Part shown: positions 1-60,533 of the stretch, in pieces
Position numbering within the stretch: position 1 is the first letter of the stretch
Layout of the letters: every line of letters starts with the position of its first letter
NCBI GenBank assembly: GCA_041654015.1
Contig: JBAZEI010000001.1
Location: 1-60,533 of the forward strand
Origin: Minisyncoccota bacterium
GTDB taxonomy: Bacteria > Patescibacteriota > Minisyncoccia > UBA6257
DNA: 60,533 bases
Direction: 5' to 3'
Made by a program: the position numbers and the translations under genes
The notes under the pieces: generated by a model
What the model was told of the DNA's origin: nothing
The model's input: only the letters and a program-made list of their open reading frames with translations
The model's database searches: none

Positions 1-304
1 CATGAGCAACAAATATATTTTTTAAAGATAAATTGTAAAAATTTTTAAGCAATTTCAAAGTTTTCCCCGACTGATTCATAAAAACTGTTGGTTTGGCTAA
101 GATGATTTTTTGGCTGTTTTCTTGAATAAAACTTATTTTTGCTAAACATTTTCTATTTACCTCCCATTTGCTTCCTTTCCGTTTGTCTAATAAGTAATCA
201 ATAAAATTACAGCCAATATTATGGCGATTTTTTTGGTAAGAAGGGCCTGGATTGCCTAAGCCGATAAGAGCGATTTGATTATTTTGGTGTTTAGAAATTG
301 TCAT
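1..304 (-). CDS. pth: Peptidyl-tRNA hydrolase, 5' part only (gene continues past the left window edge)
   Basis: Absent from the ORF track because it is truncated. Own minus-strand translation from ATG 304..302 gives MTISKHQNNQIALIGLGNPGPSYQKNRHNIGCNFIDYLL..LAKPTVFMNQSGKTLKLL... GLGNPG-x-Y-x3-RHN-x-G and KP-x-T-FMN-x-SG are the Pth signature blocks. ATGA start/stop overlap with the upstream LCP gene. Confidence 0.85.
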   Translation of the reverse strand, partial: MTISKHQNNQIALIGLGNPGPSYQKNRHNIGCNFIDYLLDKRKGSKWEVNRKCLAKISFIQENSQKIILAKPTVFMNQSGKTLKLLKNFYNLSLKNIFVAH

Positions 305-1347
305 TGGGAGATTTTTCCTTTTATATAATTTTGAATTTGTTGATATTGTTCAAAGCCCTCGCGGGGGATTAAGGTATAAACACTTTGCCCTCCCAACGAA
401 TTATCAATGAGGTTAACTGATTTTAATAACTCATCCGGCGGTTGATTAGTAATTTTGATGTATTCTATTTGGTCAGTCGATATATCCTTTACTAAGTAAA
501 AAATTTGCCAAAGGGTGTTAAAATCTAAATCGCTAATAAAGTAATTATTTAGAGATTGCCAAATTTTTAGCCAGGTAGTCAAATTCCAGACATTGGCTAA
601 TTCGGTTAATTTGTTTTTCAGAGCGGCAATTATTTGCTGTTGGTTTTGGATTCTATAAAAATCTCCTTCGGGCGCATAACGAGTGCGGACAAACTTAATA
701 GCCACATTCCCGTCTAAATGGCGCCAACCAGCTTGAAGATGAAAAATTTCAGACGGGTTAAGGGGGTTAACCAATAAAGGGTCGTAAATATCTTCTTCCA
801 GCCAGATATCTAGACCACCAATGGCATCTACTAATTTGCCAAAACCTTCTAATGCTAAAATCACAGTATGATTTATAGTAAGTCCTGTAATATCTTCTAT
901 TTTTTGCTTTATTAAACTTGAAGCTACCGCCTGAGGGAATGGCTTGCTATTGTTTTCAAAATTATAAAGTCCATTAATTTTAATACCTTGAGAGCGGTTG
1001 GGAATTTGAATCCATAAATCCCGGGGGATAGAAATTACAGCAATTTTTTTTCTTGAAGGATCGAGATGAGCGACAAAAATGGTGTCAGTTAAGAGGTGCC
1101 CCCTAGAACCTTCGCCGGCAATTCCTAAAAAAAGAACATTTAAAGAGGGGATTTTTGCTTCAGCCGGTTGTTCAATAAAAGTATTTTTAGGAGAGTTATA
1201 AGAAAAGAGATATTCTTTTGGCTGGATTTGATTAAACAGTAAAAAAAACAACATCGCCGCTAAGCCGATAATGATTGCCCCTAAAAAGATTTTTCTAAAA
1301 ATAGAGCTCATTTTAAGTAATTTATCATATTTGCTTTCAGAGTTCAA
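301..1347 (-). CDS. LytR-CpsA-Psr (LCP) family cell-envelope phosphotransferase
   Basis: 348 aa with an N-terminal TM helix followed by LCP core blocks NVLFLGIAGEG, TDTIFVAHLD, AVISIPRDLW and AIKFVRTRY. Confidence 0.8.
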   Translation of the reverse strand: MNSESKYDKLLKMSSIFRKIFLGAIIIGLAAMLFFLLFNQIQPKEYLFSYNSPKNTFIEQPAEAKIPSLNVLFLGIAGEGSRGHLLTDTIFVAHLDPSRKKIAVISIPRDLWIQIPNRSQGIKINGLYNFENNSKPFPQAVASSLIKQKIEDITGLTINHTVILALEGFGKLVDAIGGLDIWLEEDIYDPLLVNPLNPSEIFHLQAGWRHLDGNVAIKFVRTRYAPEGDFYRIQNQQQIIAALKNKLTELANVWNLTTWLKIWQSLNNYFISDLDFNTLWQIFYLVKDISTDQIEYIKITNQPPDELLKSVNLIDNSLGGQSVYTLIPREGFEQYQQIQNYIKGKISQ

Positions 1348-1378
1348 TTATGGTATTATCCTTAAGATATTTTAAAAT

Positions 1379-1909
1379 ATGTGGCGGAAAATTTTTTGGG
1401 AAAATTTAGAGATGATTATAATTGCAATTCTTATAGTTGTTCCTATAAGATATTTTTTAATTCAGCCATTTATAGTGCATGGAAGCAGTATGGAGCCAAA
1501 TTTTTATACTCAGGATTATCTCATTATCGATGAATTAACCTATCATTTTCGTGACCCTTTGAGATATGAGGTGGTGGTTTTTAAGGCCCCTAATCATCCA
1601 AGCCAGTATTATATAAAAAGGATTATCGGCCTTCCCAATGAAACAATAAATATAAAAGACGGAGGAATAACAATTACTGATGTTTCAGGAAATTCATTTA
1701 GGCTTCAAGAGGATTTTTTGCCCAGCGGGTTGGTAACTTCTGGCAATCTTGAATTAACTCTTTCAAATGATGAATATTTTATGTTGGGAGACAATCGTTT
1801 GGCTTCTTATGATTCTCGTAATTGGGGGCCAGTGACAAAAGATTTAATAATTGGCCGAGTTTGGCTTTGCCTTTGGCCTCCCCAAAGAATTAGCGCTTAT
1901 GGTTTCTAA
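1379..1909 (+). CDS. lepB: Signal peptidase I
   Basis: N-terminal TM segment, Ser box GSSMEPNF, Lys box YIKRIIGLP, and GDNRLASYDSRNWGPV. Confidence 0.85.
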   Translation: MWRKIFWENLEMIIIAILIVVPIRYFLIQPFIVHGSSMEPNFYTQDYLIIDELTYHFRDPLRYEVVVFKAPNHPSQYYIKRIIGLPNETINIKDGGITITDVSGNSFRLQEDFLPSGLVTSGNLELTLSNDEYFMLGDNRLASYDSRNWGPVTKDLIIGRVWLCLWPPQRISAYGF

Positions 1910-3218
1910 AGAATTAAAAAAGAATACAAAAACAAGACGAAAGTCTTTCCAATCAATCAAAGGAATGAAAGATATTTTAGCGGAGGATTGGCTGTATTAT
2001 GATTCAATTTTTCATAATGCTAAAAAAATTTTTGAATTTTATAATTTTCAGAGAATAGAAACCCCTCTCCTTGAAGAAGCCGAGTTATTTACGAAAGGTG
2101 TTGGCAAAACAACAGAAATTATTGAAAAAGAAATGTACATTTTAAGGAGCAAAGAGAATAAAGAGCTCGTGGCTTTGCGGCCAGAAGGCACGGCGCCGGT
2201 AATGAGGGCTTATTTAGAGAAGGGGATGTCTAATTTGCCCCAGCCAGTAAAATTATATTATTTTGGACCTTTCTTTCGCCATGAAAAGCCTCAAGCCGGC
2301 CGTTACCGCCAATTTTATCAAATAGGGGCAGAAATTATTGGAGAAAGCGATGCGGCTGTAGACGCGCAGATTATTCTTATTTCAAAGATTTTTTTGGAAT
2401 CTTTAGGTTTTTCCAAGAAAAACATTTATTTGCTCATTAATAGCCTTGGTTGTTTAAATTGCCGGCGCCTCTATATAAGAGAAATAAAAAAATATTATAA
2501 AAAATATAGCAAACAGATTTGTTCGGATTGCCAGCGACGTTTAAAAGAAAATCCGTTGAGAGTTTTAGATTGTAAAAATGAAAAATGTTGTTCTCTAAAA
2601 GAAGGTCTCCCATTTATTTTGGATTATCTTTGTTCTGACTGCCGTAGTCATTTTAAACTTCTTTTGGAGTATCTTGATTATTTAAATATTCCATATATTT
2701 TAGACAAAACCTTGGTCAGGGGGCTGGATTATTATACCAAAACTGTCTTTGAATTTTGTTTAGACAGCGGAGAGAATAAAATTTCTTTAGGAGGCGGAGG
2801 AAGATACGATAAATTAGCAGAAATTATCGGAAATTTGAAAAAACCAGCCGTGGGTGTTGCTTTTGGCGTTGAAAGATTAATGCAAGGGATGATTCAATCT
2901 GGTAAAAAATTTAAACTTTCAACTCCAAACTTATTTCTGGTTCAAATTGGAGAGTCGGCAAAGAAGATGTCTTTTAAAATTTTAGAACAATTTCGGAAAG
3001 AGAATATTCCTTTAGGAGAGAGTTTGGGCAAAGAAAGTTTAAGGTCGCAATTAAAAACAGCCGACCGTTTGGGAGCCAAATACGTTTTAATTCTTGGACA
3101 ACAAGAGGTTTTAGATGGTATGATAATCCTGAAGGATATGGCATCGGGCCTCCAAGAATTAATTTCTTTGGAGAAAATAATTCCCGAAGTAAAAAAACGA
3201 TTAGAGAAAACAATGTAG
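1899..3218 (+). CDS. hisS: Histidyl-tRNA synthetase
   Basis: Class II HisRS blocks GMKDIL, LRPEGTAPVMRAY, YYFGPFFRHEKPQAGRYRQFYQIGAE and GGGGRYD. Start placed at ATG 1899 (MVSKELKK) instead of the track start 1851, which overlaps lepB by 59 nt. Confidence 0.88.
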   Translation: MVSKELKKNTKTRRKSFQSIKGMKDILAEDWLYYDSIFHNAKKIFEFYNFQRIETPLLEEAELFTKGVGKTTEIIEKEMYILRSKENKELVALRPEGTAPVMRAYLEKGMSNLPQPVKLYYFGPFFRHEKPQAGRYRQFYQIGAEIIGESDAAVDAQIILISKIFLESLGFSKKNIYLLINSLGCLNCRRLYIREIKKYYKKYSKQICSDCQRRLKENPLRVLDCKNEKCCSLKEGLPFILDYLCSDCRSHFKLLLEYLDYLNIPYILDKTLVRGLDYYTKTVFEFCLDSGENKISLGGGGRYDKLAEIIGNLKKPAVGVAFGVERLMQGMIQSGKKFKLSTPNLFLVQIGESAKKMSFKILEQFRKENIPLGESLGKESLRSQLKTADRLGAKYVLILGQQEVLDGMIILKDMASGLQELISLEKIIPEVKKRLEKTM

Positions 3219-3246
3219 CAATGCAATAATTAACCGATGTAATTTT

Positions 3247-3462
3247 ATGGCAATCACAATTAAAAGAAGAAAAGGGGAAAATTTAAATTCTTTTTTAAGC
3301 CGCGCCTTTAAAACTATTAAAAAAAGCGGTATTCTTTTAGAAGTCCGGAAAAGAAAATACTATATTCCAAAGGTAAATAAAAGAGAGCAAAAATTGTCAG
3401 CTCTTCATAAGCAAAAAGTGCTCAAAGAAATAGAAAGAAAGAGAAAAAAGGGACTTATTTAA
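3247..3462 (+). CDS. rpsU: 30S ribosomal protein S21 (bS21)
   Basis: 71 aa, very basic. Pattern ..GENLNSFLSRAFKTIKKSGILLEVRKRKYY.PK..R matches the bS21 layout. Confidence 0.75.
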   Translation: MAITIKRRKGENLNSFLSRAFKTIKKSGILLEVRKRKYYIPKVNKREQKLSALHKQKVLKEIERKRKKGLI

Positions 3463-3467
3463 AAACA

Positions 3468-3923
3468 ATGGTTTTAAAGAATGAAATTTTGGTATATAAT
3501 TTGAATAAAGAAAAGATCCCTCCTCCAAAATTTTTTCAAGAGTTAGTTAATAAAGTTTTGGTAGTTTTAGCAGAAAAGAATAAAGTAAACTTATCATTGA
3601 TTTTTATTAACCCTCAAGTTAGCAGGCGATTAAATAAGTCTTGGCGTCACAAGGATGAAATTGCTTCTGTTCTTTCCTTCCCTCTCTTAGAAAATTTGTC
3701 TTTAAAATTCGGAAAAGAGGAGAAAATTTTAGGAGATGTTTTTCTTTGCCCCAAACTGATAAAATCTCAGGCGCAAAAATTGAATATTTCCGTTGATCTG
3801 CTTTACCTAAAATTAATAATTCATAGTTTGCTTCATCTTTACGGGTACAATCATTCTAAAGCGAAAGACAGATGTAAAATGGAAAGGTTGGAAGACAAAA
3901 TTTTAAAATTGGTTAATAAATAA
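3468..3923 (+). CDS. ybeY: rRNA maturation endoribonuclease YbeY
   Basis: 151 aa with the zinc motif H-x3-H-x5-H (HSLLHLYGYNH). Confidence 0.8.
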   Translation: MVLKNEILVYNLNKEKIPPPKFFQELVNKVLVVLAEKNKVNLSLIFINPQVSRRLNKSWRHKDEIASVLSFPLLENLSLKFGKEEKILGDVFLCPKLIKSQAQKLNISVDLLYLKLIIHSLLHLYGYNHSKAKDRCKMERLEDKILKLVNK

Positions 3924-3929
3924 AATAAT

Positions 3930-5150
3930 ATGAGTTCTCCTTTTTTAGCTATAGATTTAGGGTCGGCAAATATAAAAGCGTTAGTGGCTCAAATTGACGC
4001 CCAAGAAGGGTGGAAAATTATTTTGCCAATTTCCCGCGAATCCAAAGGAATTAAAGAAGGAGTGCCCAATAATTTAGAAGAAACCGCCGAAGAGCTCGAT
4101 GCTTTAATAGTTGAGATAGAAGCAATGCTTAAAAATGTTGTTTTTAGGGAGGCAATTGTGGGTATCGGAGGTTCCCATTTAGAAACTCGTCTTTCAAAAG
4201 GGGCCGCGGTTGTTAGTCGTCCTGATCAAGAAATAGGCGAAGATGATGTTAATAGAGCCAATAAGGCGGCAGAGGCTTTTGCTTTGCCTCCAAACAGGAG
4301 CTTAATTCAAACTGCCTTAAAAAGTTATGTTGTTGACGGGGTAGCAAAAGTAAAAGACCCAATAGGGATGAAAGGATTAAAGATAGAAACCGAGTGCCTT
4401 TTAATAGATGCTTTTACCCCTTTTATTCACTCTCTTGACCGTTTGGGAGAGATGATTAATATAAGATTTAATCCGAAATTTATTTTGCCTTATGCCGGGG
4501 CAGAAATAGCGCTTACGGCTCAGGATAAAGATTTAGGAGCAATGGCTTTGGATTTAGGCGCCGGCACCACCAGCTTTTGCATTTATGAAAATAATGAGAT
4601 TTTAGATTTGAAGGTTTTTCCAGGAGGAGGGAACGCAGTGACAAATGATATTGCTATCGGTTTAAAAACTAGTGTTAATATCGCCGAAAAAATTAAAATT
4701 AACGAGGGCATAGCTCTGAGAAATAAGGTCGCTAAAAATGAGAATATTGACTGGGATGCTTATTATGAAGAGGATAATGTTGGTGATAAAGTGAGCAAAA
4801 AATTTTTAGCCGAGATAATTGAGGCCCGTTTATCTGAAATTTTTGATTTAGTAGCCAAGAGATTAAAAGAAATTAATCCCTCTCTAAAATTACCTGGAGG
4901 CGTGGTTATATATGGAGGAGGAGCAAAAATGCCTTTTATTATTGATTTAGCAAAAGAGAGATTGAAGCTTCCGGTGCGGCCGGCAAAACCAGAAATAGAA
5001 TGGTATCAAGAGTCGCCAGACCTTAGTTTTATTCCATGCTTGGGGCTGCTGGCTTTGAAAGTTCAGGGCCAAAAAGAAGGTTTTCTGCCGCTGGAATCAG
5101 GGATATTGGCAAAAATAACTCGCTTTTTTAAAAATACTTTTTCTATTTAA
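3930..5150 (+). CDS. ftsA: Cell division protein FtsA
   Basis: Actin-fold blocks LAIDLGSANIKALV, GIGGSHL, LDLGAGTTSF, GGGNAVTNDIA and VIYGGGAKMP. Lies directly upstream of ftsZ. Confidence 0.85.
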   Translation: MSSPFLAIDLGSANIKALVAQIDAQEGWKIILPISRESKGIKEGVPNNLEETAEELDALIVEIEAMLKNVVFREAIVGIGGSHLETRLSKGAAVVSRPDQEIGEDDVNRANKAAEAFALPPNRSLIQTALKSYVVDGVAKVKDPIGMKGLKIETECLLIDAFTPFIHSLDRLGEMINIRFNPKFILPYAGAEIALTAQDKDLGAMALDLGAGTTSFCIYENNEILDLKVFPGGGNAVTNDIAIGLKTSVNIAEKIKINEGIALRNKVAKNENIDWDAYYEEDNVGDKVSKKFLAEIIEARLSEIFDLVAKRLKEINPSLKLPGGVVIYGGGAKMPFIIDLAKERLKLPVRPAKPEIEWYQESPDLSFIPCLGLLALKVQGQKEGFLPLESGILAKITRFFKNTFSI

Positions 5151-5159
5151 TTTAAAATT

Positions 5160-6416
5160 ATGAAAAAAAGAAGCAAGAAAAATAAAAAAAATAAAAAAGA
5201 AGAAGCTTTGAAAAAAGTGAAGCCTGAAAAAAAGACAAAACCGCGGAAGAAACAGAAACTAAAAGTGAAACCAAAGCGAAAAGAAAAAGGAGAAAAAGAA
5301 ATAAAAGAATCTTCTAACAGACGTATTTCTATAAAAATAGTGGGTGTTGGCGGAGCTGGCGGCAATGTAGTTACGAGAATGAAAGAAAAAAAGGTTGAGG
5401 GGGTTGATTTTATCGCTATCAATACAGATATTCAGGGCTTACATCATACAAAGGCCGATTTAAAAATTCAAATTGGAAAAGAATCTTGCAAAGGGTTGGG
5501 AGCGGGAATGGATCCATTGCGAGGGAAGGAAGCGGTAGAAGAGAATATTGAAGAAATCCATCAGGCAGTTCAGGGCGCTGAAATGATTTTTTTGGCTTGC
5601 GGCTTGGGCGGCGGAACAGGATCTGGCGCTTCGCCAATTGTCGCCAATTTAGCTAAACAGGCAGGCGCTTTGGTTGTCGGTGTGGTGACTAAACCATTTG
5701 CTTTTGAAGGAGAAAAAAGATTAGATATTGCTGATGAATCCTGGCAAAAACTTTTTAATGAAGTTGACGCTTTGGTGACGATTCCCAATGATAGAATCTT
5801 TAATATTATTAATGAAGAAACGCCAATTTTAGAGGCTTTTTCTAAAATTGATGATATTTTACGTCAGGGAGTGGAGGCAATAGTTAATTTAATTTCTTAT
5901 CCCGGCTTAATTAATTTGGATTTTGCCAATATTCGGACAATTCTGACAGAGGCAGGCAGCTCTTTATTGGGCATCGGTGTTTCTAAAGGACAGGATAGGG
6001 CTAAAAAAGCGGCAGAATTAGCAATTTCTTCGCCTCTTTTAGATATTTCAATTGAAGGAGCAAGGCGGGTTCTTTTTAATGTTGCTGGGACAAAAGATAT
6101 GTCTTTGGTAGAAATTCATAATGCTGCTCGGGTGATAACTCAATCAATAGCCAAAGACGCTCAAGTAATTTTTGGCGCCAGTTTTGATAATGATCTTCGT
6201 CAAGGAGAAATTAAAGTTACTGTTATTGCTGGTGGCTTTGGAGAAGAATTTCGCGAATTAAGGCCGGCATTGCCGTTGGAGATTAAAATCCCAATTAATA
6301 AGGGGACAAACGAAAAAGAAGGCGAGGAAGAAAAACAAAAGCAGGAAGAACAAAAAGAAGAATTTGAAATCCCGGCCTTTCTGCGTCGAAAAAACAAAAT
6401 AAACGGAAATTCATAA
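5160..6416 (+). CDS. ftsZ: Cell division GTPase FtsZ with a Lys-rich N-terminal extension
   Basis: GVGGAGGN, tubulin signature GLGGGTGSGASPIVA, E/K-rich linker, C-terminal peptide EEFEIPAFLRRK. Confidence 0.95.
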   Translation: MKKRSKKNKKNKKEEALKKVKPEKKTKPRKKQKLKVKPKRKEKGEKEIKESSNRRISIKIVGVGGAGGNVVTRMKEKKVEGVDFIAINTDIQGLHHTKADLKIQIGKESCKGLGAGMDPLRGKEAVEENIEEIHQAVQGAEMIFLACGLGGGTGSGASPIVANLAKQAGALVVGVVTKPFAFEGEKRLDIADESWQKLFNEVDALVTIPNDRIFNIINEETPILEAFSKIDDILRQGVEAIVNLISYPGLINLDFANIRTILTEAGSSLLGIGVSKGQDRAKKAAELAISSPLLDISIEGARRVLFNVAGTKDMSLVEIHNAARVITQSIAKDAQVIFGASFDNDLRQGEIKVTVIAGGFGEEFRELRPALPLEIKIPINKGTNEKEGEEEKQKQEEQKEEFEIPAFLRRKNKINGNS

Positions 6417-6446
6417 AATTCATTGTCCCCGCCAAAATTTTCTATG

Positions 6447-6545
6447 TGTCATTCTGAGCGTAGCCTCCGCCTTCGCTAAAGCTACGGTGGACAAGCCCGC
6501 CGTCGCCAGCGTCTGAAGCCGCAGGCTATGGCGGGCAAGGAAGAA
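6447..6545 (+). repeat. GC-rich two-hairpin element ('CGCTAAAGCT' family), copy 1
   Basis: tgtcattctgagcgtagcctccgccttcgctaaagctacggtggacaagcccgccgtcgccagcgtctgaagccgcaggctatggcgggcaagg. Near-identical copy at 45553..45642. Stems are CCGCC/GGTGG and GCCCGCC/GGCGGGC. Confidence 0.85.
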
Positions 6546-6626
6546 AAAAAAGCTGAAGAGAAAACAGATTTTGAGATTCCTGCTTTTCTTCGGAGAAAAA
6601 AGAAAAAAGAAAACGAAGAAGAATAA
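6528..6626 (+). other. 32-codon ORF encoding a second FtsZ-type C-terminal peptide (MAGKEEKKAEEKTDFEIPAFLRRKKKKENEEE)
   Basis: Own translation. Same reading frame as ftsZ but separated from it by in-frame stops. The ATG and first codons are supplied by the repeat element. Whether it is expressed is unknown. Confidence 0.3.
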
Positions 6627-6660
6627 TCTTTGTTTATATCCTCGTTTTTTAATTTATTAC

Positions 6661-6702
6661 ATTCTACATTCTACATTCTACATTCTAAATTCTAGATTCT
6701 AA
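6661..6702 (+). repeat. Heptanucleotide tandem repeat (ATTCTAC x3, ATTCTAA, ATTCTAG, ATTCTAA)
   Basis: Six consecutive 7-mers ending 4 nt before the nrdD ATG. Confidence 0.95.
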
Positions 6703-6706
6703 TATT

Positions 6707-9700
6707 ATGTCTCCAAGAAAAAAATTTCATAATCATTTAAAAGAGGTTAAAAAAAGGACAGGTGAAATTGTCCCTTTTGAAAAGAAAAAAATAGAAGAAG
6801 CAATTTTCAAGGCCTTAACAGCTACGGATGAAGGCGGAAAAACTTTAGCCCGAGAATTATCAAATAAAGTTATTAAAATTCTTAATAGAAGATTTAAAAA
6901 AGAAGAAATTCCGTCGGTTGAAGAAATACAAGATATTGTTGAAGAAGTTTTAATTTTAGAGAATTTAGTTGAGACCTCAAAGGCCTATATTTTATACCGA
7001 GATCAAAGAAGAAAATTAAGAGAAAGCCAGATCGTTACTGAGGAATCAGTAAGTTTAGTGGATGAATACTTAGGAGTGAATGATTGGCAAGTAAAAGAGA
7101 ACAGCAATATGGCTTTCTCTCTTCAGGGGTTGAATCACTATGTATCTGCTTATGTCGCTAAAAAATATTGGTTAAGAAAAATTTACCCTAAAGAAATAAG
7201 AGAGGCAGTTGAAGCAGGGGATTTTCATATTCATAACTTGGATATTTTAGCCACTTATTGCTGTGGCTGGGATTTATATGATTTGCTTTTGCAGGGTTTT
7301 GGAGGTGTTTTTGGAAAAATTCAGTCAAAACCGCCAAAACATTTTGGTTCTGCTTTAGGGCAGGTAGTTAATTTTTTTTATACCCTTCAGGGCGAAGGCG
7401 CCGGAGCCCAAGCCTTTTCTAATTTTGACACTTTATTAGCCCCTTTTATTCGGTATGATAGTTTAAATTATCAGGACATAAAGCAATCTTTACAGGAGTT
7501 CCTTTTTAATTGTAATGTTCCGACACGGGTCGGCTTTCAATGTATTTCAGAGGATACAGAGATATTAAGCCCAACAGGGTGGAAAAATTATCAAGAAGTA
7601 GAAGAAGGAAATATTATTACAACGTTTAATTTAAAAACAAAAGCTTTAGAAAATAAAAAAGTTAGTTATGTATTTAAAAGAAAATATCATGGAATAATGT
7701 ATCGTTTACGCAATCGGATACAAGATCAGCTTATTTCCCCAAGGCATAAAGTAGTAAGGAGAAAATTTTATAGCAATGAATATGTTTTGGAACCTATAGA
7801 AGAAATAATGAAATTAAAATCTCCTTTTATTGTACCTATTACTGGAGAGAATATAAAATCGGATGTAAAACTAAGTGATGAGCAGATTAAACTAATGGCC
7901 TGGATTATCAGTGAAGGAACAATTGAAAGAAAGTCAAAATATCGTAGTTGCCACAGAGTTTCTATATATCAATCTAAAATTAAAAACAAGAAAAATTATA
8001 AAGAAATAGTTGGTTTATTAGAGCATTTTAAGTTTAAATATTCAGAATATAATACGGCCGCTTTGGGAGATGAAGTTTGCAAATTAAGATTAAACGCTGA
8101 GAGTTCTAAAGTTATTCATAAATGGTTTGGTTCTAAAGAAAATATTCATTTTATTCCGGAAGTTTTATTTAATTTAAGCAAGGAACAATCTAGATTATTT
8201 TTAAAAACTTATTTAAAAGGTGACGGTTTTGAGGAGTCTAAAATATCAATTACAGAATTGGAGCTATTAGAAGGGTTGGAGAGGATTATTGTGAATTCCG
8301 GATACGGATTCACTGTTCTTAAAAGAAAGCCTACTATAGGGAAAAAGGATATTTATGTTTTAAGAATTATCAGACATCAGGAAACCTATATTCAAAAAAT
8401 AGAAAAAGTTAATTACAAAGGAATAATTTGGTCAGTTCATACTCAAAACGAAACGGTTATCGCTCGACGCCGAGGAAAAGTTTTTATTACCGGCAACACT
8501 CCCTTTGAAAATATCACCTTAGATTTGAAAGTACCGGCTCATTTTAAAGATTTGCCGGTAATTATTGGCGGCCAACCGCAGAAAGAAACTTACAAAGATT
8601 TCCAAAAAGAGATGGATATCTTTAACCAGGCCTTATGTGAAATTTATACAGAGGGTGATTCTAGCGGAAGGGTTTTTACTTTTCCAATTCCCACTTACAA
8701 TATTACAAAAGATTTTGATTGGAGTAACCCTAGTTATGATGGTATTTGGAAAATGACTGCAAAGTATGGAATTCCATATTTTTCCAATTTCATTAATTCT
8801 GACTTAAGCCCTGAAGACGCACGAAGTATGTGTTTGGATGCTAAAGAAGAGATTTTGATTAAAGATTTTTCCGGTATAAAGAGACGTTTAATAGGAGATG
8901 TTGTGAAAGAGTATAAGCAGGGAAATTTTGACAGAGAGGGGTGGAGCAAATGTAAAGGGGATAATGATTTAAAGGCACTATCTTTAAATTATGAGACTGG
9001 GAAAGTAGAATGGACAAATGTAAAGAATTTTTTGCGGGTGTTGGATAATCAGATGGTAGAGATCGTATCTGAAGAAGGGAAATCTATTAGAGCTTCTCAG
9101 AAACACCTTGTTCCAGTTTTAACTCAAGGAGGATTGGTTAATAGATTCGCTCAAGATATTAAAGAAGGGGACTATCTTTTAACTTATAGAAAAGGTGATA
9201 TTTTGAATAATAATTACCAAAGGATAGGAGATTTAATCCTTAATGAAGACTTAGCGAAATTTTTAGGCTATTTTACTGCTGACGGCAATTATCTTTTTGA
9301 AAATAGAAAAAATCTAAGAACCTTTGGTTACCCCAGAGGACTACAATTTACTTTTAATGCAAAAACTAAAGCTAATTTAGAGAAGATAAAAGCATTGATT
9401 AAAAATATTTTTTCTCTAAAAACGAAAGAAAAGAAAGACCCACGCTATAATTCTTACTATCTTTACATCTATAATTCTCAATTAGCTAGGAAATTATTTC
9501 AGGCAGGTTTTAAAAAATATGGTTGTTTGCCAGATATTTTGTTCAACTCGCCCCAGGCGGTTATTGAAGCATTTTTAGAGTTTCATTTTAAAGGAGATGG
9601 TTATGCAAAAAGGCAAGAGATTCATATTAATGATCCGAAATTAGCCAGGGATTTAGCAATTTTGTATTCTTTAATAGGAAAATCGGTGACTTACAGAGAA

Positions 9701-10987
9701 AGAAAAAGAAGTCAGGTGCTTTATATTCAACATAACAAATCGCATCTAAGAGCTGATGAGATTTTGAGTAATCCTTTGATTTTTGAAAAAATGCCAGGAT
9801 TTCTAGCAAAATCGACTTATTTGGTACCAGGGTTATATAAATCTCGAATGGTAGGTTGTGATACTTTAGTAAAATATAAAGCAGATACTTTAGAATCCTT
9901 GAAAATTAAGAACAGCGATTATTACATTACTAGAGTGAAACAAGTGAAAAGAAAGTTTTTGAAAAAGCCTCAGTTTTTTTATGATTTGGAATTGGAAAGG
10001 AACCATTTATTTATTCATTCTCTCGGAGCTATTACTCATAATTGTTGCCGGCTTCGCTTGGATAACAGGGAACTTTATAAACGAGGTGGCGGATTATTTG
10101 GAGCCAATCCTTTAACCGGGAGTATCGGGGTGGTAACAATAAATATGCCTCGTTTGGGATATTTATCAAAAACCAAAAAGGAGTTTTTTGAAAGATTAGC
10201 TCAGGAAATGGAATTGGCAAAAGAAAGCTTGGAGATAAAAAGAAAAATTTTAGAAAGTTGGACAGAAAAAGGGCTTTATCCTTATGCGAAACATTATTTG
10301 AGTAATGTTAAAAAGATGAGGGGGACTTATTGGGGAAATCACTTTTCTACTATTGGTTTGATTGGGGTGAATGAGTGTCTCTTAAATTTTTTGGGGATTG
10401 ATATCGGCAATAAAAAAGGCATTGCTTTTGCTTCTGAAATTCTTGATTTTATGCGGGAGAAACTTATTAGTTATCAAGAAAAAACAGGAAATTTATATAA
10501 TTTAGAAGCAACGCCGGCTGAAGGAACTTCTTACCGGCTTGCTCTTATGGACAAGAAAAAATATCCAGATATTATTACTGCCGGCGAAAAAGAACCTTAT
10601 TATACTAATTCCACCCAATTACCAGTGAATTATACAGATGATTTATTTGAGGCCTTAAAGCTTCAAGATGGGCTTCAAAAAAAATATACAGGTGGCACGG
10701 TGATTCATGCTTTTTTGGGAGAAACAATCTCCGATTCAGAAGCAGTTAAATCCTTGATTAAACTTGTTTTTGAAAAATTCCACCTGCCTTATTTCACTTT
10801 AACGCCGACTTTTTCTGTTTGTCCGACCCATGGTTATCTAACCGGGGAACATTTTATTTGTCCTAAATGCACTATTGAACAGCCTTGCGAGGTTTATTCT
10901 CGAATTGTCGGTTACTTGAGACCAGTTCAGCAGTGGCATCGGGGAAAACAAGAGGAATTTCGTCAGAGAAAAACCTTCAAAATTTGA
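6707..10987 (+). CDS. nrdD: Anaerobic (class III) ribonucleoside-triphosphate reductase interrupted by two inteins
   Basis: ATP-cone N-terminus, RSM/CCRLRLD active-site block, C-terminal Zn ribbon CPTHG..CPKC and glycyl-radical motif YSRIVGYLRPV. 1426 aa in total, 703 aa after removing the two inteins. Confidence 0.9.
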   Translation: MSPRKKFHNHLKEVKKRTGEIVPFEKKKIEEAIFKALTATDEGGKTLARELSNKVIKILNRRFKKEEIPSVEEIQDIVEEVLILENLVETSKAYILYRDQRRKLRESQIVTEESVSLVDEYLGVNDWQVKENSNMAFSLQGLNHYVSAYVAKKYWLRKIYPKEIREAVEAGDFHIHNLDILATYCCGWDLYDLLLQGFGGVFGKIQSKPPKHFGSALGQVVNFFYTLQGEGAGAQAFSNFDTLLAPFIRYDSLNYQDIKQSLQEFLFNCNVPTRVGFQCISEDTEILSPTGWKNYQEVEEGNIITTFNLKTKALENKKVSYVFKRKYHGIMYRLRNRIQDQLISPRHKVVRRKFYSNEYVLEPIEEIMKLKSPFIVPITGENIKSDVKLSDEQIKLMAWIISEGTIERKSKYRSCHRVSIYQSKIKNKKNYKEIVGLLEHFKFKYSEYNTAALGDEVCKLRLNAESSKVIHKWFGSKENIHFIPEVLFNLSKEQSRLFLKTYLKGDGFEESKISITELELLEGLERIIVNSGYGFTVLKRKPTIGKKDIYVLRIIRHQETYIQKIEKVNYKGIIWSVHTQNETVIARRRGKVFITGNTPFENITLDLKVPAHFKDLPVIIGGQPQKETYKDFQKEMDIFNQALCEIYTEGDSSGRVFTFPIPTYNITKDFDWSNPSYDGIWKMTAKYGIPYFSNFINSDLSPEDARSMCLDAKEEILIKDFSGIKRRLIGDVVKEYKQGNFDREGWSKCKGDNDLKALSLNYETGKVEWTNVKNFLRVLDNQMVEIVSEEGKSIRASQKHLVPVLTQGGLVNRFAQDIKEGDYLLTYRKGDILNNNYQRIGDLILNEDLAKFLGYFTADGNYLFENRKNLRTFGYPRGLQFTFNAKTKANLEKIKALIKNIFSLKTKEKKDPRYNSYYLYIYNSQLARKLFQAGFKKYGCLPDILFNSPQAVIEAFLEFHFKGDGYAKRQEIHINDPKLARDLAILYSLIGKSVTYRERKRSQVLYIQHNKSHLRADEILSNPLIFEKMPGFLAKSTYLVPGLYKSRMVGCDTLVKYKADTLESLKIKNSDYYITRVKQVKRKFLKKPQFFYDLELERNHLFIHSLGAITHNCCRLRLDNRELYKRGGGLFGANPLTGSIGVVTINMPRLGYLSKTKKEFFERLAQEMELAKESLEIKRKILESWTEKGLYPYAKHYLSNVKKMRGTYWGNHFSTIGLIGVNECLLNFLGIDIGNKKGIAFASEILDFMREKLISYQEKTGNLYNLEATPAEGTSYRLALMDKKKYPDIITAGEKEPYYTNSTQLPVNYTDDLFEALKLQDGLQKKYTGGTVIHAFLGETISDSEAVKSLIKLVFEKFHLPYFTLTPTFSVCPTHGYLTGEHFICPKCTIEQPCEVYSRIVGYLRPVQQWHRGKQEEFRQRKTFKI
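7541..8497 (+). mobile_element. Intein 1 in NrdD (319 codons) with LAGLIDADG homing-endonuclease domain
   Basis: Starts CISEDTEIL directly after extein ..TRVGFQ. Ends ..VFITGN followed by +1 Thr (TPFENITLD). Internal LAGLIDADG-type motifs LMAWIISEGTI and YLKGDGFEE. Confidence 0.85.
8831..10042 (+). mobile_element. Intein 2 in NrdD (404 codons) with LAGLIDADG homing-endonuclease domain
   Basis: Starts CLDAKEEIL after extein ..DARSM. Ends ..GAITHN followed by +1 Cys of CCRLRLD. Internal motifs LAKFLGYFTADGNY and FHFKGDGYAK. Confidence 0.85.
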
Positions 10988-11000
10988 GAAAAAAATTTAC

Positions 11001-11013
11001 GAGGTCCGACCTC
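11001..11013. repeat. 13-nt GC palindrome GAGGTCCGACCTC (3 dispersed copies)
   Basis: Other copies are 24291..24303 (gaggtcggacctc) and 45520..45532 (gacgtcggacgtc). Two of the three are preceded by AAATTTAC. Confidence 0.7.
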
Positions 11014-11053
11014 AGAAGATAAAATTTCTTCTCTTCAATCCCTTTTTATTATT

Positions 11054-11749
11054 ATGTTTTTTGGTGGTTTAGAAAAAACAACTTTAGTTGATTTTCCGGG
11101 GAAGGTTGCGGCTACGGTTTTTACCTTGGGTTGTAATTTCCGCTGCCCTTATTGTCACAATCCAGAATTGGTTTTGCCGGCCTTAATAAATAAACAGCCA
11201 AAAATTTCAGAAAAAGAAATAATTGATTTTTTAAAAGAACGCCGGGGATTTTTAGAAGGTTTATGTATTACTGGCGGCGAACCGATGATGCAGGCGGATT
11301 TACCAGATTTTATTCAAAAAGTAAAAGATTTGGGCTTTTTGGTGAAATTGGATACCAATGGTTCTTTTCCCGATATTCTTGAAACTTTAATAAATAATAA
11401 ATTAGTTGATTGGATTGCGATGGATATTAAAGCTCCCCCGACAAAATATAATTTTTTTACCCAAGGACAGATAGCAGTGGAAATTATTGAAAAAAGTATT
11501 CAAATTATCAAAGAAAGTAAAATTAATTATGAATTTAGAACAACTTTGGCGCCCGAAATTTTAGAAGAAAAAGATATTCTGGCTATTGCTAACTGGATCA
11601 AACCGGCTAGGCGTTATTATCTTCAGCGCTTTAAGGGCGATAAAGTTTTAGAGGAAAAATTTAAAAATATAGAGCCTTGGCCAGAAGAAAAAATGCAAGC
11701 CGCATTAAAAAAAATAAAACATAATTTTTTAGAATGTGAATTAAGATAA
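11054..11749 (+). CDS. nrdG: Anaerobic RNR activating enzyme (radical SAM)
   Basis: CNFRCPYCHN cluster motif and ITGGEP. Directly downstream of nrdD. Confidence 0.85.
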   Translation: MFFGGLEKTTLVDFPGKVAATVFTLGCNFRCPYCHNPELVLPALINKQPKISEKEIIDFLKERRGFLEGLCITGGEPMMQADLPDFIQKVKDLGFLVKLDTNGSFPDILETLINNKLVDWIAMDIKAPPTKYNFFTQGQIAVEIIEKSIQIIKESKINYEFRTTLAPEILEEKDILAIANWIKPARRYYLQRFKGDKVLEEKFKNIEPWPEEKMQAALKKIKHNFLECELR

Positions 11750-11770
11750 AAGCTTTAAGCTGATTAATTT

Positions 11771-13198
11771 ATGGCGCTCTCTCCTTCCAGAGTTTTCCGT
11801 CAATGTGGGGCGTCTTTTTTAATAGCCGTAATTTTATCGCATTATTTCTCTTTCTCTTTTGTCTTGAGTTTGATTATTTATTCGGTAATTTATATTTTAT
11901 TTTATGGTCGGCAACTATCTTCTTTGTTGCGAAAAGAGCGGTCTATTATTTTGTTTTTGATCCTGTTGAGTTTTTCTTTAGGGCAATTTCGTTACTTCTC
12001 TTTTGTAGATGAGTTAAATAAATCAGCTGTTAAAGAAGAAAAACAAGTGGAGATAGAAGCTTCTACTGTAAGGGAGCCGATTTTAAAAACCAATTATCAA
12101 AGAATAATAATTCCCAATATAGTTATTTATACTGAAAGGTTTCCGGTTTATCAATACGGAGATACATTAAAAATTAAAGGGAAAATAGAACCATTAAAAG
12201 GATTTCGCTTTTATAATTCCACCATTGTTTCTGGCAAAATGAGTTATCCAAAAATAGAGTTAATTTCTTCTTCTAAATTTTCCTTTCAGAAAGCCGCCAT
12301 TTCTTTTAAAAACAAGACAACTCATTTGCTTCAAAAAATTATTCCTGAACCCCAGATGAGCCTCTTAAACAGTATCATGTTTGGCGGCAAGCATAATTTG
12401 ACAGATTCTTTGGAAAAAGAGATCCGAAAGTCGGGATTGTCCCATATTATTGTTGTTTCAGGTTTGCATTTATCCATTATTACTCAAATGCTTTCCAGCC
12501 TCTTGGCTGTTTTTTGCTTGGGGAATTTATTCAATTTTATTTTTTCCGGTTTATTTTTGTTAGTATTTTCCTTTATGGTTGGTTTTACTCCCTCAATTAC
12601 TCGGTCGGCAATAATGGCTTTTTTGCTGGTTTTATCCCGTTTTAATTTCCGCCTTTATAATTCTCTTAACGCTTTATTTCTCGCAGCGCTAATAATGGTT
12701 TGGTTTAATCCATTAATGCTCTTTTTAGATTTAGGTTTTCAACTTTCTTTTTTGGCGACAGCGGGCATATTATTGTTTTATCCTTTGTGGAGCCAGTCTT
12801 CTTTTTGGCAGAGAGATTTTTTGAATAATCGGGGAGCGCAAATTGTTAAGCAAACAGTGATTTCCTGTTTTTCGGCAATGGTTTTAGTTGTTCCTTGGGT
12901 GATATTTAAAACTCAGAGCATTTCTTTAGTAGCTCCTTTAACCAACATTTTGGTAGTTCCCTTGATTTCTTTAATAATAGGGGGAGGGTTTATTACTGCT
13001 CTTTGCGCGTTTATCATTTATCCTTTAGGATTATTTTTTGGGTTTTGGCTTAATTTGATAATGACTTATTTGTTGAAAGTAATTTCTTATTGCGCTAACT
13101 TACCCTTCGCCGAGATTTATATTTCTTCGAGTCTGCGTTGGCTGGTTGTTCCTTTCTATCTTCTAATTTTTCTTTATTTTCGTAAAAAGAGTCATTAG
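11771..13198 (+). CDS. comEC: ComEC/Rec2 DNA-uptake channel, membrane (competence) domain
   Basis: 475 aa polytopic membrane protein containing GLSHIIVVSGLHLSII. Confidence 0.75.
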   Translation: MALSPSRVFRQCGASFLIAVILSHYFSFSFVLSLIIYSVIYILFYGRQLSSLLRKERSIILFLILLSFSLGQFRYFSFVDELNKSAVKEEKQVEIEASTVREPILKTNYQRIIIPNIVIYTERFPVYQYGDTLKIKGKIEPLKGFRFYNSTIVSGKMSYPKIELISSSKFSFQKAAISFKNKTTHLLQKIIPEPQMSLLNSIMFGGKHNLTDSLEKEIRKSGLSHIIVVSGLHLSIITQMLSSLLAVFCLGNLFNFIFSGLFLLVFSFMVGFTPSITRSAIMAFLLVLSRFNFRLYNSLNALFLAALIMVWFNPLMLFLDLGFQLSFLATAGILLFYPLWSQSSFWQRDFLNNRGAQIVKQTVISCFSAMVLVVPWVIFKTQSISLVAPLTNILVVPLISLIIGGGFITALCAFIIYPLGLFFGFWLNLIMTYLLKVISYCANLPFAEIYISSSLRWLVVPFYLLIFLYFRKKSH

Positions 13199-13203
13199 AC
13201 CAG

Positions 13204-14052
13204 ATGCATCTTATCTCGTTGATTTATATGAAGAAACCTTTTTTATATATCTTATTGTTTCTTGTTTCTGCCAATATTTTTACTTTTTGGATTATTTTTG
13301 ATTATTTTTATCTTGATAAAGGGGAAGTAAGCTTTTTGGATATTGGCCAAGGAGATGCTGAACTCATTCAAACACGATCAGGTAATATTTTGATAGATGC
13401 CGGACCTGATATGAGCATTATTTCTGCTTTAGATTCATCTCTGCCTTTTTTTGACCAGACAATTGATTTATTTATTCTTTCTCATCCTAATAAAGACCAT
13501 TTTAATGGACTGTTTGAAGTCTTAGAGCGATACGAAGTAAGGGCGGTAATGCTTAATAATATATTTTATACTGACTCCCAATATCAAAAACTTCTTCAAA
13601 AATTGGTAAAAAAAGACATTCTAATTATTCAAGGAGTAAGAGGGGTAAAATTAACTTTTAAAGATGATAAGTTATTTGTGATTTATCCAGAGGCAATGGT
13701 TTCTTCAAGAGAAGACCCTAATAAGTTTAGTTTAGTAGTTTCTTTGGATTTGGGAGAAAATTATTTTCTTTTTTTGGGTGATATTAGCGCCAGTCAGGAA
13801 AAAGAAATCTTACCCTTATTGCCGGAAAAAAATAATAAATCAAGGATTTTAAAAGTGGCTCATCATGGTTCTCGTTATTCTTCTTCTTCGGAGTTTTTGG
13901 AAAAATTTAAGCCCCATTTTGCAGTAATTGAGGTTGGCAATAATAGTTATAGCCATCCTCATCTTGATACTCTCAGCCGTTTAACACAGATAGGGGCTGA
14001 AATTTTTCGCACAGATTTAGATGGAACAATTAGGTTTAAAGAGAAAAAGTGA
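13204..14052 (+). CDS. ComEC-type metallo-beta-lactamase domain protein (separate ORF)
   Basis: DIGQGDAELIQ, HPNKDHFNG, VAHHGS. N-terminal TM helix. The start could be the internal Met at 13231. Confidence 0.75.
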   Translation: MHLISLIYMKKPFLYILLFLVSANIFTFWIIFDYFYLDKGEVSFLDIGQGDAELIQTRSGNILIDAGPDMSIISALDSSLPFFDQTIDLFILSHPNKDHFNGLFEVLERYEVRAVMLNNIFYTDSQYQKLLQKLVKKDILIIQGVRGVKLTFKDDKLFVIYPEAMVSSREDPNKFSLVVSLDLGENYFLFLGDISASQEKEILPLLPEKNNKSRILKVAHHGSRYSSSSEFLEKFKPHFAVIEVGNNSYSHPHLDTLSRLTQIGAEIFRTDLDGTIRFKEKK

Positions 14053-14209
14053 ATAAAATAATTTAACAATTTACCCGCCAAAATTTTTCAAGGAAAAACT
14101 TAGGAGGGTTTAGCAATGAAACAATGTATTTACGGTTGCTTTAATGATCGTTTTATTGTAGAATATCATTGTTTAAACTTTTAAACTGACAATTTAGCAA
14201 TTTATATCT

Positions 14210-15631
14210 ATGCGTCTTTGGATAAAAGACACCCCCCAATATCTTAATAAAACAATAACCCTTTATGGTTGGGTTGACTCCCGTCGCGACCATGGAAAGG
14301 TTATTTTTATTGATTTGCGCGACAGAACGTCTAAAGTTCAAGTGGTTTTTTCTCCCGACCGGTTAGAAACATATAAGTTGGCCCAAAAGATTCGTTCAGA
14401 ATGGGTTGTGGAAATTAAGGGTAAGGTTAATTCCCGACCCGAGAATATGCAAAATTTGAAAATATTAACTGGCAAAATAGAAATAGAGGCTGAAGAATTA
14501 AAAATAATTAGTCCGGCTCATCCTCTGCCTTTTGAAATTTCTGATGATACCAAAGCAGTTAATGAAGAAATCCGTTTAGAATATAGATATTTAGATTTGC
14601 GCTCTCAGCGCCTAAAAGAAAATTTGCTTAGCAGGCATAGAATAATAAAATTTATCAGAGATTTTCTTTCAGAGCGTGATTTTATAGAAATAGAAACTCC
14701 TATTTTAACAAAATCCACCCCAGAAGGCGCTCGGGATTATGTGGTGCCCTCCAGATTAGAGCCGGGCAAATTTTATGCTCTTCCTCAGAGTCCTCAGCAA
14801 TACAAACAGCTCTTAATGGTTGCTGGGCTTGAGAGATATTTTCAAATTGCCCGTTGTTTTCGAGATGAAGACACCCGAGGAGATAGGCAGCCTGAATTTA
14901 CTCAGTTAGATTTAGAAATGGATTTTCCCAGCCAAGAAGATATTTTAAAATTAATAGAGGGATTGTTAAAAGAATTAGTGGAAAAAATTTATCCAGAAAA
15001 GAAAATAAAAGAGTTTCCTTTTCCGAGGATTTCCTACCAAGAGGCAATGAAAAACTATAAATCTGACAGGCCTGATTTAAGGGAGGTGAATGCAAAGGGA
15101 GAAAAAGACCCCAATCAATTAGCTTTTGCTTTTGTTATTGATTTTCCTCTTTTTGAGTGGAAAAAAGAGGAAAAGAGGTGGGGAGCGGTTCATCATCCTT
15201 TTACTCGGCCTAAATTGGAACTCGGCGAAACAATTGAAGAAGCGATAAAAAGAATTAAACAAGAACCCTCTCTTCCTTTGGCAAATCAATATGATTGTGT
15301 TTTGAACGGCAATGAAATTGGCGGCGGCTCATTAAGAGTTTCAGAGCCGGAATTATTAAAAGCTGTTTTTGAAATATTAGGGCATCAGCCCAAAGAAATT
15401 ATGGAAAAATTCGGTCATCTTTTAAAAGCGTTTAAATTTGGCGTGCCTCCCCATGGAGGCATTGCCTTGGGTCTAGATAGAATAATAATGCTTTTGCAAA
15501 ATGAGTCGAGCATTCGGGAAGTTATCGCTTTTCCAAAAACCGGGGATGGCAAAGATTTAATGATGGAAGCCCCTTCACCGATAGACGATAAACAGCTTAA
15601 GGAGTTGCATCTTAAAACTTTAAATTCTTAA
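14210..15631 (+). CDS. aspS: Aspartyl-tRNA synthetase, bacterial type but lacking the GAD insertion domain
   Basis: OB-fold N-terminus, motif 2 FRDEDTRGDRQPEFTQLDLEM, motif 3 GGIALGLDRIIM. Only 473 aa. Confidence 0.9.
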   Translation: MRLWIKDTPQYLNKTITLYGWVDSRRDHGKVIFIDLRDRTSKVQVVFSPDRLETYKLAQKIRSEWVVEIKGKVNSRPENMQNLKILTGKIEIEAEELKIISPAHPLPFEISDDTKAVNEEIRLEYRYLDLRSQRLKENLLSRHRIIKFIRDFLSERDFIEIETPILTKSTPEGARDYVVPSRLEPGKFYALPQSPQQYKQLLMVAGLERYFQIARCFRDEDTRGDRQPEFTQLDLEMDFPSQEDILKLIEGLLKELVEKIYPEKKIKEFPFPRISYQEAMKNYKSDRPDLREVNAKGEKDPNQLAFAFVIDFPLFEWKKEEKRWGAVHHPFTRPKLELGETIEEAIKRIKQEPSLPLANQYDCVLNGNEIGGGSLRVSEPELLKAVFEILGHQPKEIMEKFGHLLKAFKFGVPPHGGIALGLDRIIMLLQNESSIREVIAFPKTGDGKDLMMEAPSPIDDKQLKELHLKTLNS

Positions 15632-15638
15632 TTTTTTG

Positions 15639-15647
15639 TGCTATAAT
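15639..15647 (+). promoter_or_regulatory. Extended -10 promoter element TGcTATAAT
   Basis: tgctataat sits 5-7 nt upstream of the GGGUCUUGCC 5' end of the structured region. Confidence 0.5.
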
Positions 15648-15652
15648 CTTTT

Positions 15653-15787
15653 GGGTCTTGCCGGGTTAAGGAACGAGTCAGGACGTGGATTATCTTAAGG
15701 GAGCTTTAGGTCTTTTATTCCGTGGAATAAAAGTGCGAGCACCCACTTGATGATTAGCTGATTCGACCTTAATCGCGGGCAAGGCCC
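15653..15787 (+). ncRNA. Candidate rod-shaped structured RNA or rpmB 5' leader, class unknown
   Basis: GC-richer than its surroundings. Long-range closing helix GGGUCUUGCC-GGG-UUAAGG (15653..15671) / CCUUAA-UCGCGG-GCAAGGCCC (15767..15787). Inner pairings GAGUCAG/CUGAUUC and a 10-bp hairpin CUUUUAUUCC/GGAAUAAAAG. No ORF. Confidence 0.35.
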
Positions 15788-15837
15788 CCTCATTTACATC
15801 GCTAAATTGCTAAATTACTTGCCAAATTAAGAGGATT

Positions 15838-16026
15838 ATGTCAAAAGTTTGCGCTATTTGCGGAAAAACATATCAAAAAGCTACACGTTATAAAAAAATA
15901 CGCTCTGTTTATAATCCTGTTTCCCGCCGTCAGCAAAAACCTAATTTGCAATGGTTTAAAATGCCTGATGGACAAAGAATTTTAGTTTGTTCAGCCTGCC
16001 GCAAGCGTCTTTCAAAAACGGTTTAG
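15838..16026 (+). CDS. rpmB: 50S ribosomal protein L28 (bL28)
   Basis: 62 aa: MSKVCAICGK....NPVSRRQQKPNLQ.. plus a C-terminal CxxC. Confidence 0.85.
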   Translation: MSKVCAICGKTYQKATRYKKIRSVYNPVSRRQQKPNLQWFKMPDGQRILVCSACRKRLSKTV

Positions 16027-16062
16027 GATAATTAATGTTTGGCGTTTACCCGCTAAAAATCT

Positions 16063-16133
16063 CGGGGAATGGTCCAATGGCAGGATATACGCATGGGGTG
16101 CGTGTGGTGGGAGTTCAATTCTCCCTTCCCCGA
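16063..16133 (+). tRNA. tRNA-Pro (anticodon GGG)
   Basis: Hand-folded cloverleaf. Acceptor CGGGGAA/TTCCCCG, D arm GTCC-AATGGCA-GGAT, anticodon arm TACGC-AUGGGGU-GCGTG, T arm GGGAG-TTCAATT-CTCCC. No encoded CCA. Confidence 0.85.
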
Positions 16134-16156
16134 CTAATTAGCTAAAAAATAAAAAT

Positions 16157-17077
16157 ATGAAAAAAACTTATATCATAATAATTCTCATTCTCATCGGGTT
16201 AATTTTAGCCGGCGCTGGATATTATTTTTTGAATAAGGAAAAAGCAGTAGTTTGCACAATGGACGCAAAAGAATGTCCTGATGGTTCTTTTGTAGGCAGG
16301 GTACCGCCTGATTGTGAATTTTCTTTATGCCCCGGAGAAGAACAAGGGATTTTAATTACCTCTCCCACAGAAGAGGACGAGATATTTAGTCCTTGGCGAA
16401 TAATGGGGCGGGCAAAAGGACCTTGGTATTTTGAAGCCCAATTTACAGCCGAACTTTATGATGATAATCAAAATCTTTTAGGGACTGCTGTTTTAACTTC
16501 CAGAGGAGATTGGATGACCGAGGATTTTGTTCCTTTTGAAGGAGAATTAATCTTTACTAAACCAGAAACCTCTTCAGGGATGCTACGATTTTTAAGCGCT
16601 AACCCTTCAGGGTTGCCTCAAAATCAAAAAGTTTTTGAAATGAAAGTTCAATTTACCGAGACAACGCCGACACAAAAAATCCTGCTTTATTATTATAACC
16701 CGGAAAAGGATAAAGATGAGCAAGGTAATATCAAATGCAGCCGCGATGGCTTGGCCGCTATAGAAAGAGAGGTTTCTGTTAATCAGACGTCAATTATAGA
16801 AGTTATCGATCTTCTATTAAAAGGCAAGGAAAATTTAACCGCAGAGGATAAAGAGCAAGGCGTAACAACAGAATATCCTTTAGAGGGTTTTAGTTTAGAA
16901 GAGGCTGTATTAAAAGCAGATGGAACATTGGTTTTAACTTTTAATGACCCTTTAAACAAAACTTCTGGCGGTTCTTGTCGAGCAGGAATTCTCTGGCTCC
17001 AGATAGAAGAAACCGCTAAACAGTTTGAAGATGTCAAAAAAGTTGAGTTTTTGCCTGAAGAATTATTCCAACCATAA
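16157..17077 (+). CDS. Membrane-anchored Gmad2 Ig-like / GerMN domain protein
   Basis: N-terminal TM helix. SPWRIMGRAKGPWYFEAQF..L.D.N...G resembles a Gmad2 domain, and the C-terminal half resembles GerMN. Assigned by recall, not by search. Confidence 0.55.
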   Translation: MKKTYIIIILILIGLILAGAGYYFLNKEKAVVCTMDAKECPDGSFVGRVPPDCEFSLCPGEEQGILITSPTEEDEIFSPWRIMGRAKGPWYFEAQFTAELYDDNQNLLGTAVLTSRGDWMTEDFVPFEGELIFTKPETSSGMLRFLSANPSGLPQNQKVFEMKVQFTETTPTQKILLYYYNPEKDKDEQGNIKCSRDGLAAIEREVSVNQTSIIEVIDLLLKGKENLTAEDKEQGVTTEYPLEGFSLEEAVLKADGTLVLTFNDPLNKTSGGSCRAGILWLQIEETAKQFEDVKKVEFLPEELFQP

Positions 17078-17147
17078 GTTAAAATAATAAAGGTCGCGAG
17101 CTAAAAATAAAAAAATTAATCCGTCAGCCGGCGGAAAAAATAAAAAA

Positions 17148-17369
17148 ATGGATAACAAAACATTAATAGATTTGAGAGAAGATTTAGTTGGGGAATTAGA
17201 TGCTATAAATTTATACCAAATGCATATTGACGAAATTGACGACGAAGAGGTAAAAAAACTATTGTCTCATATTAGAGACGATGAAAAAGAGCATGTTGCT
17301 GAATTAGTAAAAGCAATTAGAAGCCTTGATCCTTCTCAGGAAGAAAAGTTTCAGAAAGAAGGGCTTTAA
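17148..17369 (+). CDS. Small ferritin-like (half-ferritin) protein, tentative
   Basis: 73 aa, acidic, with E-x2-A-x3-Y and E-K-E-H spacing typical of di-iron four-helix-bundle halves. Confidence 0.35.
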   Translation: MDNKTLIDLREDLVGELDAINLYQMHIDEIDDEEVKKLLSHIRDDEKEHVAELVKAIRSLDPSQEEKFQKEGL

Positions 17370-17400
17370 ATTGCTTTTAGATTCTTCTTAATGACTGATA

Positions 17401-17712
17401 ATGACTGATAAAAAAAAGAAGAAAATTAAACAAGGATGGGTTCAAAAAGTAAGTTTAACAAGTAATGCCCTGGATTTAGAAGAAGGTGTTTTTACTTGGC
17501 AAGATCCTAAGAAAATAGCTTGCTCTTTAAAGCAATCGGCTGAACAAAGTTTGAGGCGCAAGGGATCTCCTTTTCAATCGGCAATGTCAATGCTAAATTT
17601 TTATATCAATCGGACTGGCAAAAACCTTAAACCAAGGCAAAAAGAAATTTTAGATCAAGCTAAGGAAGAATTAAGAATAATTTTTAATAGAAAACAAAAA
17701 AAGAAGAAATAA
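17401..17712 (+). CDS. DUF3175-like protein
   Basis: 103 aa. The block SPFQSAMSMLNFYINRTGKNL matches my recollection of the DUF3175 core. Confidence 0.5.
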   Translation: MTDKKKKKIKQGWVQKVSLTSNALDLEEGVFTWQDPKKIACSLKQSAEQSLRRKGSPFQSAMSMLNFYINRTGKNLKPRQKEILDQAKEELRIIFNRKQKKKK

Positions 17713-17903
17713 AATTTAGAAAAATGAAGAGAAGAATTAAAAATAAAAAAGCGATTAATAAAAAACTTTTGCCTTTGCGCCGGCCGCCCCGATTGGAAGG
17801 TGAAGCCCATAAATTTGGAGTGAAACCTGTTAAAAAGGAGCGAAGGAAATAAAATTATTATTTGCTTTTGGCAAGCAAAGGTAAAAATTAATTAATAAAA
17901 AAT

Positions 17904-18263
17904 ATGCAACAAATAATAACAGAAAGCTTAATGACGAATTTTTGGCTGCTTGCTTTATTCCTTACTTGGAGCTTAATTTGGAAAGGATTGGCATTGTGGA
18001 AAGCGGCAAGAAATGAACATAGATGGTGGTTTATCGCTTTGTTGATTATAAATACAGCAGGCCTTTTAGAAATAATTTATATTTTCTTTTTTAGTAAAAA
18101 GAAAGAGTTTGTAGAAAAGAAGCCCTCCGCCGCTTCCACCTCCGCTAAAGCTTCGGTGGATAAAAAAGCTATGGAGGATAAGCCCTCCTCTGCTTCCACC
18201 TCCGCTAAAGCTTCGGTGGATAAAAAAGCTATGGAGGACAAGGAAGAAACAATAAAAGAATAG
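17904..18263 (+). CDS. Small membrane protein (DUF5652-like) with a repeat-encoded C-terminal tail
   Basis: Two TM helices (LWKAARNEHRWWFIALLIINTAGLLEIIYIFFF). The tail contains two 20-aa repeats, PS.ASTSAKASVDKKAMEDK. Confidence 0.55.
   Translation: MQQIITESLMTNFWLLALFLTWSLIWKGLALWKAARNEHRWWFIALLIINTAGLLEIIYIFFFSKKKEFVEKKPSAASTSAKASVDKKAMEDKPSSASTSAKASVDKKAMEDKEETIKE
18121..18240 (+). repeat. Tandem 2 x 60-nt in-frame repeat related to the 'CGCTAAAGCT' hairpin family
   Basis: Units 18121..18180 and 18181..18240 differ at 3 positions. Each contains tccacctccgctaaagcttcggtgga...gctatggagga. Confidence 0.9.
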
Positions 18264-18285
18264 GCAGAAGAATAGGAATAAACTA

Positions 18286-18310
18286 AAAACGCTCCAAAAG
18301 AGCGTTTTTT
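18286..18310 (+). terminator. Rho-independent terminator
   Basis: aaaaACGCTCcaaaaGAGCGTtttttt. Confidence 0.75.
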
Positions 18311-18374
18311 ATTGGTAATATATTTGTGATATTTTGTGATATAATGAAATAGTTATTACAAAAATATTAATTTT

Positions 18375-19571
18375 ATGGATAAAAGCAAGCTTTTAGCTGA
18401 TAGAATGAGGCCTAATGATTTAAGCGATTTTTTGGGTCAAGATGAGTTAGTAGGTAAAGGAAAATTATTAAGACAGGCGATAGAGTCAGATAAAATTCCT
18501 TCAATGATTTTTTGGGGGCCGCCCGGAAGCGGTAAGACTACCTTGGCTTATATTATTGCTCAAAAAACCAAGTCAGAGTTTAAACAAATTAGCGCTGTTT
18601 CCAGCGGCTTAAAAGATTTAAGAGATATTTTAAGAGAAGCAGAAGCCAATAAAAGATTGGGAGTAAAGACAATATTTTTTATTGACGAAATCCATCGTTG
18701 GAACAAATCCCAACAAGATGCTTTGTTGCCGCATATAGAAAAAGGTAGCATTATTTTAATTGGCGCGACTACAGAAAATCCAAGTTTTGAAGTGGTGGGA
18801 CCTTTGCTTTCCCGCTGCCGGGTTTTTGTTTTAAAACAATTATCCAAAACTCATTTATTTAAAATTCTTAAAAGAGCTTTAGAAGATAAGGAAAATGGGT
18901 TAGGGGAATTAAAGATTAAAATAAATGATGAGGTTGTTAATCTTATCGCTGGAATGAGCAATGGCGACGCTAGAATCGCCTTGAATGTTTTAGAATATGC
19001 CTCTTCTTTATCAAAGAATATTACAGAATCAATTGTTAAAGAATCTTTTCAAAAATCAAATTTGTTTTATGATAAAGACGGTGAAGAGCATTACAACATT
19101 ATCTCCGCTCTTCATAAATCAATGAGAGGTTCTGACGCTAATGCGGCTTTATATTGGTTAGCTAGGATGCTGGAAGCAGGAGAAGACCCTTTATATATTG
19201 CCCGTCGGTTAATCCGCTTTGCTTCGGAAGATATTGGTTTGGCAAATTCTCAGGCTTTGGAGCAGGCAGTGGCCGCTTATGAGGCCTGCCATTTTATTGG
19301 GGTTCCGGAATGTAATGTCGTTTTGGCGCAAGCGGTTGTTTATATGGCAAAATGCAAGAAATCCAACGATTTATATACGGCTTATGAAAAAGCGGCAGCT
19401 GATGTTAAAAAATTTGGCAATTTGCCTGTTCCTCTTCATATTCGCAACGCGCCGACATCGTTAATGAAAAACCTAGGTTATGGTAAGGGATATAAATACA
19501 GCCCCAATTATAATTATAAAGAGAAACAAGAATATTTCCCCCCAGAATTAAAAGGCAGAAAATATATTTAG
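18375..19571 (+). CDS. rarA: Replication-associated recombination protein A (AAA+ ATPase RarA/MgsA)
   Basis: Walker A WGPPGSGKTT, IFFIDEIHRWNK, LIGATTENPSFEV, and the MgsA C-terminal block HYNIISALHKSMRGSD. Confidence 0.85.
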   Translation: MDKSKLLADRMRPNDLSDFLGQDELVGKGKLLRQAIESDKIPSMIFWGPPGSGKTTLAYIIAQKTKSEFKQISAVSSGLKDLRDILREAEANKRLGVKTIFFIDEIHRWNKSQQDALLPHIEKGSIILIGATTENPSFEVVGPLLSRCRVFVLKQLSKTHLFKILKRALEDKENGLGELKIKINDEVVNLIAGMSNGDARIALNVLEYASSLSKNITESIVKESFQKSNLFYDKDGEEHYNIISALHKSMRGSDANAALYWLARMLEAGEDPLYIARRLIRFASEDIGLANSQALEQAVAAYEACHFIGVPECNVVLAQAVVYMAKCKKSNDLYTAYEKAAADVKKFGNLPVPLHIRNAPTSLMKNLGYGKGYKYSPNYNYKEKQEYFPPELKGRKYI

Positions 19572-19578
19572 CAAACAC

Positions 19579-19606
19579 TTGACATTCATTTTAGATTTGC
19601 TATACT
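19579..19606 (+). promoter_or_regulatory. Sigma-70-like promoter TTGACA-16 nt-TATACT
   Basis: ttgacattcattttagatttgctatact. Confidence 0.65.
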
Positions 19607-19612
19607 CTCCTT

Positions 19613-19693
19613 GGTGTTATTTTTAAGCCGCAAGGCCTATAAATAACACCATTGCTGTCGTTTTTGGCTTGCCAAAGGCGGCAGCATTTTTTT
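19613..19693 (+). ncRNA. Candidate ~80-nt small RNA, copy 1
   Basis: Lies downstream of its own promoter. Hairpin 1 is GGUGUUAUUU..GCC-GCAA-GGC..AAAUAACACC (GNRA loop). Hairpin 2 is UGCUGUCG..UUGGC-UUG-GCCAA..CGGCAGCA followed by U7, which looks like an intrinsic terminator. No ORF. Confidence 0.45.
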
Positions 19694-19705
19694 ATATTAA
19701 AACAT

Positions 19706-19722
19706 AGGAGAACTGTTCTCCT
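19706..19722. repeat. 17-nt perfect palindrome AGGAGAAC-N-GTTCTCCT (3 copies in the window)
   Basis: Also at 45482..45498 and 45715..45731. GTGTT follows in all three copies. Confidence 0.9.
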
Positions 19723-19730
19723 GTGTTTTA

Positions 19731-19773
19731 CGGCCAAGGTAAAAATATATAAAAGTAAACCTTGGCCGTTTTT
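19731..19773 (+). terminator. Hairpin + T-run (terminator-like)
   Basis: CGGCCAAGG-20 nt AT loop-CCTTGGCCG-ttttt. Confidence 0.5.
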
Positions 19774-19804
19774 CATTTAGTTTATTTTAAGCTATAATGT
19801 AAGC

Positions 19805-20412
19805 ATGAAATTACAATTTCTATATTCCAAAATTAAAGAAAAAGAAAAGCTATTGGATATTTACGAAGAATATCAATGGTTTGTTGATAATAATTTTCCC
19901 ATTGTTGTACCTAAATTTTATACCAAGATTTATCAAAAAATAAAAAGAATAAAAAAAATTTTGTTAAGGAGTTAAGTATAGAGTTAAATAAAAAATATGA
20001 TGAAAATGATTACCAGCGAAAAAGCGAGAAGATAAAAAATAACTGGCAAAAAATTGAGCAAGATTTTTTTAATACTCTGAAAAGTTTTAATTTTAAAATA
20101 AAAGATAAATATATTTGTTATATTTCTTTGTATGGGCCGTCAGGGCAGTTTAATTATCCAGGAGTCATTAATTTACGGGTGAGCAATACCAAAGACATTA
20201 AAGAAGCCAACAAAACAATTGCTCATGAGTTGATTCATTTGTTTATTTACAACAAGGTAAAAAGATTAAAATTGAATTACAAACAAATAGAGGGTGTAGT
20301 TGATTTGTTTTTTACAGAAACAAAATTAAAAACTATTTTCCCGCGATATAAGCTGCAAAGTATAGCTATTTATAACAAAAGATTGTTTGAGGAAATAAAA
20401 GAAGATTTATGA
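19805..20412 (+). pseudogene. HExxH-motif protein with an apparent frameshift in a poly-A tract
   Basis: ATG 19805 opens MKLQFLYSKIKEKEKLL..YQKIKRIKK and stops at 19972..19974. The frame of the track ORF (20128..20412, AHELIHL) is already open from 19915. The two frames overlap across the A6/A8 runs at 19935..19958. Confidence 0.5.
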
Positions 20413-20807
20413 GAAAAAACCAACGAGCCGGAGTAGCAATAAAGCAAGGTGAAAAATTTCTATTAATAAAGAGGAAAAAAGGCAATGATATTTATTATAT
20501 TCTACCAGGAGGTGGCGTTGAGTCAGGCGAAACTCCAAAACAAGCGGCGATTAGAGAGGTAAAAGAAGAATTAGGTATTGATGTAATAATTGATAAGAAG
20601 ATTGCTGACTTTAAGCACAGAGGCAATACCGAATTTTATTTTTTATCAAAAGATTTTAATGGAGAAATTAAATTAGTCGGGGATGGTGTATTTAATTCAA
20701 ATATTACTGATACAGAGGAGTGGGTTTTAATTGAAGATCTTCACAAAATTAACTTACTGCCCGAGAAGATTAAAAATATTCTAATTAGATTATTTACGCA
20801 AACATAA
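20409..20807 (+). CDS. Nudix hydrolase
   Basis: Nudix box [28 protein letters not shown] overlap with the upstream ORF. Confidence 0.8.
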
Positions 20808-20892
20808 ATGATTTCAAAATTGTTTTATATATAAGACAATAATCTATCTTGGTAAAAACCGCCATATGTGTGTGGACATTACCCACAGGGGG

Positions 20893-20921
20893 TTGACAAA
20901 TTGAAAAGAAAGAGATATACT
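20893..20921 (+). promoter_or_regulatory. Sigma-70-like promoter TTGACA-17 nt-TATACT
   Basis: gggggTTGACAaattgaaaagaaagagaTATACT, about 70 nt upstream of the radical SAM gene. Confidence 0.6.
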
Positions 20922-20995
20922 TGAGGTAGATTTAGAGAAGATCGAGTCTTGCACCTTGAAAATTAAAAAAATTTAAAAGAAAGGAGGTGAATGAA

Positions 20996-22291
20996 ATGGA
21001 TAATTCATTAAGAAAGAAACAATTTGATCCCGTTAGTATGGTTTCATTTTCATCAAAAAAATATGCAATAATTGAGCCAAATAAAATAATTTTCGTTGTT
21101 GATTCGAGTGAAAAACAAGTAGAAGATTTGGTTAAAAAAGAGAAAGCAGCATTTAAAAAACAATTTCAATCTAATAGCTTTCTAGAAAAAAGAAGACAAA
21201 ATTTAGTAGCCTTAACTCTCTTACCAACAAGGGACTGTAATTTACGTTGCATCTACTGTTATGCAAAAGGCGGAGAATACTTTACTTATATGCCGCTCCA
21301 AGTAGCTTTTTCATCATTAGATGCTTTAGCAAAAAATGCTGATGGTAAAGATATTATTCTTAAGTTCGCCGGAGGCGGTGAGCCGTTTATGAATTTTGAG
21401 CTTATGCAGAAAGCATATAAATATGCCAAAGATCTTTTTAATAAAGTATATCCTGCCGTAGTAACTAATGGAACTTTCAACTCTGAACAATTGGATTGGA
21501 TTTTAGAAAATGATGTATCACTGAGACTTTCCTTTGATGGTATAGCTCATGAAAAACAACGACCATTTAAAGATAATACCTCGTCATTGGAAATAGTTGA
21601 AGAGAATATTAAGAGATTAATTTCCGCTAATAAAAGTTTTATGATAGAATGTATAGTTACGAATGAAAGTGTTCGCAAAATGGCAGAAACAGTAGCTTAT
21701 GTATCACAACTTGGTATTTCGGTGTTAAAAATTGAGCCTGTTCATATATCTGAGATTTCACGAGGTGATTCTTCAATGATACCGACCCCACAGGAATTTG
21801 TGAATAACTTTTTAGTAATGTTGGAGTATATTGTAGACCATAATTTAAAGATAAAAATAGATACAGGATTTTTTTCTAAGCCATCAATAAATGCTTACTG
21901 TTATGTTAATGGGAGAAATTTAATTATTACTCCTGAAGGAAACATTACTTCTTGTGTTGAGGTTACGAAAAAAACAGATCCATTTGCTGAAATGATGATT
22001 TACGGCTCAGTTTTAGTAAAAAAAGGAATTTTTTCTTTTAATAAAATTGCTTTATCTAAGCTCAAAACTTTGCATTTTAATAATTGTAGAAAATGTACTG
22101 ATTGTAGGTTAAGATTAATTTGCGGCGGTGGATGCTCTATGAGAAATCTTTGGGATAATGGGTTTCCATTAAAACCTTCAAAATACATCTGTCAGATAGA
22201 GCATTTGCTTATTCCCGAGATTTTTTCTTTAGTAGTGGATGATTCTTCTTACAGTGACATTCTTTTTGATGATGTAGAAATTAATTGTTAA
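20996..22291 (+). CDS. Radical SAM / SPASM-domain peptide maturase
   Basis: CNLRCIYCY (CxxxCxxC). C-terminal auxiliary-cluster Cys pattern CRKCTDCRLRLICGGGCSMRN plus an upstream CYVNG...SCVEV. Start set at ATG 20996, 8 nt after AAGGAGG (the track start is GTG 20987). Confidence 0.85.
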   Translation: MDNSLRKKQFDPVSMVSFSSKKYAIIEPNKIIFVVDSSEKQVEDLVKKEKAAFKKQFQSNSFLEKRRQNLVALTLLPTRDCNLRCIYCYAKGGEYFTYMPLQVAFSSLDALAKNADGKDIILKFAGGGEPFMNFELMQKAYKYAKDLFNKVYPAVVTNGTFNSEQLDWILENDVSLRLSFDGIAHEKQRPFKDNTSSLEIVEENIKRLISANKSFMIECIVTNESVRKMAETVAYVSQLGISVLKIEPVHISEISRGDSSMIPTPQEFVNNFLVMLEYIVDHNLKIKIDTGFFSKPSINAYCYVNGRNLIITPEGNITSCVEVTKKTDPFAEMMIYGSVLVKKGIFSFNKIALSKLKTLHFNNCRKCTDCRLRLICGGGCSMRNLWDNGFPLKPSKYICQIEHLLIPEIFSLVVDDSSYSDILFDDVEINC

Positions 22292-22346
22292 TATATAAAC
22301 AAAAACTGTATAGGAAACTATATAGGACAAAAAGAGGTGAATTAGG

Positions 22347-22469
22347 ATGAAAATAATTGTTATTAAATGGAAATCTACTGATAGTCGTGAGCAATCTGAT
22401 CAATTAGTGGGAGCAGCACATCCTGGTTGTTGTAGCCAAGACGGTGGTTGTCCGAAGAAACATGGATAG
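22347..22469 (+). CDS. 40-aa Cys-rich candidate RiPP precursor peptide
   Basis: Below the ORF-track length cut-off. Own translation: MKIIVIKWKSTDSREQSDQLVGAAHPGCCSQDGGCPKKHG. SD-like AAAGAGGTGA lies 6-7 nt upstream. It is 55 nt downstream of the maturase on the same strand and is followed by a hairpin + T-run. Confidence 0.55.
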   Translation: MKIIVIKWKSTDSREQSDQLVGAAHPGCCSQDGGCPKKHG

Positions 22470-22492
22470 GGTTAGTCAAGTAATGAGTATCA

Positions 22493-22558
22493 AAGGGGGG
22501 CCTTTGCAAGTGATAATCAAAATAATATAGGGGTGCTTGATATAAGCCCCCCTTTTTT
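22493..22558 (+). terminator. Terminator-like hairpin (GGGGGGC ... GCCCCCC + T6)
   Basis: aaGGGGGGC-44 nt-GCCCCCCtttttt. The long loop makes this call uncertain. Confidence 0.45.
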
Positions 22559-22586
22559 ATAATATTAAAGGTAATAATATCAACAT

Positions 22587-23315
22587 ATGAAGGAGAGGAT
22601 TGATGTTGTAATAGCAAAAAAGAAGCTAGCTAAAAGCCGGACTATGGCTGAAAATTTAATAAAAGCTGGCTTGGTTAAAGTTAATGAAAAACGAATTTTT
22701 AAACCAAGCACCAAAGTATCCGAGGACGATATAATAAAAATTGCTTCTTTACCAAAATATGTAAGTCGAGGGGGATTAAAACTGGAGAAGGCTTTAGATG
22801 TTTTCGAAGTTGATGTGAAAAATCTAGCAGTACTTGATGTAGGCTCTGCAACAGGTGGTTTTACAGATTGTTTATTGCAAAGAGGGGCAAGACATATTTA
22901 TGCAGTTGATGTCGGCTATGGGCAATTGGATCAAAAATTAAGAAAACAATCAAAAGTTTCGGTGTATGAGAAGACTGATATTAGGAATTTAAAAAAGTTA
23001 CCAGAGAAAGTAGATCTAGTTACAATAGATGTATCCTTTATCTCGCTTCTTTTAGTTTTACCCCATATTCCAAAATTATTAAAACATCCAGGGGAAATTA
23101 TCGCTCTTATAAAACCTCAATTTGAGGTTGGTCCCGGAAAAGTTAAGAAAGGAATTGTAAGAGACGAAAAGCTTAGAACGTTAGCGATAGAAAAAATTAA
23201 AAGATGGATTTCTGATCGCAATTGGCAAATAAAAGGATTAATAGAGTCTCCAATTAAAGGAAAATTTGGAAATATTGAGTATCTGATTTATCTAAAAATC
23301 AATACTGATAAATAA
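22587..23315 (+). CDS. tlyA: TlyA-family rRNA 2'-O-methyltransferase (S4 + FtsJ domains)
   Basis: S4-like N-terminus, YVSRGGLKLEKAL, and SAM motif VLDVGSATGGFTDCLLQRGA. Confidence 0.8.
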   Translation: MKERIDVVIAKKKLAKSRTMAENLIKAGLVKVNEKRIFKPSTKVSEDDIIKIASLPKYVSRGGLKLEKALDVFEVDVKNLAVLDVGSATGGFTDCLLQRGARHIYAVDVGYGQLDQKLRKQSKVSVYEKTDIRNLKKLPEKVDLVTIDVSFISLLLVLPHIPKLLKHPGEIIALIKPQFEVGPGKVKKGIVRDEKLRTLAIEKIKRWISDRNWQIKGLIESPIKGKFGNIEYLIYLKINTDK

Positions 23316-23378
23316 TTTGCAAGAATTCCGAGCATTGTTTACACTTTTTTGGCCTTTTTGGGATAAAGTGTAAGCAAT

Positions 23379-23996
23379 ATGACTATTTGTTCTCCCACTT
23401 GCTCTAAAACCAATATTTTAACCATTAACTCTTCTGCTTCAGCAGGGATTTATCCTATAACAGTTACTGCTACTGGCGGGGGGATTACAAGAAAAGCAAG
23501 TTACTTCTTAATAATTAAAAAAGAAGGATCTGAACCTATTCGTGGTTGTACTGATTCAACAGCCACCAATTACAATCCTGAAGCAACTAAAGATAATGGT
23601 TCTTGCAAATATGAATGCAAGATCTTTAATTTTGATGTCCCAGATATGATGTGGGTGGGTTATCCCAGAACAGCTGAATGGTCTACCAACGAAGTTTGTA
23701 CAACAGGGAAGATTACCTGTAGATTAAAAAAAGATGGGACAGATTGCGGAGATAGGGAAGATTTGAGCAGTGATAAGATCTCTTTAAAAGATGATGAACC
23801 TAACTTTAAACCATTTACTATCTACCAACCTGGATATTATCAATATGAATTTGAAGCTTGTGGACCTAATAATTGTGATACCTGGGGAGATGGTAGCGGC
23901 GCTGGAGAACCTACTGAATTACCCATAATCCGAGCCATTAACCTTCCTATCTGGTGGGAAATTAACCCTGTCTTACCTAAAAAAGATACAGAATAA
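23379..23996 (+). CDS. Cys-rich hypothetical protein, possibly the 3' remnant of a larger surface protein
   Basis: 205 aa. Starts inside what reads like the end of an Ig-like repeat (ITVTATGGGITRKASYFLII). Has the motif CTDSTATNYNPEATKDNGSC. No signal peptide. Confidence 0.35.
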   Translation: MTICSPTCSKTNILTINSSASAGIYPITVTATGGGITRKASYFLIIKKEGSEPIRGCTDSTATNYNPEATKDNGSCKYECKIFNFDVPDMMWVGYPRTAEWSTNEVCTTGKITCRLKKDGTDCGDREDLSSDKISLKDDEPNFKPFTIYQPGYYQYEFEACGPNNCDTWGDGSGAGEPTELPIIRAINLPIWWEINPVLPKKDTE

Positions 23997-24007
23997 CAAA
24001 CACTTGA

Positions 24008-24143
24008 CCCCCACACCATAACGAGCACTAAGTGCTTTGCGCTAAACCCCCACACCATATAGTCTTTAGATATATAGAAGTTAGTCTAAATTTATTTGGT
24101 GTGCGGGGTAAAATACGAAGTATGTGCTCATTTGGTGTGGGGG
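24008..24143. mobile_element. Non-coding TIR element (CCCCCACACC...GGTGTGGGGG), 4-bp TSD TTGA, inserted in a -35 box
   Basis: TTGA at 24004..24007 and 24144..24147. The uninterrupted paralogous site at 19579 shows the empty target. Contains a second nested copy. Confidence 0.85.
24047..24108. mobile_element. Nested 62-nt TIR element (CCCCCACACC...GGTGTGCGGGG), 4-bp TSD TAAA
   Basis: TAAA at 24043..24046 and 24109..24112. The right TIR has one extra C. Confidence 0.7.
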
Positions 24144-24171
24144 TTGACATTCATTTTAGATTTGCTATACT
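24144..24171 (+). promoter_or_regulatory. Sigma-70-like promoter TTGACA-16 nt-TATACT (regenerated by the TSD)
   Basis: Identical to 19579..19606. Confidence 0.6.
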
Positions 24172-24177
24172 ACTTCT

Positions 24178-24258
24178 GGTGTTATTTCTAAGCCGCAAGG
24201 CCTATAAATAACACCATTGCTGTCGTTTTTGGCTTGCCAAAGGCGGCAGCATTTTTTT
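24178..24258 (+). ncRNA. Candidate ~80-nt small RNA, copy 2
   Basis: Same two hairpins and U-tract as 19613..19693. The differences cluster in the first ~10 nt. Confidence 0.45.
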
Positions 24259-24416
24259 ATTATTAATAATTATTAATGAGGATAATTAATGAGGTCGGAC
24301 CTCGTTAATTATTTTAGAAAAAGTTAATTTATATATTTTCTTATTTTTTCATATATTTTCTTTTTTCAATTGTTTCTGGTATGATATGAACGCGGAAAAT
24401 AAATTGTTTTAACTAA

Positions 24417-25124
24417 ATGGGAAATTTATTTGTTATTGCCACTCCGATTGGAAATTTGGAAGATATTTCTTTGCGAGCGCTTCGGATTTTAAAAGAAGTT
24501 GATTTAATTTTAGGCGAGGACACAAGGGTGACAAAAAAGCTGTTGTCTCGTTATAATATTGAAACGCCGGTAATCAGTTACCATCAGCATTCGCAGATTA
24601 AAAAGATGGAGCAGGTTTTATTAATGCTTCGAGACGGGAAAAACTTGGCTTTAGTTTCTGACTCTGGAACCCCGGGCATTTCCGATCCCGGCAACAAATT
24701 GATTAGTTTTTTGGTTCAGGAGAAGACTTCTTTAGAAGATTTAAAAATTATTCCGATACCGGGATGCTCAGCCTTATTGGCCCTTAGCAGTGTTTCCGGC
24801 TTGCCGATGGATAAATTTGTTTTTTTGGGATTTCCGCCAAACAAAAACAAAAGAAACAGATTCTTTGAAGAATTGTTGTTTCAATTAAATAATTTTAAAC
24901 ACCCGGTTATTTTTTATGAATCGCCTCATCGGATTATAAAAACATTAGAGGAAATTTATAGTCGGGTTCAAGATTCTGGTTTAGAATATCAAGTAGTGAC
25001 TGGCCGGGAATTAACAAAAAAATTTGAGACAATTTATCGGGGGACATTAAGGAAGGTGATTGATAAGATAAATTGTGATAGAATAAAAGGAGAGTTTACG
25101 GTGATAATTTATCAAAGCCAATAA
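24417..25124 (+). CDS. rsmI: 16S rRNA (cytidine1402-2'-O)-methyltransferase
   Basis: LFVIATPIGNLEDISLRALRILKEVDLILGEDTR and SDSGTPGISDPG. Confidence 0.85.
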   Translation: MGNLFVIATPIGNLEDISLRALRILKEVDLILGEDTRVTKKLLSRYNIETPVISYHQHSQIKKMEQVLLMLRDGKNLALVSDSGTPGISDPGNKLISFLVQEKTSLEDLKIIPIPGCSALLALSSVSGLPMDKFVFLGFPPNKNKRNRFFEELLFQLNNFKHPVIFYESPHRIIKTLEEIYSRVQDSGLEYQVVTGRELTKKFETIYRGTLRKVIDKINCDRIKGEFTVIIYQSQ

Positions 25125-25130
25125 GTATTT

Positions 25131-26024
25131 ATGGATAAAGTAGTAATCGGAGACGATTTAGGAGAAAAATTGAGTCAAGAGCTTAATTTGCCATTTATTT
25201 CCTTTGAAGATAGGGTTTTTAATGATGGCGAAGTTCAACCTCGTTTAGTAAAAGAAGAAAAAACAAAAGAAGCCATTTTAATTATTCAGAAAAAGAGAAA
25301 AGAGAATATAAACAGCTATCTTGTAAAATATTTTTTATTATTGAGAAAAATAAGAGATTTTAGCCAAAAGACGATTGCTATTATGCCCTATTTGCCCTAT
25401 AGCCGGCAGGACTCTATTTTTCGCGAAGGAGAACCTCTTTCTTCTCTTTATTTGGCGGAATTAATAGAGAAAAATACGGATGTTTTCCTCACCTGCAATA
25501 TGCATGAACATAGAAAGAAAATCGGGGATTTATTTAAAATCCCGGCTTATAATGTTTTTCTTTTTGATAATATGGCAGAAAAATTTAAAGAATTTTCTCC
25601 TTCAAGGACGATTGTTATCGGTCCCGACGAAGAAGCCAATGCATTTATTGATAATTTTTGCAGGAATTTTCCGGCTTCCAAGTTGATTTTTGAAAAACAT
25701 AGGAACAGAGAGACAGGGGAGATTAGCTTTATTTACCCAGAAAACACGGAAAGCACTTTGAAGGGCAAGGATGTAATTATTGTTGATGATATTGTTTCTA
25801 CCGGTGAAACCATTTTAGAAGCAGCAAAAATAATAAAACAGTTTCAAGTAAAAACAATTAATTTCGCTTTTATCCATTCTATTTTTGGGGACGAGGTGAT
25901 TGATCGATTGGCAGTAATTAACCCCAAAAAAATTATATTTACCAATACTTTAGAAAGCGTTCACTATGCCGTTGATATTATTAAACCTTTAGCGAAATAC
26001 CTTTTGGAATATAATTTAATTTAA
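25131..26024 (+). CDS. prs: Ribose-phosphate pyrophosphokinase (PRPP synthetase) family
   Basis: DGEVQPRL, PYLPYSRQD, and PRPP loop VIIVDDIVSTGETI. Confidence 0.75.
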   Translation: MDKVVIGDDLGEKLSQELNLPFISFEDRVFNDGEVQPRLVKEEKTKEAILIIQKKRKENINSYLVKYFLLLRKIRDFSQKTIAIMPYLPYSRQDSIFREGEPLSSLYLAELIEKNTDVFLTCNMHEHRKKIGDLFKIPAYNVFLFDNMAEKFKEFSPSRTIVIGPDEEANAFIDNFCRNFPASKLIFEKHRNRETGEISFIYPENTESTLKGKDVIIVDDIVSTGETILEAAKIIKQFQVKTINFAFIHSIFGDEVIDRLAVINPKKIIFTNTLESVHYAVDIIKPLAKYLLEYNLI

Positions 26025-26056
26025 TAATTTATTCGTTCGTTAGTTAGGAGAGCCAG

Positions 26057-27658
26057 TTGGCGGATTCATTAATTTCTATAATTTCTATGAAAAAGAAAAA
26101 TACAAAGAAAAATAGCAAGAAAAATAATTCACGAAAAAATAATTCTAAAATAAATAGCACTTTTTTGTTGAAAGTAAAATATTTGGATATTCAAACCGGT
26201 TATCCCTGGATTGCGGTTATTCATGAGGAAGATGGCGAAACTTTTGGCATTAGGCCGGGTGACGAGGTGGGTTTAAAATGGAAAAACAAACAGACAGAAA
26301 TAGCGGTAGATATGACAAGAAGCATGGTTCATAAAGGTGAGGTGGGACTTTTCCGAGACATTACTAATAGATATAAAATTAAAGAGGGGGAATTGTTGGA
26401 ACTAAAGCTTGCCAGCCAGCCAGTATCTGTTAAAACAATCCATAAAAAATTAGACGGGGAAAAGATAACCTATAAGGAGATTCGTTCTTTGATCTCTGAT
26501 ATCGCTAAATTTAGAATCAGCGATTTAGAATTAGCTTTTTTTATTGCCTCGGCTTTTGACGAGAAAAATTTTTCCCGGAAGGAAATTTATTATTTGACCA
26601 AAGCAATCAGTGAAACCGGAGAAATGTTGAAATTTGGAGATTTAGTGGCAGATAAACATTCAATTGGCGGGATTCCGGGAAATCGGATTACACCGATAGT
26701 AATTCCCATTGTGGCTAGCTATGGCGTGATTATTCCTAAAACTTCTTCTCGGGCTATTACTTCCGCCGCTGGAACCGCTGATACAATGGAGGTTTTAACG
26801 CCGGTTGGATTTAGCGCAAAGGAGATAAAGACAATAGTCAAAAAGACAAATGGTTGTTTGATTTGGGGTGGCGCTTTAAGATTAGCGCCGGCAGATGATA
26901 GATTTGTTGAAATTACCCGTCGTTTAGGCAGGGAGCCTTATTCAAAGATGGTAGTTAGCATTATGTCTAAACAAGTGGCAACTGGCGTCAATCGTTTAGT
27001 AATTGATATGCCTGTCGGACCGACAGCCAAAATTCATAATGAAAAAGATGTTCGTTTTGTCAAAGATTTATTTTTTTATTTAGCTCGACGTTTTCAAATG
27101 AAAATAAAGATTATTACCACAAAAGCAATGGGCCCAATTGGCCGGGGCATTGGTCCTTCTTTAGAGGCGAGGGATGTAATGAGGGTATTACAACAAAAAG
27201 AAGGAAGGCCAAAAGATTTAGAAGAGAAAGCTGTTCTTTTCGCCGGCCAATTGTTAGAATTAGCAGGCAGAGCTAAAAAAAATAAAGGTCAAAAAATGGC
27301 CTTAGATTCTCTAAAATCAGGCAAAGCTTTAGAGAAAATGCGGGAGATTATAAAAGCCCAAGGAGGGGATTTTAATATTGATTCTGAAAAAATAAAAACA
27401 GGAAAAGCTTTTTGGAAATTAAAGTCGCCTGAAGAGGGTTTAATAAAAGCAATTCATAACAAGAATTTAAATAAAATTTGTAGATTATTAGGCGCTCCTT
27501 CAACCAAAGAAGCTGGTGTTTATCTGGATAAAACAGTTGGGGAAAAAGTAAAAAAGAAAGAAATTCTTTGCACTTTTTGTAGTAATAGCGAGCAAAGAAT
27601 ACTTTTAGCCAAACACGCTTTAGGGAAGTTAGAATTATATACGATAAAAAAATCATAA
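26057..27658 (+). CDS. AMP phosphorylase / thymidine phosphorylase family (archaeal-type long form)
   Basis: Glycosyltransferase family 3 core DKHSIGGIPGNR and SSRAITSAAGTADTMEV. An extra N-terminal domain (LKVKYLDIQTGYPWIAVIHEED) resembles AMP phosphorylases. Substrate cannot be decided from sequence alone. Confidence 0.7.
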   Translation: MADSLISIISMKKKNTKKNSKKNNSRKNNSKINSTFLLKVKYLDIQTGYPWIAVIHEEDGETFGIRPGDEVGLKWKNKQTEIAVDMTRSMVHKGEVGLFRDITNRYKIKEGELLELKLASQPVSVKTIHKKLDGEKITYKEIRSLISDIAKFRISDLELAFFIASAFDEKNFSRKEIYYLTKAISETGEMLKFGDLVADKHSIGGIPGNRITPIVIPIVASYGVIIPKTSSRAITSAAGTADTMEVLTPVGFSAKEIKTIVKKTNGCLIWGGALRLAPADDRFVEITRRLGREPYSKMVVSIMSKQVATGVNRLVIDMPVGPTAKIHNEKDVRFVKDLFFYLARRFQMKIKIITTKAMGPIGRGIGPSLEARDVMRVLQQKEGRPKDLEEKAVLFAGQLLELAGRAKKNKGQKMALDSLKSGKALEKMREIIKAQGGDFNIDSEKIKTGKAFWKLKSPEEGLIKAIHNKNLNKICRLLGAPSTKEAGVYLDKTVGEKVKKKEILCTFCSNSEQRILLAKHALGKLELYTIKKS

Positions 27659-27683
27659 TTAAATTAAATCAATCTAATATTTT

Positions 27684-28301
27684 ATGTTTTCAGTGCCATT
27701 GGTTTTTCAGATAATTATTCTTTTGTTTTCTATTATTATCCATGAAGTTTCTCATGGGTTAGCTGCTTTGCGTTTAGGCGATGATACGGCAGAAAAAATG
27801 GGGCGTTTGACTCTAAATCCTTTGAAACACTTAGACCCTATTGGTTCAGTTTTTTTGCCCTTGATGCTTATAATTATGCATTCAGGGTTTATTTTTGGTT
27901 GGGCTAAACCAGTACCTTATAATCCATTAAATCTTAAAATGCCGCGCCGTGATTCTGCTATATTAGCTTTTGCCGGGCCCTTGGCTAATTTTTCTTTAGC
28001 TTTAATTTTCGGCCTTGTTATTAGAATTATAGACACCACTTCAGTACTGGTGTCTTTAATGCCCTTTTTAATGTTTATTGTTTGGATCAATTTAATTTTA
28101 GCGGTTTTTAACTTAGTGCCAATTCCTCCCTTAGACGGATCAAAAATACTGTTTTATTTGTTTCCTTCCCGCGAGCTTGAAATAGCGCTTTCCCGTTATG
28201 GCATTATTCTTTTACTATTTTTTATTATATTTGCCGGCAATATTATCTTGCCTTTAGTGATGATATTATTCTCTTTATTTACTGGTATTCCTCTAATGTA
28301 A
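27684..28301 (+). CDS. Site-2 protease family (M50) membrane metalloprotease
   Basis: HEVSHG in TM1, NLVPIPPLDGSK, polytopic. Confidence 0.75.
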   Translation: MFSVPLVFQIIILLFSIIIHEVSHGLAALRLGDDTAEKMGRLTLNPLKHLDPIGSVFLPLMLIIMHSGFIFGWAKPVPYNPLNLKMPRRDSAILAFAGPLANFSLALIFGLVIRIIDTTSVLVSLMPFLMFIVWINLILAVFNLVPIPPLDGSKILFYLFPSRELEIALSRYGIILLLFFIIFAGNIILPLVMILFSLFTGIPLM

Positions 28302-28349
28302 TTGAGAGGTAATTGACATAAAGTGTCTTATTTGTTAATCTTTTTTATT

Positions 28350-28760
28350 ATGCCTACTTTGAATCAATTAATCAGAAAAGGGAGAAAGCCAATAACAAAG
28401 AAGAGCAAATCAGTTGCTCTATCTTTTTCTTTTGACGCTATTAAAAATAGACCGAGCTATCATTATTCTCCTTTGAAAAAGGGGGTTTGTTTAAAAGTTT
28501 TCACCACTACTCCTAAAAAGCCAAATTCAGCTTTAAGAAAGGTTGCCCGGGTTAAATTAAGCAATGGAATGGAGGTTACCGCTTATATTCCCGGCGAGGG
28601 GCATAATTTACAAGAGCATTCAATCGTTTTAGTCAGAGGAGGCAGAGTAAAAGATTTGCCCGGAGTTCGTTATCATGTAGTTCGTGGAAAATATGACACG
28701 CTTGGTGTTGAAGGAAGAAAACAACAGAGAAGCAAATATGGAACAAAGAAGCCAAAATAA
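28350..28760 (+). CDS. rpsL: 30S ribosomal protein S12
   Basis: [13 protein letters not shown].., [17 protein letters not shown]. Start set at ATG 28350 instead of the track start 28323. Confidence 0.92.
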
Positions 28761-28789
28761 TATATCGTTATTAATTTATAGGTTTTATT

Positions 28790-29257
28790 ATGAGAAGAAA
28801 ACATAGACAAGAAAAACAATACGACGAAGATTTAATTTATAAAAGCGCTTTAGTAACACGTTTTATTCACTATTTAATGAAGGACGGTAAAAAATCCACT
28901 GCCCAAAGAATTTTTTATAAAACAATGGAAATTATAAAAAAACAAACGAAGCAGAATCCCTTAGAAATATTTAATTTAGCAATTAAAAATGTATCTCCAG
29001 ATCTTGAGGTTAAGACTCGAAGAATAGGCGGCGCCAATTATCAAGTGCCTCAAGCGGTGACTGAGTATCGAAAAATTACTTTAGCTTGTCGTTGGTTGAT
29101 TAATGCTTCCCAAGAAAAAAAAGGAAAATCAATAGCTGAAAAACTGGCTGAAGAATTAATTTTGGCTTCCAAAAATGAAGGAGCGGCGATTAAAAAGAAA
29201 TTGGATGTCCACCGAATAGCAGAGTCCAATCGGGCTTTTGCTCGTTTTAGTTTTTAA
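28790..29257 (+). CDS. rpsG: 30S ribosomal protein S7
   Basis: 155 aa uS7 (GKKSTAQRIFY.., RRIGGANYQVP). Position in the str operon. Confidence 0.92.
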   Translation: MRRKHRQEKQYDEDLIYKSALVTRFIHYLMKDGKKSTAQRIFYKTMEIIKKQTKQNPLEIFNLAIKNVSPDLEVKTRRIGGANYQVPQAVTEYRKITLACRWLINASQEKKGKSIAEKLAEELILASKNEGAAIKKKLDVHRIAESNRAFARFSF

Positions 29258-29315
29258 AGGGCTTTCTACAAATTTTGGAGCTATTGGGCGAACAAAATTT
29301 GTCCAGAAAACCTTT

Positions 29316-29414
29316 ACCCCGCTCTTTTGATTATTGTTCTAGAATTGAAACAAAATTTATAGATATCATATTTTATAGAAAAAGCACACTATAGAATTTA
29401 CAAAAGGGCGGGGT
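29316..29414. repeat. 99-nt inverted-repeat element (ACCCCGCTCTTTTG ... CAAAAGGGCGGGGT) with an AT-rich interior
   Basis: 14-nt arms at 29316..29329 and 29401..29414, inside the unusually long (278 nt) rpsG-fusA spacer. Confidence 0.7.
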
Positions 29415-29535
29415 GCTCAATGTTGTAGCCCCGCCATCAAAGACTACATTTAAAAGAGATGAAAATTTTTAAAAATTATTATTTACCCCGTTTTTCTATT
29501 ATTTTAAAATTATTGAAGGCGGGGACAACATTGGC

Positions 29536-31671
29536 ATGACTAAAATATATCCTAAAGAGAAGATAAGGGACATTGGTTTTATTGCTCATATTGATGCTGG
29601 GAAAACAACAACAACCGAGCGGGTTTTGTTTTATACAGGGATAACCCATAAGATTGGTTCAATAGACGAAGGAACAACTGTTATGGATTGGATGGAGCAG
29701 GAAAGAGAAAGAGGCGTAACTATTACTTCAGCGGCAACTACTTGTTTCTGGATTCCAACATACAGAGATAAAGACCCTAATTATGAACATCGAATCAATA
29801 TTATTGATACTCCGGGGCACATTGATTTTACAGCAGAGGTTCAAAGATCTTTAAGGGTTCTTGACGGAGCAGTTGTTATTTTTGACGGCGTTGCCGGCGT
29901 GGAATCACAGTCAGAAACAGTTTGGCGCCAAGCAGATAAATATAGAGTACCGCGAATATGTTTTATTAATAAAATGGATCGAATGGGAGTTGATTTTAAA
30001 AAAGCCTTTAGGTCTATTTATGAGAGGTTAACTCCTGATGCTTTGGCCGTTAATATCCCCATCGGCGCGGAAAGTAATTTTGAGGGAGTGGTTGATTTAA
30101 TTTTAATGAAAGCGATATATTTTGAAGGAACGCAGGGAGAAACAGTGATTATAAAAGAAATTCCTTCCGAATTAAAAAATCAAGCAGAAGAATATAGAAA
30201 AGTTTTTATTGAAAAAATAATAGAACAAGACGAAGAAACCTTGACTGAATATTTAGAAAAAGGCAAAGAGCCGAATGCAGAAAAAATAAGAGCGATTTTA
30301 AGGAAAGCAACAATTGAAGGGAAAATAATCCCGGTTTTTTGCGGAAGTTCTTTTAAAAACAAAGGGGTTCAACTTTTAATTGACGCGATTGTAGAGTATT
30401 TGCCTTCACCGGCAGATTTGCCTCCTGTTCAAGGTGTTCACCCGAAAACCGGAGAAGTTGTTACCCGCTCGCCCAGCGACGACGAGCCTTTTGCGGCCTT
30501 GGTATTCAAAGTGGCCAGCGATCCTTATGTCGGGACATTAAGTTTTTTCCGGGTTTATTCAGGTATTTTTAAAAAAGGCAATTATCTTTTAAATGCGAAT
30601 AAATCAAATCAAGAGAGGATTGGCAGATTATTACAGATGCATTCTAACCGACGTGAGGATTTAGAAGAGGTAAGGGCTGGTGATATTGCGGCGACAGTTG
30701 GCTTAAAAAACACCGGAACAGGAGATACCTTATGTGATCCTGATAATCCGGTGATTTTGGAGCAGATTGAATTTCCAGAGCCGGTTATCTCAATTAAAGT
30801 GGAGTCCCAAACAAAAGTTGACCAAGAAAAAATATCTTTGGTTTTAAAAAAATTATCAGAAGAGGACCCCACCTTTAAAGTAAAAACCGACCCAGAAACA
30901 TTAGAAACAATTATTTCAGGAATGGGGGAGTTTCATTTGGAGATTTTAGTGGATAGAATGAAAAGAGAATTTAATTTGAATGTTAAAACAGGCAAGCCCC
31001 AAGTGGCTTATAAAGAAACAATAAAGAAAATTGTTGAGAGCGAAGGAAAATATATTAGGCAATCCGGAGGTAGAGGCCAATATGGCCATGTTTGGCTGAG
31101 ATTAGAGCCCTTAGAAAGAGGCAAAGGGTTTGAATTCGTTGATGTTATTAAAGGAGGGGCAATTCCTAAGGAATATATTCCGGCGGTAGAAAAAGGGGTA
31201 AAAGAAGCTCTAGAAAAAGGAATTTTAGCCGGTTACCCAGTGTCTGATGTAAAAGTAACTCTTTATGACGGATCTTTCCATGAAGTAGACTCTTCAGATT
31301 TTGCTTTTAAGATTGCTGGTTCTATGGCGTTTCAAAGCGGCGCTAAAAGAGCTGATCCAGCGCTTTTGGAGCCGATAATGAAGTTGGAAGTGGTGATACC
31401 AGAAAAATATTTAGGCGATATAACAGGGGATTTGAGTTCTAAAAGAGGAAGTATAGAAAGCATAGACGACAGAGGAATGATGAAGGTTATTTCTGCCAAA
31501 GTGCCATTAGCGGAAATGTTTGGTTTTGCTACGAAGTTACGTTCTCTGACAGAAGGCCGGGGAGTCTTTACTATGGAATTTGACCATTATAAAGAAGTAC
31601 CTTACAATATCGCTCAGGAAATCATAGGTAAAACAGGCAAAGACGAGGAGGAAAACAATAAAAAAGAGTAG
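29536..31671 (+). CDS. fusA: Elongation factor G
   Basis: [24 protein letters not shown], and all five EF-G domains by length (711 aa). Confidence 0.95.
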
Positions 31672-31730
31672 TAAAGCAACATTTAATCATTTAACAATGA
31701 AGCAATACAACAATGTAATTTGGGGGTTGA

Positions 31731-31834
31731 CCCCCACACCAAACGTTTTTAGCATAAATTTCTATATAAATATAGATGAAACTTAGAAGTAATTGTTGGT
31801 CTACATATCTACAAAGTTCGTTATGGTGTGGGGG
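31731..31834. mobile_element. 104-nt non-coding TIR element (CCCCCACACC...GGTGTGGGGG), 4-bp TSD TTGA, inserted in the tuf promoter -35 box
   Basis: TTGA at 31727..31730 and 31835..31838. Subterminal CCAAACG / CGTTATGG and an internal AACTTAGAA are shared with the element at 57764..57895. Confidence 0.8.
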
Positions 31835-31863
31835 TTGACAATAAATTAATTATGCCTTAATAT
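31835..31863 (+). promoter_or_regulatory. Sigma-70-like promoter TTGACA-17 nt-TAATAT upstream of tuf
   Basis: ttgacaataaattaattatgccttaatat. Confidence 0.55.
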
Positions 31864-31963
31864 GGTAGATGCAAAGGTAATTTGCTAGTTAGCGGGAAAA
31901 AATAAAAATTCGTCCTATATATAGTCGAAGAGCAAAAAATTAATAAAAATTAAAATTAAAAAT

Positions 31964-33163
31964 ATGGCAGAAAAAGAAAAATTTGTTCGCAGTAAAGTTC
32001 ATATGAATGTGGGGACTATTGGTCATATTGACCACGGAAAGACCACTTTAACAGCCGCAATTTTGCATGCCCTTTATTTAAAAGGATTAACAAAGAAAGA
32101 GGGAAATGTTGATGAAATTGATAATGCTCCAGAAGAAAAAGCTCGGGGAATTACCATTAATGTTCATCACTCTGAATATGAAACTGAAAAAAGACATTAT
32201 GCCCATATTGATTGTCCGGGGCATATTGATTACATAAAAAATATGATTACTGGATCTGCTCAGATGGATGGTGCTATTTTAGTTGTTTCTGCTCCTGACG
32301 GACCAATGCCTCAAACATTTGAACATATTCTTTTAGCGAGGCAAGTTGGCGTTCCGGCGATGGTAGTTTTTCTGAATAAAGTTGATATGGTTCAAGATCA
32401 AGAACTCTTAGATTTAGTGGAAACAGAAATTAGAGAATTATTAACAAAACATGAATATGATGGAAAAAATGTGCCGATAATAAGAGGTTCTGCCTTAAAA
32501 GCCCTTGAAGCCAAATCAGCGGATGATCCGAATATTAAACCAATCTTTGATTTATTAGAGGCCATTGACTCATATTTTCCAGAGCCCGAAAGAGATATTG
32601 ACAAGCCGTTTTTAATGCCAATTGAAGATATTTTTTCTATAGAAGGAAGAGGCACTGTTGCCACGGGAAGAGTGGAAAGAGGAAAAATCAAATTAAATGA
32701 GGAAGTGGAAATTATTGGTTATCACCCAAGCATAAAAACTGTCGTTACCGGATTAGAGATGTTTAATAAATCGCTTGAAGAAAGTCAGGCAGGAGATAAT
32801 GTTGGAATTTTGTTAAGAGGTTTAAAAAAAGAAGAAATTAGGCGAGGCCAGGTAGTAGCTAAACCAGGGTCAATCACCCCTCATACTGGATTTGAGGCAG
32901 AGGTTTATATTTTAGCCAAAGAAGAAGGAGGCAGGCATACACCATTCTTTACAGGATATAAGCCCCAATTCTATATTCGGACAGCTGATGTTACCGGTGA
33001 AGTTACTTTGCCAGAAGGAGTGGAAATGGTAATGCCGGGAGATAATATCAAGTTTAAAGTAGAATTGATTGTTCCTGTCGCTTTGGACGAGGGCGCTCGA
33101 TTTGCTATTCGTGAAGGAGGAAAAACCGTAGGCGCTGGTGTCGTAACAAAGATAATTAAGTAA
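31964..33163 (+). CDS. tuf: Elongation factor Tu
   Basis: [25 protein letters not shown]. 399 aa. Confidence 0.97.
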
Positions 33164-33178
33164 TTATTATTTATTATT

Positions 33179-33505
33179 GTGCCAACTTCTAAAGCGGAAA
33201 CCCAACAGAAGATTAGAATAAAAATTAAGGGATATGATTATCGGATTCTTGACAATTCCTGTAAGCAAATAATTGAAACAGTAATGAGGTATGGAAGCGA
33301 AGTTAGAGGGCCGATACCTTTACCGACAGAGATTCATCGCTATACGGTGAATAAGGCTACTTTTGTTAAGAAGGACGCGCGAGAACAATTTGAAATTAGA
33401 ATTCACAAAAGATTAATAGAAATTCCTAATTCAAATCAAAAAACCATAGAAGCTCTTAGCAATTTAGATTTACCAGCGGGAATAGATATAGAAATAAAGA
33501 TGTAA
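33179..33505 (+). CDS. rpsJ: 30S ribosomal protein S10
   Basis: QKIRIKIKGYDYRILD... and GPIPLPT. GTG start. Confidence 0.9.
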   Translation: MPTSKAETQQKIRIKIKGYDYRILDNSCKQIIETVMRYGSEVRGPIPLPTEIHRYTVNKATFVKKDAREQFEIRIHKRLIEIPNSNQKTIEALSNLDLPAGIDIEIKM

Positions 33506-33542
33506 GCCCGGAATGTCTAGTTTGAGAATAAAATTTCATTAG

Positions 33543-33568
33543 AAAAACTGGGCTAATGCCCAGTTTTT
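33543..33568 (+). promoter_or_regulatory. Hairpin AAAAACUGGGC-UAAU-GCCCAGUUUUU between rpsJ and rplC (attenuator/terminator-like)
   Basis: Perfect 11-bp stem flanked by A and U runs. Function unknown. Confidence 0.45.
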
Positions 33569-33588
33569 CTATGAAGAGTTAAACTTTT

Positions 33589-34173
33589 ATGAAATTTATT
33601 TTAGCTAAAAAATTAGAAATGTCCCAGATTTTTAATGAGAAGGGAGAAATTGTTCCAGTGACTATTTTAGAAGCGGGTCCGGTTAAAGTTACTCAATTAA
33701 AAATAAAAGATAAAGATGGTTATGAGGCGATTCAAGTGGGCTTTGGAAAGAAGAAAAATAAATTTCAGTGGCTTCAGGAATTTAATTTAGATAAAAAGAG
33801 AAAAAATGAAAAAGAAGAAATTACTTTGAAAATAGGAGATGAAATAAAGGTTGATATTTTTCAAGAGGGCGATGAAGTTTTGGTTATTGGAAAAAGCAAA
33901 GGAAAGGGTTTTCAAGGCGTTGTGAAGAGGCACGGATTTAAAGGCAGTTCAGCGACTCACGGAACAAAAGATCAATTAAGGGCGTCAGGTTCAATCGGCT
34001 ATACAGGAATCCAACGAGTAGTAAAAGGGAAAAAAATGGCAGGTAGAATGGGGCAAGAGCAGATAACTTTAAAAAGAGTTAAGGTAGTCAAAGTTATTCC
34101 TGAAAAGAATCTTCTTTACTTAAAAGGAGCCATTCCGGGCAGAAGAAATTCCTTGTTAAAAATTATAGGTTAA
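33589..34173 (+). CDS. rplC: 50S ribosomal protein L3
   Basis: uL3 N-terminus and the GKGFQGVVKRHGF block. S10 operon order. Confidence 0.92.
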   Translation: MKFILAKKLEMSQIFNEKGEIVPVTILEAGPVKVTQLKIKDKDGYEAIQVGFGKKKNKFQWLQEFNLDKKRKNEKEEITLKIGDEIKVDIFQEGDEVLVIGKSKGKGFQGVVKRHGFKGSSATHGTKDQLRASGSIGYTGIQRVVKGKKMAGRMGQEQITLKRVKVVKVIPEKNLLYLKGAIPGRRNSLLKIIG

Positions 34174-34188
34174 AAATTATAAGTTAAA

Positions 34189-34821
34189 ATGAAAGCGCCA
34201 ATTTACAATTTGGAAGGAAAATTGCAAAAAGATATAGAATTATCTTCGGAGATTTTTAATAAGGAATTTAACAATGATCTCGTTTATGAGGTGTCTAAGA
34301 ATTTATTGAGCATTCAGCGAAAGCCGTTAGCCTTTACTAAAGATCGAGGAGAAGTAAGGGGCGGGGGAAGAAAACCTTGGGTTCAAAAAGGAACTGGCAG
34401 GGCCCGCCACGGCTCTATTCGTTCTCCTCTTTGGAAAGGCGGTGGTGTAACTTTTGGGCCGAAAGCCAAAGATAAAAATTTAAAGAAAAAAATAAACAAA
34501 AAAGTAAGACAGGAAGCGATAGAGATGGTTTTATCCCAAAAATTGAAAGAAGGAGAATTAAAAATAATTGAAAACATCCAATTAGAAAAACCAAAGACAA
34601 GTTTAATGGATAATTTCTGTAAAAATGTTTTTGAGAAAAAGAAAAAAATTCCCAGTATTTTATTCGTTGTTGCTTCAAAGGAGAAAGAATTATTTAAATC
34701 CGCTAAAAACCTTCCTTATCTTAAAGTTATTAATTCGGAAAATATTAATTTAATAGACCTTTTAAATTATAAATATGTGTTGTTTTCAGAAAAAGCGCTC
34801 TCTTTATTGGAAAAAGATTAA
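34189..34821 (+). CDS. rplD: 50S ribosomal protein L4
   Basis: RGGGRKPWVQKGTGRARHGSIRSPLWKGGGVTFGP. Confidence 0.92.
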   Translation: MKAPIYNLEGKLQKDIELSSEIFNKEFNNDLVYEVSKNLLSIQRKPLAFTKDRGEVRGGGRKPWVQKGTGRARHGSIRSPLWKGGGVTFGPKAKDKNLKKKINKKVRQEAIEMVLSQKLKEGELKIIENIQLEKPKTSLMDNFCKNVFEKKKKIPSILFVVASKEKELFKSAKNLPYLKVINSENINLIDLLNYKYVLFSEKALSLLEKD

Positions 34822-34834
34822 AATATAATTTTTT

Positions 34835-35260
34835 ATGAGTATTTTAAATATTTTCAAAACAAAACAGAAAAAAGAACGGTTGATTAAGCCCAAAAAAGAA
34901 AAAAAACAAGCGGAAAATTCAGCCGTTGTCCAAGCAGAACAAGCAGAAAGCGCTCCCTCGCTTCCTCTAAAAGGATCTCTAAAGGAACAAGGTTTTTTAA
35001 TAAAGCCTTACTTTAGCGAAAAGTTTAGTTTATTGGGAGAAAAAAATAATAAATATATTTTTGAAGTTCATCAAAGAGCTACAAAAAATGAAATAAAAAA
35101 ACTTTTAGAAGATATTTATAATGTAAAAATATTAAAAATAAATGTTTTAAGCGGGTCTCAAAAAACAAAAAGATGGAAAAATAAAAGAAGCTCTGCCAAA
35201 GAGAATAAAAAAATGATAGTTACTTTAAAAGAAGGGCAAAAAATAGAATTAGGAATATGA
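34835..35260 (+). CDS. rplW: 50S ribosomal protein L23 with ~50-aa basic N-terminal extension
   Basis: The uL23 core (KYIFEVHQRATKNEIKKLLEDIYNVKILKINVL) occupies the C-terminal two thirds. Confidence 0.85.
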   Translation: MSILNIFKTKQKKERLIKPKKEKKQAENSAVVQAEQAESAPSLPLKGSLKEQGFLIKPYFSEKFSLLGEKNNKYIFEVHQRATKNEIKKLLEDIYNVKILKINVLSGSQKTKRWKNKRSSAKENKKMIVTLKEGQKIELGI

Positions 35261-36090
35261 TTAAAATATATAAACCAACAACACCGGCAAGACGTCATTA
35301 TACAGTAAGCGATTACTCGGTTTTAACAAAAGACAATCCTTTTAAAAAATTAACTACTTTAAAGAGGAGAAATTTAGGCAGATCTAAAGGAAGAATAACA
35401 GTCCGACATAAAGGCGGCGGCAATAAAAAACTTTATCGCAGTATTTTTTTTGGTGAAGAAAAGAAAGGCATTCCTGGTGTAGTGAGGACTATTGAATATG
35501 ATCCTAACCGCTCTTCATTTATTTCTTTAATAGCTTATAAAGATGGAGCCTGGGGCTACATCTTGGCTCCTCAAGGATTAAAAGTTGGCGAGATAATCAT
35601 TTGTGACGAGAAAACTCCTTTGAAAGAAGGCAATAGGATGATGCTTAAAAACATTCCAGTCGGTTCCTTTGTCCATAATATTGAGGTAAAAGCAGGCGCT
35701 GGAGGAAAATTAATAAAATCCGCTGGATCTTCTGCTCAGGTATTGGCTCAAGATGGCAAAGACACTCATTTGAAGATGCCTTCTTCTGAAGTCAGAATTA
35801 TTCCCAATATTTATTATGCATCAGTAGGCCAGCTTTCTAATGTTGAACATAAGATGGTATCTTTAGGTAAGGCTGGACGCTCTCGCTATATGGGAAGAAG
35901 GCCAAAAGTAAGGGGATCTGCGATGAATCCAGTTGACCATCCTTATGGAGGCGGAGAAGGAAGAACAAAAAGAGGCACTAGAAAGCCGAAGAGTATTTAT
36001 GGTAAAGTAACCGGAGGAAAGAAAACAAGAAAGAAAAAAAGATATTCAGATAAATTCATTATAACAAGACGAAAGAAGAAGCGTCGATAA
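35257..36090 (+). CDS. rplB: 50S ribosomal protein L2
   Basis: [12 protein letters not shown] and [15 protein letters not shown]. Confidence 0.95.
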
Positions 36091-36124
36091 TTCTTCATTC
36101 ATAATTCATAATTCTATATTAAAT

Positions 36125-36463
36125 ATGCCACGTTCACTTAAAAAAGGTCCCTATATTCATCCGAAATTATTAAAAAAAATTTCAAAGATGAAAGCGGAAG
36201 ATAAGACCCCTATCCAAACTTGGTCTAGGGAGTCAACTATTACGCCAGAAATGGTCGGTTATATTTTTATGGTTCATAATGGTAAAACTTTTGTAAGGGT
36301 TGAGGCGAGGGAGGAAATGGTAGGCCATCGTCTGGGAGAGTTTGCTCCTACTCGTAAATTCATTAAGCACGGAGGGAGAATGCAGCGGGAGATAGAGATG
36401 AAAAAAGGCATAGGCAAAGAAGAAAAAATAGTTGGTGAGAAAACCCAAAATGAGAAAAAATAA
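36125..36463 (+). CDS. rpsS: 30S ribosomal protein S19 with C-terminal extension
   Basis: [11 protein letters not shown].. and [13 protein letters not shown]. Confidence 0.92.
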
Positions 36464-36483
36464 CTAAACCTTATTAATCAGAT

Positions 36484-37017
36484 ATGGAAGTAAAAGCTTC
36501 TTTAAAATATTTAAGAATTAGCCCTCGCAAAACCCGTTTGGTTACTAACTTGATCAAAGGGTTGCCTGTTAAAGATGCTGAAGCCCAATTAACTTATATT
36601 TCTAAAAAAAGCGGCCAGCCTGTTTTAAAATTATTAAAATCAGCGATTGCTAACGCAGAAAATAATTTCCATTTGGATAAGGACAATCTTTATATTAAAA
36701 TTATAAGAGTTGATGAAGGGCCAGCGTTAAAAAGATGGCGAGCCCGAGCCCGAGGCTCTGCTTATACGATTAAAAAAAGAACCTCTCATATTTTTCTGGT
36801 GCTGGACGAGATTAAAAAGAAATCACAACCAATTCTAAAATCAAAGGTGAAAACAGAAGAAAAGACCGAGAAAGAAATAAAGAAGGAAGAAAAAAAGGAA
36901 TTGGAATCAAAACGGCCGCCGTTAGCAAAAGAAGAATTAGGAAAAAGGACAACAAAAAAAATAGCACCAAAAAGAGTTATCTTAAAGAAAAAAGTATTTC
37001 CTCGTAAAGCGATTTAA
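36484..37017 (+). CDS. rplV: 50S ribosomal protein L22 with Lys-rich C-terminal extension
   Basis: The uL22 core ends around ..SHIFLVL. About 65 extra K/E-rich residues follow. Confidence 0.9.
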   Translation: MEVKASLKYLRISPRKTRLVTNLIKGLPVKDAEAQLTYISKKSGQPVLKLLKSAIANAENNFHLDKDNLYIKIIRVDEGPALKRWRARARGSAYTIKKRTSHIFLVLDEIKKKSQPILKSKVKTEEKTEKEIKKEEKKELESKRPPLAKEELGKRTTKKIAPKRVILKKKVFPRKAI

Positions 37018-37035
37018 AGGATTAATTACATTAGT

Positions 37036-37689
37036 ATGGGTAAAAAAGTCAGTCCAAAATCTCAAAGATTAGGTTTGAATAAGAGATGGGAGTCTCGATG
37101 GTTTAATTTAAAGGAACGTTCAAAATTATTGGAAGAGGATTACAAAATTCGCCGCTTTATCTCTGAGAAGGCGAAAGATTCCCGAATAGAAAGCATTGAT
37201 ATAGAGAGGAAAACAAAAGATATAAAAATTATTATTTGTACTGCTCGTCCGGGTGTTTTGATTGGTCGCCAAGGGCAAGGAATAGAGGCGCTTCAAAAAG
37301 GATTAAAAAAAATTTTAAATACTGATTTAAATATTAATATTTCTGTGGAAGAGGTTAAGAACCCGGAAATTTCTGCTCAGATAGTGGCTCAAGGAATAGC
37401 CGAAGATATAGAAAAAAGAATCCCTTACAGGCGCGTTTTAAAACAGCATTTGAATAAAATAATCCAGCATAAAAAAGTTTTAGGCGCTAAAATTATGGTT
37501 TCTGGAAGATTAGATGGTGTAGAAATAGCCCGTGATGAATGGATAAAAAAAGGAAGATTGCCTTTGTCTACTTTAAGGGCGGATATTGATTATGGAATCG
37601 CCGAGGCTCACTGCACTTATGGAACGGTTGGAGTAAAGGTATGGATTTATAAAGGAGAAAAATTTTTTAGTTTTGAATCGAGCGATTAA
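37036..37689 (+). CDS. rpsC: 30S ribosomal protein S3
   Basis: MGKKVSPKSQRLG.., KH domain, GRLDGVEIAR. Confidence 0.93.
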   Translation: MGKKVSPKSQRLGLNKRWESRWFNLKERSKLLEEDYKIRRFISEKAKDSRIESIDIERKTKDIKIIICTARPGVLIGRQGQGIEALQKGLKKILNTDLNINISVEEVKNPEISAQIVAQGIAEDIEKRIPYRRVLKQHLNKIIQHKKVLGAKIMVSGRLDGVEIARDEWIKKGRLPLSTLRADIDYGIAEAHCTYGTVGVKVWIYKGEKFFSFESSD

Positions 37690-37723
37690 ATTAAAAATTG
37701 GAAATTAAAAATTTTATATACTT

Positions 37724-38134
37724 ATGTTATTACCTAAAAAAGTGAAACACAGAAAAATGCAGAAAGGGCGAAACAGGTTTCGTCAAATGGATAGCCGCGG
37801 GGCTGATCTCTCATTCGGCATTTTTGGTTTGAAGGCGTTGGAAGAAACTTGGCTTACTTCCCAGCAGATAGAGTCGGCGCGAAGAGCGATTGCTAGAGTT
37901 TTGCAGAAGGAGGGTAAGGTTTGGATGAGAATATTTCCAGATAAGCCAATAACTAAAAAACCGCCGGAAGTGACTATGGGTGGAGGAAAAGGCAATGTTG
38001 AGTATTACGTTTGCCCAGTAAATCCGGGAAGAATTCTTTTTGAAATTGATGGCGTGTCTTGGGAAAAGGCAAAAGAGGCTTTCCGTTTAGCGAGTTCTAA
38101 ATTGCCGATAAAAACATCAATTGTTAAAAAATAA
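37724..38134 (+). CDS. rplP: 50S ribosomal protein L16
   Basis: [16 protein letters not shown].. Confidence 0.93.
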
Positions 38135-38329
38135 ATGGTTAAAACAAAGGACTTGCGTTTAAAATCTGACGAAGAATTGAACCAACTGCTCTCTGAATCC
38201 CAAAAGAGATTAAGAGAGTTAAGGTTTAATTTGGCAAGCGGCAAAGTTAAAAATGTGCGGACAATCCGCGTTTTGAAAAAAGATATCGCCCGCATTTTAA
38301 CTATTTTAAATGAGAAATCTCAAATTTAA
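38135..38329 (+). CDS. rpmC: 50S ribosomal protein L29
   Basis: 64 aa. LRLKSDEELNQLL..LRELRFN. Confidence 0.88.
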   Translation: MVKTKDLRLKSDEELNQLLSESQKRLRELRFNLASGKVKNVRTIRVLKKDIARILTILNEKSQI

Positions 38330-38338
38330 TTTAATGTT

Positions 38339-38665
38339 TTGACTACTATTATGGAGGAAAAATTATCAATTACTCAAATTGTTAAACCAAAAGCAATAAA
38401 ACAAAAAAGGAGATTGGAGGGAGAGGTTGTTTCAAATAGAATGCAAAAAACAGTTGTAGTGCGGGTTTCAAGAATAAAACGGCATCCAAAATACAAAAAA
38501 TATTATCGGGTTTCGCAAAAATTCAAAGCTCATGATGAAAAAAATCAATGTCAAATTGGGGATAAAGTTATCATAGAAGAAACGAAACCGTTGTCTAAAG
38601 ATAAAAGATGGAAAGTAAAGGGTTTTGTCGGCGAAGGCAATCCGCCAGCTGGCGGAGAAGCCTGA
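38339..38665 (+). CDS. rpsQ: 30S ribosomal protein S17 with a hairpin-encoded C-terminal tail
   Basis: [16 protein letters not shown].....HPKYKK. The start is TTG 38339 or ATG 38351. Confidence 0.88.
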
Positions 38666-38700
38666 GCAGTAATCCCCCCTCCTTCAGAGGAGAGGAGCGC
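38631..38700 (+). repeat. Pair of GC-rich hairpins at the rpsQ 3' end
   Basis: TCCGCC-agc-TGGCGGA (38641..38656) encodes the last residues ..NPPAGGEA. A second hairpin, CCCTCC-ttcaga-GGAGAGG, follows the stop. Confidence 0.65.
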
Positions 38701-38756
38701 TCAATGCTGTGGTAAAATTTACTTCGCATTGGGCTCGTAAAATTAATTACATTAGC

Positions 38757-39125
38757 ATGATCCAACCTCAAACAATTTTGAAAGTGATTGATAATAGCGG
38801 AGCGAAAATTATTCGTTGTTTTAAAATTTTAGGCGGGACTAGAAGAAGATATGCTGAGATAGGTGATATTATTATTGGTTCAGTACAAGTGGCGGAGCCT
38901 CGCAGAGAAATAAAGAAAAAAGCGGTTGTCAGAGCAATAGTTCTGCGTCAAAAAAAATCTTTTAGAAGAAAAGACGGAAGTTATATTCGCTTTGACGAAA
39001 ATGCAGTAGTTCTTATTAATGATAAAAATGAGCCATTGGGTAATCGTATTTTCGGTCCAATACCACGCGAAATAAAAGAGAAAGGCCACAGTAAAATTGC
39101 AGGTTTAGCCCCTGAATTAGTTTAA
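38757..39125 (+). CDS. rplN: 50S ribosomal protein L14
   Basis: MIQPQTILKVIDNSGAK. 122 aa from ATG 38757. The track start 38709 would add 16 non-homologous residues. Confidence 0.93.
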   Translation: MIQPQTILKVIDNSGAKIIRCFKILGGTRRRYAEIGDIIIGSVQVAEPRREIKKKAVVRAIVLRQKKSFRRKDGSYIRFDENAVVLINDKNEPLGNRIFGPIPREIKEKGHSKIAGLAPELV

Positions 39126-39202
39126 ACTTTGTTTTAAACATTTAATCATTGAAAATTCATTAAAAATTTAAAATTGGAAATTAAAAATTAGTTTTCATTA
39201 GT

Positions 39203-39511
39203 ATGAATATAAAAAAAGGCGACACAGTGCTAATAAAAAAAGGAAAGGATAAAGGCAAAACAGGCAAGGTTATAAAAGTTTTGCCATCAAAAGATAGGGT
39301 GGTTATTGAATCCTTAAATTTGGTGAAGAAAATTCAGAAAGCGAAAAAAGGAGGAGAGAAAAGTGAAATAATAACTGTTTCCCGGCCTATTGCTCGAGCC
39401 AATGTTATGCTTGTTTGTCCTAATTGCAAAAAGCCAGCGAGAATAGCCTTCCAGAAAGACAGCGAAGTTAAATTTAGAGTTTGCAAAAAATGCGGTTTTA
39501 AAATCTCTTAA
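39203..39511 (+). CDS. rplX: 50S ribosomal protein L24 (with C-terminal CxxC..CxxC)
   Basis: KOW motif IKKGDTVLIKKGKDKGKTGKV. Confidence 0.9.
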   Translation: MNIKKGDTVLIKKGKDKGKTGKVIKVLPSKDRVVIESLNLVKKIQKAKKGGEKSEIITVSRPIARANVMLVCPNCKKPARIAFQKDSEVKFRVCKKCGFKIS

Positions 39512-39526
39512 ATACAATATATAATT

Positions 39527-40093
39527 ATGGAGCTTTCTTATAAAGAGCAATTTAAAAAAACAGTTGTCCCGGATATGAAAAAAGAATTTGATTTTGAAAA
39601 TGATTTTGCCGTGCCAAAGATAACCAAAGTAGTGGTTAATGTTGGTGTGGGTCGATTGGTAACCGCTTCCAAGGACAGCAGGGAATTAATAAACAAAATT
39701 TCTGAAGTAATGGCAGCCATTACTGGCCAAAAGGCGTCTTTACGGCCGGCAAAGAAATCAATCGCCAGTTTTAAAGTTAGAGAAGGAATGCCTGTTGGCT
39801 TGAAATTAACTTTAAGGGGCAAAAGGATGGAAGATTTTATTTACAGATTTATAAATTTAGCTTTGCCGAGAGTTAGGGATTTTTGGGGCATTCCTTTGAA
39901 AAATATTGACGAAGAAGGAAATTTAAATTATGGTATTAAAGAATACAATATTTTTCCGGAAACAGAATCAATCCAAAACGTTCCGCCTTTCGGGCTAGAA
40001 ATAACATTTGTTACTAATGCTAAAAGCAGAGAGCAAGCAATAAAATTATATCAATTATTAGGATTTCCTCTATTATGGCAAAAAAATCAGTAG
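39527..40093 (+). CDS. rplE: 50S ribosomal protein L5
   Basis: uL5 blocks ([13 protein letters not shown].., FPE). spc operon order. Confidence 0.92.
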
Positions 40094-40260
40094 TTATAAG
40101 AGCAAAAAAGCAGCCCAAATATTCTTCACGGATAGTGAGGCGTTGTTGGCGTTGCGGAAGGAAAAGAGGATATATAAGAGACTTTGGCCTTTGCAGGATA
40201 TGTTTTCGAGAGTTAGCTTCTAAAGGAAAAATACCAGGAGTAAAAAAGGCCAGCTGGTAG
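40075..40260 (+). CDS. rpsN: 30S ribosomal protein S14, zinc-binding type Z (61 aa)
   Basis: [23 protein letters not shown]. Confidence 0.92.
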
Positions 40261-40308
40261 ATGGCAAATAACAATTTAACAATATAACAATTTAGCAATT
40301 TATATTCT

Positions 40309-40725
40309 ATGATAGATCCAATAGCAGATATGCTAACAAGAATTCGCAATGCCCAGGCAGTAAAAGAAAAAACTGTTCTTATTCCTTATTCTAAAATAAA
40401 ATTAGATATCGCAGATGTTTTACTGAAAAATGGATTTATTGAAGGAGTGGAAAAAGTTAAAAGAAGAGATAAAAATAGTCAAACAGGAACCAGCCAAAGA
40501 TTTATTGAGATAATCCTTAAATATGATAAAAAAGGCCAGCCAAAAATTTCAGAAATAAAAAGAATATCAAAACCTTCAAGGCGTGTTTATATAAAAGCAA
40601 AGGATATCTGGCCTTTTAAGAGAGGATTAGGGCTGAAAATTTTATCAACTACGAAAGGAATACTTTCTGATTTAGAGGCAAAAAAGTTAAAGTTGGGCGG
40701 TGAAGTATTATTAGAAATATGGTAA
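40309..40725 (+). CDS. rpsH: 30S ribosomal protein S8
   Basis: DPIADMLTRIRNA. Confidence 0.93.
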   Translation: MIDPIADMLTRIRNAQAVKEKTVLIPYSKIKLDIADVLLKNGFIEGVEKVKRRDKNSQTGTSQRFIEIILKYDKKGQPKISEIKRISKPSRRVYIKAKDIWPFKRGLGLKILSTTKGILSDLEAKKLKLGGEVLLEIW

Positions 40726-40738
40726 TTTAATTTTTATT

Positions 40739-41284
40739 ATGTCTAGGATAGGAAAAAAATCAATTATTATTCCTTCTTCAGTATCGGTGAGTTTAGAAGG
40801 GCAAAAGATAAAGGCAAAAGGGCCGAAAGGAGAGGATTCTTTAATAGTCACCGATGGTTTTAATGTTGAATTAAAAGATAATGCAATTAGAGTTGTTCCC
40901 GCTCAAAATAATAAAGAAAGTTTTGTTAAATGGGGGACTTTAAGGTCAAAAATAAACAATTTAATAGAAGGAGTGGAAAAAGGTTTTATAAAACAATTGG
41001 AAATTAATGGAGTAGGCTACCAAGCTAATGTTGAAGGGAAGAATTTAAATTTAAAATTAGGGTATAATCATCCAGTCATTGTTTCTATTGAAGAAGGGTT
41101 AGAGGTTAAAGTAGAGAAAAATATTATTACTATCTCTGGAATATCAAAAGAAAAAGTAAACCAATTCGCCGCTTTGGTTAAATCAAAGCGGCCAGTTGAG
41201 CCCTATAAAGGGAAGGGAATTTATTATGTGGGAGAAACTATTTTGAGAAAGGCGGGCAAAAAAGTTTCTGGCGCCACAGGGTAA
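40739..41284 (+). CDS. rplF: 50S ribosomal protein L6
   Basis: MSRIGKKSIIIPS.. and the two-domain uL6 length. Confidence 0.92.
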   Translation: MSRIGKKSIIIPSSVSVSLEGQKIKAKGPKGEDSLIVTDGFNVELKDNAIRVVPAQNNKESFVKWGTLRSKINNLIEGVEKGFIKQLEINGVGYQANVEGKNLNLKLGYNHPVIVSIEEGLEVKVEKNIITISGISKEKVNQFAALVKSKRPVEPYKGKGIYYVGETILRKAGKKVSGATG

Positions 41285-41295
41285 AATAATTAAAA

Positions 41296-41664
41296 ATGAA
41301 AATAAATAATAATAAAAATAGCAGTAAAAAGCGGAGAGAGAGAAGACATACAAGAATAAGGGCAAAAATTTTAGGAACAAAAGAGAGTCCCCGATTTTGC
41401 GTATTTAAATCTAATAAACACATTTACACCCAAATTATTGATGATGAAAAGAGAGTAACGCTTGTTTCTGCTTCTGATTTTGATATTAAGGATTCAAAAG
41501 AAAAGAGCAAAACGGAAATGGCGCAAAAAGTAGGTGAGTTAACGGCTCAAAAGGCGAAGGAGCAAAAAATCACAAAAGTAGTTTTTGACAGAGGGGGGTT
41601 TAGATACCAAGGGAGAGTTAAATCGCTGGCTGAAGGCGCGAGAAAAGCCGGTTTGATATTTTAA
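41296..41664 (+). CDS. rplR: 50S ribosomal protein L18
   Basis: [12 protein letters not shown]...[12 protein letters not shown] and [21 protein letters not shown]. Confidence 0.92.
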
Positions 41665-41681
41665 TTATTTTAAAAGCAATT

Positions 41682-42185
41682 ATGGTTTTTAATAAAAAAT
41701 CTCAATTTAATAAAACTGATTTTGAAGAAGCGGTGCTGGATATTGCCAGGGTGACTCGGGTAGTTGCCGGTGGTAAGAGACTGAGCTTCCGGGCAACAGT
41801 GGCGGTCGGTAGCAAAGAAAAGCATCAAGTGGGCATTGGCGTTGATAAAGGGAAGGATGTCTCTCAGGCAATACAAAAAGCAAGCGCTAAAGCTAAAAAA
41901 AATCTAATCACAGTGCCAGTTATGAATGATACAATACCTCATGAAATTACGGCAAAGTATAAAGCGGCAGAGGTGACTATAAAGCCAGCTTCTAAAGGGA
42001 AAGGAATTATTGCCGGCGGCGCGGTGCGAACAATATTAAAACTGGCTGATGTTCCTAATGCTATTGCTAAAATTTTAGGCAATACCAGCAATGCTATAAA
42101 TAATGCCCGAGTGACAATTTTAGCTCTTTCTAAATTAAAGAGCTTTGTTGGCGAAGATACACATAAAAACAAACTAAACAAATAA
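41682..42185 (+). CDS. rpsE: 30S ribosomal protein S5
   Basis: VTRVVAGGKRLSFRATVAVG and GIIAGGAVR. Confidence 0.92.
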   Translation: MVFNKKSQFNKTDFEEAVLDIARVTRVVAGGKRLSFRATVAVGSKEKHQVGIGVDKGKDVSQAIQKASAKAKKNLITVPVMNDTIPHEITAKYKAAEVTIKPASKGKGIIAGGAVRTILKLADVPNAIAKILGNTSNAINNARVTILALSKLKSFVGEDTHKNKLNK

Positions 42186-42229
42186 ATAATTATCCCAGTT
42201 CTTCAAAGGGCTGGGTTAATCACATTGGC

Positions 42230-42682
42230 ATGCAAATTCATCAAGTGAGAAAACCGAATAATAAATTATCCCAAAGAAAGAAAAAACGAGTTGGCCGCGG
42301 CGGCAAAAGAGGGACTTATTCTGGCAGAGGAATAAAAGGACAAAAATCTCGCGCTGGAGCCAAAATAAAACCTCAAGTAAGGGAAATGGTGCTGAAATTT
42401 CCTAAAAAAAGAGGGGGTTATTTTAGTACTTTAAAAAAATCTCCAATTATTGTAAAATTAGAAGATATTACGAAATTTTTTCCGGAAGGAGGCGTTATTA
42501 CTCCCAAAAAATTAAGAAAAACCAATTTAATAAAAATTTCTAAAAGCAATTATCGCCCTATTAAAATTTTGGGCGCAATATCTTTATCAAAAAATTATCA
42601 GATTAAAAATTGTTTAGTTTCCGAAAAAGTAAAACAGGAGATAGAAAAGGCCGGAGGAAAAGTTGAGGCAAAAAATAAATAA
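42230..42682 (+). CDS. rplO: 50S ribosomal protein L15
   Basis: KRVGRGGKRGTYSGRGIKGQKSR. Follows rpsE directly, with no rpmD between them. Confidence 0.9.
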   Translation: MQIHQVRKPNNKLSQRKKKRVGRGGKRGTYSGRGIKGQKSRAGAKIKPQVREMVLKFPKKRGGYFSTLKKSPIIVKLEDITKFFPEGGVITPKKLRKTNLIKISKSNYRPIKILGAISLSKNYQIKNCLVSEKVKQEIEKAGGKVEAKNK

Positions 42683-42686
42683 CTTT

Positions 42687-43958
42687 ATGTTTAAAAGCAT
42701 TTTGTCTTTATTGCGAGCGCCTGATTTAAGAAAAAAAGTATTGATTATTTTTCTTCTTTTGGTTGTTTTTCGGGTAATGGCGACTATTCCGCTGCCGAAT
42801 GTGGATAAAAGCCAATTACAGGCGTTTTTAACCTCAAACCAAATTTTTGGCCTTTTTAATGTTTTTACTGGCGGCGCCTTCAAAAATATTTCAATTGCTC
42901 TGTTAGGTATCGGGCCTTTTATTACAGCGTCTATTATAATGCAGTTGCTGACAATGATTTTTCCAAATTTAAAGGAGCTTTTTTATGAGGGGACAGAAAA
43001 AGAAAGGGCAAAGTTTATGCAATATTCCCGTTTATTAACAGTTCCTTTGGCGGCCCTTCAGGGATATGGCTTTCTAAATTTATTAAGCCGGCAGGGAGTA
43101 ATTGTTATTGCCAGCCCCCTGGATTTAATCAGAAATTTGGTTATTATTGTTACCGCTTCGGTGTTTTTGATGTGGATTGGAGAATTAATTACAGAACAAA
43201 AATTGGGCAATGGAATTTCCTTGATAATTTTTGCCGGGATTGTTATAGATTTTCCCCGGGAAATTTTACAGACGGTGGTAACAGTAGACCCCGCGCGGGT
43301 GCCTAATATGCTAGCTTTTTTCGCTATTGCCCTTTTGATAATTGTGGGAGTTGTTTTTATTTCCCGAGGTGAAAGAAGAATCCCTGTAAGTTATGCCAAG
43401 CAGGTCAGGGGGACAAAAATTTATGGCGGCGCCTCTACTTATTTACCTTTGAAAATTAACCAAGCCGGGGTAATACCAATCATTTTTGCCCTTTCAATCT
43501 TGATGTTTCCCCAAATGATAAGCCAATTTTTTGCCGGATCCCAAAACCAATTGTTATTAAAAATCGCTTTATTCTTTCAAAACTTTAATCAGGAATCCTG
43601 GATTTATCTTTTATGTTATTTTGGCCTTGTTTTTCTTTTTACTTTTTTTTACACCACTATTACTTTCAATCCTGAAACCATTGCTGAAAACTTGCAGAAA
43701 AGAGGAGGTTTTATTCCCGGATACAGGCCCGGGAATGCAACCTCGCAGCATTTAACTAATACCAGCGGTAAAATTACTTTTTTTGGAGCGATATTTTTAG
43801 GAATTATCGCTATTCTTCCGATTTTAATGCAACAATTTACGGGAATCACTACATTTGCCATAGGCGGCACTTCGCTCTTGATTATGGTTTCGGTAGCCAT
43901 AGAAACAATGGATACCATTGAAGCCCAATTAATAATGCGTGAGTATGAAGTCTCTTAA
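42687..43958 (+). CDS. secY: Preprotein translocase subunit SecY
   Basis: 10-TM SecY layout with LGIGPFITASIIMQLL. Start set at ATG 42687 (MFKSILS..). Confidence 0.93.
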   Translation: MFKSILSLLRAPDLRKKVLIIFLLLVVFRVMATIPLPNVDKSQLQAFLTSNQIFGLFNVFTGGAFKNISIALLGIGPFITASIIMQLLTMIFPNLKELFYEGTEKERAKFMQYSRLLTVPLAALQGYGFLNLLSRQGVIVIASPLDLIRNLVIIVTASVFLMWIGELITEQKLGNGISLIIFAGIVIDFPREILQTVVTVDPARVPNMLAFFAIALLIIVGVVFISRGERRIPVSYAKQVRGTKIYGGASTYLPLKINQAGVIPIIFALSILMFPQMISQFFAGSQNQLLLKIALFFQNFNQESWIYLLCYFGLVFLFTFFYTTITFNPETIAENLQKRGGFIPGYRPGNATSQHLTNTSGKITFFGAIFLGIIAILPILMQQFTGITTFAIGGTSLLIMVSVAIETMDTIEAQLIMREYEVS

Positions 43959-44598
43959 TATTATTTTATTAGGGCGTTCAGGATCTGGCAAAGGAACTCA
44001 GGCAGAGTTGCTGCTAAAAAAATTTTCTTTAGTTAATATAGATACGGGTGATATTTTAAGAGATCTAGCTAAAAGAAAAGACCAATTTGGAAAAAATGTT
44101 TTTAAAACCATTTCAAAGGGGAAATTAGTCCCTCTCTGGCTTGTAATTTATTGCTGGCTTGATAAATTTCTTAATCTTTTCCCTAAACAAGGGATTATAA
44201 TGGAAGGAAGCCCTCGCTTGTTGGAAGAAGCGAAAATACTGGAAGAAGTTTTATCTTGGTTTGGCCGCAAAAAATTAATAGTTATTTATTTAAAAACCTC
44301 GGAAAAAGAAGTGACAAAAAGATTATTAAACAGGAGAATTTGTTCCCAATGCCATCGGGAATTTTCTTTAGTTTTGACTCCTAATTTAAAAAAATGCTCT
44401 CATTGCGGAGGGAAATTAATTCGCCGTTCTGATGACTATCCTCTGGCTATTAAAAACAGGATGCTGTTTTTTAAAAAAAATATTATTCCGGTGATTAACT
44501 ATTTCCGTAAGAAAAATACGCTTATTGAAGTTAAAGGCGAGGGTTCGGTGATGGAAATTCATCAGGATATAGTGGCTAAAATAAAAAATAAAAGATAA
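43939..44598 (+). CDS. adk: Adenylate kinase (zinc-lid type)
   Basis: P-loop GRSGSGKGTQ. The lid carries CSQC...CSHCGG. The start may be ATG 43945. Confidence 0.88.
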   Translation: MSMKSLNIILLGRSGSGKGTQAELLLKKFSLVNIDTGDILRDLAKRKDQFGKNVFKTISKGKLVPLWLVIYCWLDKFLNLFPKQGIIMEGSPRLLEEAKILEEVLSWFGRKKLIVIYLKTSEKEVTKRLLNRRICSQCHREFSLVLTPNLKKCSHCGGKLIRRSDDYPLAIKNRMLFFKKNIIPVINYFRKKNTLIEVKGEGSVMEIHQDIVAKIKNKR

Positions 44599-44623
44599 AT
44601 CCGTCAGTTGGCGGAAATAAAAA

Positions 44624-45376
44624 ATGAAAACTGGTTCTGAAATTAGAGTTTTGCGCCAGGGGGGCCAAAGATTGTCTTTGGTTTTAAAAAAGGTAGCCAA
44701 AGCCGTAAAGCCGGGTATAAGTAGTGATGATTTGGATAGATTAGCTTTTGATCTTATTAATCAATACGGAGGCAAGCCCTCATTTTTAAATTATCAGCCC
44801 GATTTTAGTGATAAACCTTTTCCAAAAACTTTGTGTGTTTCTATTAACGAAACAATAGTTCATGGCGTTCCTTCAAAGAAAATGATTATTAAAGAAGGGG
44901 ATTTGGTTTCTTTGGATCTTGGTATGGAATATCAGGGTCTTTTTACTGATATGGCGGTTACTGTCGGCGCGGGAAAAATCAAATCAAAATACGAGAGATT
45001 AATTAAGATAACAAAAGAAGCCCTAAATAAAGCTATTCAATCTTCAAGGATAGGGAATACTTTGGGAGATATCGGTTATGCTATTCAGTCATCTGTTGGA
45101 AAAAATGGTTTGGTTGTTATTAAGAATTTAGTAGGTCATGGAGTTGGTTATTTGCCTCATGAAGAGCCGGCAGTTTTTAATTTTGGAGAACCGGGCCAGG
45201 GATTGAAATTAGAGCAAGGTTTAGTCATTGCCATAGAGCCAATGGTGACTTTTTCTAGCGGAGAAATAAAAGAAAAAAAGGATGGCAGTTTTGTTACGGC
45301 CAATGGAGAAGTGGCTTGCCATTTTGAACATACGGTGGCAATTACTAAAAGAGGCCCGATTGTGATTACAAAATAA
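44624..45376 (+). CDS. map: Methionine aminopeptidase type I
   Basis: VHGVP, DLGMEYQGLFTDMAVT, GHGVGYLPHEEP, IEP. Confidence 0.92.
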   Translation: MKTGSEIRVLRQGGQRLSLVLKKVAKAVKPGISSDDLDRLAFDLINQYGGKPSFLNYQPDFSDKPFPKTLCVSINETIVHGVPSKKMIIKEGDLVSLDLGMEYQGLFTDMAVTVGAGKIKSKYERLIKITKEALNKAIQSSRIGNTLGDIGYAIQSSVGKNGLVVIKNLVGHGVGYLPHEEPAVFNFGEPGQGLKLEQGLVIAIEPMVTFSSGEIKEKKDGSFVTANGEVACHFEHTVAITKRGPIVITK

Positions 45377-45402
45377 TATAATTCATTGCTACATTGTTAA
45401 AT

Positions 45403-45770
45403 GGAAGAATCTCTCGTTTTCTTTTGTCATTCTGAGCGGAGCGAAGAATCCCTCGCGAATGCGAGAATCACACTAACAACAAGGAGAACAGTTCTCCTGT
45501 GTTCTATAATAAAATTTACGACGTCGGACGTCCCAAAATTCTTTGTCCTTTTGAGTGTAGCCTTCGCCTTCGCTAAAGCTACGCTGGACAAGCCCGCCTT
45601 CGCCAGCGCCTGAAGCCGCAGGCTATGGCGGGCAAGGAAGAATCTCTCGTTTTCTTCTGTCATTCTGAGCGAAGCGAAGAATCTCTCGCGAATGCGAGGA
45701 TCACATTAATAACAAGGAGAACAGTTCTCCTGTGTTTCATATCCCTCGCGAATGCGAGAAATTCACTTTG
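45403..45770. repeat. Composite array of GC-rich repeat modules (X1 - spacer/Y - X2 - partial X)
   Basis: X1 (45403..45503) and X2 (45636..45736) are ~101-nt near-identical direct repeats: ..tgtcattctgagcgRagcgaagaatc.ctcgcgaatgcgag..aggagaacagttctcctgtgtt. Y (45553..45642) matches 6460..6545. A third ctcgcgaatgcgag lies at 45745..45758. Confidence 0.9.
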
Positions 45771-45911
45771 TATCAATAATTTTGAGGTTGACCCCCTTCT
45801 TTTATAAAAAGGAAGTTGACTTTTTGTGGTAAACGTGGTAGCATTAGAATGTCTTATTAGAGACATTTTTAGTTCTTTTAAAATTTAAAAATATAGAGAA
45901 AGGAGAAAAAA

Positions 45912-46073
45912 ATGGAAGAAAAAGATAAAAAAGAAATTCTGTATAAAATAATTAACTATGAGGATATAACTATTGAAGAAGCCATTAATTTAGCTAAAGA
46001 GATAGGGCTTCAGACTGAATGTGATGCAGACTCTAAACAAGTTAAAATAAGTTTAGATTTAAAAAATAATTAG
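45912..46073 (+). CDS. 53-aa acidic hypothetical protein with a strong SD
   Basis: Below the track cut-off. Own translation: MEEKDKKEILYKIINYEDITIEEAINLAKEIGLQTECDADSKQVKISLDLKNN. AAAGGAGA lies 6 nt upstream. Confidence 0.45.
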   Translation: MEEKDKKEILYKIINYEDITIEEAINLAKEIGLQTECDADSKQVKISLDLKNN

Positions 46074-46087
46074 AAAGGAGGATTTAA

Positions 46088-46345
46088 ATGAAAGTTATAT
46101 TTCAAAAAATGTGTACGATTGCAGTTATCCTGTATTTATTTTTCCCTTTTTTAGCTCAAACTTGGAAAGAAATAGTCTTTTTTTGCAAAGAAATAATAAA
46201 TAATTTGTCTGTTATAATAGGGGGAAATATTCTTTACAGTATTGCTTTAGGTGTTTTTGCGATGATTTTAATTCTATGGATTCTTCATGATGGAGAGCAA
46301 GAGCAAGAAGAGATGCCAGAGGAAAAATTAGAGAAACCTCTATAA
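46088..46345 (+). CDS. 85-aa two-TM membrane protein with an acidic tail, strong SD
   Basis: AAAGGAGG lies 6 nt upstream. Two hydrophobic helices, and a terminator directly downstream. Confidence 0.5.
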   Translation: MKVIFQKMCTIAVILYLFFPFLAQTWKEIVFFCKEIINNLSVIIGGNILYSIALGVFAMILILWILHDGEQEQEEMPEEKLEKPL

Positions 46346-46356
46346 TTGAGGTTTAG

Positions 46357-46386
46357 GCCCTAACAATTACAGTTAGGGCTTTTTTA
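46357..46386 (+). terminator. Rho-independent terminator
   Basis: GCCCTAAC-aattaca-GTTAGGGC-ttttttat. Confidence 0.8.
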
Positions 46387-46399
46387 TTTTGCCTAATTT

Positions 46400-46408
46400 T
46401 GGTATAAT
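46400..46408 (+). promoter_or_regulatory. Extended -10 TGgTATAAT placed 7 nt before the ATG (leaderless-type arrangement)
   Basis: tggtataataatttatATG. Confidence 0.5.
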
Positions 46409-46415
46409 AATTTAT

Positions 46416-46874
46416 ATGAATGAACTTTGGACTGTTATTATTGCGGCTTCTCCAATAGTTGAATTAAGAGGAGCGATTCCTGTAGCGATGGGAATTTTTA
46501 ATTTTCCTTGGCCTAAGGCGCTGATTTTAAGCTATATGGGAAATATTCTGCCGATAATTCCTTTGATTTGGTTTTTAAACAAATTATCAGATTATTTAAG
46601 CAGGAAATTTTCTTTTTTTGCCAAATTTTTTGGCTGGTTGTTTGAAAGAACGAGGCAAAGAACCACTAATAGTTTTAATCGCTGGGGCAAGTGGGCTCTG
46701 GTTTTTTTTGTGGCTATTCCTTTGCCTTTTACTGGAGTTTGGACTGGTTCTGTCGCCGCTTTTTTATTCGGGATAAAATACCGCCAAGCTTTTGGGCTTA
46801 TTAGTTTCGGCGCGGCTTTAGCCGGAATTATCGTGACAAGTTTAACATTACTTGGAATTAACATTTTATCTTAA
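46416..46874 (+). CDS. Small multidrug-export-like (COG2426-type) membrane protein
   Basis: SPIVELRGAIPVA.., FVAIPLPFTGVWTGS. Start set at ATG 46416. Family assigned by recall. Confidence 0.5.
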   Translation: MNELWTVIIAASPIVELRGAIPVAMGIFNFPWPKALILSYMGNILPIIPLIWFLNKLSDYLSRKFSFFAKFFGWLFERTRQRTTNSFNRWGKWALVFFVAIPLPFTGVWTGSVAAFLFGIKYRQAFGLISFGAALAGIIVTSLTLLGINILS

Positions 46875-46891
46875 ACCATTTATAGGAAAAT

Positions 46892-47659
46892 ATGGCTAAA
46901 CTTATTATTTTTAATTTTAAAATGGCTCCGGCTTCGTTCGTTGAAGCAAGAGAAATTTTTGAAATCTTCAATAAATTTTCAAAAAAAATCAAAAACAATA
47001 AATTAGCAGTTGTTCCGCCTCATGTCTATTTAACGGAAGCTAAAAAAGAGATAGGTGATAAATGTTTATTGGGGGCGCAAAATGTATTTTGGCTTGACCG
47101 TTATTCAATGACTGGAGAGATTTCGCCAAAAATGTTAAAATCTTTAAAAGTACAGTATGTTATTATAGGGCATTCTGAACGCCGAGAATACCTTAAAGAA
47201 ACTGACGCAATGATTAATGCTAAAATTAAGGCCTGCTTAAAAAATGGCTTAAAGCCCATTCTTTGTGTTGGAGAAAAAGAAAGGAGAGCTGAAGATTCAT
47301 CTTCGTCTATTTCAGTAAAAAAGATTCTTTTTGAACAATTAAACCACGCTTTTCAGGGCATTCAAATTAAAAAATCATCAGATTTAATGATTGCTTATGA
47401 ACCGATTTGGGCTATTGGTGGTAATGAACCGCAGGATTTAAAAGAAGTGGAGAATATAGCCGCTCTTATTCGTTTTTGGGCCGCGCGCCGGTTTTCAGAG
47501 AAATTGGCAAAGAATTTGCCGATTATTTACGGAGGATCAATTAACGCCCAAAATATTCTTTCTTTTCTTGGCTTAAAAGAGAGCGCTGGAGTTTTGGTCG
47601 GTGGCGCTAGCACTAATAAAAATGAATTAACAAAAATTCTTAAAAAATTAATAAAATAA
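46892..47659 (+). CDS. tpiA: Triosephosphate isomerase
   Basis: NFKM, IIGHSERR, AYEPIWAIGG, IYGGS. Confidence 0.88.
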   Translation: MAKLIIFNFKMAPASFVEAREIFEIFNKFSKKIKNNKLAVVPPHVYLTEAKKEIGDKCLLGAQNVFWLDRYSMTGEISPKMLKSLKVQYVIIGHSERREYLKETDAMINAKIKACLKNGLKPILCVGEKERRAEDSSSSISVKKILFEQLNHAFQGIQIKKSSDLMIAYEPIWAIGGNEPQDLKEVENIAALIRFWAARRFSEKLAKNLPIIYGGSINAQNILSFLGLKESAGVLVGGASTNKNELTKILKKLIK

Positions 47660-47663
47660 AAAT

Positions 47664-48464
47664 ATGAATGGGAAAAACCATCAGCAATTAACCACTATTT
47701 TGACGATTTTTTTAGTTGTTTTAAGCATCGGTGTTTTGTGTTGGGGGTATTATAATTATCGTTTAGCCCAAAACATTGTTAATCCGGAAAGAGTAATCTC
47801 TTTTTCTGCCGAAGGAAAGGTTTTAGCTAAACCGGATATCGCTAAAATTGTAATCGGGGTTATTACTCAAGGCGAAAAAGCAGAGGTGGTTCAGGAAGAA
47901 AACAATAAAAGAATGAAAGAGGCAATTGATTTTATAAAAGAGCAAGGCGTGAACGATGATGATATCCAAACGACTAGTTACAATTTAAATCCTCAATATG
48001 ATTACAACTGGTGCCGCCGACAAGGTCAGGAAGCCGCAGATTATATTTCCTGCCCCCCTAAGATTATTGGCTATCAATTGTCTCAAAGGGCGACAATTAA
48101 AATCAGGGATTTTGATAAAATAAATACTATTATTGGGGGGTTGTCGGAAAAAGAAGTTAATCAAATTTCAAATGTCAGTTTTGAAATTGATGATCCCGAG
48201 GCTTATAAAAATGAAGCGCGAATACAGGCCTTAAATAAAATTGAAGAAAGGGCAAAAATTTTAAGCGCCAAAACAAATATTCGTTTGGGAAAAATTATCA
48301 CTATTTCAGAAGGGCCAAGCATTTATCCCTCTTATCGCTCTTTAGAAATGGAAAAATCAATGGCTGGTTCTAGTGAAGATTCAACAGTTGTTCCTCAAGC
48401 GCCGATAGAATCAGGAACCGAAGAAATTAGTATTACCTTGAATGTATCTTATGAATTAAAATAA
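47664..48464 (+). CDS. SIMPL (DUF541) domain protein
   Basis: N-terminal TM helix. ISFSAEGKVLAKPDIAKIVIGV... with the typical SIMPL layout. Confidence 0.65.
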   Translation: MNGKNHQQLTTILTIFLVVLSIGVLCWGYYNYRLAQNIVNPERVISFSAEGKVLAKPDIAKIVIGVITQGEKAEVVQEENNKRMKEAIDFIKEQGVNDDDIQTTSYNLNPQYDYNWCRRQGQEAADYISCPPKIIGYQLSQRATIKIRDFDKINTIIGGLSEKEVNQISNVSFEIDDPEAYKNEARIQALNKIEERAKILSAKTNIRLGKIITISEGPSIYPSYRSLEMEKSMAGSSEDSTVVPQAPIESGTEEISITLNVSYELK

Positions 48465-48485
48465 AAAATTAAGTATTTGCCTCTT

Positions 48486-49724
48486 ATGACTTTAAAACCT
48501 TTTGATTCGGCAGATTTTAGCCGAAAAAAAGTTTTAATGAGAGTGGATTTTAATGTCCCTTTGAAACAAAATAAAATTCTGGATGATTTTAGGATTCAAC
48601 GCACCTTGCCAACAATCAATTTTTTAAAAGAAAAGAAAGCAGAGAAAATTATCCTTATTTCTCATTTTGGTCGTCCCTTAAAAAGAGACCCAAAGTTTAG
48701 TTTAGAGCCGATTAGTCGGCATTTAGAAAAGATTATTGGAGAGACAATTTATTTTTTGAAAACGCCGATTGGCAGCCAGCTTTCAGAAGAAATTGAAAAA
48801 TTGCCAAATAATTGCATAATTCTTTTGGAGAATATCCGTTTTTATGAGGAAGAAGAAAAAAATGATAAAAATTTTGCCAAAGAATTAGCGAAAATGGGGG
48901 ATTGTTTTATAAACGAAGCTTTTTCTGCTTCCCATCACGAAGCAGCTTCTTTATGCGCGATTACAGAATTTTTACCCTCTTTTATGGGCAAATTGCTTGA
49001 AGAAGAAATATCGCAGCTGAATAGAATTATTAAAACTCCCAAAAGGCCATTGGTAATAGTTTTAGGGGGCTCTAAAGTAAAAGACAAATTACCTGTGGTT
49101 AAAAGGTTTTTAGAACAGGCAGATTATGTTTTATTGGGAGGAGTAGTCGCCGATACAGTTTTGAAAGCCAATGATTTTTCCATAGGTTCTTCTATTTTTG
49201 ATAGAGAGATATTAGATGCAGCAAAAAATTTGGGTTCCCAAAAGGCAGAATTAATTTTACCCGGCGATTTTAGGGTTTTAAACAAAGACAACAAAAAGCA
49301 AATAAAAGAATTGGGATTAATCACTAATAAAGATGTTATTTTTGATATTGGGCCGCTTGCTGCCAAAACCTTTGCTCAGATTATTTCAAAAGCAAAAACA
49401 ATATTTTTTAACGGCGCGATGGGTAAATTTGAAGACCCGAGATTTAGCGATGGCACTAAAGAAATCATAGAGGCTATTATAAACAATCAGAAAGCTCAAA
49501 CAGTTATTGGCGGCGGCGATACTTTATTAGCTTTTAAAATTCTAAAACCAGAATACAGAATACCCGCTCGCCTTGCTCCCGCCTGCTTCGAATTGCGAAG
49601 CGAATCGGGCAGGTCGCAGTGCGAAGCGGGCAGGCAGAATACAGGATACAGATTTTTTTCCACTGGTGGTGGAGCAATGTTGGAGTATTTGGCTGGAAAA
49701 TCACTCCCCGGTTTAACAATATAA
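48486..49724 (+). CDS. pgk: Phosphoglycerate kinase carrying an in-frame GC-rich insertion near the C-terminus
   Basis: RVDFNVP, ISHFGRP, GGSKVKDK, VIGGGDT, STGGGAMLEYL.GK.LPG. Start is ATG 48486 (the track start is TTG 48477). Confidence 0.92.
   Translation: MTLKPFDSADFSRKKVLMRVDFNVPLKQNKILDDFRIQRTLPTINFLKEKKAEKIILISHFGRPLKRDPKFSLEPISRHLEKIIGETIYFLKTPIGSQLSEEIEKLPNNCIILLENIRFYEEEEKNDKNFAKELAKMGDCFINEAFSASHHEAASLCAITEFLPSFMGKLLEEEISQLNRIIKTPKRPLVIVLGGSKVKDKLPVVKRFLEQADYVLLGGVVADTVLKANDFSIGSSIFDREILDAAKNLGSQKAELILPGDFRVLNKDNKKQIKELGLITNKDVIFDIGPLAAKTFAQIISKAKTIFFNGAMGKFEDPRFSDGTKEIIEAIINNQKAQTVIGGGDTLLAFKILKPEYRIPARLAPACFELRSESGRSQCEAGRQNTGYRFFSTGGGAMLEYLAGKSLPGLTI
49548..49652 (+). repeat. 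~105-nt GC-rich element inserted in frame in pgk
   Basis: Encodes PEYRIPARLAPACFELRSESGRSQCEAGRQNTGYR between GGGDT..FKILK and FFSTGGGA. Flanked by CAGAATACAGAATAC / CAGAATACAGGATAC. The 14-mer gcgaagcgggcagg is the reverse complement of lepA 55531..55544. Confidence 0.8.
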
Positions 49725-49744
49725 CAATTTAGCAATGTAACAAG

Positions 49745-50578
49745 ATGATTGTTTTTTATCATAAAAATTGCCCTGATGGATTTGCTAGTGCTTGGGTTGC
49801 CTGGAAGAAATTTAAAGCCAAGGGCCAGTATTTTCCTTTAAATTATCAATCTCCTTTTAAGCATTTTATCCAGAAGGAGAAAATTTATTTTTTTGATGTT
49901 ATTCCTGAAAGAAAAACTTTGGAAGATTTAATTGAAAAAGGAAACGAAATTACAATAATTGACCATCACCTAAGCGCTAAAAGAATTTTGGATTTTGATA
50001 AGCCAAAAAATATGAAAGTGAAGTTGAATATGAAACATTCCGCTTCAGTTTTGGTTTGGCGGTATTTTTTTTCTAAAAAGAAAGTTCCAGAATTATTACT
50101 CTATATAGAGAATATGGACCTCTGGAAATTTAAGAAACCTTATACTCGGGAAATTTTAGCAACGATTAATACGCCGGATTTTGAGTTTAAAAAATGGAGT
50201 AAGTTGGTTAAAGAAATAGAAAATAAAAAAACAAGAAAGAAATATATTGAAGCTGGAAAAAAAGTTGTTGAATATCAAGATGAAATAATAGCAGGATTGG
50301 TTCAGGAAGCTAAAGAAGTGGAATTTTCAAAATGCAAGACTTTAGTTGTTAACTCATCAATTTTAATTTCTGAAATAGGCGACGCTTTAATCAAAAAAAG
50401 GCCTCCAATGGCTGTTATTTGGTTTGAGACAGGCGAAGAAAAAAGAATTTCTCTGCGTTCTAATGGCAAGATAGATGTTTCTAAAATTGCGGAAAAGTAT
50501 GGCGGTGGAGGCCACAAAAAAGCAGCCGGATTCAGTTTAAAAGCCAATAGACCTTTTCCCTGGAAGGAATATTTTTAA
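49745..50578 (+). CDS. DHH/DHHA1 family phosphoesterase
   Basis: ITIIDHH and YGGGGHKKAAGF. Confidence 0.7.
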   Translation: MIVFYHKNCPDGFASAWVAWKKFKAKGQYFPLNYQSPFKHFIQKEKIYFFDVIPERKTLEDLIEKGNEITIIDHHLSAKRILDFDKPKNMKVKLNMKHSASVLVWRYFFSKKKVPELLLYIENMDLWKFKKPYTREILATINTPDFEFKKWSKLVKEIENKKTRKKYIEAGKKVVEYQDEIIAGLVQEAKEVEFSKCKTLVVNSSILISEIGDALIKKRPPMAVIWFETGEEKRISLRSNGKIDVSKIAEKYGGGGHKKAAGFSLKANRPFPWKEYF

Positions 50579-50591
50579 AATATTATAAATT

Positions 50592-51014
50592 ATGAAAACA
50601 AAACTGGAAATTTATACAGATGGAGGGGCAAGGAATAATCCGGGGCCGGCAGGCATCGGAGTCATTATAGGCGGTAAAGAATATGCTGAATATATAGGCG
50701 AGGCCACCAATAATGTTGCTGAGTATAAAGCGATTATTTTTGCTCTTAAAAAAGCGAAACAGCTTCTGGGAAAGTCAAAATTGAAGGACACAGAGGTGAT
50801 AATTAATGCAGATTCAGAATTAGTGATTAACCAACTTAACGGAAAATTCAAAATTTTAGAAAAAGATTTACAGCCTCTTTTTTTGGAAGTTTGGAATCTA
50901 AAATTTGATTTTCCAAATTTAAAATTTAATTATATTCCGAGGGAAAAGAATCAAAGGGCGGATTATCTAGTTAATTCTGCCATTGAGAAACGGCAAAATA
51001 CATTAAATATCTAA
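50592..51014 (+). CDS. rnhA: Ribonuclease HI family protein
   Basis: IYTDGGARNNPGPAGIG, NNVAEYKA, DSELVINQ, N.RAD. Confidence 0.8.
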   Translation: MKTKLEIYTDGGARNNPGPAGIGVIIGGKEYAEYIGEATNNVAEYKAIIFALKKAKQLLGKSKLKDTEVIINADSELVINQLNGKFKILEKDLQPLFLEVWNLKFDFPNLKFNYIPREKNQRADYLVNSAIEKRQNTLNI

Positions 51015-51054
51015 AAATATCTAAGAATATAATACTTCTTTCCTTATGTATATT

Positions 51055-51090
51055 AAAATCGTCCCCTCCATAGTTGGAGGGGACGATTTT
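51055..51090. terminator. Bidirectional terminator hairpin
   Basis: aaaaTCGTCCCCTCCA-tagt-TGGAGGGGACGAtttt, between convergent rnhA and RNase P RNA. Confidence 0.8.
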
Positions 51091-51102
51091 AATAAATTAA
51101 TT

Positions 51103-51762
51103 AACTGGTTAAACCTATAAGCCGAATTCTGTATCCAGCCCTTTTGAATAAATATAACGTTCTTTTACTTACAATATATTAACTTACTAATATAAATAAG
51201 TATTACTTGTTATATTCACTCAAAAGGGCTGGACGGCAGTCATTTATCTAGCCCTAATGTCGCCATCAGGGTCAAGCGGTTACTCTGCCAAAATTACTCG
51301 TAGCGAAGCAAGGTTATAATTTTGAGCATCCGCCATAGCTCAGTAAGCGACGGCGGACCCGCTTTTGCTAAAGCTCCAGCGGGCTCTCAATTTTATAACC
51401 GTTCGCCTAACTCACGGATAAAATTGGAGCACGAACCTTGCACCCAGTAAGGATTTAGCCGTTTCATCGTAGCCTTCGGCGAAGATCCACCATAGCTCGA
51501 AGAGCGAAGGTGGATAACCTTATAACTACGCTCGCCCTCCTTCGCATAAAGCTACGGAGGGCGTCTCGTGCCTTTCAGCACTCGACGTCTCTGTTCGCAC
51601 CTCTACCCATCTCTTTTTGTAAAAAGGGATGGGCGACAGCTGTTAGCTGCTACCTTTTTAACTCTGTTAAATAAAATTTAACAGAGTGGGAGTTCGGACT
51701 TTCCTCCCCGCTCTTTTAATTTAGGTTAAAAGGGCGGGGCGGCTGCCCAGTTCAACCAGCAG
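51103..51762 (-). ncRNA. rnpB: RNase P RNA (bacterial type A core) with large expansion segments, ~660 nt
   Basis: Minus strand carries GGAGGAAAGUCCGAAC (51707..51692), P8-like CAGC-UAAC-AGCUG, GUGCGAACAGAGA, AGAUAAAUGACUGCC and ACAGAAUUCGGCUUAU. P1 pairs CUGGUUGAAC (51759..51750) with GUUUAACCAG (51114..51105). Confidence 0.85.
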
Positions 51763-51905
51763 TTATTATACCTCTTTTTTTTGATTATTTCAAGAATTTT
51801 TAGTAGAATGAAATTGTTGGATTGTTCAGCAATCTTACGCTGGACTCGCCAACTGGCTAGTGAAAGGTCTATTAACTATCGTGAGAGGTTGCGCTTAAAA
51901 TTGAG

Positions 51906-53681
51906 ATGAGAGCGCTTGAGCGCTTTCAAAATATAAAAATGAATTTATTAAATAAGAAATTTTCATCACCAATTGCTATTTTTTCAGGAATACTAATTTT
52001 CTTAATAATAAGTTCATTTTTTTTTATACTCTTTAAAACAAACCAACTTCAGACGGCTAATAAACAAATCATTTCTTCATTAAAAGAAGAAAATTTTGAT
52101 GAAGCAATGAGTTTAATCAATGGGCTTGCTTTAAAAGAGCAAACTCAGAGCAATGATTTGTTGCAGAAATTTTCTTTTTTCCCCCTTCTTAAAGAAGAAA
52201 TTCAATTGAGCCAACATTTGATAGCTATTAAAGAAAATTTAGAAAAAATTAATAATGGATTTCTTTTTTTAGCGATGATTCAGCAAAGAGAAGACCCATT
52301 ATCTCCTTTAAATAATTTAAAAAATGATTTGAAGTATTTTGAAAAATATAATTTTTCTTGGTATGAAAATAAAAATTATCAATTGGAAAATTGGCTGTCT
52401 TTTTTTGGAGAAAAAGAAGAAAAAAATTATCTTGTTTTATTTCAAGACCCTGATATTCCAAGGCCAACAGGGGGTTTTATAGGCGCTTACGCTTTTTTGA
52501 CGTTTGATAAAGGAAAAATTACTTTTTTGGGAAACAATATTTTTTCTTTGGAAGAAGTGTTTTTAGATAAAATTATACCGCCTCTGCCGCTTCAGGATAT
52601 CAGCGATCGCTGGCTTTTTCATGATGCTAATTGGTTTTTTGATTATCCCTCCAGCGCCCAAAAAATTATGTCTTTCTACTCAAAGACAGGCAAAAAACCT
52701 GTTTTGGATGGTATTATTATTGCTAATATCAATGTAATGGAATCTGTTTTAGATATAATTGGCCCCCTAAAAATTAAAGATTATAATTTAACCATAGACC
52801 AAAACAATTTTGTTTCTTTCTATAAGAGTCAGGTTCAGGAATCAGCCAAACCAGCCCCTTTGCGTAAAGAAAAGGACTCTTTGCCGTTATTTTTTAAAGA
52901 ACTTCAGAAGGAAATGAAAGAATGTCCATTAGAGGTATTGGCTAATATTCCAGAGATTTTTGTTAGAAATTTTGAAAAAAAGGATTTACAGATTTATTTA
53001 GCAGATGATAATTTGGAATATTTCTTTGACTCCTTTGATTGGACGGGAAAAATTAAAGAAAGTAAAGATGATTATTTGGGAGTGGTTTTTAACCTTTTGA
53101 GAGATGATTTTACTGAAGACACGCGGGAAAAGAAAATTGAATTGAATACTGAATTTACTGCCAATGGTGAGATAATAAATCATTTGATTATCAGCGCCCC
53201 AAATTTTTCTTCAAAAGAGAAACAAACAGAGAACTATTTAAAAATTTATCTTCCGAGGGGGATAATTATAAAAGAAGCAGAAGGAAGTTTTCTTAAAAAT
53301 AATAATAACTCCTCTAAATTTGAAAATTTTTATAATAAGCTGGGCTACCAAAAAGATGGAGAATTGCTTTTGATAGAAAAAAACACAATTCGGGATGAAA
53401 AAAACAGGATTGAAATATACGAAGAGGGAGGAAAAACAGTTATTGGTTGTTGGGTTCAGCTATCTGTCAAGCCCTTTAGTTTAGTTTATAAATTGCCCGG
53501 CAGCTGGAACCAATTTTCTGATTGGGAATTAATTGTTCAAAAACAAAGTGGCCAAAAAATAAAGATTTCTTTTGAATTGATTATGCCCAAAGATATAAAG
53601 ATAACCCCTTCGCTTTTTCCTTTTAATCAATTTATTCCTTTGGAAAACGATTTAATCTTAAATTTTAAGAGAGAAAATTAG
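51906..53681 (+). CDS. DUF4012 domain membrane-anchored protein
   Basis: N-terminal TM helix. QDPDIPRPTGGFIGAYAFLTFDKGKI matches my recollection of the DUF4012 core. Confidence 0.6.
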   Translation: MRALERFQNIKMNLLNKKFSSPIAIFSGILIFLIISSFFFILFKTNQLQTANKQIISSLKEENFDEAMSLINGLALKEQTQSNDLLQKFSFFPLLKEEIQLSQHLIAIKENLEKINNGFLFLAMIQQREDPLSPLNNLKNDLKYFEKYNFSWYENKNYQLENWLSFFGEKEEKNYLVLFQDPDIPRPTGGFIGAYAFLTFDKGKITFLGNNIFSLEEVFLDKIIPPLPLQDISDRWLFHDANWFFDYPSSAQKIMSFYSKTGKKPVLDGIIIANINVMESVLDIIGPLKIKDYNLTIDQNNFVSFYKSQVQESAKPAPLRKEKDSLPLFFKELQKEMKECPLEVLANIPEIFVRNFEKKDLQIYLADDNLEYFFDSFDWTGKIKESKDDYLGVVFNLLRDDFTEDTREKKIELNTEFTANGEIINHLIISAPNFSSKEKQTENYLKIYLPRGIIIKEAEGSFLKNNNNSSKFENFYNKLGYQKDGELLLIEKNTIRDEKNRIEIYEEGGKTVIGCWVQLSVKPFSLVYKLPGSWNQFSDWELIVQKQSGQKIKISFELIMPKDIKITPSLFPFNQFIPLENDLILNFKREN

Positions 53682-53707
53682 CCAGCAAATGAAAAATATT
53701 AAAAATA

Positions 53708-55306
53708 ATGATTGCTCAGTTTCAAAAAATATTAAATCATAAATCAGAAACAATTTTTGGGGCAGCGATGCTTACGAGCGCCCTTACTTTATTGGGCAGT
53801 TTTTTGGGTCTTTTGAGAAATGCGTTTTTAGCTAGCCGTTTTGGGGCCTCGGGCTATTTAGATATTTATTATGCCTCTTTTCGGCTTCCGGATTTGATTT
53901 ATAACATTTTTATTATGGGAGCCGTCTCTCTCGTTTTTATTCCTGTTTTTAGCGAATACTGGGCTAAAAACAAAGAAGAAGCTTGGCAATTTGCCAATGC
54001 TATAATTATGGTGATCGGCGTCTTTATAGGAATTTTGGCTTTAATAGTGGCTATTTTTACCCGACCCTTGCTCTCCCGTCTTTTAGTAGGTTTTAGCGCT
54101 GAACAAATAGAGATAGCCATTGTTTTAACAAGAATTATGATGATTCAGCCGATTTTAATGGGTATTTCTTCTGTTGCCGCTAGTATTTTAAAAATATTTA
54201 AATTATTTTTATCCTGCGCTTTAGCTCCTTTAATGTACAACACAGGGATTATAATTGGAATTCTCATTTTTTCTCCAATGATGGGATTAAAAGGATTGGC
54301 TTGGGGCGTAGTTTTGGGCGCTGCTCTGCATTTAGCAATTCAAATTCCGGCCTTAATGACTACCGGCTATAAGTTTAAATTTAACAGTCATGTTTTAAAA
54401 GAAAGGATAGCAGGGTTGAAAAACGTGTTTTTAATGATGATTCCGCGCTCCTTGGCTATTATTGCCAACCAAATTTTCCTTTTGGGCATTACAGTTATCG
54501 CCACAATGTTGGAAGAAGGGAGTTTAGCTGTATTTAATTTTGCCAATGATATTCAAAATTTGCCTCAAACAGTATTTGCTTTGTCTTTTGCCGCCGCCGC
54601 CTTTCCTGTTTTATCGCAATTTAGCGCTGAAAAAAGGCAGACTGATTTTGCAAAAACTTCACTAAAAACCCTTTCTCAGATATTTTTCTTTTTGATCCCG
54701 ATAGCAGTTTGGTTTATTGTTTTTCGAGAGCCGATTATCCGTCTTCTATTGGGCTATGGAAAATTTAATTGGGCTTCAACTATTAAGACAATTCAAGTTT
54801 TTTCAATTCTTTCTTTAGGAATGGTTTTTCAGGGGGCGAACGCTTTGCTACTAAGAATTTTTTTCGCCCAAAAAGACGCCCTAAAACCTTTTATTGCCAG
54901 TATTGTTTCTTACGCTTTGGGGTTTTTATTATGTTATAAATTTGGCTTGGTTTTTGGAGTAAGTGGTTTAGCTTTAGCGGTAACTTTGACATACCTATTT
55001 TACTTTTTGATTTTGGCAATTTTACTAAAACCGGTATTTTCTTCTTCGTCTTTAAAAGAGTTTCGTTCCTCTTTATTAAAGATATTATTTGTTTCTTTGA
55101 TTAGCGGACTAGTCGCCTTTTTATTATTTGGCTTTTTAGAGGGATATTTCCCTTCGGAAAAAGTTGTAAATTTAGTAGCAAACGCCGCCATTTCATTTAC
55201 GGCATCTTTGTTCTGCTTTGTATTTCTCTGTTTTAAGATTGGCATCAAAGAGGTAAATGAGATAAAAACCATTTTTATTCGTAAAATATACAAAACCGAT
55301 GAATAA
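53708..55306 (+). CDS. murJ: Lipid II flippase MurJ (MviN)
   Basis: 532 aa, ~14 TM. N-terminal GLLRNAFLASRFGAS...DIYYASFRLPDL. Confidence 0.85.
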   Translation: MIAQFQKILNHKSETIFGAAMLTSALTLLGSFLGLLRNAFLASRFGASGYLDIYYASFRLPDLIYNIFIMGAVSLVFIPVFSEYWAKNKEEAWQFANAIIMVIGVFIGILALIVAIFTRPLLSRLLVGFSAEQIEIAIVLTRIMMIQPILMGISSVAASILKIFKLFLSCALAPLMYNTGIIIGILIFSPMMGLKGLAWGVVLGAALHLAIQIPALMTTGYKFKFNSHVLKERIAGLKNVFLMMIPRSLAIIANQIFLLGITVIATMLEEGSLAVFNFANDIQNLPQTVFALSFAAAAFPVLSQFSAEKRQTDFAKTSLKTLSQIFFFLIPIAVWFIVFREPIIRLLLGYGKFNWASTIKTIQVFSILSLGMVFQGANALLLRIFFAQKDALKPFIASIVSYALGFLLCYKFGLVFGVSGLALAVTLTYLFYFLILAILLKPVFSSSSLKEFRSSLLKILFVSLISGLVAFLLFGFLEGYFPSEKVVNLVANAAISFTASLFCFVFLCFKIGIKEVNEIKTIFIRKIYKTDE

Positions 55307-57231
55307 CAATATTCGTAACTTCGTCATTATTGCCCATATTGATCATGGAAAGTCTACTTTGGCTGATAGGTTTTTGGAATTGACAAAGACGATTTCGAAA
55401 AATAAATTAAGTCCCCAATACTTAGACAGAATGGATTTAGAAAAAGAACACGGCATTACTATTAAGATGCACCCGGTTCAAATGCTCTATCAGGCAAAAA
55501 CCCTAAATCCTAAATCCGAAATTCTAAACACCTGCCCGCTTCGCTTTGCGAAGCAAAGCAGGCGGGAATCCCAAATCCAAAATTCTAAATCCCAGAAAAA
55601 TAATTTAGAATTTAGCGCTTCGGATTTAGAGTTTTCAAATTCAGAATATATTTTGAACTTGATAGATACTCCGGGGCATGTTGATTTTACTTATGAAGTT
55701 TCTCGCGCCTTGGCTGCAGTTGAAGGAGCCGTGCTTTTGGTAGACGGAACTCAGGGTATCCAGGCGCAAACTCTTTCTAATCTTATGTTAGCTCAAAAAC
55801 AGGGTCTTAAAATTATCGGCGCTATTAATAAAATAGATTTAGAAATTCCTGATTTAGAACAAAAAAGAAAAGAGTTGGCTGATTTGTTAAAGGTTGATAA
55901 AAAAGAGATAGTTCTTTTATCGGCAAAAACAGGAGAAAATGTGGATCTTCTGCTTCAAAAAATTGTAATTGAAATTCCCAGTCCAAAAATTAAAAATGAG
56001 CTTCCTTTTCGGGCTTTGGTATTTGACTCTCATTATGATGATTATAAAGGGATTATTGCTTATTTAAGGGTTATTGAAGGAGAAGTCGCCAAAGGAGAAA
56101 AAATTAATTTTGTTATCAGCGGCGCAAAAGGAAGCGCTGTTAATTTGGGTTATTTTGCTCCGGAATTAAAGCCAAAAGATAGATTAAAATCAGGGGAAAT
56201 TGGCTGGATTGCAACAGGGTTAAAAGATTTAAATTTAGTTCGAGTCGGAGACACAATAGCCAAATCATTAAACATAGAACCTTTGCCGGGCTATAAAGAA
56301 CCAAAACCAGTGGTTTTTGCCGGTTTTTATTTAGCCAAAGGCAAAGCAGATTCAGGTTTAAGTAAAGGCGATAAGGATTTTGAGCATTTTCGTCATTCTT
56401 TATATCAATTAAAATTGAACGATTCGGCTTTATATTTTACTCCAGAAAGCTCTGAAGCTTTGGGCCGGGGTTATCGTTTAGGGTTTTTAGGGATGCTTCA
56501 TTTAGAAATTACTCAGGAAAGATTAAAAAAAGAATACGGTTTGGATTTAATCATTACTCAACCAACAGTGCCTTATAAAGTTTTACTCAAAGGCAACAAA
56601 GAAAAAATTATTACCAATCCCAGCGAATGGCCTTCCCTCAATGAAATTATTGGCTATGAAGAACCTTGGGTAAATATGGAGATTATTACAATGCCCCAGT
56701 ATTTATCCAATATAATGAAGCTAATAAATGGCTCGCGGGGCGAAAATATCAATACTTTTACTTTTGCCGAAAGATTGATTATAAAATGCGAGATACCTTT
56801 GGAGGAGGTAATTAAAGATTTTTACGATAATTTAAAATCTGTTTCTTCTGGTTACGCCTCTTTGAGCTACGAAATCTCGGGATATAAGCCGACAGAATTG
56901 GAAAAGTTAGAAGTAGTTTTGGCGGGAAAACAATTTGAAAGTTTGTCGCGGATAGTTTTTAGAGATAAAATAGAAAAGGAAGCGAGAAGAGGTTTTGCCT
57001 CGCCAAAATTACGCTATCCCGATACAGATAAAAGGGATGGGTAGGATTATTGCCCGGGAAACAGTGCCTGCTTTGAAAAAAGATGTTACGGGTTATCTTT
57101 ATGGCGGGGACAGAACCAGAAAAATGAAACTTTGGAAAAAACAGGCAAAAGGGAAGAAAAAACTTTTAGAAGAAGCAGATTTAGAGATTCCTTCAGAAGT
57201 TTTCTTAAAAATATTCCCTTCTTCCCGTTAA
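55299..57231 (+). CDS. lepA: Elongation factor 4 (LepA), with an in-frame insertion in the G domain and an apparent +1 frameshift near the 3' end
   Basis: IRNFVIIAHIDHGKSTL, NLIDTPGHVDF, INKIDL. The conserved C-terminus LPRQNYAIPIQ..IIARETV..YGGD.TRK.KL..KQ..GKK continues in the next frame (track ORF 56995..57231). The frames switch at the T4 run 56993..56996. Confidence 0.88.
55497..55646 (+). repeat. ~150-nt palindromic element inserted in frame in lepA
   Basis: Encodes KTLNPKSEILNTCPLRFAKQSRRESQIQNSKSQKNNLEFSASDLEFSNSE, where E. coli LepA has about 5 residues. Outer inverted repeat ctaaatccgaaattctaaa (55510..55528) / tttagaattt..cggatttag (55604..55629). GC core with GCTTCGC..GCGAAGC hairpin at 55531..55566. 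Confidence 0.8.
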
Positions 57232-57253
57232 TCTTTTAAACTTAACTAAAATA

Positions 57254-57652
57254 ATGAAAAAATTTTTATTAATTTTAATCAGCATTGTTATCGTTTTTGC
57301 GCTTGCCCAGCGGATTCAAGACGATTGGCAAAAATATAAACTCCTAACTGAAGAAGTCAGCGATTTAGAATCAAAAAAAGAAAATTTGCTTAAAGAGCGG
57401 GAAAGATTAGAGCAGTTGTTAGAGCAGGGAAGCCAGAAAGATTTATTAGAGAGAGAGGCGCGTTCAATGTTAGGTTTCAAAAAAGAAGGAGAAGAGGTAA
57501 TTTTGGTAATTCCGCCGACAAATAATATAGAATCAGCCACTGATAGCGTCTCTCTTGATTTATCAGTTTCCTCAAGCACTCAGGACAGCTTCCTTTCAAA
57601 TATTTTTGGGATTTGGTATAATTTTTTGGAGAAATTAGGGATTAGAAAATAA
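57254..57652 (+). CDS. Septum formation initiator (FtsB/DivIC family)
   Basis: N-terminal TM helix, coiled coil, and LEREARSMLGFKKEGEEVI. Confidence 0.65.
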   Translation: MKKFLLILISIVIVFALAQRIQDDWQKYKLLTEEVSDLESKKENLLKERERLEQLLEQGSQKDLLEREARSMLGFKKEGEEVILVIPPTNNIESATDSVSLDLSVSSSTQDSFLSNIFGIWYNFLEKLGIRK

Positions 57653-57763
57653 AATTAGCGAGATTAGTATAGTGGTAGTATATCACCTTCCCAAGCCCCC
57701 ACACCAAAGAAGGATATCAATTTCGCGGACATCGTATAGTGGCTAGTACGTAACCTTCCCAAG

Positions 57764-57895
57764 TCCCCACACCAAACGAGTATTACTTGCGAGATTAGTA
57801 TAGTGGTAGTATATCACCTTCCCAAGGTGAGGGCGCCGGTTCGATTCCGGTATCTCGCTCAACTTAGAATTTAAAATATCGTTATGGTGTGGGGA
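57764..57895. mobile_element. TIR element E2 (TCCCCACACC...GGTGTGGGGA), TSD CAAG, whose cargo is the intact tRNA-Gly 'C'
   Basis: Arms 57764..57788 and 57860..57895. Shares CCAAACG / CGTTATGG and AACTTAGAA with the tuf-promoter element. Confidence 0.75.
57789..57859 (+). tRNA. tRNA-Gly (anticodon CCC), intact copy 'C'
   Basis: Hand-folded. Acceptor GCGAGAT/ATCTCGC, D arm GTAT-AGTGGTA-GTAT, anticodon arm TCACC-UUCCCAA-GGTGA, 4-nt variable loop, T arm GCCGG-TTCGATT-CCGGT. No encoded CCA. Confidence 0.88.
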
Positions 57896-58002
57896 CAAGG
57901 TTAAAGCGTGGGTTCGATTCCCATTGTCCGCTCAAAATATAAGTAATCCTTCTTATGGTGTGGGGGCAAGGTGAGGGCGCCGGTTCGATTCCGGTATCTC
58001 GC

Positions 58003-59091
58003 TCAGATAATTTTTCCGCCCCCTAAACATTTATCTTTTTGATAAAAAACAGCGAATTGGCCCGGGCAGGGGGCAAAAACCGGTTTTGAAAAAACAATTT
58101 TTAATTTTCTTTTTTCCGGAATTATAATAGCTGATGCAGGTTTTTGCTGGTAGCGAATACTCACTTGGGCTTTAAAAGGTTTTGATAGTTTTTTTCCAGA
58201 AATAAAGTGATGAGGAAAAACAAAGATTTCTTTTTTAAAGAGATCTTTTTTATTTTTACTCACTAAAAGAGCGTTTTTCTTTTTGTCAAAGCCGACAACA
58301 AAATAAGGGCCGCCGGAAAGTTTGATCCCTTTTCTTTGGCCAATGGTAAAAAAATGCAATCCTTGGTGTTGGGATAAAATATTTTTTTGAGTGTCAATTA
58401 TTAAACCTTGTTTTTTACCAATTTTTTGTTCCAAAAAAGGGCAAAGAGACTGGCCGGCAATAAAACAAAAATCCTTACTTTCTTCTATTTTGCTAAAGAA
58501 TTTCAGCCCCTGTTTTTTTGCTATTTGATAAATTTCTTTTTTAGAGTAATCACCGAGAGGAAAAATGATATGTTTGAGCCATTTTTGAGGCAAAAAACAG
58601 AGATTATAAGTTTGATCTTTATTTTTATCTTCGGCTTTTAATAACTCATACTGCTTTGTTTTAGAATTAAATTTCAGTCTTGCATAGTGGCCAGTCGCAA
58701 TATATTCAATCTTATGTTTTTTTGCCCAAGCGATTAATTGTTTAAACTTGAAATTAGGATTGCAAATAACGCAAGGATTGGGGGTTCTTAAATTTTTCCA
58801 TTCGTTAATAAAATACCCAACAACTTGTTTTTTAAAATCTTTTTTCGCGTCCACAATATGATGAGGGATACCTAACTTTTTACAAACCTTAGCTGCTACT
58901 TCTAGAGATTGTTTTTTTACAAGACGGGCATTTGCTTTTGAAAAATTGGTTTTATCCTCCCAAATAGGCAATTCTAAAGAAAGGCCGATCGGCTGCCAGC
59001 CTTCTTGTTTTAATAGTATTAAAGCGGCCGAGGAATCTACTCCTCCGGACATACCAACAACAATTTTTTGGCCCTTAATATTTTTTGACAT
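58003..59091 (-). CDS. mnmA: tRNA-specific 2-thiouridylase MnmA
   Basis: PP-loop VGMSGGVDSS, PNPCVICN, ATGHYAR. Confidence 0.9.
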   Translation of the reverse strand: MSKNIKGQKIVVGMSGGVDSSAALILLKQEGWQPIGLSLELPIWEDKTNFSKANARLVKKQSLEVAAKVCKKLGIPHHIVDAKKDFKKQVVGYFINEWKNLRTPNPCVICNPNFKFKQLIAWAKKHKIEYIATGHYARLKFNSKTKQYELLKAEDKNKDQTYNLCFLPQKWLKHIIFPLGDYSKKEIYQIAKKQGLKFFSKIEESKDFCFIAGQSLCPFLEQKIGKKQGLIIDTQKNILSQHQGLHFFTIGQRKGIKLSGGPYFVVGFDKKKNALLVSKNKKDLFKKEIFVFPHHFISGKKLSKPFKAQVSIRYQQKPASAIIIPEKRKLKIVFSKPVFAPCPGQFAVFYQKDKCLGGGKII

Positions 59092-59097
59092 TATTTC

Positions 59098-59580
59098 TTA
59101 ATTTTCCTTCCCAAGCCAATCAACATATTTCTTCTCTATTATTTTTTTCTCATTTTCAATCCTTTGGTGGCGTTTTTGAAGTTCTTCTGGTATAGGCCTT
59201 TTATTTTTTGATAAGTAATCATAAATGGCTTCGCTCAAGGCATCAATCGCCAAAACAGAACAATGGATTTTAACTGGCGGCAGTTCTTCAATGGTGTCAA
59301 TAATATCGTTTTTGTCTAATTTTATGGCTTCGTCAATTGTTTTTCCTTTGGCAAGGTCAGTGATGATACTGCTGGTGGCAATGGCGGCGACACAACCAAA
59401 GGTTTCAAAGCGAATATCCTTGATGATCTCTTCGCCTTTTTTATTTTTTTCTATTTTTAGATAAAGATTCATTACATCGCCGCAGACAATATTTCCGACT
59501 TTACCGATACCGTCAGGATTTTTAATTTTTCCGAAATTGTGAGGATTTTTAAAATGTTGCAATACTTTTTTGTTGTACAT
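59098..59580 (-). CDS. iscU: Fe-S cluster scaffold protein (IscU/NifU N-terminal type)
   Basis: YNKKVLQHFKNPHNFGKI, GNIVCGDVMNLYLKI, FGCVAAIASS, CSVLA. Confidence 0.88.
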   Translation of the reverse strand: MYNKKVLQHFKNPHNFGKIKNPDGIGKVGNIVCGDVMNLYLKIEKNKKGEEIIKDIRFETFGCVAAIATSSIITDLAKGKTIDEAIKLDKNDIIDTIEELPPVKIHCSVLAIDALSEAIYDYLSKNKRPIPEELQKRHQRIENEKKIIEKKYVDWLGKEN

Positions 59581-59599
59581 AGTAATTTACCATTCTAAG

Positions 59600-60533
59600 T
59601 TATTTTTTGAAGGGGGAGATTTTTCTCAAATTGCTGATGACTTTTTCTAAAATTTTTAAAGTATAATCAATGTCTTTTTTTGTTGTCCAGCGGCCGAGAG
59701 TTAATCTTAGAGAACCGTGGGCGCATTCTGGCTGTAAGCCACAACTTATGAGAACATGGCTAGGCTCTAATTTTTCAGAAGAGCAGGCAGAGCCGGTTGA
59801 AGCGGCAATTCCGTATTCATCAAGCGAAGCGACAATAGATTCACCTTCAACAAAATCAAACCAAAAGTTCGTATTATTAGGCAAACGTTTTTTGGGGTGG
59901 CCATTAAGATGAGAATGGGGGATTTTTGTTAAAACGCCTTGAATTAATTGATCTCGTAATTTAGTTAATCTTTTAGATTCTCTGGCCATTTGCTTTTTAG
60001 AGATTTTAATGGCTTTTTCAAAGCCGACAATAGCCGGGATATTGACAGTAGAAGACCTAAGGCCAAATTCATGATCGCCGCCATGAAGCAAAGGGTCTAT
60101 TTTTGTGCCTTTTTTGATATAGAGAAAGGCAGCGCCTTTTGGTCCGTAAATCTTATGGGAAGAAGCAGTTAATAAATCAACTTTCATTTTTTCTACATCA
60201 ATCGGTATTTTGCCAAAAGTTTGAGCCGCATCTGTATGAAAATAAACTCCTTTTTTCCGGCAAATATCTCCTATCTTTTCAATTGGTTCAATAGTGCCGA
60301 TTTCATTATTGCCGTGAATGATGGAAACCAGAATTGTGTCTTTGGTAATAGCATTTTTTACATCTTTGGGATTTATTAATCCGTATTTATCCGGTTTAAT
60401 CTGGGTAATTTTAAAACCTAATTTTTTTAGCCAGAGAGCGCTGTTTAAAACACAATCATGCTCTATGGCAGAAATAATAATATGCTTGCCTTTATTTTGA
60501 TTGGCCAGCCCGTTTTGTTTGCAAATCGAGGCG
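59600..60533 (-). CDS. iscS: Cysteine desulfurase (NifS/IscS), 5'-truncated by the window edge
   Basis: The track shows only 59600..60187. Own translation shows the same frame stays open to the window end (..HIIISAIEHDCVLNSALWLKKLGFKITQI..GNNEIGTIEPIEKIGDIC..FHTDAAQTFGKIPIDVEKMKVDLLTASSHKIYGPKG). Active-site block STGSACSS. Confidence 0.9.
   Translation of the reverse strand, partial: ASICKQNGLANQNKGKHIIISAIEHDCVLNSALWLKKLGFKITQIKPDKYGLINPKDVKNAITKDTILVSIIHGNNEIGTIEPIEKIGDICRKKGVYFHTDAAQTFGKIPIDVEKMKVDLLTASSHKIYGPKGAAFLYIKKGTKIDPLLHGGDHEFGLRSSTVNIPAIVGFEKAIKISKKQMARESKRLTKLRDQLIQGVLTKIPHSHLNGHPKKRLPNNTNFWFDFVEGESIVASLDEYGIAASTGSACSSEKLEPSHVLISCGLQPECAHGSLRLTLGRWTTKKDIDYTLKILEKVISNLRKISPFKK

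Follow-up and report, generated by a model that had tools for sequence, protein, structure and literature searches.

Few ribozymes are universal; RNase P RNA is one of them, and in bacteria it is usually 330–420 nt long and structurally conservative. The intervening sequences (IVS) of 23S rRNA are sporadic extended stem-loops at conserved helix tips of another essential RNA, from which they are excised by RNase III to leave a fragmented rRNA. In heterocyst-forming cyanobacteria, STRR repeats of a genome-wide family reportedly lie inside rnpB, where they lengthen a peripheral helix with function kept (Vioque 1997, Nucleic Acids Res 25:3471, cited in PMC2858038). Class-A RNase P RNAs of CPR bacteria fall below Rfam thresholds and need manual refolding, have ‘large extensions of helices’ (e.g. 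an extended P15) or missing helices, and often lack the UGG motif (Lui, Nielsen & Arkin 2021, PMC8172020). Rickettsia palindromic elements (RPE) are small palindromic repeats of a reduced genome that occur in frame in unrelated housekeeping genes and add a peptide (PMC10969869).

We analysed a stretch of 60,533 nucleotides (hereafter the window) from a CPR/Paceibacteria-like bacterium in which rnpB is expanded. Oversized and diverged RNase P RNAs are known from CPR bacteria (Lui 2021, PMC8172020), but an origin in repeat elements has not been reported; that study draws no connection between the extensions and repeat families, does not place the same element at different helices and does not compare dispersed or coding copies, whereas the extensions described here could be followed back to a hairpin family and a composite of about 140 nt. 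The cyanobacterial STRRs differ in being tandem heptanucleotide repeats confined to P12, while the elements here are discrete hairpin modules or composites at P3, P13/14, P16/17 and P19. Tandem Repeats Finder detected no array within 51102-51758 and P12 is only a short 26-nt hairpin; an STRR-like tandem-repeat expansion was accordingly rejected. The inserts resemble IVS in being sporadic extended stem-loops at conserved helix tips, with RNase P RNA as the host and only a substrate-like geometry seen here. As with RPE, the hairpin also adds in-frame peptides (in the pgk of one relative and in a DUF5652 protein), but RPE are about 150 bp long and Rickettsia-specific, whereas the unit here is about 27 nt, or 60–140 nt in composites, and also occupies a ribozyme gene; a relation in sequence to RPE is not expected.

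The initial annotation had recognized all core signatures of a type-A RNase P RNA on the minus strand and had proposed a covariance-model alignment as the check. This identification was confirmed: a complete class-A RNase P RNA gene occupies 51102-51758 (-). In a permissive Rfam scan of 50900-52000, RF00010 aligned end to end to 51758..51102 (-) over model positions 1-367/367 (65.1 bits, E=2.7e-19), recovering the core with P1-P3, P15, P18 and both P4 strands, and GAGGAAAGUCCG and ACAGAAUUCGGCUUA were found. RNase P was absent from the default Rfam scan of the whole window because 65.1 bits is below the 100-bit gathering score, so that the permissive scan was needed. This shortfall is a consequence of approximately 224 nt of insertions, as the syntenic orthologues in the two nearest genomes score 107.8 bits (L001) and 97.1 bits (L002), and relatives sharing the gene order pass the cutoff or come close. 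That order, pgk-DHH-RNase H-rnpB-DUF4012-murJ, is conserved, making rnpB syntenic with the L001 and L002 genes (the Pfam scan covered 8 ORFs of the 60-kb window; an exact-protein look-up of the DUF4012 neighbour gave no match and cluster members were used instead). Identity with L001 is 82% across shared columns and the P4 strands are identical. A promoter close to consensus precedes the gene, with 6 nt (AACTGC) between the end of the -10 hexamer and the first base of P1, and a terminator-like hairpin, which was not among the results of a simple terminator scan, sits between rnpB and the convergent RNase H gene (Table 1).

The gene is 657 nt long, against 433 and 424 nt for its syntenic counterparts in L001 and L002, and its P4 strands are 589 nt apart, against a median of 334 nt in 37 syntenic relatives. 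The earlier estimate of roughly twice the usual size was therefore a little generous; the expansion itself stands, and a factor of 1.5–1.7, or about 1.6 times the size in relatives, is closer. None of the other genes among the 37 parsed is as large or has three expanded arms; an apparent 918-nt ‘rnpB’ of L092-L096 was rejected as a false anchor pair within coding sequence. Alignment with L001 and L002 placed the three blocks previously held to account for the excess at P13/P14, P16/17 and P19 and added a further 8 nt in P3, giving 224 nt of window-only sequence. All of these blocks form the outer ends of peripheral helices, in agreement with the suggestion that insertion occurred at positions that tolerate extension. 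Relative to dinucleotide shuffles, fold z-scores were -3.7 for P13/P14, -5.8 for P16/17, -12.0 for P19 and -4.5 for P3, and for each inserted block none of 200 shuffles was as stable. Comparison with the rnpB genes of relatives showed that the inserts are missing from L001, L002 and L083-L090, including L084, whose RNase H is 91% identical and whose P19 is short.

Table 1. Features of the expanded rnpB gene and of the dispersed hairpin copies in the window
Feature	Positions	Strand	Basis or remark
Promoter, TTGAAA-17 nt-TATAAT	51765..51793	-	11/12 consensus matches; best site in the region
P3	51706..51739	-	Alignment; fold z=-4.5
P3 insert	51727-51734		8 nt; window-only in alignment with two relatives
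P4 5' strand, (G)AGGAAAGUCCGAAC	51691..51705	-	Identical in window, L001 and L002; aligned to model P4
Hairpin directly 3' of P5	51661..51687	-	P5.1-like position, naming inferred; native here
P12, short GAAA-capped hairpin	51562..51587	-	Four compensatory pairs vs L132
P13 (CCCUCC-GUAGCUUUAUGCGAA-GGAGGG), same as module A1	51535..51561	-	Model R1 match
Module A1, CCCTCCTTCGCATAAAGCTACGGAGGG	51535-51561		String confirmed in place
P14 arm (CGUAG...CUACG) with module B1	51468..51530	-	Alignment and fold
Module B1, CCACCATAGCTCGAAGAGCGAAGGTGG	51487-51513		String confirmed in place
P14 inserts	51499-51519 and 51469-51485		21 and 17 nt; window-only in the same alignment
Composite at P16/17 tip	51288..51427	-	~140 nt; homology, covariation, fold z=-5.8
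P16/17 insert	51287-51398		112 nt; window-only in alignment with two relatives
Module A2, CCCGCTTTTGCTAAAGCTCCAGCGGG	51358-51383		String confirmed in place
Module B2, CCGCCATAGCTCAGTAAGCGACGGCGG	51330-51356		String confirmed in place
P18	51252..51271	-	Normal size; RF00010 alignment and comparison with relatives
P19	51133..51234	-	Stem base native to clade; z=-12
P19 insert	51146-51211		66 nt; window-only in alignment with two relatives
P4 3' strand, ACAGAAUUCGGCUUAU	51117..51132	-	Model alignment and relatives
Terminator-like hairpin, AAAAUCGUCCCCUCC-AACUA-UGGAGGGGACGAUUUU	51055..51090	.	Read from sequence
99-nt dispersed repeat after ftsZ	6447..6545	+	Hairpin 1 at 6467-6490, hairpin 2 at 6497-6534
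Second 99-nt copy, after map	45544..45642	+	93% identical
Two tandem 60-nt units in ORF 17904-18263 (DUF5652)	18120..18239	+	R1 and translation

Helices were named by hand. The catalytic core (P1-P5, P8-P12, P15, P18 and both P4 strands) is predicted to be intact, with one C-A mismatch in P2, and the 8-nt insert in P3 (CCCUUUUA) adds 7 bp to its stem. On this naming the P13 and P14 slots are each occupied by one hairpin of the dispersed family, with a separate hairpin in the P5.1-like position. The P14 arm with module B1 stands in place of the GUAA-capped P14 of the nearest relatives and is without the GUAA tetraloop (a GNRA loop) that they keep. This P13/P14 architecture is common to the window and L132 (z=24.7), with a compensatory pair at the base of P14. 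The block at P13/P14 appears to fill native slots with a variant architecture, in which P12 and the base of P14 seem to have been kept by compensatory changes; as the variant is common to the distant L132 and not to the closest lineages, recombination or repeated gain is required. A possible pairing of L13 with the P14 internal loop can be read in both sequences (CUUUAU/AUAAGG here, CCUUGU/AUAAGG in L132). The third block had been described as an AT-rich hairpin at a P19-like position, which holds, but P19 is native to the clade and only its distal AT-rich 66 nt (about 51146-51211) is new and species-specific; the lower stem has 26 uninterrupted base pairs. This extension has no second copy within the window and shares only the common stem base with the P19 extensions of L121, L112 and L126, such that no family was assigned; judged by its sequence, the 66-nt tip is outside the hairpin-module family.

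The blocks at P13/P14 and P16/17 contain four GC-rich hairpins of 26–27 nt with the consensus CCNCC-TYCGC-loop-GCTWY-GGNGG, and the strings and inverted-repeat arms reported for them were all found in place. The initial annotation had assigned these hairpins to a family present after ftsZ, after map and in the ORF at 17904, and pattern searches, alignment and a covariance model upheld this. Model R1, trained solely on copies outside rnpB and run on the whole window with filters off, placed the four rnpB hairpins next in rank to its training sequences: A1 (51534-51562; 37.9 bits, E=6.6e-6), A2 (51357-51384; E=8.4e-4), B1 (51485-51515; 25 bits, E=3.7e-3) and B2 (51328-51358; E=0.063, marginal by the model alone), with unrelated background starting at about 14 bits (E ~0.8). 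The four rnpB hairpins are members of the dispersed family. Within the window, TAAAGCTWCGGNGG has 5 matches (0.14 expected) and GCTATGGNGG has 6 (0.21 expected), while CCGCCGTCGC..GCTATGGCGG is exact in both 6497-6534 and B2 (0.00 expected), the 10+10 nt arms of B2 agreeing at 20/20 positions. By plain gapped alignment, A1 matches hairpin 1 of the ftsZ repeat at 22/24 positions, a score reached by 0/100 shuffles; B1, A2 and B2 gave no significance by this method, and a BLAST search of the window with the three blocks returned only chance-level matches of 10–12 nt. Establishing membership took gap-tolerant patterns and the covariance model.

Copies of the family also lie within genes. In the DUF5652 ORF, hairpin 2 carries hairpin 1 within its loop and each unit is translated in frame as KPSAASTSAKASVDKKAMED (x2), and the 27-nt hairpin is present in frame within the pgk of relative L159 and absent from the pgk of the window; PSFAKATKGK-type peptides are added to both proteins. 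A1 is identical at 27/27 positions to a hairpin in L172, an unrelated 57%-GC contig, which was the sole real hairpin pair among eight IMG/VR pattern matches, the other seven being dismissed as chance, mostly in apparent coding sequence. Across 1.4 Mb of mostly non-CPR control loci, R1 matched one unclassified MAG only, with no matches in the Pelagibacter, Prochlorococcus and Clostridia controls, and the 99-nt repeat was not found in PLSDB plasmids. The family resembles REP/REPIN sequences (PMC3733652, PMC3116915, PMC10969869) as short dispersed hairpin repeats, and its A+B doublets are REPIN-like inverted pairs, but copies also lie inside genes and the composite was seen in rnpB only. Neither GTAG nor CGTC tags the palindrome ends: GTAG lies inside the hairpin only (GUAGC), and the GTAG preceding hairpin 1 of the 99-nt repeat (6461-6464) has no equivalent at the rnpB copies.

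At P16/17 the module content was as annotated, but the unit is a four-hairpin composite rather than merely two 27-nt hairpins. It runs s1 CCAAUUUUAU, hairpin H1, s2, A2, B2, s3, H4 and s4 UAAUUUUGG, with inverted-repeat arms at 51310-51326 / 51386-51400 inside it and with s1 and s4 mutually complementary. The composite is homologous to an insert in L095 across approximately 131 nt (z=19), and an nhmmer profile found full-length copies in L146/L150, L155 and L125; it sits at P3 in L146/L150, at the P5.1-like hairpin in L093-L096, at P16/17 in the window and at P19 in L155 and L125, the last two having its two middle hairpins exchanged for unrelated ones. Compensatory changes occur in 21 of its 45 consensus pairs. 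The three large inserts together form 14 G-U pairs when the rnpB strand is folded, against 2 for the opposite strand, and their sense-strand folds are more stable by 4–13 kcal/mol. This strand bias and the covariation in the composite show that the inserts are under selection as RNA, in the orientation of rnpB. Outside rnpB, neither the window nor about 410 kb of related loci (about 470 kb in total) yielded a full-length composite, and a search of GenBank phages gave no match. A composite so far restricted to rnpB is an odd fit with a simple genome-wide mobile element.

Other lineages provide comparative backing for the proposed colonization of the ribozyme, adding to the inserts’ absence from the nearest relatives and the in-frame pgk copy. 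Only two differences separate L095 from L096: a clean 40-nt hairpin indel, homologous to the native P5.1-like hairpin of the window, and a swapped P12-P14 segment. In L121 one 105-nt element is present in both P16/17 and P19 (93% identical), and L158 and L133 have another common element at different helices. Segment-wise alignment, used because MAFFT misaligned the 5' ends of L091, L095 and L096, revealed no target-site duplication between the empty site of L091 and the filled site of L096, where a whole hairpin had been replaced. The terminal inverted segments (s1/s4) of the composite resemble those of a MITE; no target-site duplication was seen at this site, and no copies outside rnpB in the approximately 470 kb searched.

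The reading that we consider likely is that this rnpB is a single, syntenic and predicted functional gene, in which four peripheral helix ends have been lengthened or replaced by self-folding modules since the split from the nearest relatives. Two inverted pairs of the dispersed GC-rich hairpin of about 27 nt would have been acquired, one forming P13 and the tip of P14 and the other capping the four-hairpin composite at P16/17, while an AT-rich 66-nt extension would have been added to P19 and an 8-nt stem extension to P3. The core fold would be preserved, and the gene would still work, because the modules self-close at helix tips facing away from the active site. The elements probably enter at hairpin tips, by insertion or by replacement, and the clean replacements fit recombinational cassette replacement better than cut-and-paste transposition. 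We infer that they belong to the folded transcript and that most are passengers which the ribozyme tolerates but does not need. A more speculative proposal, which we regard as improbable on present evidence, is that the composite is a dedicated, self-closing ‘helix-tip cassette’ of structured RNA genes, relocating between rnpB helices (P3, P5.1-like, P16/17 and P19) by whole-hairpin replacement with no target duplication.

A serious but doubtful alternative is that the inserts are IVS-like: after transcription RNase III would cut them out, and base pairing together with tertiary contacts would hold the remaining two to four fragments in a working RNA. Long perfect duplexes are classic RNase III substrates; the P19 extension has its 26 uninterrupted base pairs, the P16/17 arm forms a long, almost perfect duplex, these helices have the geometry of such substrates, and the inserts, like rRNA intervening sequences, are sporadic among close relatives. 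However, RNase III needs longer duplexes than the GC-rich hairpins of 27 nt offer, and the sense-strand G-U enrichment and covariation, which reflect selection on the RNA fold, are expected whichever fate applies. A further suggestion is that the hairpins and composite are selected functional RNA domains rather than selfish passengers (e.g. docking a CPR-specific protein or replacing a lost tertiary contact) recruited repeatedly to free peripheral helices. All full-length composites found are in rnpB, spread over four helices and no fewer than four separate lineages, with extensive covariation; the window and L132 share a conserved P13/P14 variant that may maintain the L13 pairing, and the P13 27-mer recurs unchanged in the unrelated 57%-GC contig. 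We nevertheless judge this unlikely, given that the closest relatives manage without any of these elements, that the same 27-nt hairpin lies in coding sequences and after genes, where a role in RNase P is impossible, and that L155 and L125 carry unrelated hairpins in place of the two middle ones of the composite; little flanking sequence was sampled, making absence of the composite outside rnpB weak evidence. An origin of group I or group II intron or known-ribozyme type was rejected, as the permissive scan of 50900-52000 returned only RF00010 and chance-level matches and the inserts are at most 140 nt.

The rnpB hairpins could alternatively resemble the dispersed repeats through coincidental convergence of GC-rich stem-loops in an AT-rich genome, with helices grown by local slippage or duplication. 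Three of the four modules lack significance in the plain alignment test, the P3 extension resembles local stem growth and nothing related to the P19 extension occurs elsewhere in the window; yet a model trained without rnpB takes the four rnpB hairpins as its top new matches, identity is high (20/20 for the B2 arms, 22/24 for A1 and 27/27 with L172) and R1 had no matches in the Pelagibacter, Prochlorococcus and Clostridia controls. Convergence is very unlikely as a general account, being largely refuted for the blocks at P13/P14 and P16/17 and possible for P3 and P19. It is extremely unlikely that the region is an assembly artefact, with repeats misjoined into rnpB, or a dead pseudogene. Repeats do break short-read assemblies, contigs from Logan stop at element borders, the Rfam score is low and P2 has one mismatch. 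Against this, the inserts are flanked by core segments in the correct order and form clean helix extensions, the gene is the syntenic copy with promoter and terminator intact, and the same kind of expansion occurs in other lineages. An independent sample of the same species (L163, Logan run SRR20753439) matches 330 nt (51429-51758), including P13/P14, with zero differences, and an independent assembly (L081, same species) reproduces 50959-51147, both contigs ending at element borders.

Here we have shown that CPR rnpB is a hot spot for modular hairpin elements, in which the same elements occur at different helices in different lineages while essential protein genes such as pgk accommodate a 27-nt hairpin of the same family in their reading frame. 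The inserts explain why rnpB is missed by standard covariance-model annotation in these genomes, and the hairpin elements explain why short-read assemblies break at this gene. If the proposal of a helix-tip cassette were true, it would imply an unrecognized recombinational or RNA-mediated mechanism, or a function such as docking of a CPR-specific partner, and the rnpB of this clade would be a mosaic of exchangeable cassettes that includes the P12-P14 specificity-domain segment. The inserts also provide natural ‘insertion mutagenesis’ data on the dispensable helix tips of a ribozyme. Finally, rnpB alleles that differ by single cassettes offer a tractable system for studying the movement of very small hairpin repeats in reduced genomes.

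The Rfam class-A bacterial RNase P model aligned over its full length to the minus strand (367/367 model positions, E=2.7e-19, 65.1 bits). This bore out the complete type-A core read by the initial annotation, whose quoted strings were all located where it had placed them. A default gathering-threshold Rfam scan of the whole window returned two tRNAs only, with RNase P absent from the output, as ~224 nt of insertions hold the score below the 100-bit cutoff. A promoter precedes the gene, with 6 nt separating the end of the -10 hexamer from the first P1 base. Neighbouring genes encode DUF4012 and DUF5652 proteins, murJ, pgk and RNase H, and the order pgk-DHH-RNase H-rnpB(-)-DUF4012-murJ is common to the window, its nearest genome (L001, a 'Candidatus Paceibacterota' MAG with an 80% identical PGK) and the next-nearest (L002, a CPR MAG, 70%). 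As this order is conserved and both genomes carry rnpB at the matching place (433 nt and 107.8 bits in L001; 424 nt and 97.1 bits in L002, by the Rfam model), the window rnpB is, on synteny, the orthologous gene and not a stray copy.

Window-only blocks were defined by alignment with these two genes (82% identity with L001 across shared columns), and the expansions described in the initial annotation were absent from both. One block required a narrower reading: the AT-rich tip of the hairpin assigned to a P19-like position is window-only, but the P19 stem itself (CCGCCCUUUUGA/UCAAAAGGGCGG) is a native feature of this clade. P13 lies in its usual slot, although its sequence is that of a hairpin module, and P14 is a 63-nt module-bearing arm as opposed to the short GUAA-capped hairpin of relatives.

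Features of the window rnpB, its hairpin modules (R1, covariance model of the 27-nt hairpin family) and other repeats of the window
Feature	Position	Strand	Details
Class-A RNase P model alignment	51102-51758	minus	
Promoter TTGAAA-17-TATAAT	51793-51765	minus	11/12 matches
Strong hairpin then U residues	51090-51055		just beyond rnpB 3' end
P3 window-only block	51727-51734		8 nt
P14 window-only blocks	51499-51519, 51469-51485		21 + 17 nt
P16/17 window-only block	51287-51398		112 nt
P19 window-only block	51146-51211		66 nt
P12-14 segment			119 nt; median of relatives 78
P15-17 segment			158 nt; median of relatives 30
P2'/P19 segment			109 nt; median of relatives 29
Module A1 (P13)			R1 E=6.6e-6
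Module A2 (P16/17)			R1 E=8.4e-4
Module B1 (P14)			R1 E=3.7e-3
Module B2 (P16/17)			R1 E=0.063
Composite insert (P16/17)	51288-51427		~140 nt
117-nt unit, two copies	19579-19695, 24144-24260		95% identical
Second repeat family	45403-45508, 45636-45741, 19696-19728		
tRNA-Gly(CCC)	57789-57860		
3'-partial tRNA copies	57882-57934, 57953-58005		second identical to last 39 nt of tRNA-Gly(CCC)

JGI metagenome contigs scanned with the adjacent RNase H protein yielded 80 loci; seven conserved anchors allowed rnpB to be parsed in 37 loci. The distance between the P4 strands had a median of 334 nt in parsed relatives (range 276-551); the 589 nt of the window was the largest parsed, and only here were three arms expanded together. 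The closest relatives by RNase H (83-91% identical) have a compact rnpB, and P19 is short in L084. One gene that could not be parsed, in contig L133 (4634-5422), exceeds that of the window at ~789 nt; its P13 is of the module type, its P16/17 insert of 190 nt is akin to one in L158, and it gave no Rfam report at E<=1e-6.

Each inserted block folds as a self-contained unit that is far more stable than its shuffles (z = -3.7, -5.8, -12.0 and -4.5; none of 200 shuffles equalled them), and P19 forms a long perfect stem of 26 bp; such stems might be trimmed by RNase III in the manner of rRNA intervening sequences. The three large inserts contain 14 G-U pairs when folded in the rnpB sense versus 2 when the complement is folded, with a stability advantage of 4-13 kcal/mol for the sense folds; these predicted folds are consistent with helices maintained in the transcript.

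The kinship proposed between the rnpB hairpins and repeats elsewhere in the window was upheld, and these are one family. A1 matches 6467-6490 at 22/24 positions, a score reached by none of 100 shuffles, and both 10-nt arms of B2 (CCGCCGTCGC...GCTATGGCGG) are identical to those of hairpin 2 of the post-ftsZ repeat (0.00 expected). Motifs defined post hoc were over-represented (5 matches versus 0.14 expected, 6 versus 0.21) and confined to repeats and rnpB, while simple gapped alignment of A2, B1 and B2, each used as is, was not significant. The most decisive evidence comes from R1, which was trained only on copies outside rnpB (three window copies plus two on an IMG/VR contig) and searched across the whole window with filters off. 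The training sequences ranked first, followed by all four rnpB hairpins interspersed with two hairpin-2 repeat units; unrelated background started near E=0.8. Members of each rnpB pair are opposite in orientation, A being antisense and B sense relative to R1. Among 408 kb of related CPR loci, R1 matched rnpB of L094-L096, L146/L150, L133 and L132 and one site in L159; in control loci totalling 1.4 Mb, mostly non-CPR, it matched one unclassified MAG and nothing else. An IMG/VR contig of 57% GC (L172, 3153-3237) carries an intergenic hairpin pair whose first unit is identical to the window P13 module (27/27), and the family therefore extends far outside the AT-rich CPR genome of the window.

Copies also occur in coding DNA. 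The DUF5652 ORF (17904-18263) contains two 60-nt units, translated in frame as KPSAASTSAKASVDKKAMED x2, each with hairpin 1 nested inside the loop of hairpin 2. In L159, one module (500-545) lies in frame within pgk, where the conserved S-H-x-G-R-P motif is followed by an added SFAKATKGK (...SHRGRP-SFAKATKGK-PRG...), a stretch that the window PGK lacks. This in-frame insertion into an essential enzyme resembles Rickettsia palindromic elements, for which such coding insertion is known behaviour (PMC10969869).

The P16/17 composite aligns over ~131 nt with an insert of L095/L096 (score 82 versus 19.7 +/- 3.2 for shuffles, z=19) that occupies another helix, the first hairpin to follow P5. It likewise aligns with inserts in P19 of L155 and L125. 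A profile from four copies detected a further full-length copy making up P3 in L146/L150 (E=7e-21). In order, its parts are s1-H1-s2-[hairpin][hairpin]-s3-H4-s4. RNAalifold predicted four hairpins side by side, with 21/45 pairs showing compensatory changes; a cruciform pairing of s1/s4 with s2/s3 is a possible alternative, and in the window it has the minimum energy. Outside rnpB, the window and related loci yielded no full-length composite; the flanks sampled there are too small for calling it rnpB-specific.

Other rnpB genes of the clade have a similar patchwork character. L121 has the same ~105-nt AT-rich hairpin in P16/17 and P19 (3447-3553 and 3604-3715, 93% identical), L112 has it in P19 only, and L158 and L133 have another common element at different helices (z=10.4). 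The L095 and L096 genes, from related samples, are identical in all segments but two: a clean hairpin indel of 40 nt, whose homologue in L001 is the P5.1-like hairpin (z=12.4), and a wholly different P12-P14 segment (55/113 identical). L091 has the P12-P14 segment of L096 and a plain hairpin in place of its composite, the whole hairpin being swapped out with no obvious target duplication at that site. By sequence comparison, rnpB evolution across these three alleles is mosaic and cassette-like. The window P13/P14 architecture is common to L132 (z=24.7) and absent from closer relatives; compensatory changes affect four base pairs in neighbouring P12 and a single pair at the P14 base. Together, these observations indicate that rnpB of this clade either exchanges cassettes or has gained them repeatedly.

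Read by eye, the P13 loop is complementary to the P14 loop or internal loop in several lineages (window, L132, L146, L131 and L095), with complements differing in sequence (AUCCC/GGGAU, UAUCCUU/AAGGAUA, CUUUAU/AUAAGG and CCUUGU/AUAAGG). Such a contact may be a clade-specific substitute for the usual L14 tetraloop docking; the window rnpB, having lost its L14 GNRA loop, may use pairing of L13 with the P14 loop instead.

Further repeats were observed in the window. Within 6300-6640, the same reading frame encodes the conserved C-terminal peptide of FtsZ two times, first as EFEIPAFLRRK immediately ahead of the ftsZ stop (6416), then as TDFEIPAFLRRKKKK... after the 99-nt repeat (6447-6545), whose insertion seems to have duplicated, or carried along, a replacement ftsZ 3' end. 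Downstream of map, a second family (TGTCATTCTGAGCGRAGCGAAGAATC...CGCGAATGCGAG...GGAGAACAGTTCTCC) is interleaved with the 99-nt repeat, and nested repeats fill nearly all of a ~400-nt intergenic region. Each 117-nt unit has its own promoter-like site (TTGACA...TATACT), a hairpin, and a further hairpin that resembles a terminator and has a run of T; the two units are a candidate small RNA gene pair. The two partial tRNA copies, not called as tRNAs by ARAGORN or Rfam, look like attachment-site scars left by integrated elements.

The assembled sequence was partly reproduced elsewhere. L163, a Logan contig assembled from a different run, matches 51429-51948 at 513/520 positions with no difference within rnpB, and P13/P14 are therefore independently reproduced; L081 matches 50959-51147 exactly. 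These short-read (Logan) contigs, which come from the same species, end at 51429 and 51147, exactly at the edges of the P16/17 composite and the P19 extension respectively, as expected from inverted repeats in short-read assembly.

Gene identity, insert positions, lineage specificity and family membership are established for the window rnpB, and homologous elements occur at other helices and within genes. We propose that modules enter or replace helix tips, that they would be tolerated because they are self-closing and directed away from the core, and that they would be carried in the primary transcript. Intervening sequences of rRNA are a precedent for insertions in essential structured RNA genes, and STRR repeats reportedly lodge as a repeat family in cyanobacterial rnpB. 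Lui et al. 2021 (PMC8172020) had described CPR RNase P RNAs that are diverged, show 'large extensions of helices' and are missed by Rfam thresholds, and thus size and divergence alone are not new. What is new is that rnpB expansions are linked to a dispersed family of 27-nt hairpins, which is also inserted in frame in proteins. New as well are the presence of the ~140-nt composite at four different helices and the allele-level indel with a swapped P12-P14 segment. Finally, the composite and P19-extension elements break assemblies and will conceal rnpB in many MAGs.

Follow-up and report, generated by a model that had tools for sequence, protein, structure and literature searches.

What is the DNA that lengthens the G domain of LepA (elongation factor 4, EF4) at this locus, and how did it come to lie inside a conserved gene? 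In the window (the whole stretch of 60,533 nt that was analysed) about 150 extra nucleotides separate the coding sequences of GITIKMHPVQM and YILNLIDTPGH in lepA; they are in frame, stop-free and strongly self-complementary. Residues Q65-E116 of the protein (55491-55646) stand where most of 120 aligned homologues have a turn of 2 residues, and the net gain of 150 nt bears out an earlier, preliminary description of this DNA, according to which the insert is in frame, contains no stop codon and has a length divisible by three. Its inverted arms (55497-55528 against 55604-55635) are 32 nt long and 81% complementary, and folded as DNA the region reaches -26.2 kcal/mol against -13.7 +/- 2.8 for shuffled sequences (z -4.4; 0 of 200 shuffles as good); both results support the claim that palindromic repeat DNA is translated in frame within the G domain. 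From alignment to two structures, the site falls between residues 70 and 71 of Aquifex LepA (2YWE) and 71 and 74 of the EF4 chain 5IMQ_B, at the tip of the surface-exposed beta2-beta3 hairpin of the G domain, in agreement with the placement between switch I and the G3 motif given previously. The insert is predicted to be disordered: the AlphaFold2 model of LepA has a pLDDT of 82 overall, falling below 50 at residues 69-113 and to 33-39 in the insert, which is flanked by two intact strands. By this prediction the extra peptide would lie on the surface of LepA and leave the fold intact, as is typical of Rickettsia palindromic elements (RPEs), with which the insert also has in common that it is an in-frame, stop-free palindromic repeat of the ~100-150-nt size class in a conserved gene.

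Protein searches gave nothing. The LepA of the window has no exact counterpart among public assemblies. A 54-residue insert peptide had no phmmer match among 1.84 billion representative proteins, a method unsuited to short low-complexity peptides, and a 41-residue peptide gave no candidates in a protein word-index search; DNA patterns were used instead because such peptides are not searchable by phmmer. Rfam at gathering thresholds identified only 2 tRNAs in the whole window. An intein, intron or intervening sequence is unlikely and was rejected on sequence grounds, since no Rfam family reached its gathering threshold at the insert and the low-complexity peptide has no intein blocks; a CRISPR repeat was also considered and rejected.

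By sequence comparison the insert is composed of two nested elements (Table 1): an AT-rich palindrome of AAATYCN heptamers, 114 nt net (element A), and a GC-rich unit of 36 nt (element B). The evidence is a copy of A in the lepA gene of a relative, L001, that is 95-100% identical to ours and lacks exactly the 36 nt of B. The preliminary description, which saw one element of 150 nt, was therefore right about the palindrome and its reading frame and wrong about its unity. Element B reads CCTGCCCGCTTCGCTTTGCGAAGCAAAGCAGGCGGG on the plus strand and CCCGCCTGCTTTGCTTCGCAAAGCGAAGCGGGCAGG in its family orientation (minus strand), and occupies the junction of AAACA and AATCC in the loop of A, where its predicted peptide is (T)CPLRFAKQSRR(E). 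The hairpin formerly noted in the GC core was recovered as GCTTCGC-TTT-GCGAAGC at 55538-55554. The core peptide of B is absent from all 119 other LepA homologues, and parsimony suggests that B was inserted later, into an older palindrome A, in this lineage only, rather than lost from the others.

Table 1. Positions in the window of the host gene lepA, of elements A and B and their parts, and of related features
Feature	Position	Strand	Remarks
lepA (EF4), host gene	55299..57231	+	120 homologues named elongation factor 4 (Ca. Pacebacteria/Paceibacteria)
High-identity stretch	55473..55669	+	95-100% identical to lepA of L001; A plus ~24 nt of lepA on each side
Element A, left part	55491..55530	+	AAACCCT AAATCCT AAATCCG AAATTCT AAACA; boundary set against the empty allele L249
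Element A, left stem arm	55505-55528	+	Consensus structure of five LepA copies
Element B	55531..55566	-	36-nt GC-rich hairpin unit; family orientation on the minus strand
Element A, right part	55567..55646	+	Loop heptamers AATCCCA AATCCAA AATTCTA AATCCCAG, then right stem arm and tail to E116
Element A, right stem arm	55604-55611 plus 55619-55634	+	Broken by the 7-nt bulge TTAGCGC at 55612-55618
Copies of B in pgk	49563..49634	+	Unit 49578-49613 nested in unit 49563-49577 plus 49614-49634

Element A is carried by about 15 LepA orthologues that are scattered over the LepA tree, at the same codon and usually with the same length, which is identical in 5 divergent lineages; in one deep clade (P0112, P0116, P0118, and P0119) every member has an A-type insert. 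Carrier L001 and its closest relative with an empty site, L249, are 85% identical and differ by the clean presence or absence of 114 nt, while L002 has a plain short (CAAAACT)x4 tract at the site, and L006, L007, and L008 have longer or shorter versions. The consensus stem of five LepA copies consists of 23 pairs, three of them with compensatory changes. In all 10 pairs compared the insert is more similar (74-95% identity) than the rest of the gene (57-74%), and its identity does not follow gene distance. Between the window and L001, lepA is 75% identical overall, rising to the values of Table 1 in the high-identity stretch; over the whole gene 313 informative sites unite L001 with L249 and 116 unite L001 with the window, as against 1 and 9, respectively, in the 26-nt flanks of the insert. 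This stretch is probably a recombination patch, and homologous recombination of such a patch, ~170 nt long, is apparently how A passes from one lepA allele to another. A MITE was rejected for A, as the filled site (L001) and the empty site (L249) differ without a duplication and the flanks are co-transferred. A homologous, conserved insert in orthologues, named beforehand as evidence against a palindromic element, does exist for the outer palindrome, yet it is no refutation because the orthologues have the same unusual palindrome, distributed patchily and transferred laterally. A second copy of A in the 60-kb window was found neither by blastn-short nor by nhmmer nor by a covariance model (which does match its own lepA site at 55558-55643); within the window, the proposed dispersed element related to an insert in pgk is supported for the GC core and not for the outer palindrome.

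Beyond lepA, the loci for a census of A were picked by the left-arm pattern, and the covariance model was built from the LepA copies. At E-values that are rough on such low-complexity DNA (E <= 1e-3), it gave 61 full-length matches at non-lepA loci; it also matched ~15 viral contigs (29 rows, both strands), and only ~7 extra matches came from 656 kb of contigs not chosen for heptamers. These full-length relatives come from several phyla; they occupy intergenic DNA and viral contigs, and one lies within a 16S rRNA gene. An irregular motif, TTTCGTGCTTCGGATTT, is common to loci from Saccharibacteria, Planctomycetota, Desulfobacteraceae, and viruses. Plain arrays of AAATYCN-type heptamers occur in frame in housekeeping ORFs of many more phyla than the structured palindromes do, and heptamer peptides were seen in a class I aminoacyl-tRNA synthetase, UvrA, TsaD, PheT, and PEP synthase. 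The arms of A are tandem arrays of 7-nt units whose number varies among relatives, as in heptanucleotide simple sequence repeats (SSRs), a class that fits A incompletely because A also has non-repeat features. Heptamer arrays built of different units also occur at 6660-6705 of the window and within pgk.

Element B has two loci in the window, lepA and pgk. Near matches to its hairpin occur only at pgk 49585-49601 (5 matches, with 0.18 expected by chance), and the 14 nt previously reported as the reverse complement of pgk 49621-49634 are a real, exact match. The composite in pgk amounts to 72 nt, in frame, within a (CAGAATA)n heptamer tract; the syntenic pgk of L002 has the tract without these 72 nt, and the same B-in-B arrangement was found in an unrelated contig (L154). 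The 36-mer of lepA recurs in L165 and L188. In total the B family was found in at least 120 metagenome stretches, and 100 of 122 units are exactly 36 nt long. The unit consists of a CCCG tail and a 32-nt hairpin with a GCGAAGC-type mini-hairpin at its centre; the 32-nt hairpin has 14 pairs, with a covariation of 0.099 against 0.053 when shuffled (0 of 500 shuffles as high), and is an imperfect palindrome within the 20-40 bp of REP sequences. Both window copies have the CCCG tail as well, and its invariance across the family is by construction because the search pattern fixed CCCG; the GTAG or CGTC tags of known REP superfamilies are absent from B, which has no clear target motif either. Copies are arranged in tandem, nested in each other and nested in heptamer arrays, and the doublets seen, with neighbour orientation noted only in the copies met, are direct tandems or nested pairs, not inverted ones. 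Among 101 copies, 13 have flanking direct repeats of at least 8 nt, compared with 8 among 1200 controls; at sites other than lepA the flanking repeats range in length from 7 to 14 nt and stem from tandem arrays. A MITE was rejected for B too, given a filled site (the window) and an empty one (L001) without duplication and no target-site duplication of fixed length. The pattern search for B in viral contigs gave 0 matches.

Most copies of B (62 of 89 assessable) lie outside long ORFs. Others are in frame in RpoB, UvrA, ArgRS, GAPDH, TsaD, an amidase, the CCA-adding enzyme, and a glycosyltransferase, and the consensus unit has no stop codon in any of its six frames. The preliminary description had proposed that intragenic copies with lengths divisible by three would be the signature of selection on translated selfish elements. 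All intragenic core copies in the metagenome sample have such lengths, but 48 of the 62 copies outside long ORFs also measure 36 nt: the length is intrinsic to the unit, and divisibility by three alone is therefore no signature of selection. Elements A and B each belong to a widespread repeat family, and no relevant published description turned up when we searched the literature for the heptamer array, for the 36-mer or for the encoded peptides.

Several known systems resemble the two elements in part. RPEs are reportedly found inside proteins of Rickettsia. The likeness is one of architecture: palindromic repeats of ~100-150 nt in frame in housekeeping proteins, translated, surface-located and apparently neutral to function, in small-genome, host-dependent bacteria. 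In contrast, the present host belongs to another phylum, of the candidate phyla radiation, and kinship in sequence with RPEs is not expected; two families are nested, the inner one of only 36 nt; and the outer one consists of tandem heptamers, returns at a single site in orthologues and would spread by recombination. Nostoc is said to have small dispersed repeats (SDRs), mobile hairpins of 21-27 nt that insert into other repeats and nest; B is likewise a very small nested hairpin repeat, but sequences, sizes and organisms are different. REP and REPIN sequences, which tyrosine transposases (RAYTs) mobilise (Di Nocera et al. 2013, PMC3733652; Bertels and Rainey 2011, PMC3116915) have in common with B an imperfect palindrome of 20-40 bp with an unpaired 4-nt tail, a high copy number and a location mostly outside ORFs, with some copies in uvrA and other housekeeping genes, as was reported for intragenic REPs (PMC3733652). 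REPs, however, carry an unpaired GTAG or CGTC tetranucleotide at one end (PMC3733652) and are reported as head-to-head dimers, whereas B has CCCG, was met in direct tandems or nested, is strictly 36 nt long and is strongly associated with heptamer arrays. Heptanucleotide SSRs of Xanthomonas (GGGAATC; Rehm et al. 2015, PMC4692102) and, as cited in that paper from Mrazek et al. 2007, of Nostoc (GGGGATT) resemble A in their 7-nt units related to AATCC, sometimes inverted, and in a length that varies among relatives. Those SSRs, rich in G and prone to quadruplex formation, lie for the most part between genes and are depleted in coding regions, while A is AT-rich, has a conserved architecture (two arms, junction, and bulge), is predicted to be translated and has a heptamer unit found in many phyla and in viral contigs.

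From these comparisons the 150 extra nucleotides are probably two nested, non-autonomous palindromic repeats that are transcribed and translated within LepA and persist as tolerated passengers; tolerated selfish DNA, of the kind of the Rickettsia RPEs and intragenic REPs, is the most likely description. The 114-nt element A occupies the hairpin tip of the G domain in Paceibacteria lepA genes that are patchily distributed and, judging from the mosaic pattern, would spread by short-patch homologous recombination in which ~25 nt of conserved lepA sequence is carried along on either side, so that no fresh transposition into an empty site need be invoked. It is one member of the family of structured heptamer palindromes that in several phyla also populate intergenic DNA, rRNA genes and viral contigs. 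The abundant REP-like unit B (36 nt, 12 codons) would have entered the loop of A later, a direction given by parsimony. Neither element would serve LepA; both may persist because a surface loop tolerates a disordered, hydrophilic peptide. Our leading guess for the mobilisation of B is a single-strand hairpin mechanism, e.g. a tyrosine/HUH transposase or template switching at the replication fork.

Foremost among the other explanations, though unlikely, is that A is a functional nucleic-acid element that happens to be translated, such as an mRNA hairpin for the translation or stability of lepA or a protein-bound array. Its DNA is conserved above the rest of lepA in every pair, its length is constant in divergent lineages, it folds strongly and its stem has compensatory changes, all of which would also be compatible with selection for a role as nucleic acid in place of selfish persistence; but A is missing from most close relatives, L249 included, the L002 site has a short simple tract only, and the family also populates intergenic DNA, a 16S rRNA gene and viral contigs. 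An expansion segment specific to LepA and selected as protein (e.g. an interaction loop), inherited vertically with repeated loss, has a still smaller probability. Lineages only ~50% identical in LepA do have a like peptide at the same site (ILNPKSEILN..KSQIQNSKSQ..LEFSASDLEF), and the deep clade consists of carriers only. This reading is countered by the predicted disorder, by conservation at synonymous positions as well, by co-transferred flanks, and by insert similarity that is incongruent with gene similarity; moreover, the peptide pattern is the direct outcome of heptamer DNA that is also present outside genes.

About equally improbable is that no mobile element is involved and that replication slippage expanded heptamers independently in each lineage at a slippage-prone site. 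Heptamers are an over-represented SSR class in bacteria (PMC4692102), and both the plain L002 tract and the arrays of other units elsewhere in the window fit slippage, which nevertheless cannot produce inverted arms with a common irregular 7-nt bulge and AAACAAAT junction across phyla. It also leaves unexplained the 95% identity of the element within 75%-identical genes with co-transferred flanks, the full-length, nearly identical copies at unrelated loci and in unrelated genomes, and the whole of B. Least probable is an artefact or decay, i.e. an assembly error or a dying pseudogene that gathers junk. The lepA ORF does end early: it runs from 55299 to 57044 (+), and the conserved C-terminal part continues at 56995-57231 in another frame because 20 nt present in relatives (L001 and L002) are missing after ~56986. 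A dN/dS of 0.11 upstream and 0.045 downstream of this deletion argues against the old, decaying pseudogene that the preliminary description had allowed for, and the same insert is found in independent assemblies from other samples, in intact LepA genes of 595-650 residues.

Textbooks treat in-frame palindromic repeats in essential proteins as a curiosity, one known chiefly from Rickettsia. In this window the phenomenon is seen in bacteria of the candidate phyla radiation, with two new families. In the literature that we searched, we found no description of one such element nested in another, of the strong affinity of a small hairpin for heptamer arrays, or of inserts spreading among divergent alleles by short-patch homologous recombination. 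Low-complexity inserts of 12 to 50 residues will interfere with alignments, phylogenies, domain annotation and the calling of pseudogenes in metagenome-assembled genomes, and the fixed 36-nt unit of B is an easy marker by which to track such elements. More speculatively, and with considerable doubt on our side, the AAATYCN palindromes may be an undescribed family that extends from the candidate phyla radiation to Planctomycetota and viral contigs, is maintained at the nucleic-acid level, homes into the same codon of essential genes by nuclease-free recombination and offers preferred landing pads to the six-frame-open unit B of RpoB, UvrA, GAPDH, TsaD, and LepA. Maintenance of the heptamer palindromes at the nucleic-acid level across phyla, if true, would make them a new, widespread class of genomic element, and the two families would together form a two-tier system in which translated selfish DNA steadily supplies the core proteins of ultra-small bacteria with short disordered loops.

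The lepA gene of the window starts at 55299 on a contig of 34% GC, and the nearest proteins to its product are translation elongation factors 4 of Candidatus Pacebacteria/Paceibacteria, which are part of the Patescibacteria (candidate phyla radiation). Where most of the 120 aligned LepA homologues have a 2-residue turn, this gene shows a net gain of 150 nt, in frame and stop-free. Over 32 nt, the arms of the insert (55497-55528 and 55604-55635) show 81% complementarity, and its DNA folds at -26.2 kcal/mol versus -13.7 +/- 2.8 for shuffles (z -4.4). The preliminary description was thus right about the extra in-frame DNA and its long imperfect palindrome, and the GC hairpin and the 14-nt reverse-complement match to pgk are both real. 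Its view of a single 150-nt element has to be abandoned: contig L001, which encodes LepA homologue P0010, has an insert 95-100% identical to that of the window minus exactly 36 nt (CCTGCCCGCTTCGCTTTGCGAAGCAAAGCAGGCGGG, window 55531-55566), and a peptide matching this unit is absent from all 119 other LepA homologues. Judged by these alignments, the insert is two elements: an outer 114-nt palindrome of AAATYCN heptamers (element A, 55491-55530 plus 55567-55646) and a 36-nt GC-rich unit (element B) nested in its loop.

Positions of the inserts, repeats and tRNA copies in the window
Feature	Position	Strand	Remarks
LepA insert	55491-55646	+	Q65-E116, 52 residues; flanked by GITIKMHPVQM and YILNLIDTPGH
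lepA deletion	56980-57000		GAAGCGAG^AAGAGG; versus L001 and L002
pgk insert	49563-49634		72 GC-rich nt, in frame, mid heptamer tract; versus L002
pgk composite	49536-49652		(CAGAATA)n tract and nested B units
Intact tRNA-Gly(CCC)	57789-57860		innermost, within the insert splitting the second tRNA-Gly
Second tRNA-Gly	5' half 57726-57763; 3' half 57896-57934		divergent, split
Third tRNA-Gly	5' half 57658-57695; 3' half 57967-58005		split, identical to the intact copy
GC-rich repeat pair, 99 nt	6447-6545 and 45544-45642		93% identity
GC-rich repeat pair, 106 nt	45403-45508 and 45636-45741		92% identity
GC-rich repeat pair, 117 nt	19579-19695 and 24144-24260		95% identity
GC-rich tandem 60-mers, two	18120-18239		inside ORF 17904-18263
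Short tandem array	6660-6705		(ACATTCT)x4, then AAATTCT and AGATTCT; ATG at 6707
Short tandem array	40267-40302		TAACAATN octamers; ORF start 40309
Short tandem array	49712-49745		TAACAATN octamers; ORF start 49745

In alignments to solved LepA/EF4 structures the insert falls at the tip of the G domain's beta2-beta3 hairpin. An AlphaFold2 model (52-sequence alignment; mean pLDDT 82, pTM 0.78) gives residues 69-113 a pLDDT of 33-39 between two intact strands, so that the insert is predicted to form a disordered hydrophilic loop. The window lepA lacks 20 nt after ~56986 that are present in L001 and in L002 (GCA_028719125.1, a syntenic relative 88% identical in lepA), which shifts the frame and displaces the conserved LepA_C part into another one (56995-57231). 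Relative to L002, lepA has evolved under purifying selection (dN/dS 0.11), and the C-terminal part past the shift has hardly changed (dN/dS 0.045); the frameshift therefore arose very recently by deletion or is an error of assembly, and does not mark a long-decaying pseudogene.

About 15 LepA homologues carry an insert with a related peptide pattern at the same codon, a number raised by a search query that included the insert and hence over-sampled carriers; element A has an identical length in five of them, the window counted without B. In a neighbour-joining tree computed without the loop, the carriers are scattered and several are sister to insert-less proteins, and in one deep LepA clade every member has element A. 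A 23-pair stem, its right arm interrupted by a 7-nt bulge, is common to the five copies of equal length, and three stem pairs are maintained through changes on both sides. Each of the ten pairs of genes shows higher identity in the insert DNA (74-95%) than in the remainder of the gene (57-74%), and the rank order of insert similarity does not track gene relatedness. The window and L001 genes are 75% identical overall and 95-100% identical across 55473-55669, that is, element A with ~24 nt on either side. L249, the closest empty-site relative of L001 (85% identity), cleanly lacks the 114 nt, and the filled and the empty site, when compared, show no target duplication. A three-way alignment yields 313 informative sites over the whole gene that unite L001 with L249 and 116 that unite it with the window; in the two 26-nt flanks of the insert the figures are 1 and 9, several of the flank sites being synonymous (binomial probability of 9 or more of 10 at p = 0.27, by our arithmetic, about 6e-5). 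From this one trio of sequences we infer that homologous recombination carried a patch of ~170 nt containing A from one divergent lepA allele to another, the conserved GITIK.. and ..DTPGH coding DNA providing the homology arms.

Element A is not confined to lepA. Its left-arm pattern, (AAATYCK)x3+AAA, occurs in at least 120 stretches of species-representative genomes; the matches listed include Acidobacteriota, Verrucomicrobiota, Planctomycetota, Cyanobacteria, Bacteroidota, Chloroflexota, Omnitrophota and several candidate-phyla-radiation groups, many being plain arrays and some inverted pairs. A covariance model trained on the five LepA copies only gave 61 full-length matches (E <= 1e-3) in non-lepA heptamer loci, the E-values being rough and most loci pre-selected by the left arm; examples are Planctomycetota contig L023 (69 bits) and Saccharibacteria contigs L021, L043 and L091, and ~15 IMG/VR viral contigs match as well. 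Metagenome contigs picked without regard to heptamers (656 kb) yielded only ~7 non-lepA matches, so the model does not fire on AT-rich DNA generally; in the window its only match is the one in lepA. The irregular motif TTT[AC]G[TC]GCTT.RRATTT is common to the LepA copies and other A loci (Saccharibacteria, other candidate-phyla-radiation, Planctomycetota, Desulfobacteraceae and viral). One copy of the family lies between yidC and yidD, and an A-type palindrome occupies positions 74-216 of L021 (CAZPZY010000055.1), within the 5' part of a 16S rRNA gene (1-448) in which Rfam SSU model positions 1-271 are stretched over 448 nt. Plain arrays are read in frame, mostly as KSEIRNPKSE, in a class I aminoacyl-tRNA synthetase, UvrA, TsaD, PheT and PEP synthase. 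AAATYCK arrays were also seen in 75 IMG/VR viral contigs (L250-L324), several labelled giant-virus metagenome-assembled genomes; it is in ~15 of these 75 that the model matches full-length A-type palindromes. The Verrucomicrobiota uvrA of L012 has two heptamer-derived inserts (N-terminal SEIRNPKSETSSKSEVRSPKSEV, C-terminal VRNPKSEIRN), and the uvrA genes of L063 and L238 also have heptamer or B inserts.

The pattern of element B, CCCGCCTGCTT..GCGAAGC..GGGCAGG, was found in at least 120 metagenome stretches, and not in viral contigs; among the matches listed, 100 of 122 units are exactly 36 nt long. The consensus, CCCGCCTGCTTCGATATGCGAAGCATTTCGGGCAGG, is stop-free in all six frames by our translation. 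Covariation supports pairing of columns 5-19 with 23-36 around a central GCGAAGC, the CCCG tail being unpaired; double changes occur at five pairs, and the covariation score, taken at positions left free by the search pattern, is 0.099 versus 0.053 for shuffles (none of 500 as high). Units stand in direct tandem in L132 and L167, and B is nested in B in L146, L157, L163, L154 and the window pgk, as expected of an inserting element. Of 101 copies, 13 have flanking direct repeats of 8 nt or longer, versus 8 of 1200 control positions, and the insertion sites show no strong target motif. About 30% of the assessable copies lie within long open frames, among them those of RpoB, UvrA, ArgRS, GAPDH, TsaD, an amidase, the CCA-adding enzyme and a glycosyltransferase. 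That intragenic copies would be multiples of three was borne out for B (27 of 27 in long frames, with 11 of 62 outside departing from it, a comparison partly circular since the ORF would not survive a copy out of frame); in itself it is no signature of selection, because 36 nt is the commonest length of copies outside genes as well and so intrinsic to the element. The reading PARNASHxEAGG, used by 16 of the 27 in-frame copies, suggests that selection filters the tolerated frames.

B keeps company with heptamer arrays. The exact LepA variant recurs in L165 and L188 inside (CAGAATA)n arrays, and the pgk of L002 has a (CAGAATA)-type tract without the 72-nt insert of the window, which is one B unit nested in another. 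In L154, an unrelated metagenome contig, a pilin-like ORF has at its 5' end a composite 89% identical to that of pgk, and another B flanked by heptamers lies 700 nt away; the similarity of L154 to the window is confined to the 117-nt composite (heptamers, nested B units, heptamers), which indicates that heptamer arrays either attract B or travel together with it. In the glycosyltransferase group 1 genes of L090 (heptamer-derived peptide only) and L145 (heptamer peptides and a B unit) both inserts directly precede the conserved FLVVSRL motif, which repeats what lepA and pgk show.

Other repeats in the window deserve mention. A three-level nested tRNA-Gly(CCC) fills 57656-58005, the second copy itself lying inside an insert that splits the third. 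In each split copy the anticodon loop is broken after CCCAAG and CAAG is duplicated, and the inserts have inverted-repeat ends (CCCCCACACCA... and ...TGGTGTGGGGG); the 350 nt fold at -145 kcal/mol versus -96 shuffled (z -9.9). Between divIC and mnmA there are no gene calls in L002 (gap of 75 nt) or L001 (129 nt). The arrangement resembles either split tRNA genes or a tiny anticodon-loop-targeting element equipped with a replacement tRNA. Families of GC-rich repeats stand in the otherwise AT-rich contig, and short tandem arrays lie directly upstream of start codons.

The closest behavioural analogues of the LepA insert are the Rickettsia palindromic element and intragenic REPs, the latter reported in uvrA, uvrB and other genes (PMC3733652). 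Like a REP, B consists of a hairpin in the 20-40 bp range next to an unpaired tag; the tag, however, is CCCG and not GTAG or CGTC, for which reason we do not assign B to the REP superfamilies. By its arms, A falls in the class of over-represented heptanucleotide repeats (PMC4692102), known but poorly studied; that paper describes no conserved palindromic architecture or translation such as A has. Full-text literature searches with the element sequences and peptides gave no matches. The LepA insert is most likely selfish DNA that is tolerated and translated, in general kind already known, and a function of A as nucleic acid is the less probable reading; new are the lineage and the families, and unusual are the nesting, the affinity for heptamer arrays and the inferred spread between alleles by recombination.

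Follow-up and report, generated by a model that had tools for sequence, protein, structure and literature searches.

Why does an intact tRNA-Gly(CCC) gene lie inside the halves of a second tRNA-Gly(CCC) gene, and this second one inside the halves of a third? This is the question raised by positions 57658-58003 of the stretch of DNA analysed here, whose whole length of 60,533 nucleotides we call the window. The host is a Candidatus Paceibacterota (CPR) bacterium: the genes for MurJ, LepA, DivIC, MnmA, FtsZ and ComEC and a tRNA-Gly with a U73 discriminator mark it as bacterial, and its relatives are named Paceibacterota. The sequences show that a native tRNA-Gly(CCC) gene was struck twice, at the DNA level, by members of a family of small non-autonomous elements, with terminal inverted repeats (TIRs) of 10 bp (CCCCCACACC) and target site duplications (TSDs) of 4 bp, which, as we consider quite probable, behave as self-compensating tRNA cassettes.

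Architecture of the locus

Direct reading and scripts gave the following order across 57658-58003: A5', left part of E1, B5', left part of E2, intact C, right part of E2, B3', right part of E1 and A3'. The outermost parts belong to the native tRNA-Gly(CCC) gene A. Its nucleotides 1-38 form A5' (57658-57695, + strand), which ends in the left copy of a duplicated CAAG (57692-57695), and its 3' portion is A3' (57971-58003, + strand), the last base of which overlaps the stop codon of mnmA on the minus strand. Between them lies the outer element E1 (57696-57966), bounded by the TIRs CCCCCACACC and GGTGTGGGGG and flanked by the TSD CAAG (57692-95 and 57967-70). The TIRs of E1 stretch, imperfectly, to around 20 bp (..AaAGAAGGAT), and its length is 271 bp as found, or 135 bp after subtracting E2 and the CAAG that E2 duplicated. 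The cargo of E1 is the tRNA-Gly(CCC) B, whose 5' portion (57725-57763, + strand) terminates in CAAG (57760-57763) and whose 3' portion was located at 57900-57932 (+ strand) by scripts and by ARAGORN on the joined halves. The inner element E2 (57764-57895, 132 bp) separates these portions; it has the TIRs TCCCCACACC and GGTGTGGGGA, its TSD CAAG on both sides (57760-63 and 57896-99) and the tRNA C as cargo. C (57789-57859, + strand) is the sole intact tRNA-Gly(CCC) gene of the locus, according to ARAGORN, Rfam (tRNA, 64.2 bits) and the identity test. The insertion target of E1 is the CAAG at nt 36-39 of gene A, and that of E2 is the same CAAG of B.

When A5' and A3' are joined, the result is identical to C at 71/71 positions, and B5' joined to B3' gives a 72-nt tRNA-Gly(CCC) that ARAGORN calls with every stem paired. 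In the unedited sequence of the locus, C alone was called as a tRNA by both ARAGORN and Rfam, and the intron mode of ARAGORN recognised neither A nor B in the raw locus. The coordinates of A3' and B3' leave out the duplicated CAAG, and trimming another CAAG breaks both tRNAs. The original prediction for this DNA had described a nest of three tRNAs, with C equal to the reconstituted A, with A and B folding perfectly once their inserts are removed and with 10-bp TIRs and a duplicated CAAG at both inserts. Its layout proved exact to the base, and each of these properties is present as just described.

Regarding expression, a predicted sigma-70-type promoter (TTCAAA-16-TGgTATAAT) is found at 57595..57622 on the + strand, upstream of the outermost gene; its function is inferred. 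Apart from a weaker + strand match at 57627-57655, this site alone could drive the whole nest, and ttggtataat also occurs upstream of the tRNA in relatives. No promoter-like site was found on the + strand inside 57658-57789. We suppose that the cargo, without a promoter of its own, would be transcribed by read-through from the promoter of the interrupted gene, that the paired TIRs probably hold together the look-alike halves of each layer so that the innermost tRNA can fold, and that ordinary tRNA end-processing would release it.

The element family in the window

The window contains 13 occurrences of the 9-mer CCCCACACC with one mismatch at most, where shuffles contain 2.7 +/- 1.6 (none of 100 shuffles reached 13); the exact copies pair up as inverted repeats, properly nested, at 24.0, 31.7 and 57.7 kb. 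At the first two places there are cargo-less copies with the same TIRs and 4-bp TSDs, in promoters, which agrees with what had been claimed before. One of them (24008-24143, 136 bp) lies within the -35 box that precedes rsmI, between TTGA copies at 24004-07 and 24144-47, and the other (31731-31834, 104 bp) within that of the tuf promoter, between TTGA copies at 31727-30 and 31835-38; both boxes are TTGACA. A copy of 62 bp (24047-24108), with TAAA on both sides, is itself nested in the 24.0-kb copy. The subterminal sequence that E2 was claimed to share with the 31.7-kb copy was found as well.

The 10-bp TIR CCCCCACACC/GGTGTGGGGG is present on all five copies of the window and at 23 related loci. 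Clean TSDs in the window are CAAG (twice), TTGA (twice) and TAAA (once); elsewhere we found CAAG in L014, TAAA in L013, and TTTA in L021 and in the MITE of L018. The elements measure 62-162 bp and contain either a tRNA or an AT-rich spacer, and they are too small for a transposase gene. Neither in the window nor in 233 kb of loci from relatives did we find a TIR pair 0.4-4 kb apart with an ORF between its members, and a Pfam scan of 19 window ORFs (at 0-24 kb and at 51.9 kb) matched no transposase. That the 10-bp end is strictly conserved among hosts with a GC content of 30-64% implies that a conserved transposase, active on substrates of 130 bp, awaits discovery. The IS1380-like elements, with ends CC and a duplication of 4-5 bp, we take to be a possible lead to the IS family.

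Empty sites and a one-layer intermediate

The closest relative, the sister genome L036 (MnmA 88% and LepA 89% identical in amino acids), has in its divIC-mnmA gap an uninterrupted A-type tRNA-Gly(CCC), 69/71 identical to A, with a single CAAG and no TIR, and three further relatives have an intact tRNA-Gly gene at the same divIC-mnmA site. The genus-level relative L014 (MnmA 69% and DivIC 49% identical) shows the first layer only: downstream of its divIC there are A'5', E1 with an intact B', and A'3'. The B-type cargo is intact in L024 too. The E1 copies of the window and of L014 are identical at 131/134 positions (98%), spacers included, and their flanks cannot be aligned; the element of L020 is 86% identical to E1 of the window. 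For E1, movement from genome to genome is thereby shown.

The 31.7-kb copy also has its empty site, with a single TTGA, in the sister genome L040 (at ~7207-7240). For the 24.0-kb copy the empty site is unreadable, as the sister contig stops 31 nt upstream of rsmI. The empty sites in L036 and L040 and the TSDs show that the insertions took place at the DNA level. Two successive insertions of a MITE-like carrier of tRNA-Gly(CCC) had been proposed originally, along with a search for uninterrupted loci in relatives. That search led to the A-type gene of L036, and the proposal is now supported by this empty site, by the one-layer locus L014, by the empty site in L040 and by the family-wide nests.

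tRNA-in-tRNA nests in other genomes

A wider catalogue of TIR pairs, cargos and TSDs had also been called for. Pattern scans yielded 23 further loci of the element family carrying tRNA genes, in ~16 lineages, with the cargos Arg-GCG, Asn-GTT, Ala-CGC, Thr-CGT, Gly-CCC, Gly-GCC, Glu-TTC, Ile-GAT, Gln-CTG, Val-GAC and Met-CAT; the nests across Patescibacteria (CPR bacteria) cover at least 12 tRNA species. Another six matches of the scans were rejected as members: L011 and L016 were chance matches with a GC content of 0.6 and no tRNA, L035 was a chance match too, and L026, L031 and L034 were CACCCACACC microsatellite-like repeats in Saprospiraceae.

All 23 cargos lie on the same strand as the flanking 5' and/or 3' tRNA parts, and they are cognate wherever the outer gene could be typed. 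No cargo-bearing copy was found in intergenic DNA, where cargo-less ones occur, and none was found in viral contigs. The insertion points are mostly in the D, anticodon or T loops, that is, at the centres of short inverted repeats, the exception being L019 (Ile), with its insertion in the 5' strand of the anticodon stem. The target 4-mers and their positions vary with the type of tRNA (CAAG, TAAA, TTTA, CGCA, TTCG), and the site is constant within each family: E1 occupies CAAG in L014, L020 and L024 just as in the window, five loci have Ala elements at nt 34-37 and two have Arg elements in the T-loop. A second nest of three layers is L029. In both three-layer loci the middle tRNA is the odd one out, whereas the innermost corresponds to the outermost gene, exactly in the window and closely in L029.

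Many outer genes have decayed, either by replacement of the anticodon or T-loop or by loss of a half. Anticodon or T-loop residues are missing from those of L008, L017, L022, L023, L025 and L027, and one half is lacking in L012, L018, L020 and L029. The outer gene of the Ala nests has TTTA or TTCA in place of the CGCA anticodon region, and the outer T54-U55-C56 is changed to CACG, CTTG or CCCG where TTCG is expected. In the window the outer halves remain perfect. Compensatory changes affect 12 of 23 pairs in the Gly(CCC) cargos and no pair is broken, and for this reason the cargo tRNA can be taken as functional, its expression and processing being inferred. In L008 and L032 the same compensatory change is found in the outer gene and in the cargo.

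In many older nests the two 4-mers adjoining the TIRs differ, and therefore a simple TSD fails to describe all members. These junction 4-mers seem to converge on TTYA...CRAG at anticodon sites and on CNNG...TRAA at TTCG sites. Decay of the TSD is insufficient to account for them, because the outer gene of L008 is otherwise 49/50 identical to its cargo. Mutated TSDs, carry-over of donor flanks, helix extension, K-turn motifs and cleavage tetranucleotides of the IS200/IS605 type were all considered for this convergence, and none fits every case. The outermost TIR pair covaries, four elements having T/A where most copies have C/G, and this hints at a constraint on a hairpin or RNA helix.

How the insertions may be survived

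The course of events had two steps. E1, carrying the tRNA-Gly(CCC) B, entered the CAAG of native A, and E2, carrying an A-identical tRNA-Gly(CCC), then entered the same CAAG of B, with only C left intact. A hit on a single-copy essential tRNA gene would presumably be lethal unless the element supplies a working, co-oriented copy of the same tRNA. Since other insertions would be lethal, selection may leave only the self-compensating ones, and cargo-less copies would survive in intergenic DNA only. Once the resident gene is dead, the element would become undeletable, which may be seen as a form of addiction. Most likely, then, the cassettes are non-autonomous and promoter-less, and an insertion survives only where the cargo replaces the destroyed gene.

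We also observe that selection alone poorly explains why cargo-bearing copies are absent from intergenic DNA while cargo-less ones lie there. Furthermore, for C to be wholly identical to the interrupted A, the cargo must either have been captured from a conspecific strain or have been made identical by gene conversion, neither of which has been shown. How the element gets to the cognate gene is unresolved: a preference for tRNA loops combined with selection, homologous recombination via the tRNA halves, and targeting directed by the cargo are the possible routes. As a tentative extension, these may be selfish tRNA gene replacement cassettes, which would find the cognate gene by homology of the cargo (by recombination across the halves or cargo-guided insertion), then become undeletable and so drive a horizontal turnover of tRNA alleles in CPR, the alternating layers being rival alleles that invade each other.

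Alternative explanations

Homologous recombination, which is possible but which we would not put forward with confidence, complements the reading of self-compensating cassettes and does not exclude it. Each nest would go back to a rare single transposition, after which the cassette would spread into intact cognate genes with the tRNA halves or longer flanks as arms. Recombination via the tRNA halves would account for the cognate specificity, the co-orientation and the constant site per element family, and the site is fixed in this way for E1 and for the Ala and Arg elements. The outer halves of L014 are A-type, 93-95% identical to those of the window, in spite of a different native allele in its closer relatives L037-L039; the compensatory change common to outer gene and cargo in L008 and L032 points the same way, and the window encodes ComEC, a DNA uptake protein. 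However, the arms are merely 33-38 bp, and the window and L014 diverge within 7-14 nt of the junctions. E1 and E2 are distinct and yet occupy the same CAAG, which means two original transpositions at one site, and the clean TSDs and intergenic copies indicate that true transposition is active in this genome.

We think it unlikely that insertion is actively directed into cognate tRNA loops, either by the transposase or under the guidance of the cargo tRNA or its gene. The idea draws on the restriction of all the cargo-bearing copies found to tRNA genes, cognate where typable and never intergenic, on the insertion of two distinct elements at one and the same CAAG in tRNA-Gly(CCC) genes of differing sequence, and on the concentration of insertions, L019 excepted, at the centres of inverted repeats in D, anticodon or T loops. 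Nevertheless, the 4-mers and positions differ across tRNA types, and the cargo-less copies with the same TIRs enter promoters, which means that the enzyme has no specificity for tRNA. If the cargo were the guide, the cargo of the element itself would be attacked as well, and no protein or guide has been identified. The isoacceptor-specific behaviour that had been claimed stands as a pattern, in the cognate nests, and not as a targeting mechanism, which has not been shown.

The original prediction had kept in reserve an explanation at the RNA level, with the inserts as introns at 37/38 or the halves as split genes like those of Nanoarchaeum, united by their GC-rich arms, so that A and B would also be matured by cleavage and ligation. 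In its favour, folding of the full 346 nt gives a nested series of cloverleaf-like helices (-144 kcal/mol, z = -8.7), there is covariation in the outermost TIR pair, the outer halves are perfect in the window, and position 37/38 falls within the duplicated CAAG. But the host is a bacterium, the empty sites and TSDs mean DNA insertion, and the minimum free energy fold of the locus contains no bulge-helix-bulge (BHB): with the arms fully paired, 7-8 nt face 2-3 nt at the junction, not two 3-nt bulges 4 bp apart. Rfam gave no intron match, its searches of the locus at E<=1 and of the whole window at the gathering threshold returning tRNAs only, and in the scan of 19 ORFs of the window (at 0-24 kb and at 51.9 kb) neither EndA nor RtcB turned up. 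Finally, splicing would yield no usable tRNA from the outer genes of older nests, which are without their anticodon, their T54-U55-C56 or a half. We regard this explanation as very improbable and do not retain it. No BHB can be drawn for the locus: an alternative register, set by hand (UUCC with GGGG), has a plausible 3' bulge and 5 surplus nt at the 5' site, and was rejected.

An assembly artefact, or a local duplication without mobile elements, deserves practically no credit: A5'/C5' and C3'/A3' are exact repeats, and short-k Logan contigs, several of them, end exactly within these repeated A/C parts, but nested order cannot come from tandem duplication, and the same architecture with other tRNAs is found in more than 20 unrelated contigs. 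The same layout of the nest is present in the JGI contig 3300014205 and in the ENA k141 contig ERZ27247358, both from other samples, which settles the concern about the assembly. The nest is not an artefact, because two independent assemblies reproduce it and k=141 exceeds every internal repeat of the locus, all of which are 38 nt or shorter.

Significance

If self-compensating cassettes are what these elements are, a minimal transposon that brings a spare copy can settle in the most conserved and essential genes of a streamlined genome and leave the host alive. Addiction-like persistence would be predicted, with the element holding the only working copy of the tRNA in the cell. The elements also offer CPR bacteria a concrete means of replacing tRNA genes horizontally, E1 being 98% identical where MnmA is 69% identical, and the alternation of layers, provided that the cassette reading is true, would be the trace of rival alleles displacing one another. 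Regarding annotation, standard tRNA finders give the innermost gene only, and the outer halves can be mistaken for split or intron-containing tRNAs, which would be misleading about tRNA splicing in bacteria.

Comparison with known systems

The literature contains, as far as we found, no description of such tRNA-in-tRNA elements nor of the TIR sequence itself, in line with the undescribed status that had been claimed for a self-compensating tRNA element. Some known systems are comparable in part. Archaeal tRNA introns and split or tri-split tRNA genes, as in Nanoarchaeum and Caldivirga, involve a bulge-helix-bulge. They share with the locus the halves with complementary GC-rich arms, the break near position 37/38 and the general picture of a fragmented gene, whereas here there are a bacterial host, no BHB, TSDs and empty sites, decaying outer genes and a complete tRNA inside. 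Split genes of the Nanoarchaeum type were rejected because one promoter-like site precedes all the halves, which form a contiguous nest, and a relative keeps the unsplit gene.

Genomic islands and prophages borne by integrases use tRNA genes as integration sites and make good the 3' part that they displace. They are large, depend on tyrosine or serine recombinases and have an att core that repeats part of the tRNA exactly; the tRNA stays one continuous gene. Both they and the present elements make self-compensating insertions into a tRNA gene, but here an element of 130 bp with TIRs supplies a whole new gene and leaves both old halves. An element of the tyrosine-integrase type was discarded in view of the lack of an ORF, the 4-bp duplication and the retention of both old halves.

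IStrons, group I introns and inteins are mobile elements made harmless by splicing (PMC4227781). In them too the element offsets the damage of its own insertion in an essential gene, although here it does so by a spare gene instead of splicing, and without a ribozyme (Rfam negative). A group I intron was ruled out, as Rfam finds no catalytic core (P3-P9) and E2, with 132 bp of which 71 are tRNA, falls short of the roughly 200 nt that such an intron exceeds.

Dada DNA transposons have TIRs and TSDs and insert at fixed positions inside tRNA or snRNA genes (Kojima & Jurka 2013, PMC3706591); they are eukaryotic and autonomous (DDE transposase), with TSDs of 6-7 bp, a multicopy target and no replacement gene (PMC3706591). 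Both groups are thus TIR/TSD insertions into tRNA genes, but the elements of the window carry a replacement gene and Dada does not. Membership in the Dada superfamily was excluded by the absence of an ORF, the 4-bp TSD and the bacterial host.

MITEs and mobile insertion cassettes (MICs) are short, TIR-bounded elements without a transposase, some of them with passenger genes. The elements described here resemble them in their short size (62-139 bp), perfect TIRs, fixed TSD, multiple copies, empty sites, nesting and lack of coding capacity. They differ in that the passenger is a complete tRNA gene, found only inside a co-oriented tRNA gene that is cognate where it can be typed, and because the passenger copies sit co-oriented in the cognate tRNA gene, each insertion replaces the gene that it destroyed.

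The nested tRNA-Gly(CCC) locus and its host

Direct reading of 57400-58300 confirmed exactly the three-deep nest that the original prediction had laid out, with all the genes on the + strand. The 5' part of the outermost gene, A (57658-57695), is followed by the outer element E1, which starts at 57696 with CCCCCACACC and ends at 57966 with GGTGTGGGGG; the 3' part of A (57971-58003) comes after the CAAG directly 3' of E1. Inside E1, the 5' part of B (57725-57763) and its 3' part (57900-57932, after the CAAG directly 3' of E2) enclose the inner element E2, which starts at 57764 with TCCCCACACC, ends at 57895 with GGTGTGGGGA and contains the complete tRNA-Gly(CCC) C (57789-57859). The claims that C equals the reconstituted A (71/71 identical) and that A and B fold once their inserts are removed also held: joining the parts of A gives C, and joining those of B gives a 72-nt tRNA-Gly(CCC) with all stems paired (ARAGORN). 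In the raw locus C was the sole tRNA called, by ARAGORN and by Rfam. C matches the interrupted A exactly and not A of the sister genome, which differs at 2 positions, therefore this cargo (the complete tRNA gene within an element) appears to have been either captured from a conspecific strain or homogenised by gene conversion.

An assembly artefact is ruled out, because the nest is identical, as far as the repeated 3' part of A, in two contigs from other samples (JGI 3300014205 and the ENA k=141 contig ERZ27247358). The nest has no internal repeat longer than 38 nt, thus k=141 resolves its order; Logan short-k contigs end within the A/C repeats, which is the expected outcome. DivIC, encoded just upstream, was present on contigs of six other samples.

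Regarding the host, it is a CPR bacterium and not an archaeon. The nest lies among murJ, lepA, divIC, mnmA and iscU, and the remaining window (GC 35%) holds ftsA/Z, nrdD, comEC, aminoacyl-tRNA synthetases and the str/S10 ribosomal operons; homologues are labelled Candidatus Paceibacterota or Pacebacteria in the source records. The discriminator base of the tRNA-Gly is U73, the bacterial form.

Some other genes showed peculiarities of their own. lepA seems to be frameshifted near its 3'-end (56990-57231): a 581-aa ORF stops at 57044 and the LepA C-terminus resumes in a different frame at 56995-57231, whereas relatives have 598-615 aa in a single frame. The cause may be an error of sequencing or a genuine frameshift. 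LepA also has a low-complexity insertion at around aa 60-125. The anaerobic ribonucleotide reductase NrdD (6707-10987) carries an intein (Intein_splicing match at aa 752-1112), and the IscU/NifU gene adjoining mnmA in one relative (L038:3048-3402) has an intein with a LAGLIDADG domain.

Empty sites and a one-layer intermediate

The divIC neighbourhoods of relatives were retrieved via DivIC. In the closest one, GCA_028719125.1 (88% and 89% aa identity in MnmA and LepA), the 75-nt gap between divIC and mnmA holds a single uninterrupted A-type tRNA-Gly(CCC), 69/71 identical to A, that reads ...CCCAAGGTGA... with one CAAG and without TIR. This is the uninterrupted A locus that the original prediction had proposed to look for in relatives. 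Three further, more distant relatives have an intact tRNA-Gly(CCC) of a different allele at the same place (L037 and L038, MnmA 75-76%; L039, LepA 79%, without mnmA there). In L039 (1893-3393) an R-M system has been inserted beside the intact tRNA gene, after which come genes for an HTH regulator, a BsaWI-like restriction enzyme and a methyltransferase.

A still more distant locus, L014 (MnmA 69%, DivIC 49%), found instead by pattern scan, shows the one-layer state downstream of divIC: the 5' part of A', E1 with an intact B', and the 3' part of A'. With E2 removed, E1 of the window and E1 of L014 are identical at 131 of 134 positions, non-coding spacers included. The outer halves are 93-95% identical and the surrounding DNA is unalignable; E1 has thus moved recently between lineages, reaching one and the same site within this gene. 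The locus shows two insertions in succession: E1 with B entered A first and E2 with C entered B second, CAAG being duplicated each time.

TIR copies without cargo

With up to one mismatch allowed, the window contains 13 occurrences of the 9-mer CCCCACACC, where 2.7 are expected; 0 of 100 shuffles reached 13. Its exact copies all belong to nested inverted pairs, located at the tRNA locus, at 24008-24143 and at 31731-31834. The last two, cargo-less copies, have TTGA on both sides, in the TTGACA -35 box ahead of rsmI and tuf respectively, and thus the predicted sharing of TIR and 4-bp TSD with promoter copies at 24.0 and 31.7 kb was correct. The sister sequence at the 31.7-kb site, ggggTTGAcaataaattaattatgccttaatatgg, contains TTGA once and lacks the element. 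For the nest and for this copy, the comparisons with relatives establish insertion at the DNA level with a 4-bp duplication. The 24008-24143 copy encloses an inner 62-bp copy with TAAA on both sides. Cargo-less copies would persist only in non-essential DNA; in promoters the duplicated TTGA would restore the -35 box.

The inner right TIR of this MITE-in-MITE (24004-24147) has a 1-nt insertion, GGTGTGCGGGG. The sister contig stops 31 nt upstream of rsmI, exactly at the 24.0-kb MITE site, so that the empty state is unreadable there. Directly after this MITE (24144-24260) there is a promoter-like TTGACA-17-TATACT, followed by two hairpins, GGTGTTATTT..AAATAACACC and GCTGTCG..CGGCAGC with a T-run, and then rsmI; a short leader, an attenuator and a small RNA are possible readings of this stretch, and Rfam gave no match in it. 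The sister fusA-tuf spacer (L040:7245-7320) contains a tandem repeat of ctcaaagcttaaaa units absent from the window.

A family of tRNA-carrying elements

We scanned metagenome contigs and GTDB genomes with the pattern TIR - N55-85 - GGTTCRAWTCC - N25-55 - TIR. Once L011, L016, L026, L031, L034 and L035 were discarded as chance matches, 23 family loci were left, representing around 16 independent lineages (counted by differing tRNA, site or element sequence). The cargo-bearing elements, of 113-162 bp, each contain one complete tRNA: Arg-GCG, Asn-GTT, Ala-CGC, Thr-CGT, Gly-CCC, Gly-GCC, Glu-TTC, Ile-GAT, Gln-CTG, Val-GAC or Met-CAT. In all 23 loci a same-strand tRNA supplies the flanks, as its 5' part, its 3' part or both, and this tRNA was of the same kind as the cargo wherever typeable. 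For Gly, Thr, Ala, Glu, Met and Val the insertion point is in the anticodon loop, for Ile in the 5' strand of the anticodon stem, for Arg, Gly-GCC and Gln in the T-loop, and for L021 (TSD TTTA) in the D-loop. The named hosts are Patescibacteria, Parcubacteria, Moraniibacteriota and one MAG labelled Gammaproteobacteria, with GC from 0.30 to 0.64. Two successive DNA-level insertions of MITE-like elements with a tRNA cargo, as originally predicted, are therefore supported by the empty site, the one-layer intermediate and this family, which extends the reading from one locus to a widespread set of elements.

A second nest with several layers, of tRNA-Thr(CGT), is L029:287-535 (Patescibacteria MAG JAMCXE010000031.1), ordered A 5' part, TIR, B 5' part, TIR, complete C, TIR and B 3' part; the outer right arm and the A 3' part are deleted. 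Its C is close to the A 5' part and its B is different, thus the alternation of layers seen in the window recurs.

Among the Gly(CCC) cargos, 12 of 23 pairs show compensatory changes and none is broken, a pattern that, judged on sequence, marks functional tRNAs. The outer, interrupted genes range from perfect, as in the window, to ruined: TTTA or TTCA replaces the anticodon CGCA in the Ala nests, and in the T-loop nests one side has CACG, CTTG or CCCG and the other TAAA or TGAA in place of TTCG. L012, L018, L020 and L027, like the outer layer of L029, have lost most of one half. Six dead outer genes (L009, L013, L021, L024, L027, L033) have extra GC-rich palindromic insertions in D or T loops (e.g. 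CCCTGCCTGCCGGCAGGCAGG), which look like a second, unrelated small repeat family accumulating in tRNA pseudogenes.

Recent insertions have cleanly duplicated 4-mers beside their TIRs, and these 4-mers differ in L008, L012, L015, L017, L019, L022, L023, L025, L027, L029, L032 and L033. Regardless of the native sequence, the non-identical ones at anticodon sites seem to converge on TTYA...CRAG and those at TTCG sites on CNNG...TRAA, mirror images of each other; the Ala family shows junction intermediates (CGCA, then CGAG, then CAAG). L008 and L032 are orthologous tRNA-Arg(GCG) T-loop nests of two organisms, in which the outer gene (GCGCTTG/CAAGCGC to GCGCTTA/TAAGCGC) and the cargo (GTCCTTG/CAAGGAC to GTCCTTA/TAAGGAC) have the same compensatory change, suggesting gene conversion between layers.

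Proposed mechanism

No promoter-like site for the cargo was found on the + strand within the nest and every cargo runs in the direction of the gene that it interrupts, so we infer that the cargo is transcribed from the resident promoter, predicted as TTCAAA-16-TGgTATAAT at 57595-57622, and would be freed by normal tRNA end-processing. The transcript is predicted to fold as nested helices. Since the 5' parts of A and C are the same, the TIR helices probably hold the halves of each layer together, letting C fold; this role may also account for the covarying outermost TIR pair (mostly C/G; T/A in E2 of the window, L009, L018 and L028).

CPR genomes usually have one gene for each tRNA, and therefore an insertion would be lethal unless the element brings a working, co-oriented copy of the same kind; once the resident gene is replaced, deletion of the element would presumably be lethal too. 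No intergenic cargo-bearing copy was seen among the 23 loci, so that selection by itself explains the pattern poorly if the enzyme has no preference for tRNA loops and the cassettes do not recombine. A possibility, though less likely than not, is that the tRNA halves let cassettes move by homologous recombination; in its support, the insertion site is constant within each family, the distant L014 has A-type halves, and ComEC, encoded in the window, is relevant to DNA uptake and thus to such spread. The ComEC-type protein (11771-14052; Competence and metallo-beta-lactamase domains) is split over two adjacent ORFs. Regarding the enzyme of transposition, no transposase was found by Pfam among 19 window ORFs, and no TIR pair 0.4-4 kb apart encloses an ORF in the window or in 233 kb of loci.

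Comparison with known systems

The RNA-level alternative to DNA insertion (split genes or a 37/38 intron) is very unlikely; the lack of a BHB, a bacterial host and dead exons speak against BHB introns. Group I introns were rejected on a negative Rfam search, and Nanoarchaeum-type split genes and integrase-type tRNA-targeting islands were rejected as the identity of these elements. By structure they qualify as MITEs or mobile insertion cassettes, with every testable defining feature present. The Dada transposons are unlike them, being eukaryotic, autonomous and without cargo, with 6-7 bp TSDs (PMC3706591).

We found no description of spare-gene neutralisation with nested tRNA genes in the literature searched, in line with the claim of an undescribed self-compensating element. 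Their biology is unusual in that they reside obligately in a cognate tRNA gene, replace that gene, nest and spread horizontally. Neutralising their own insertion is common to these elements, tRNA-restoring islands, IStrons and inteins; unlike the others, these elements do so through a complete spare gene in a 130-bp TIR element, and repeatedly, resulting in Russian-doll nesting.
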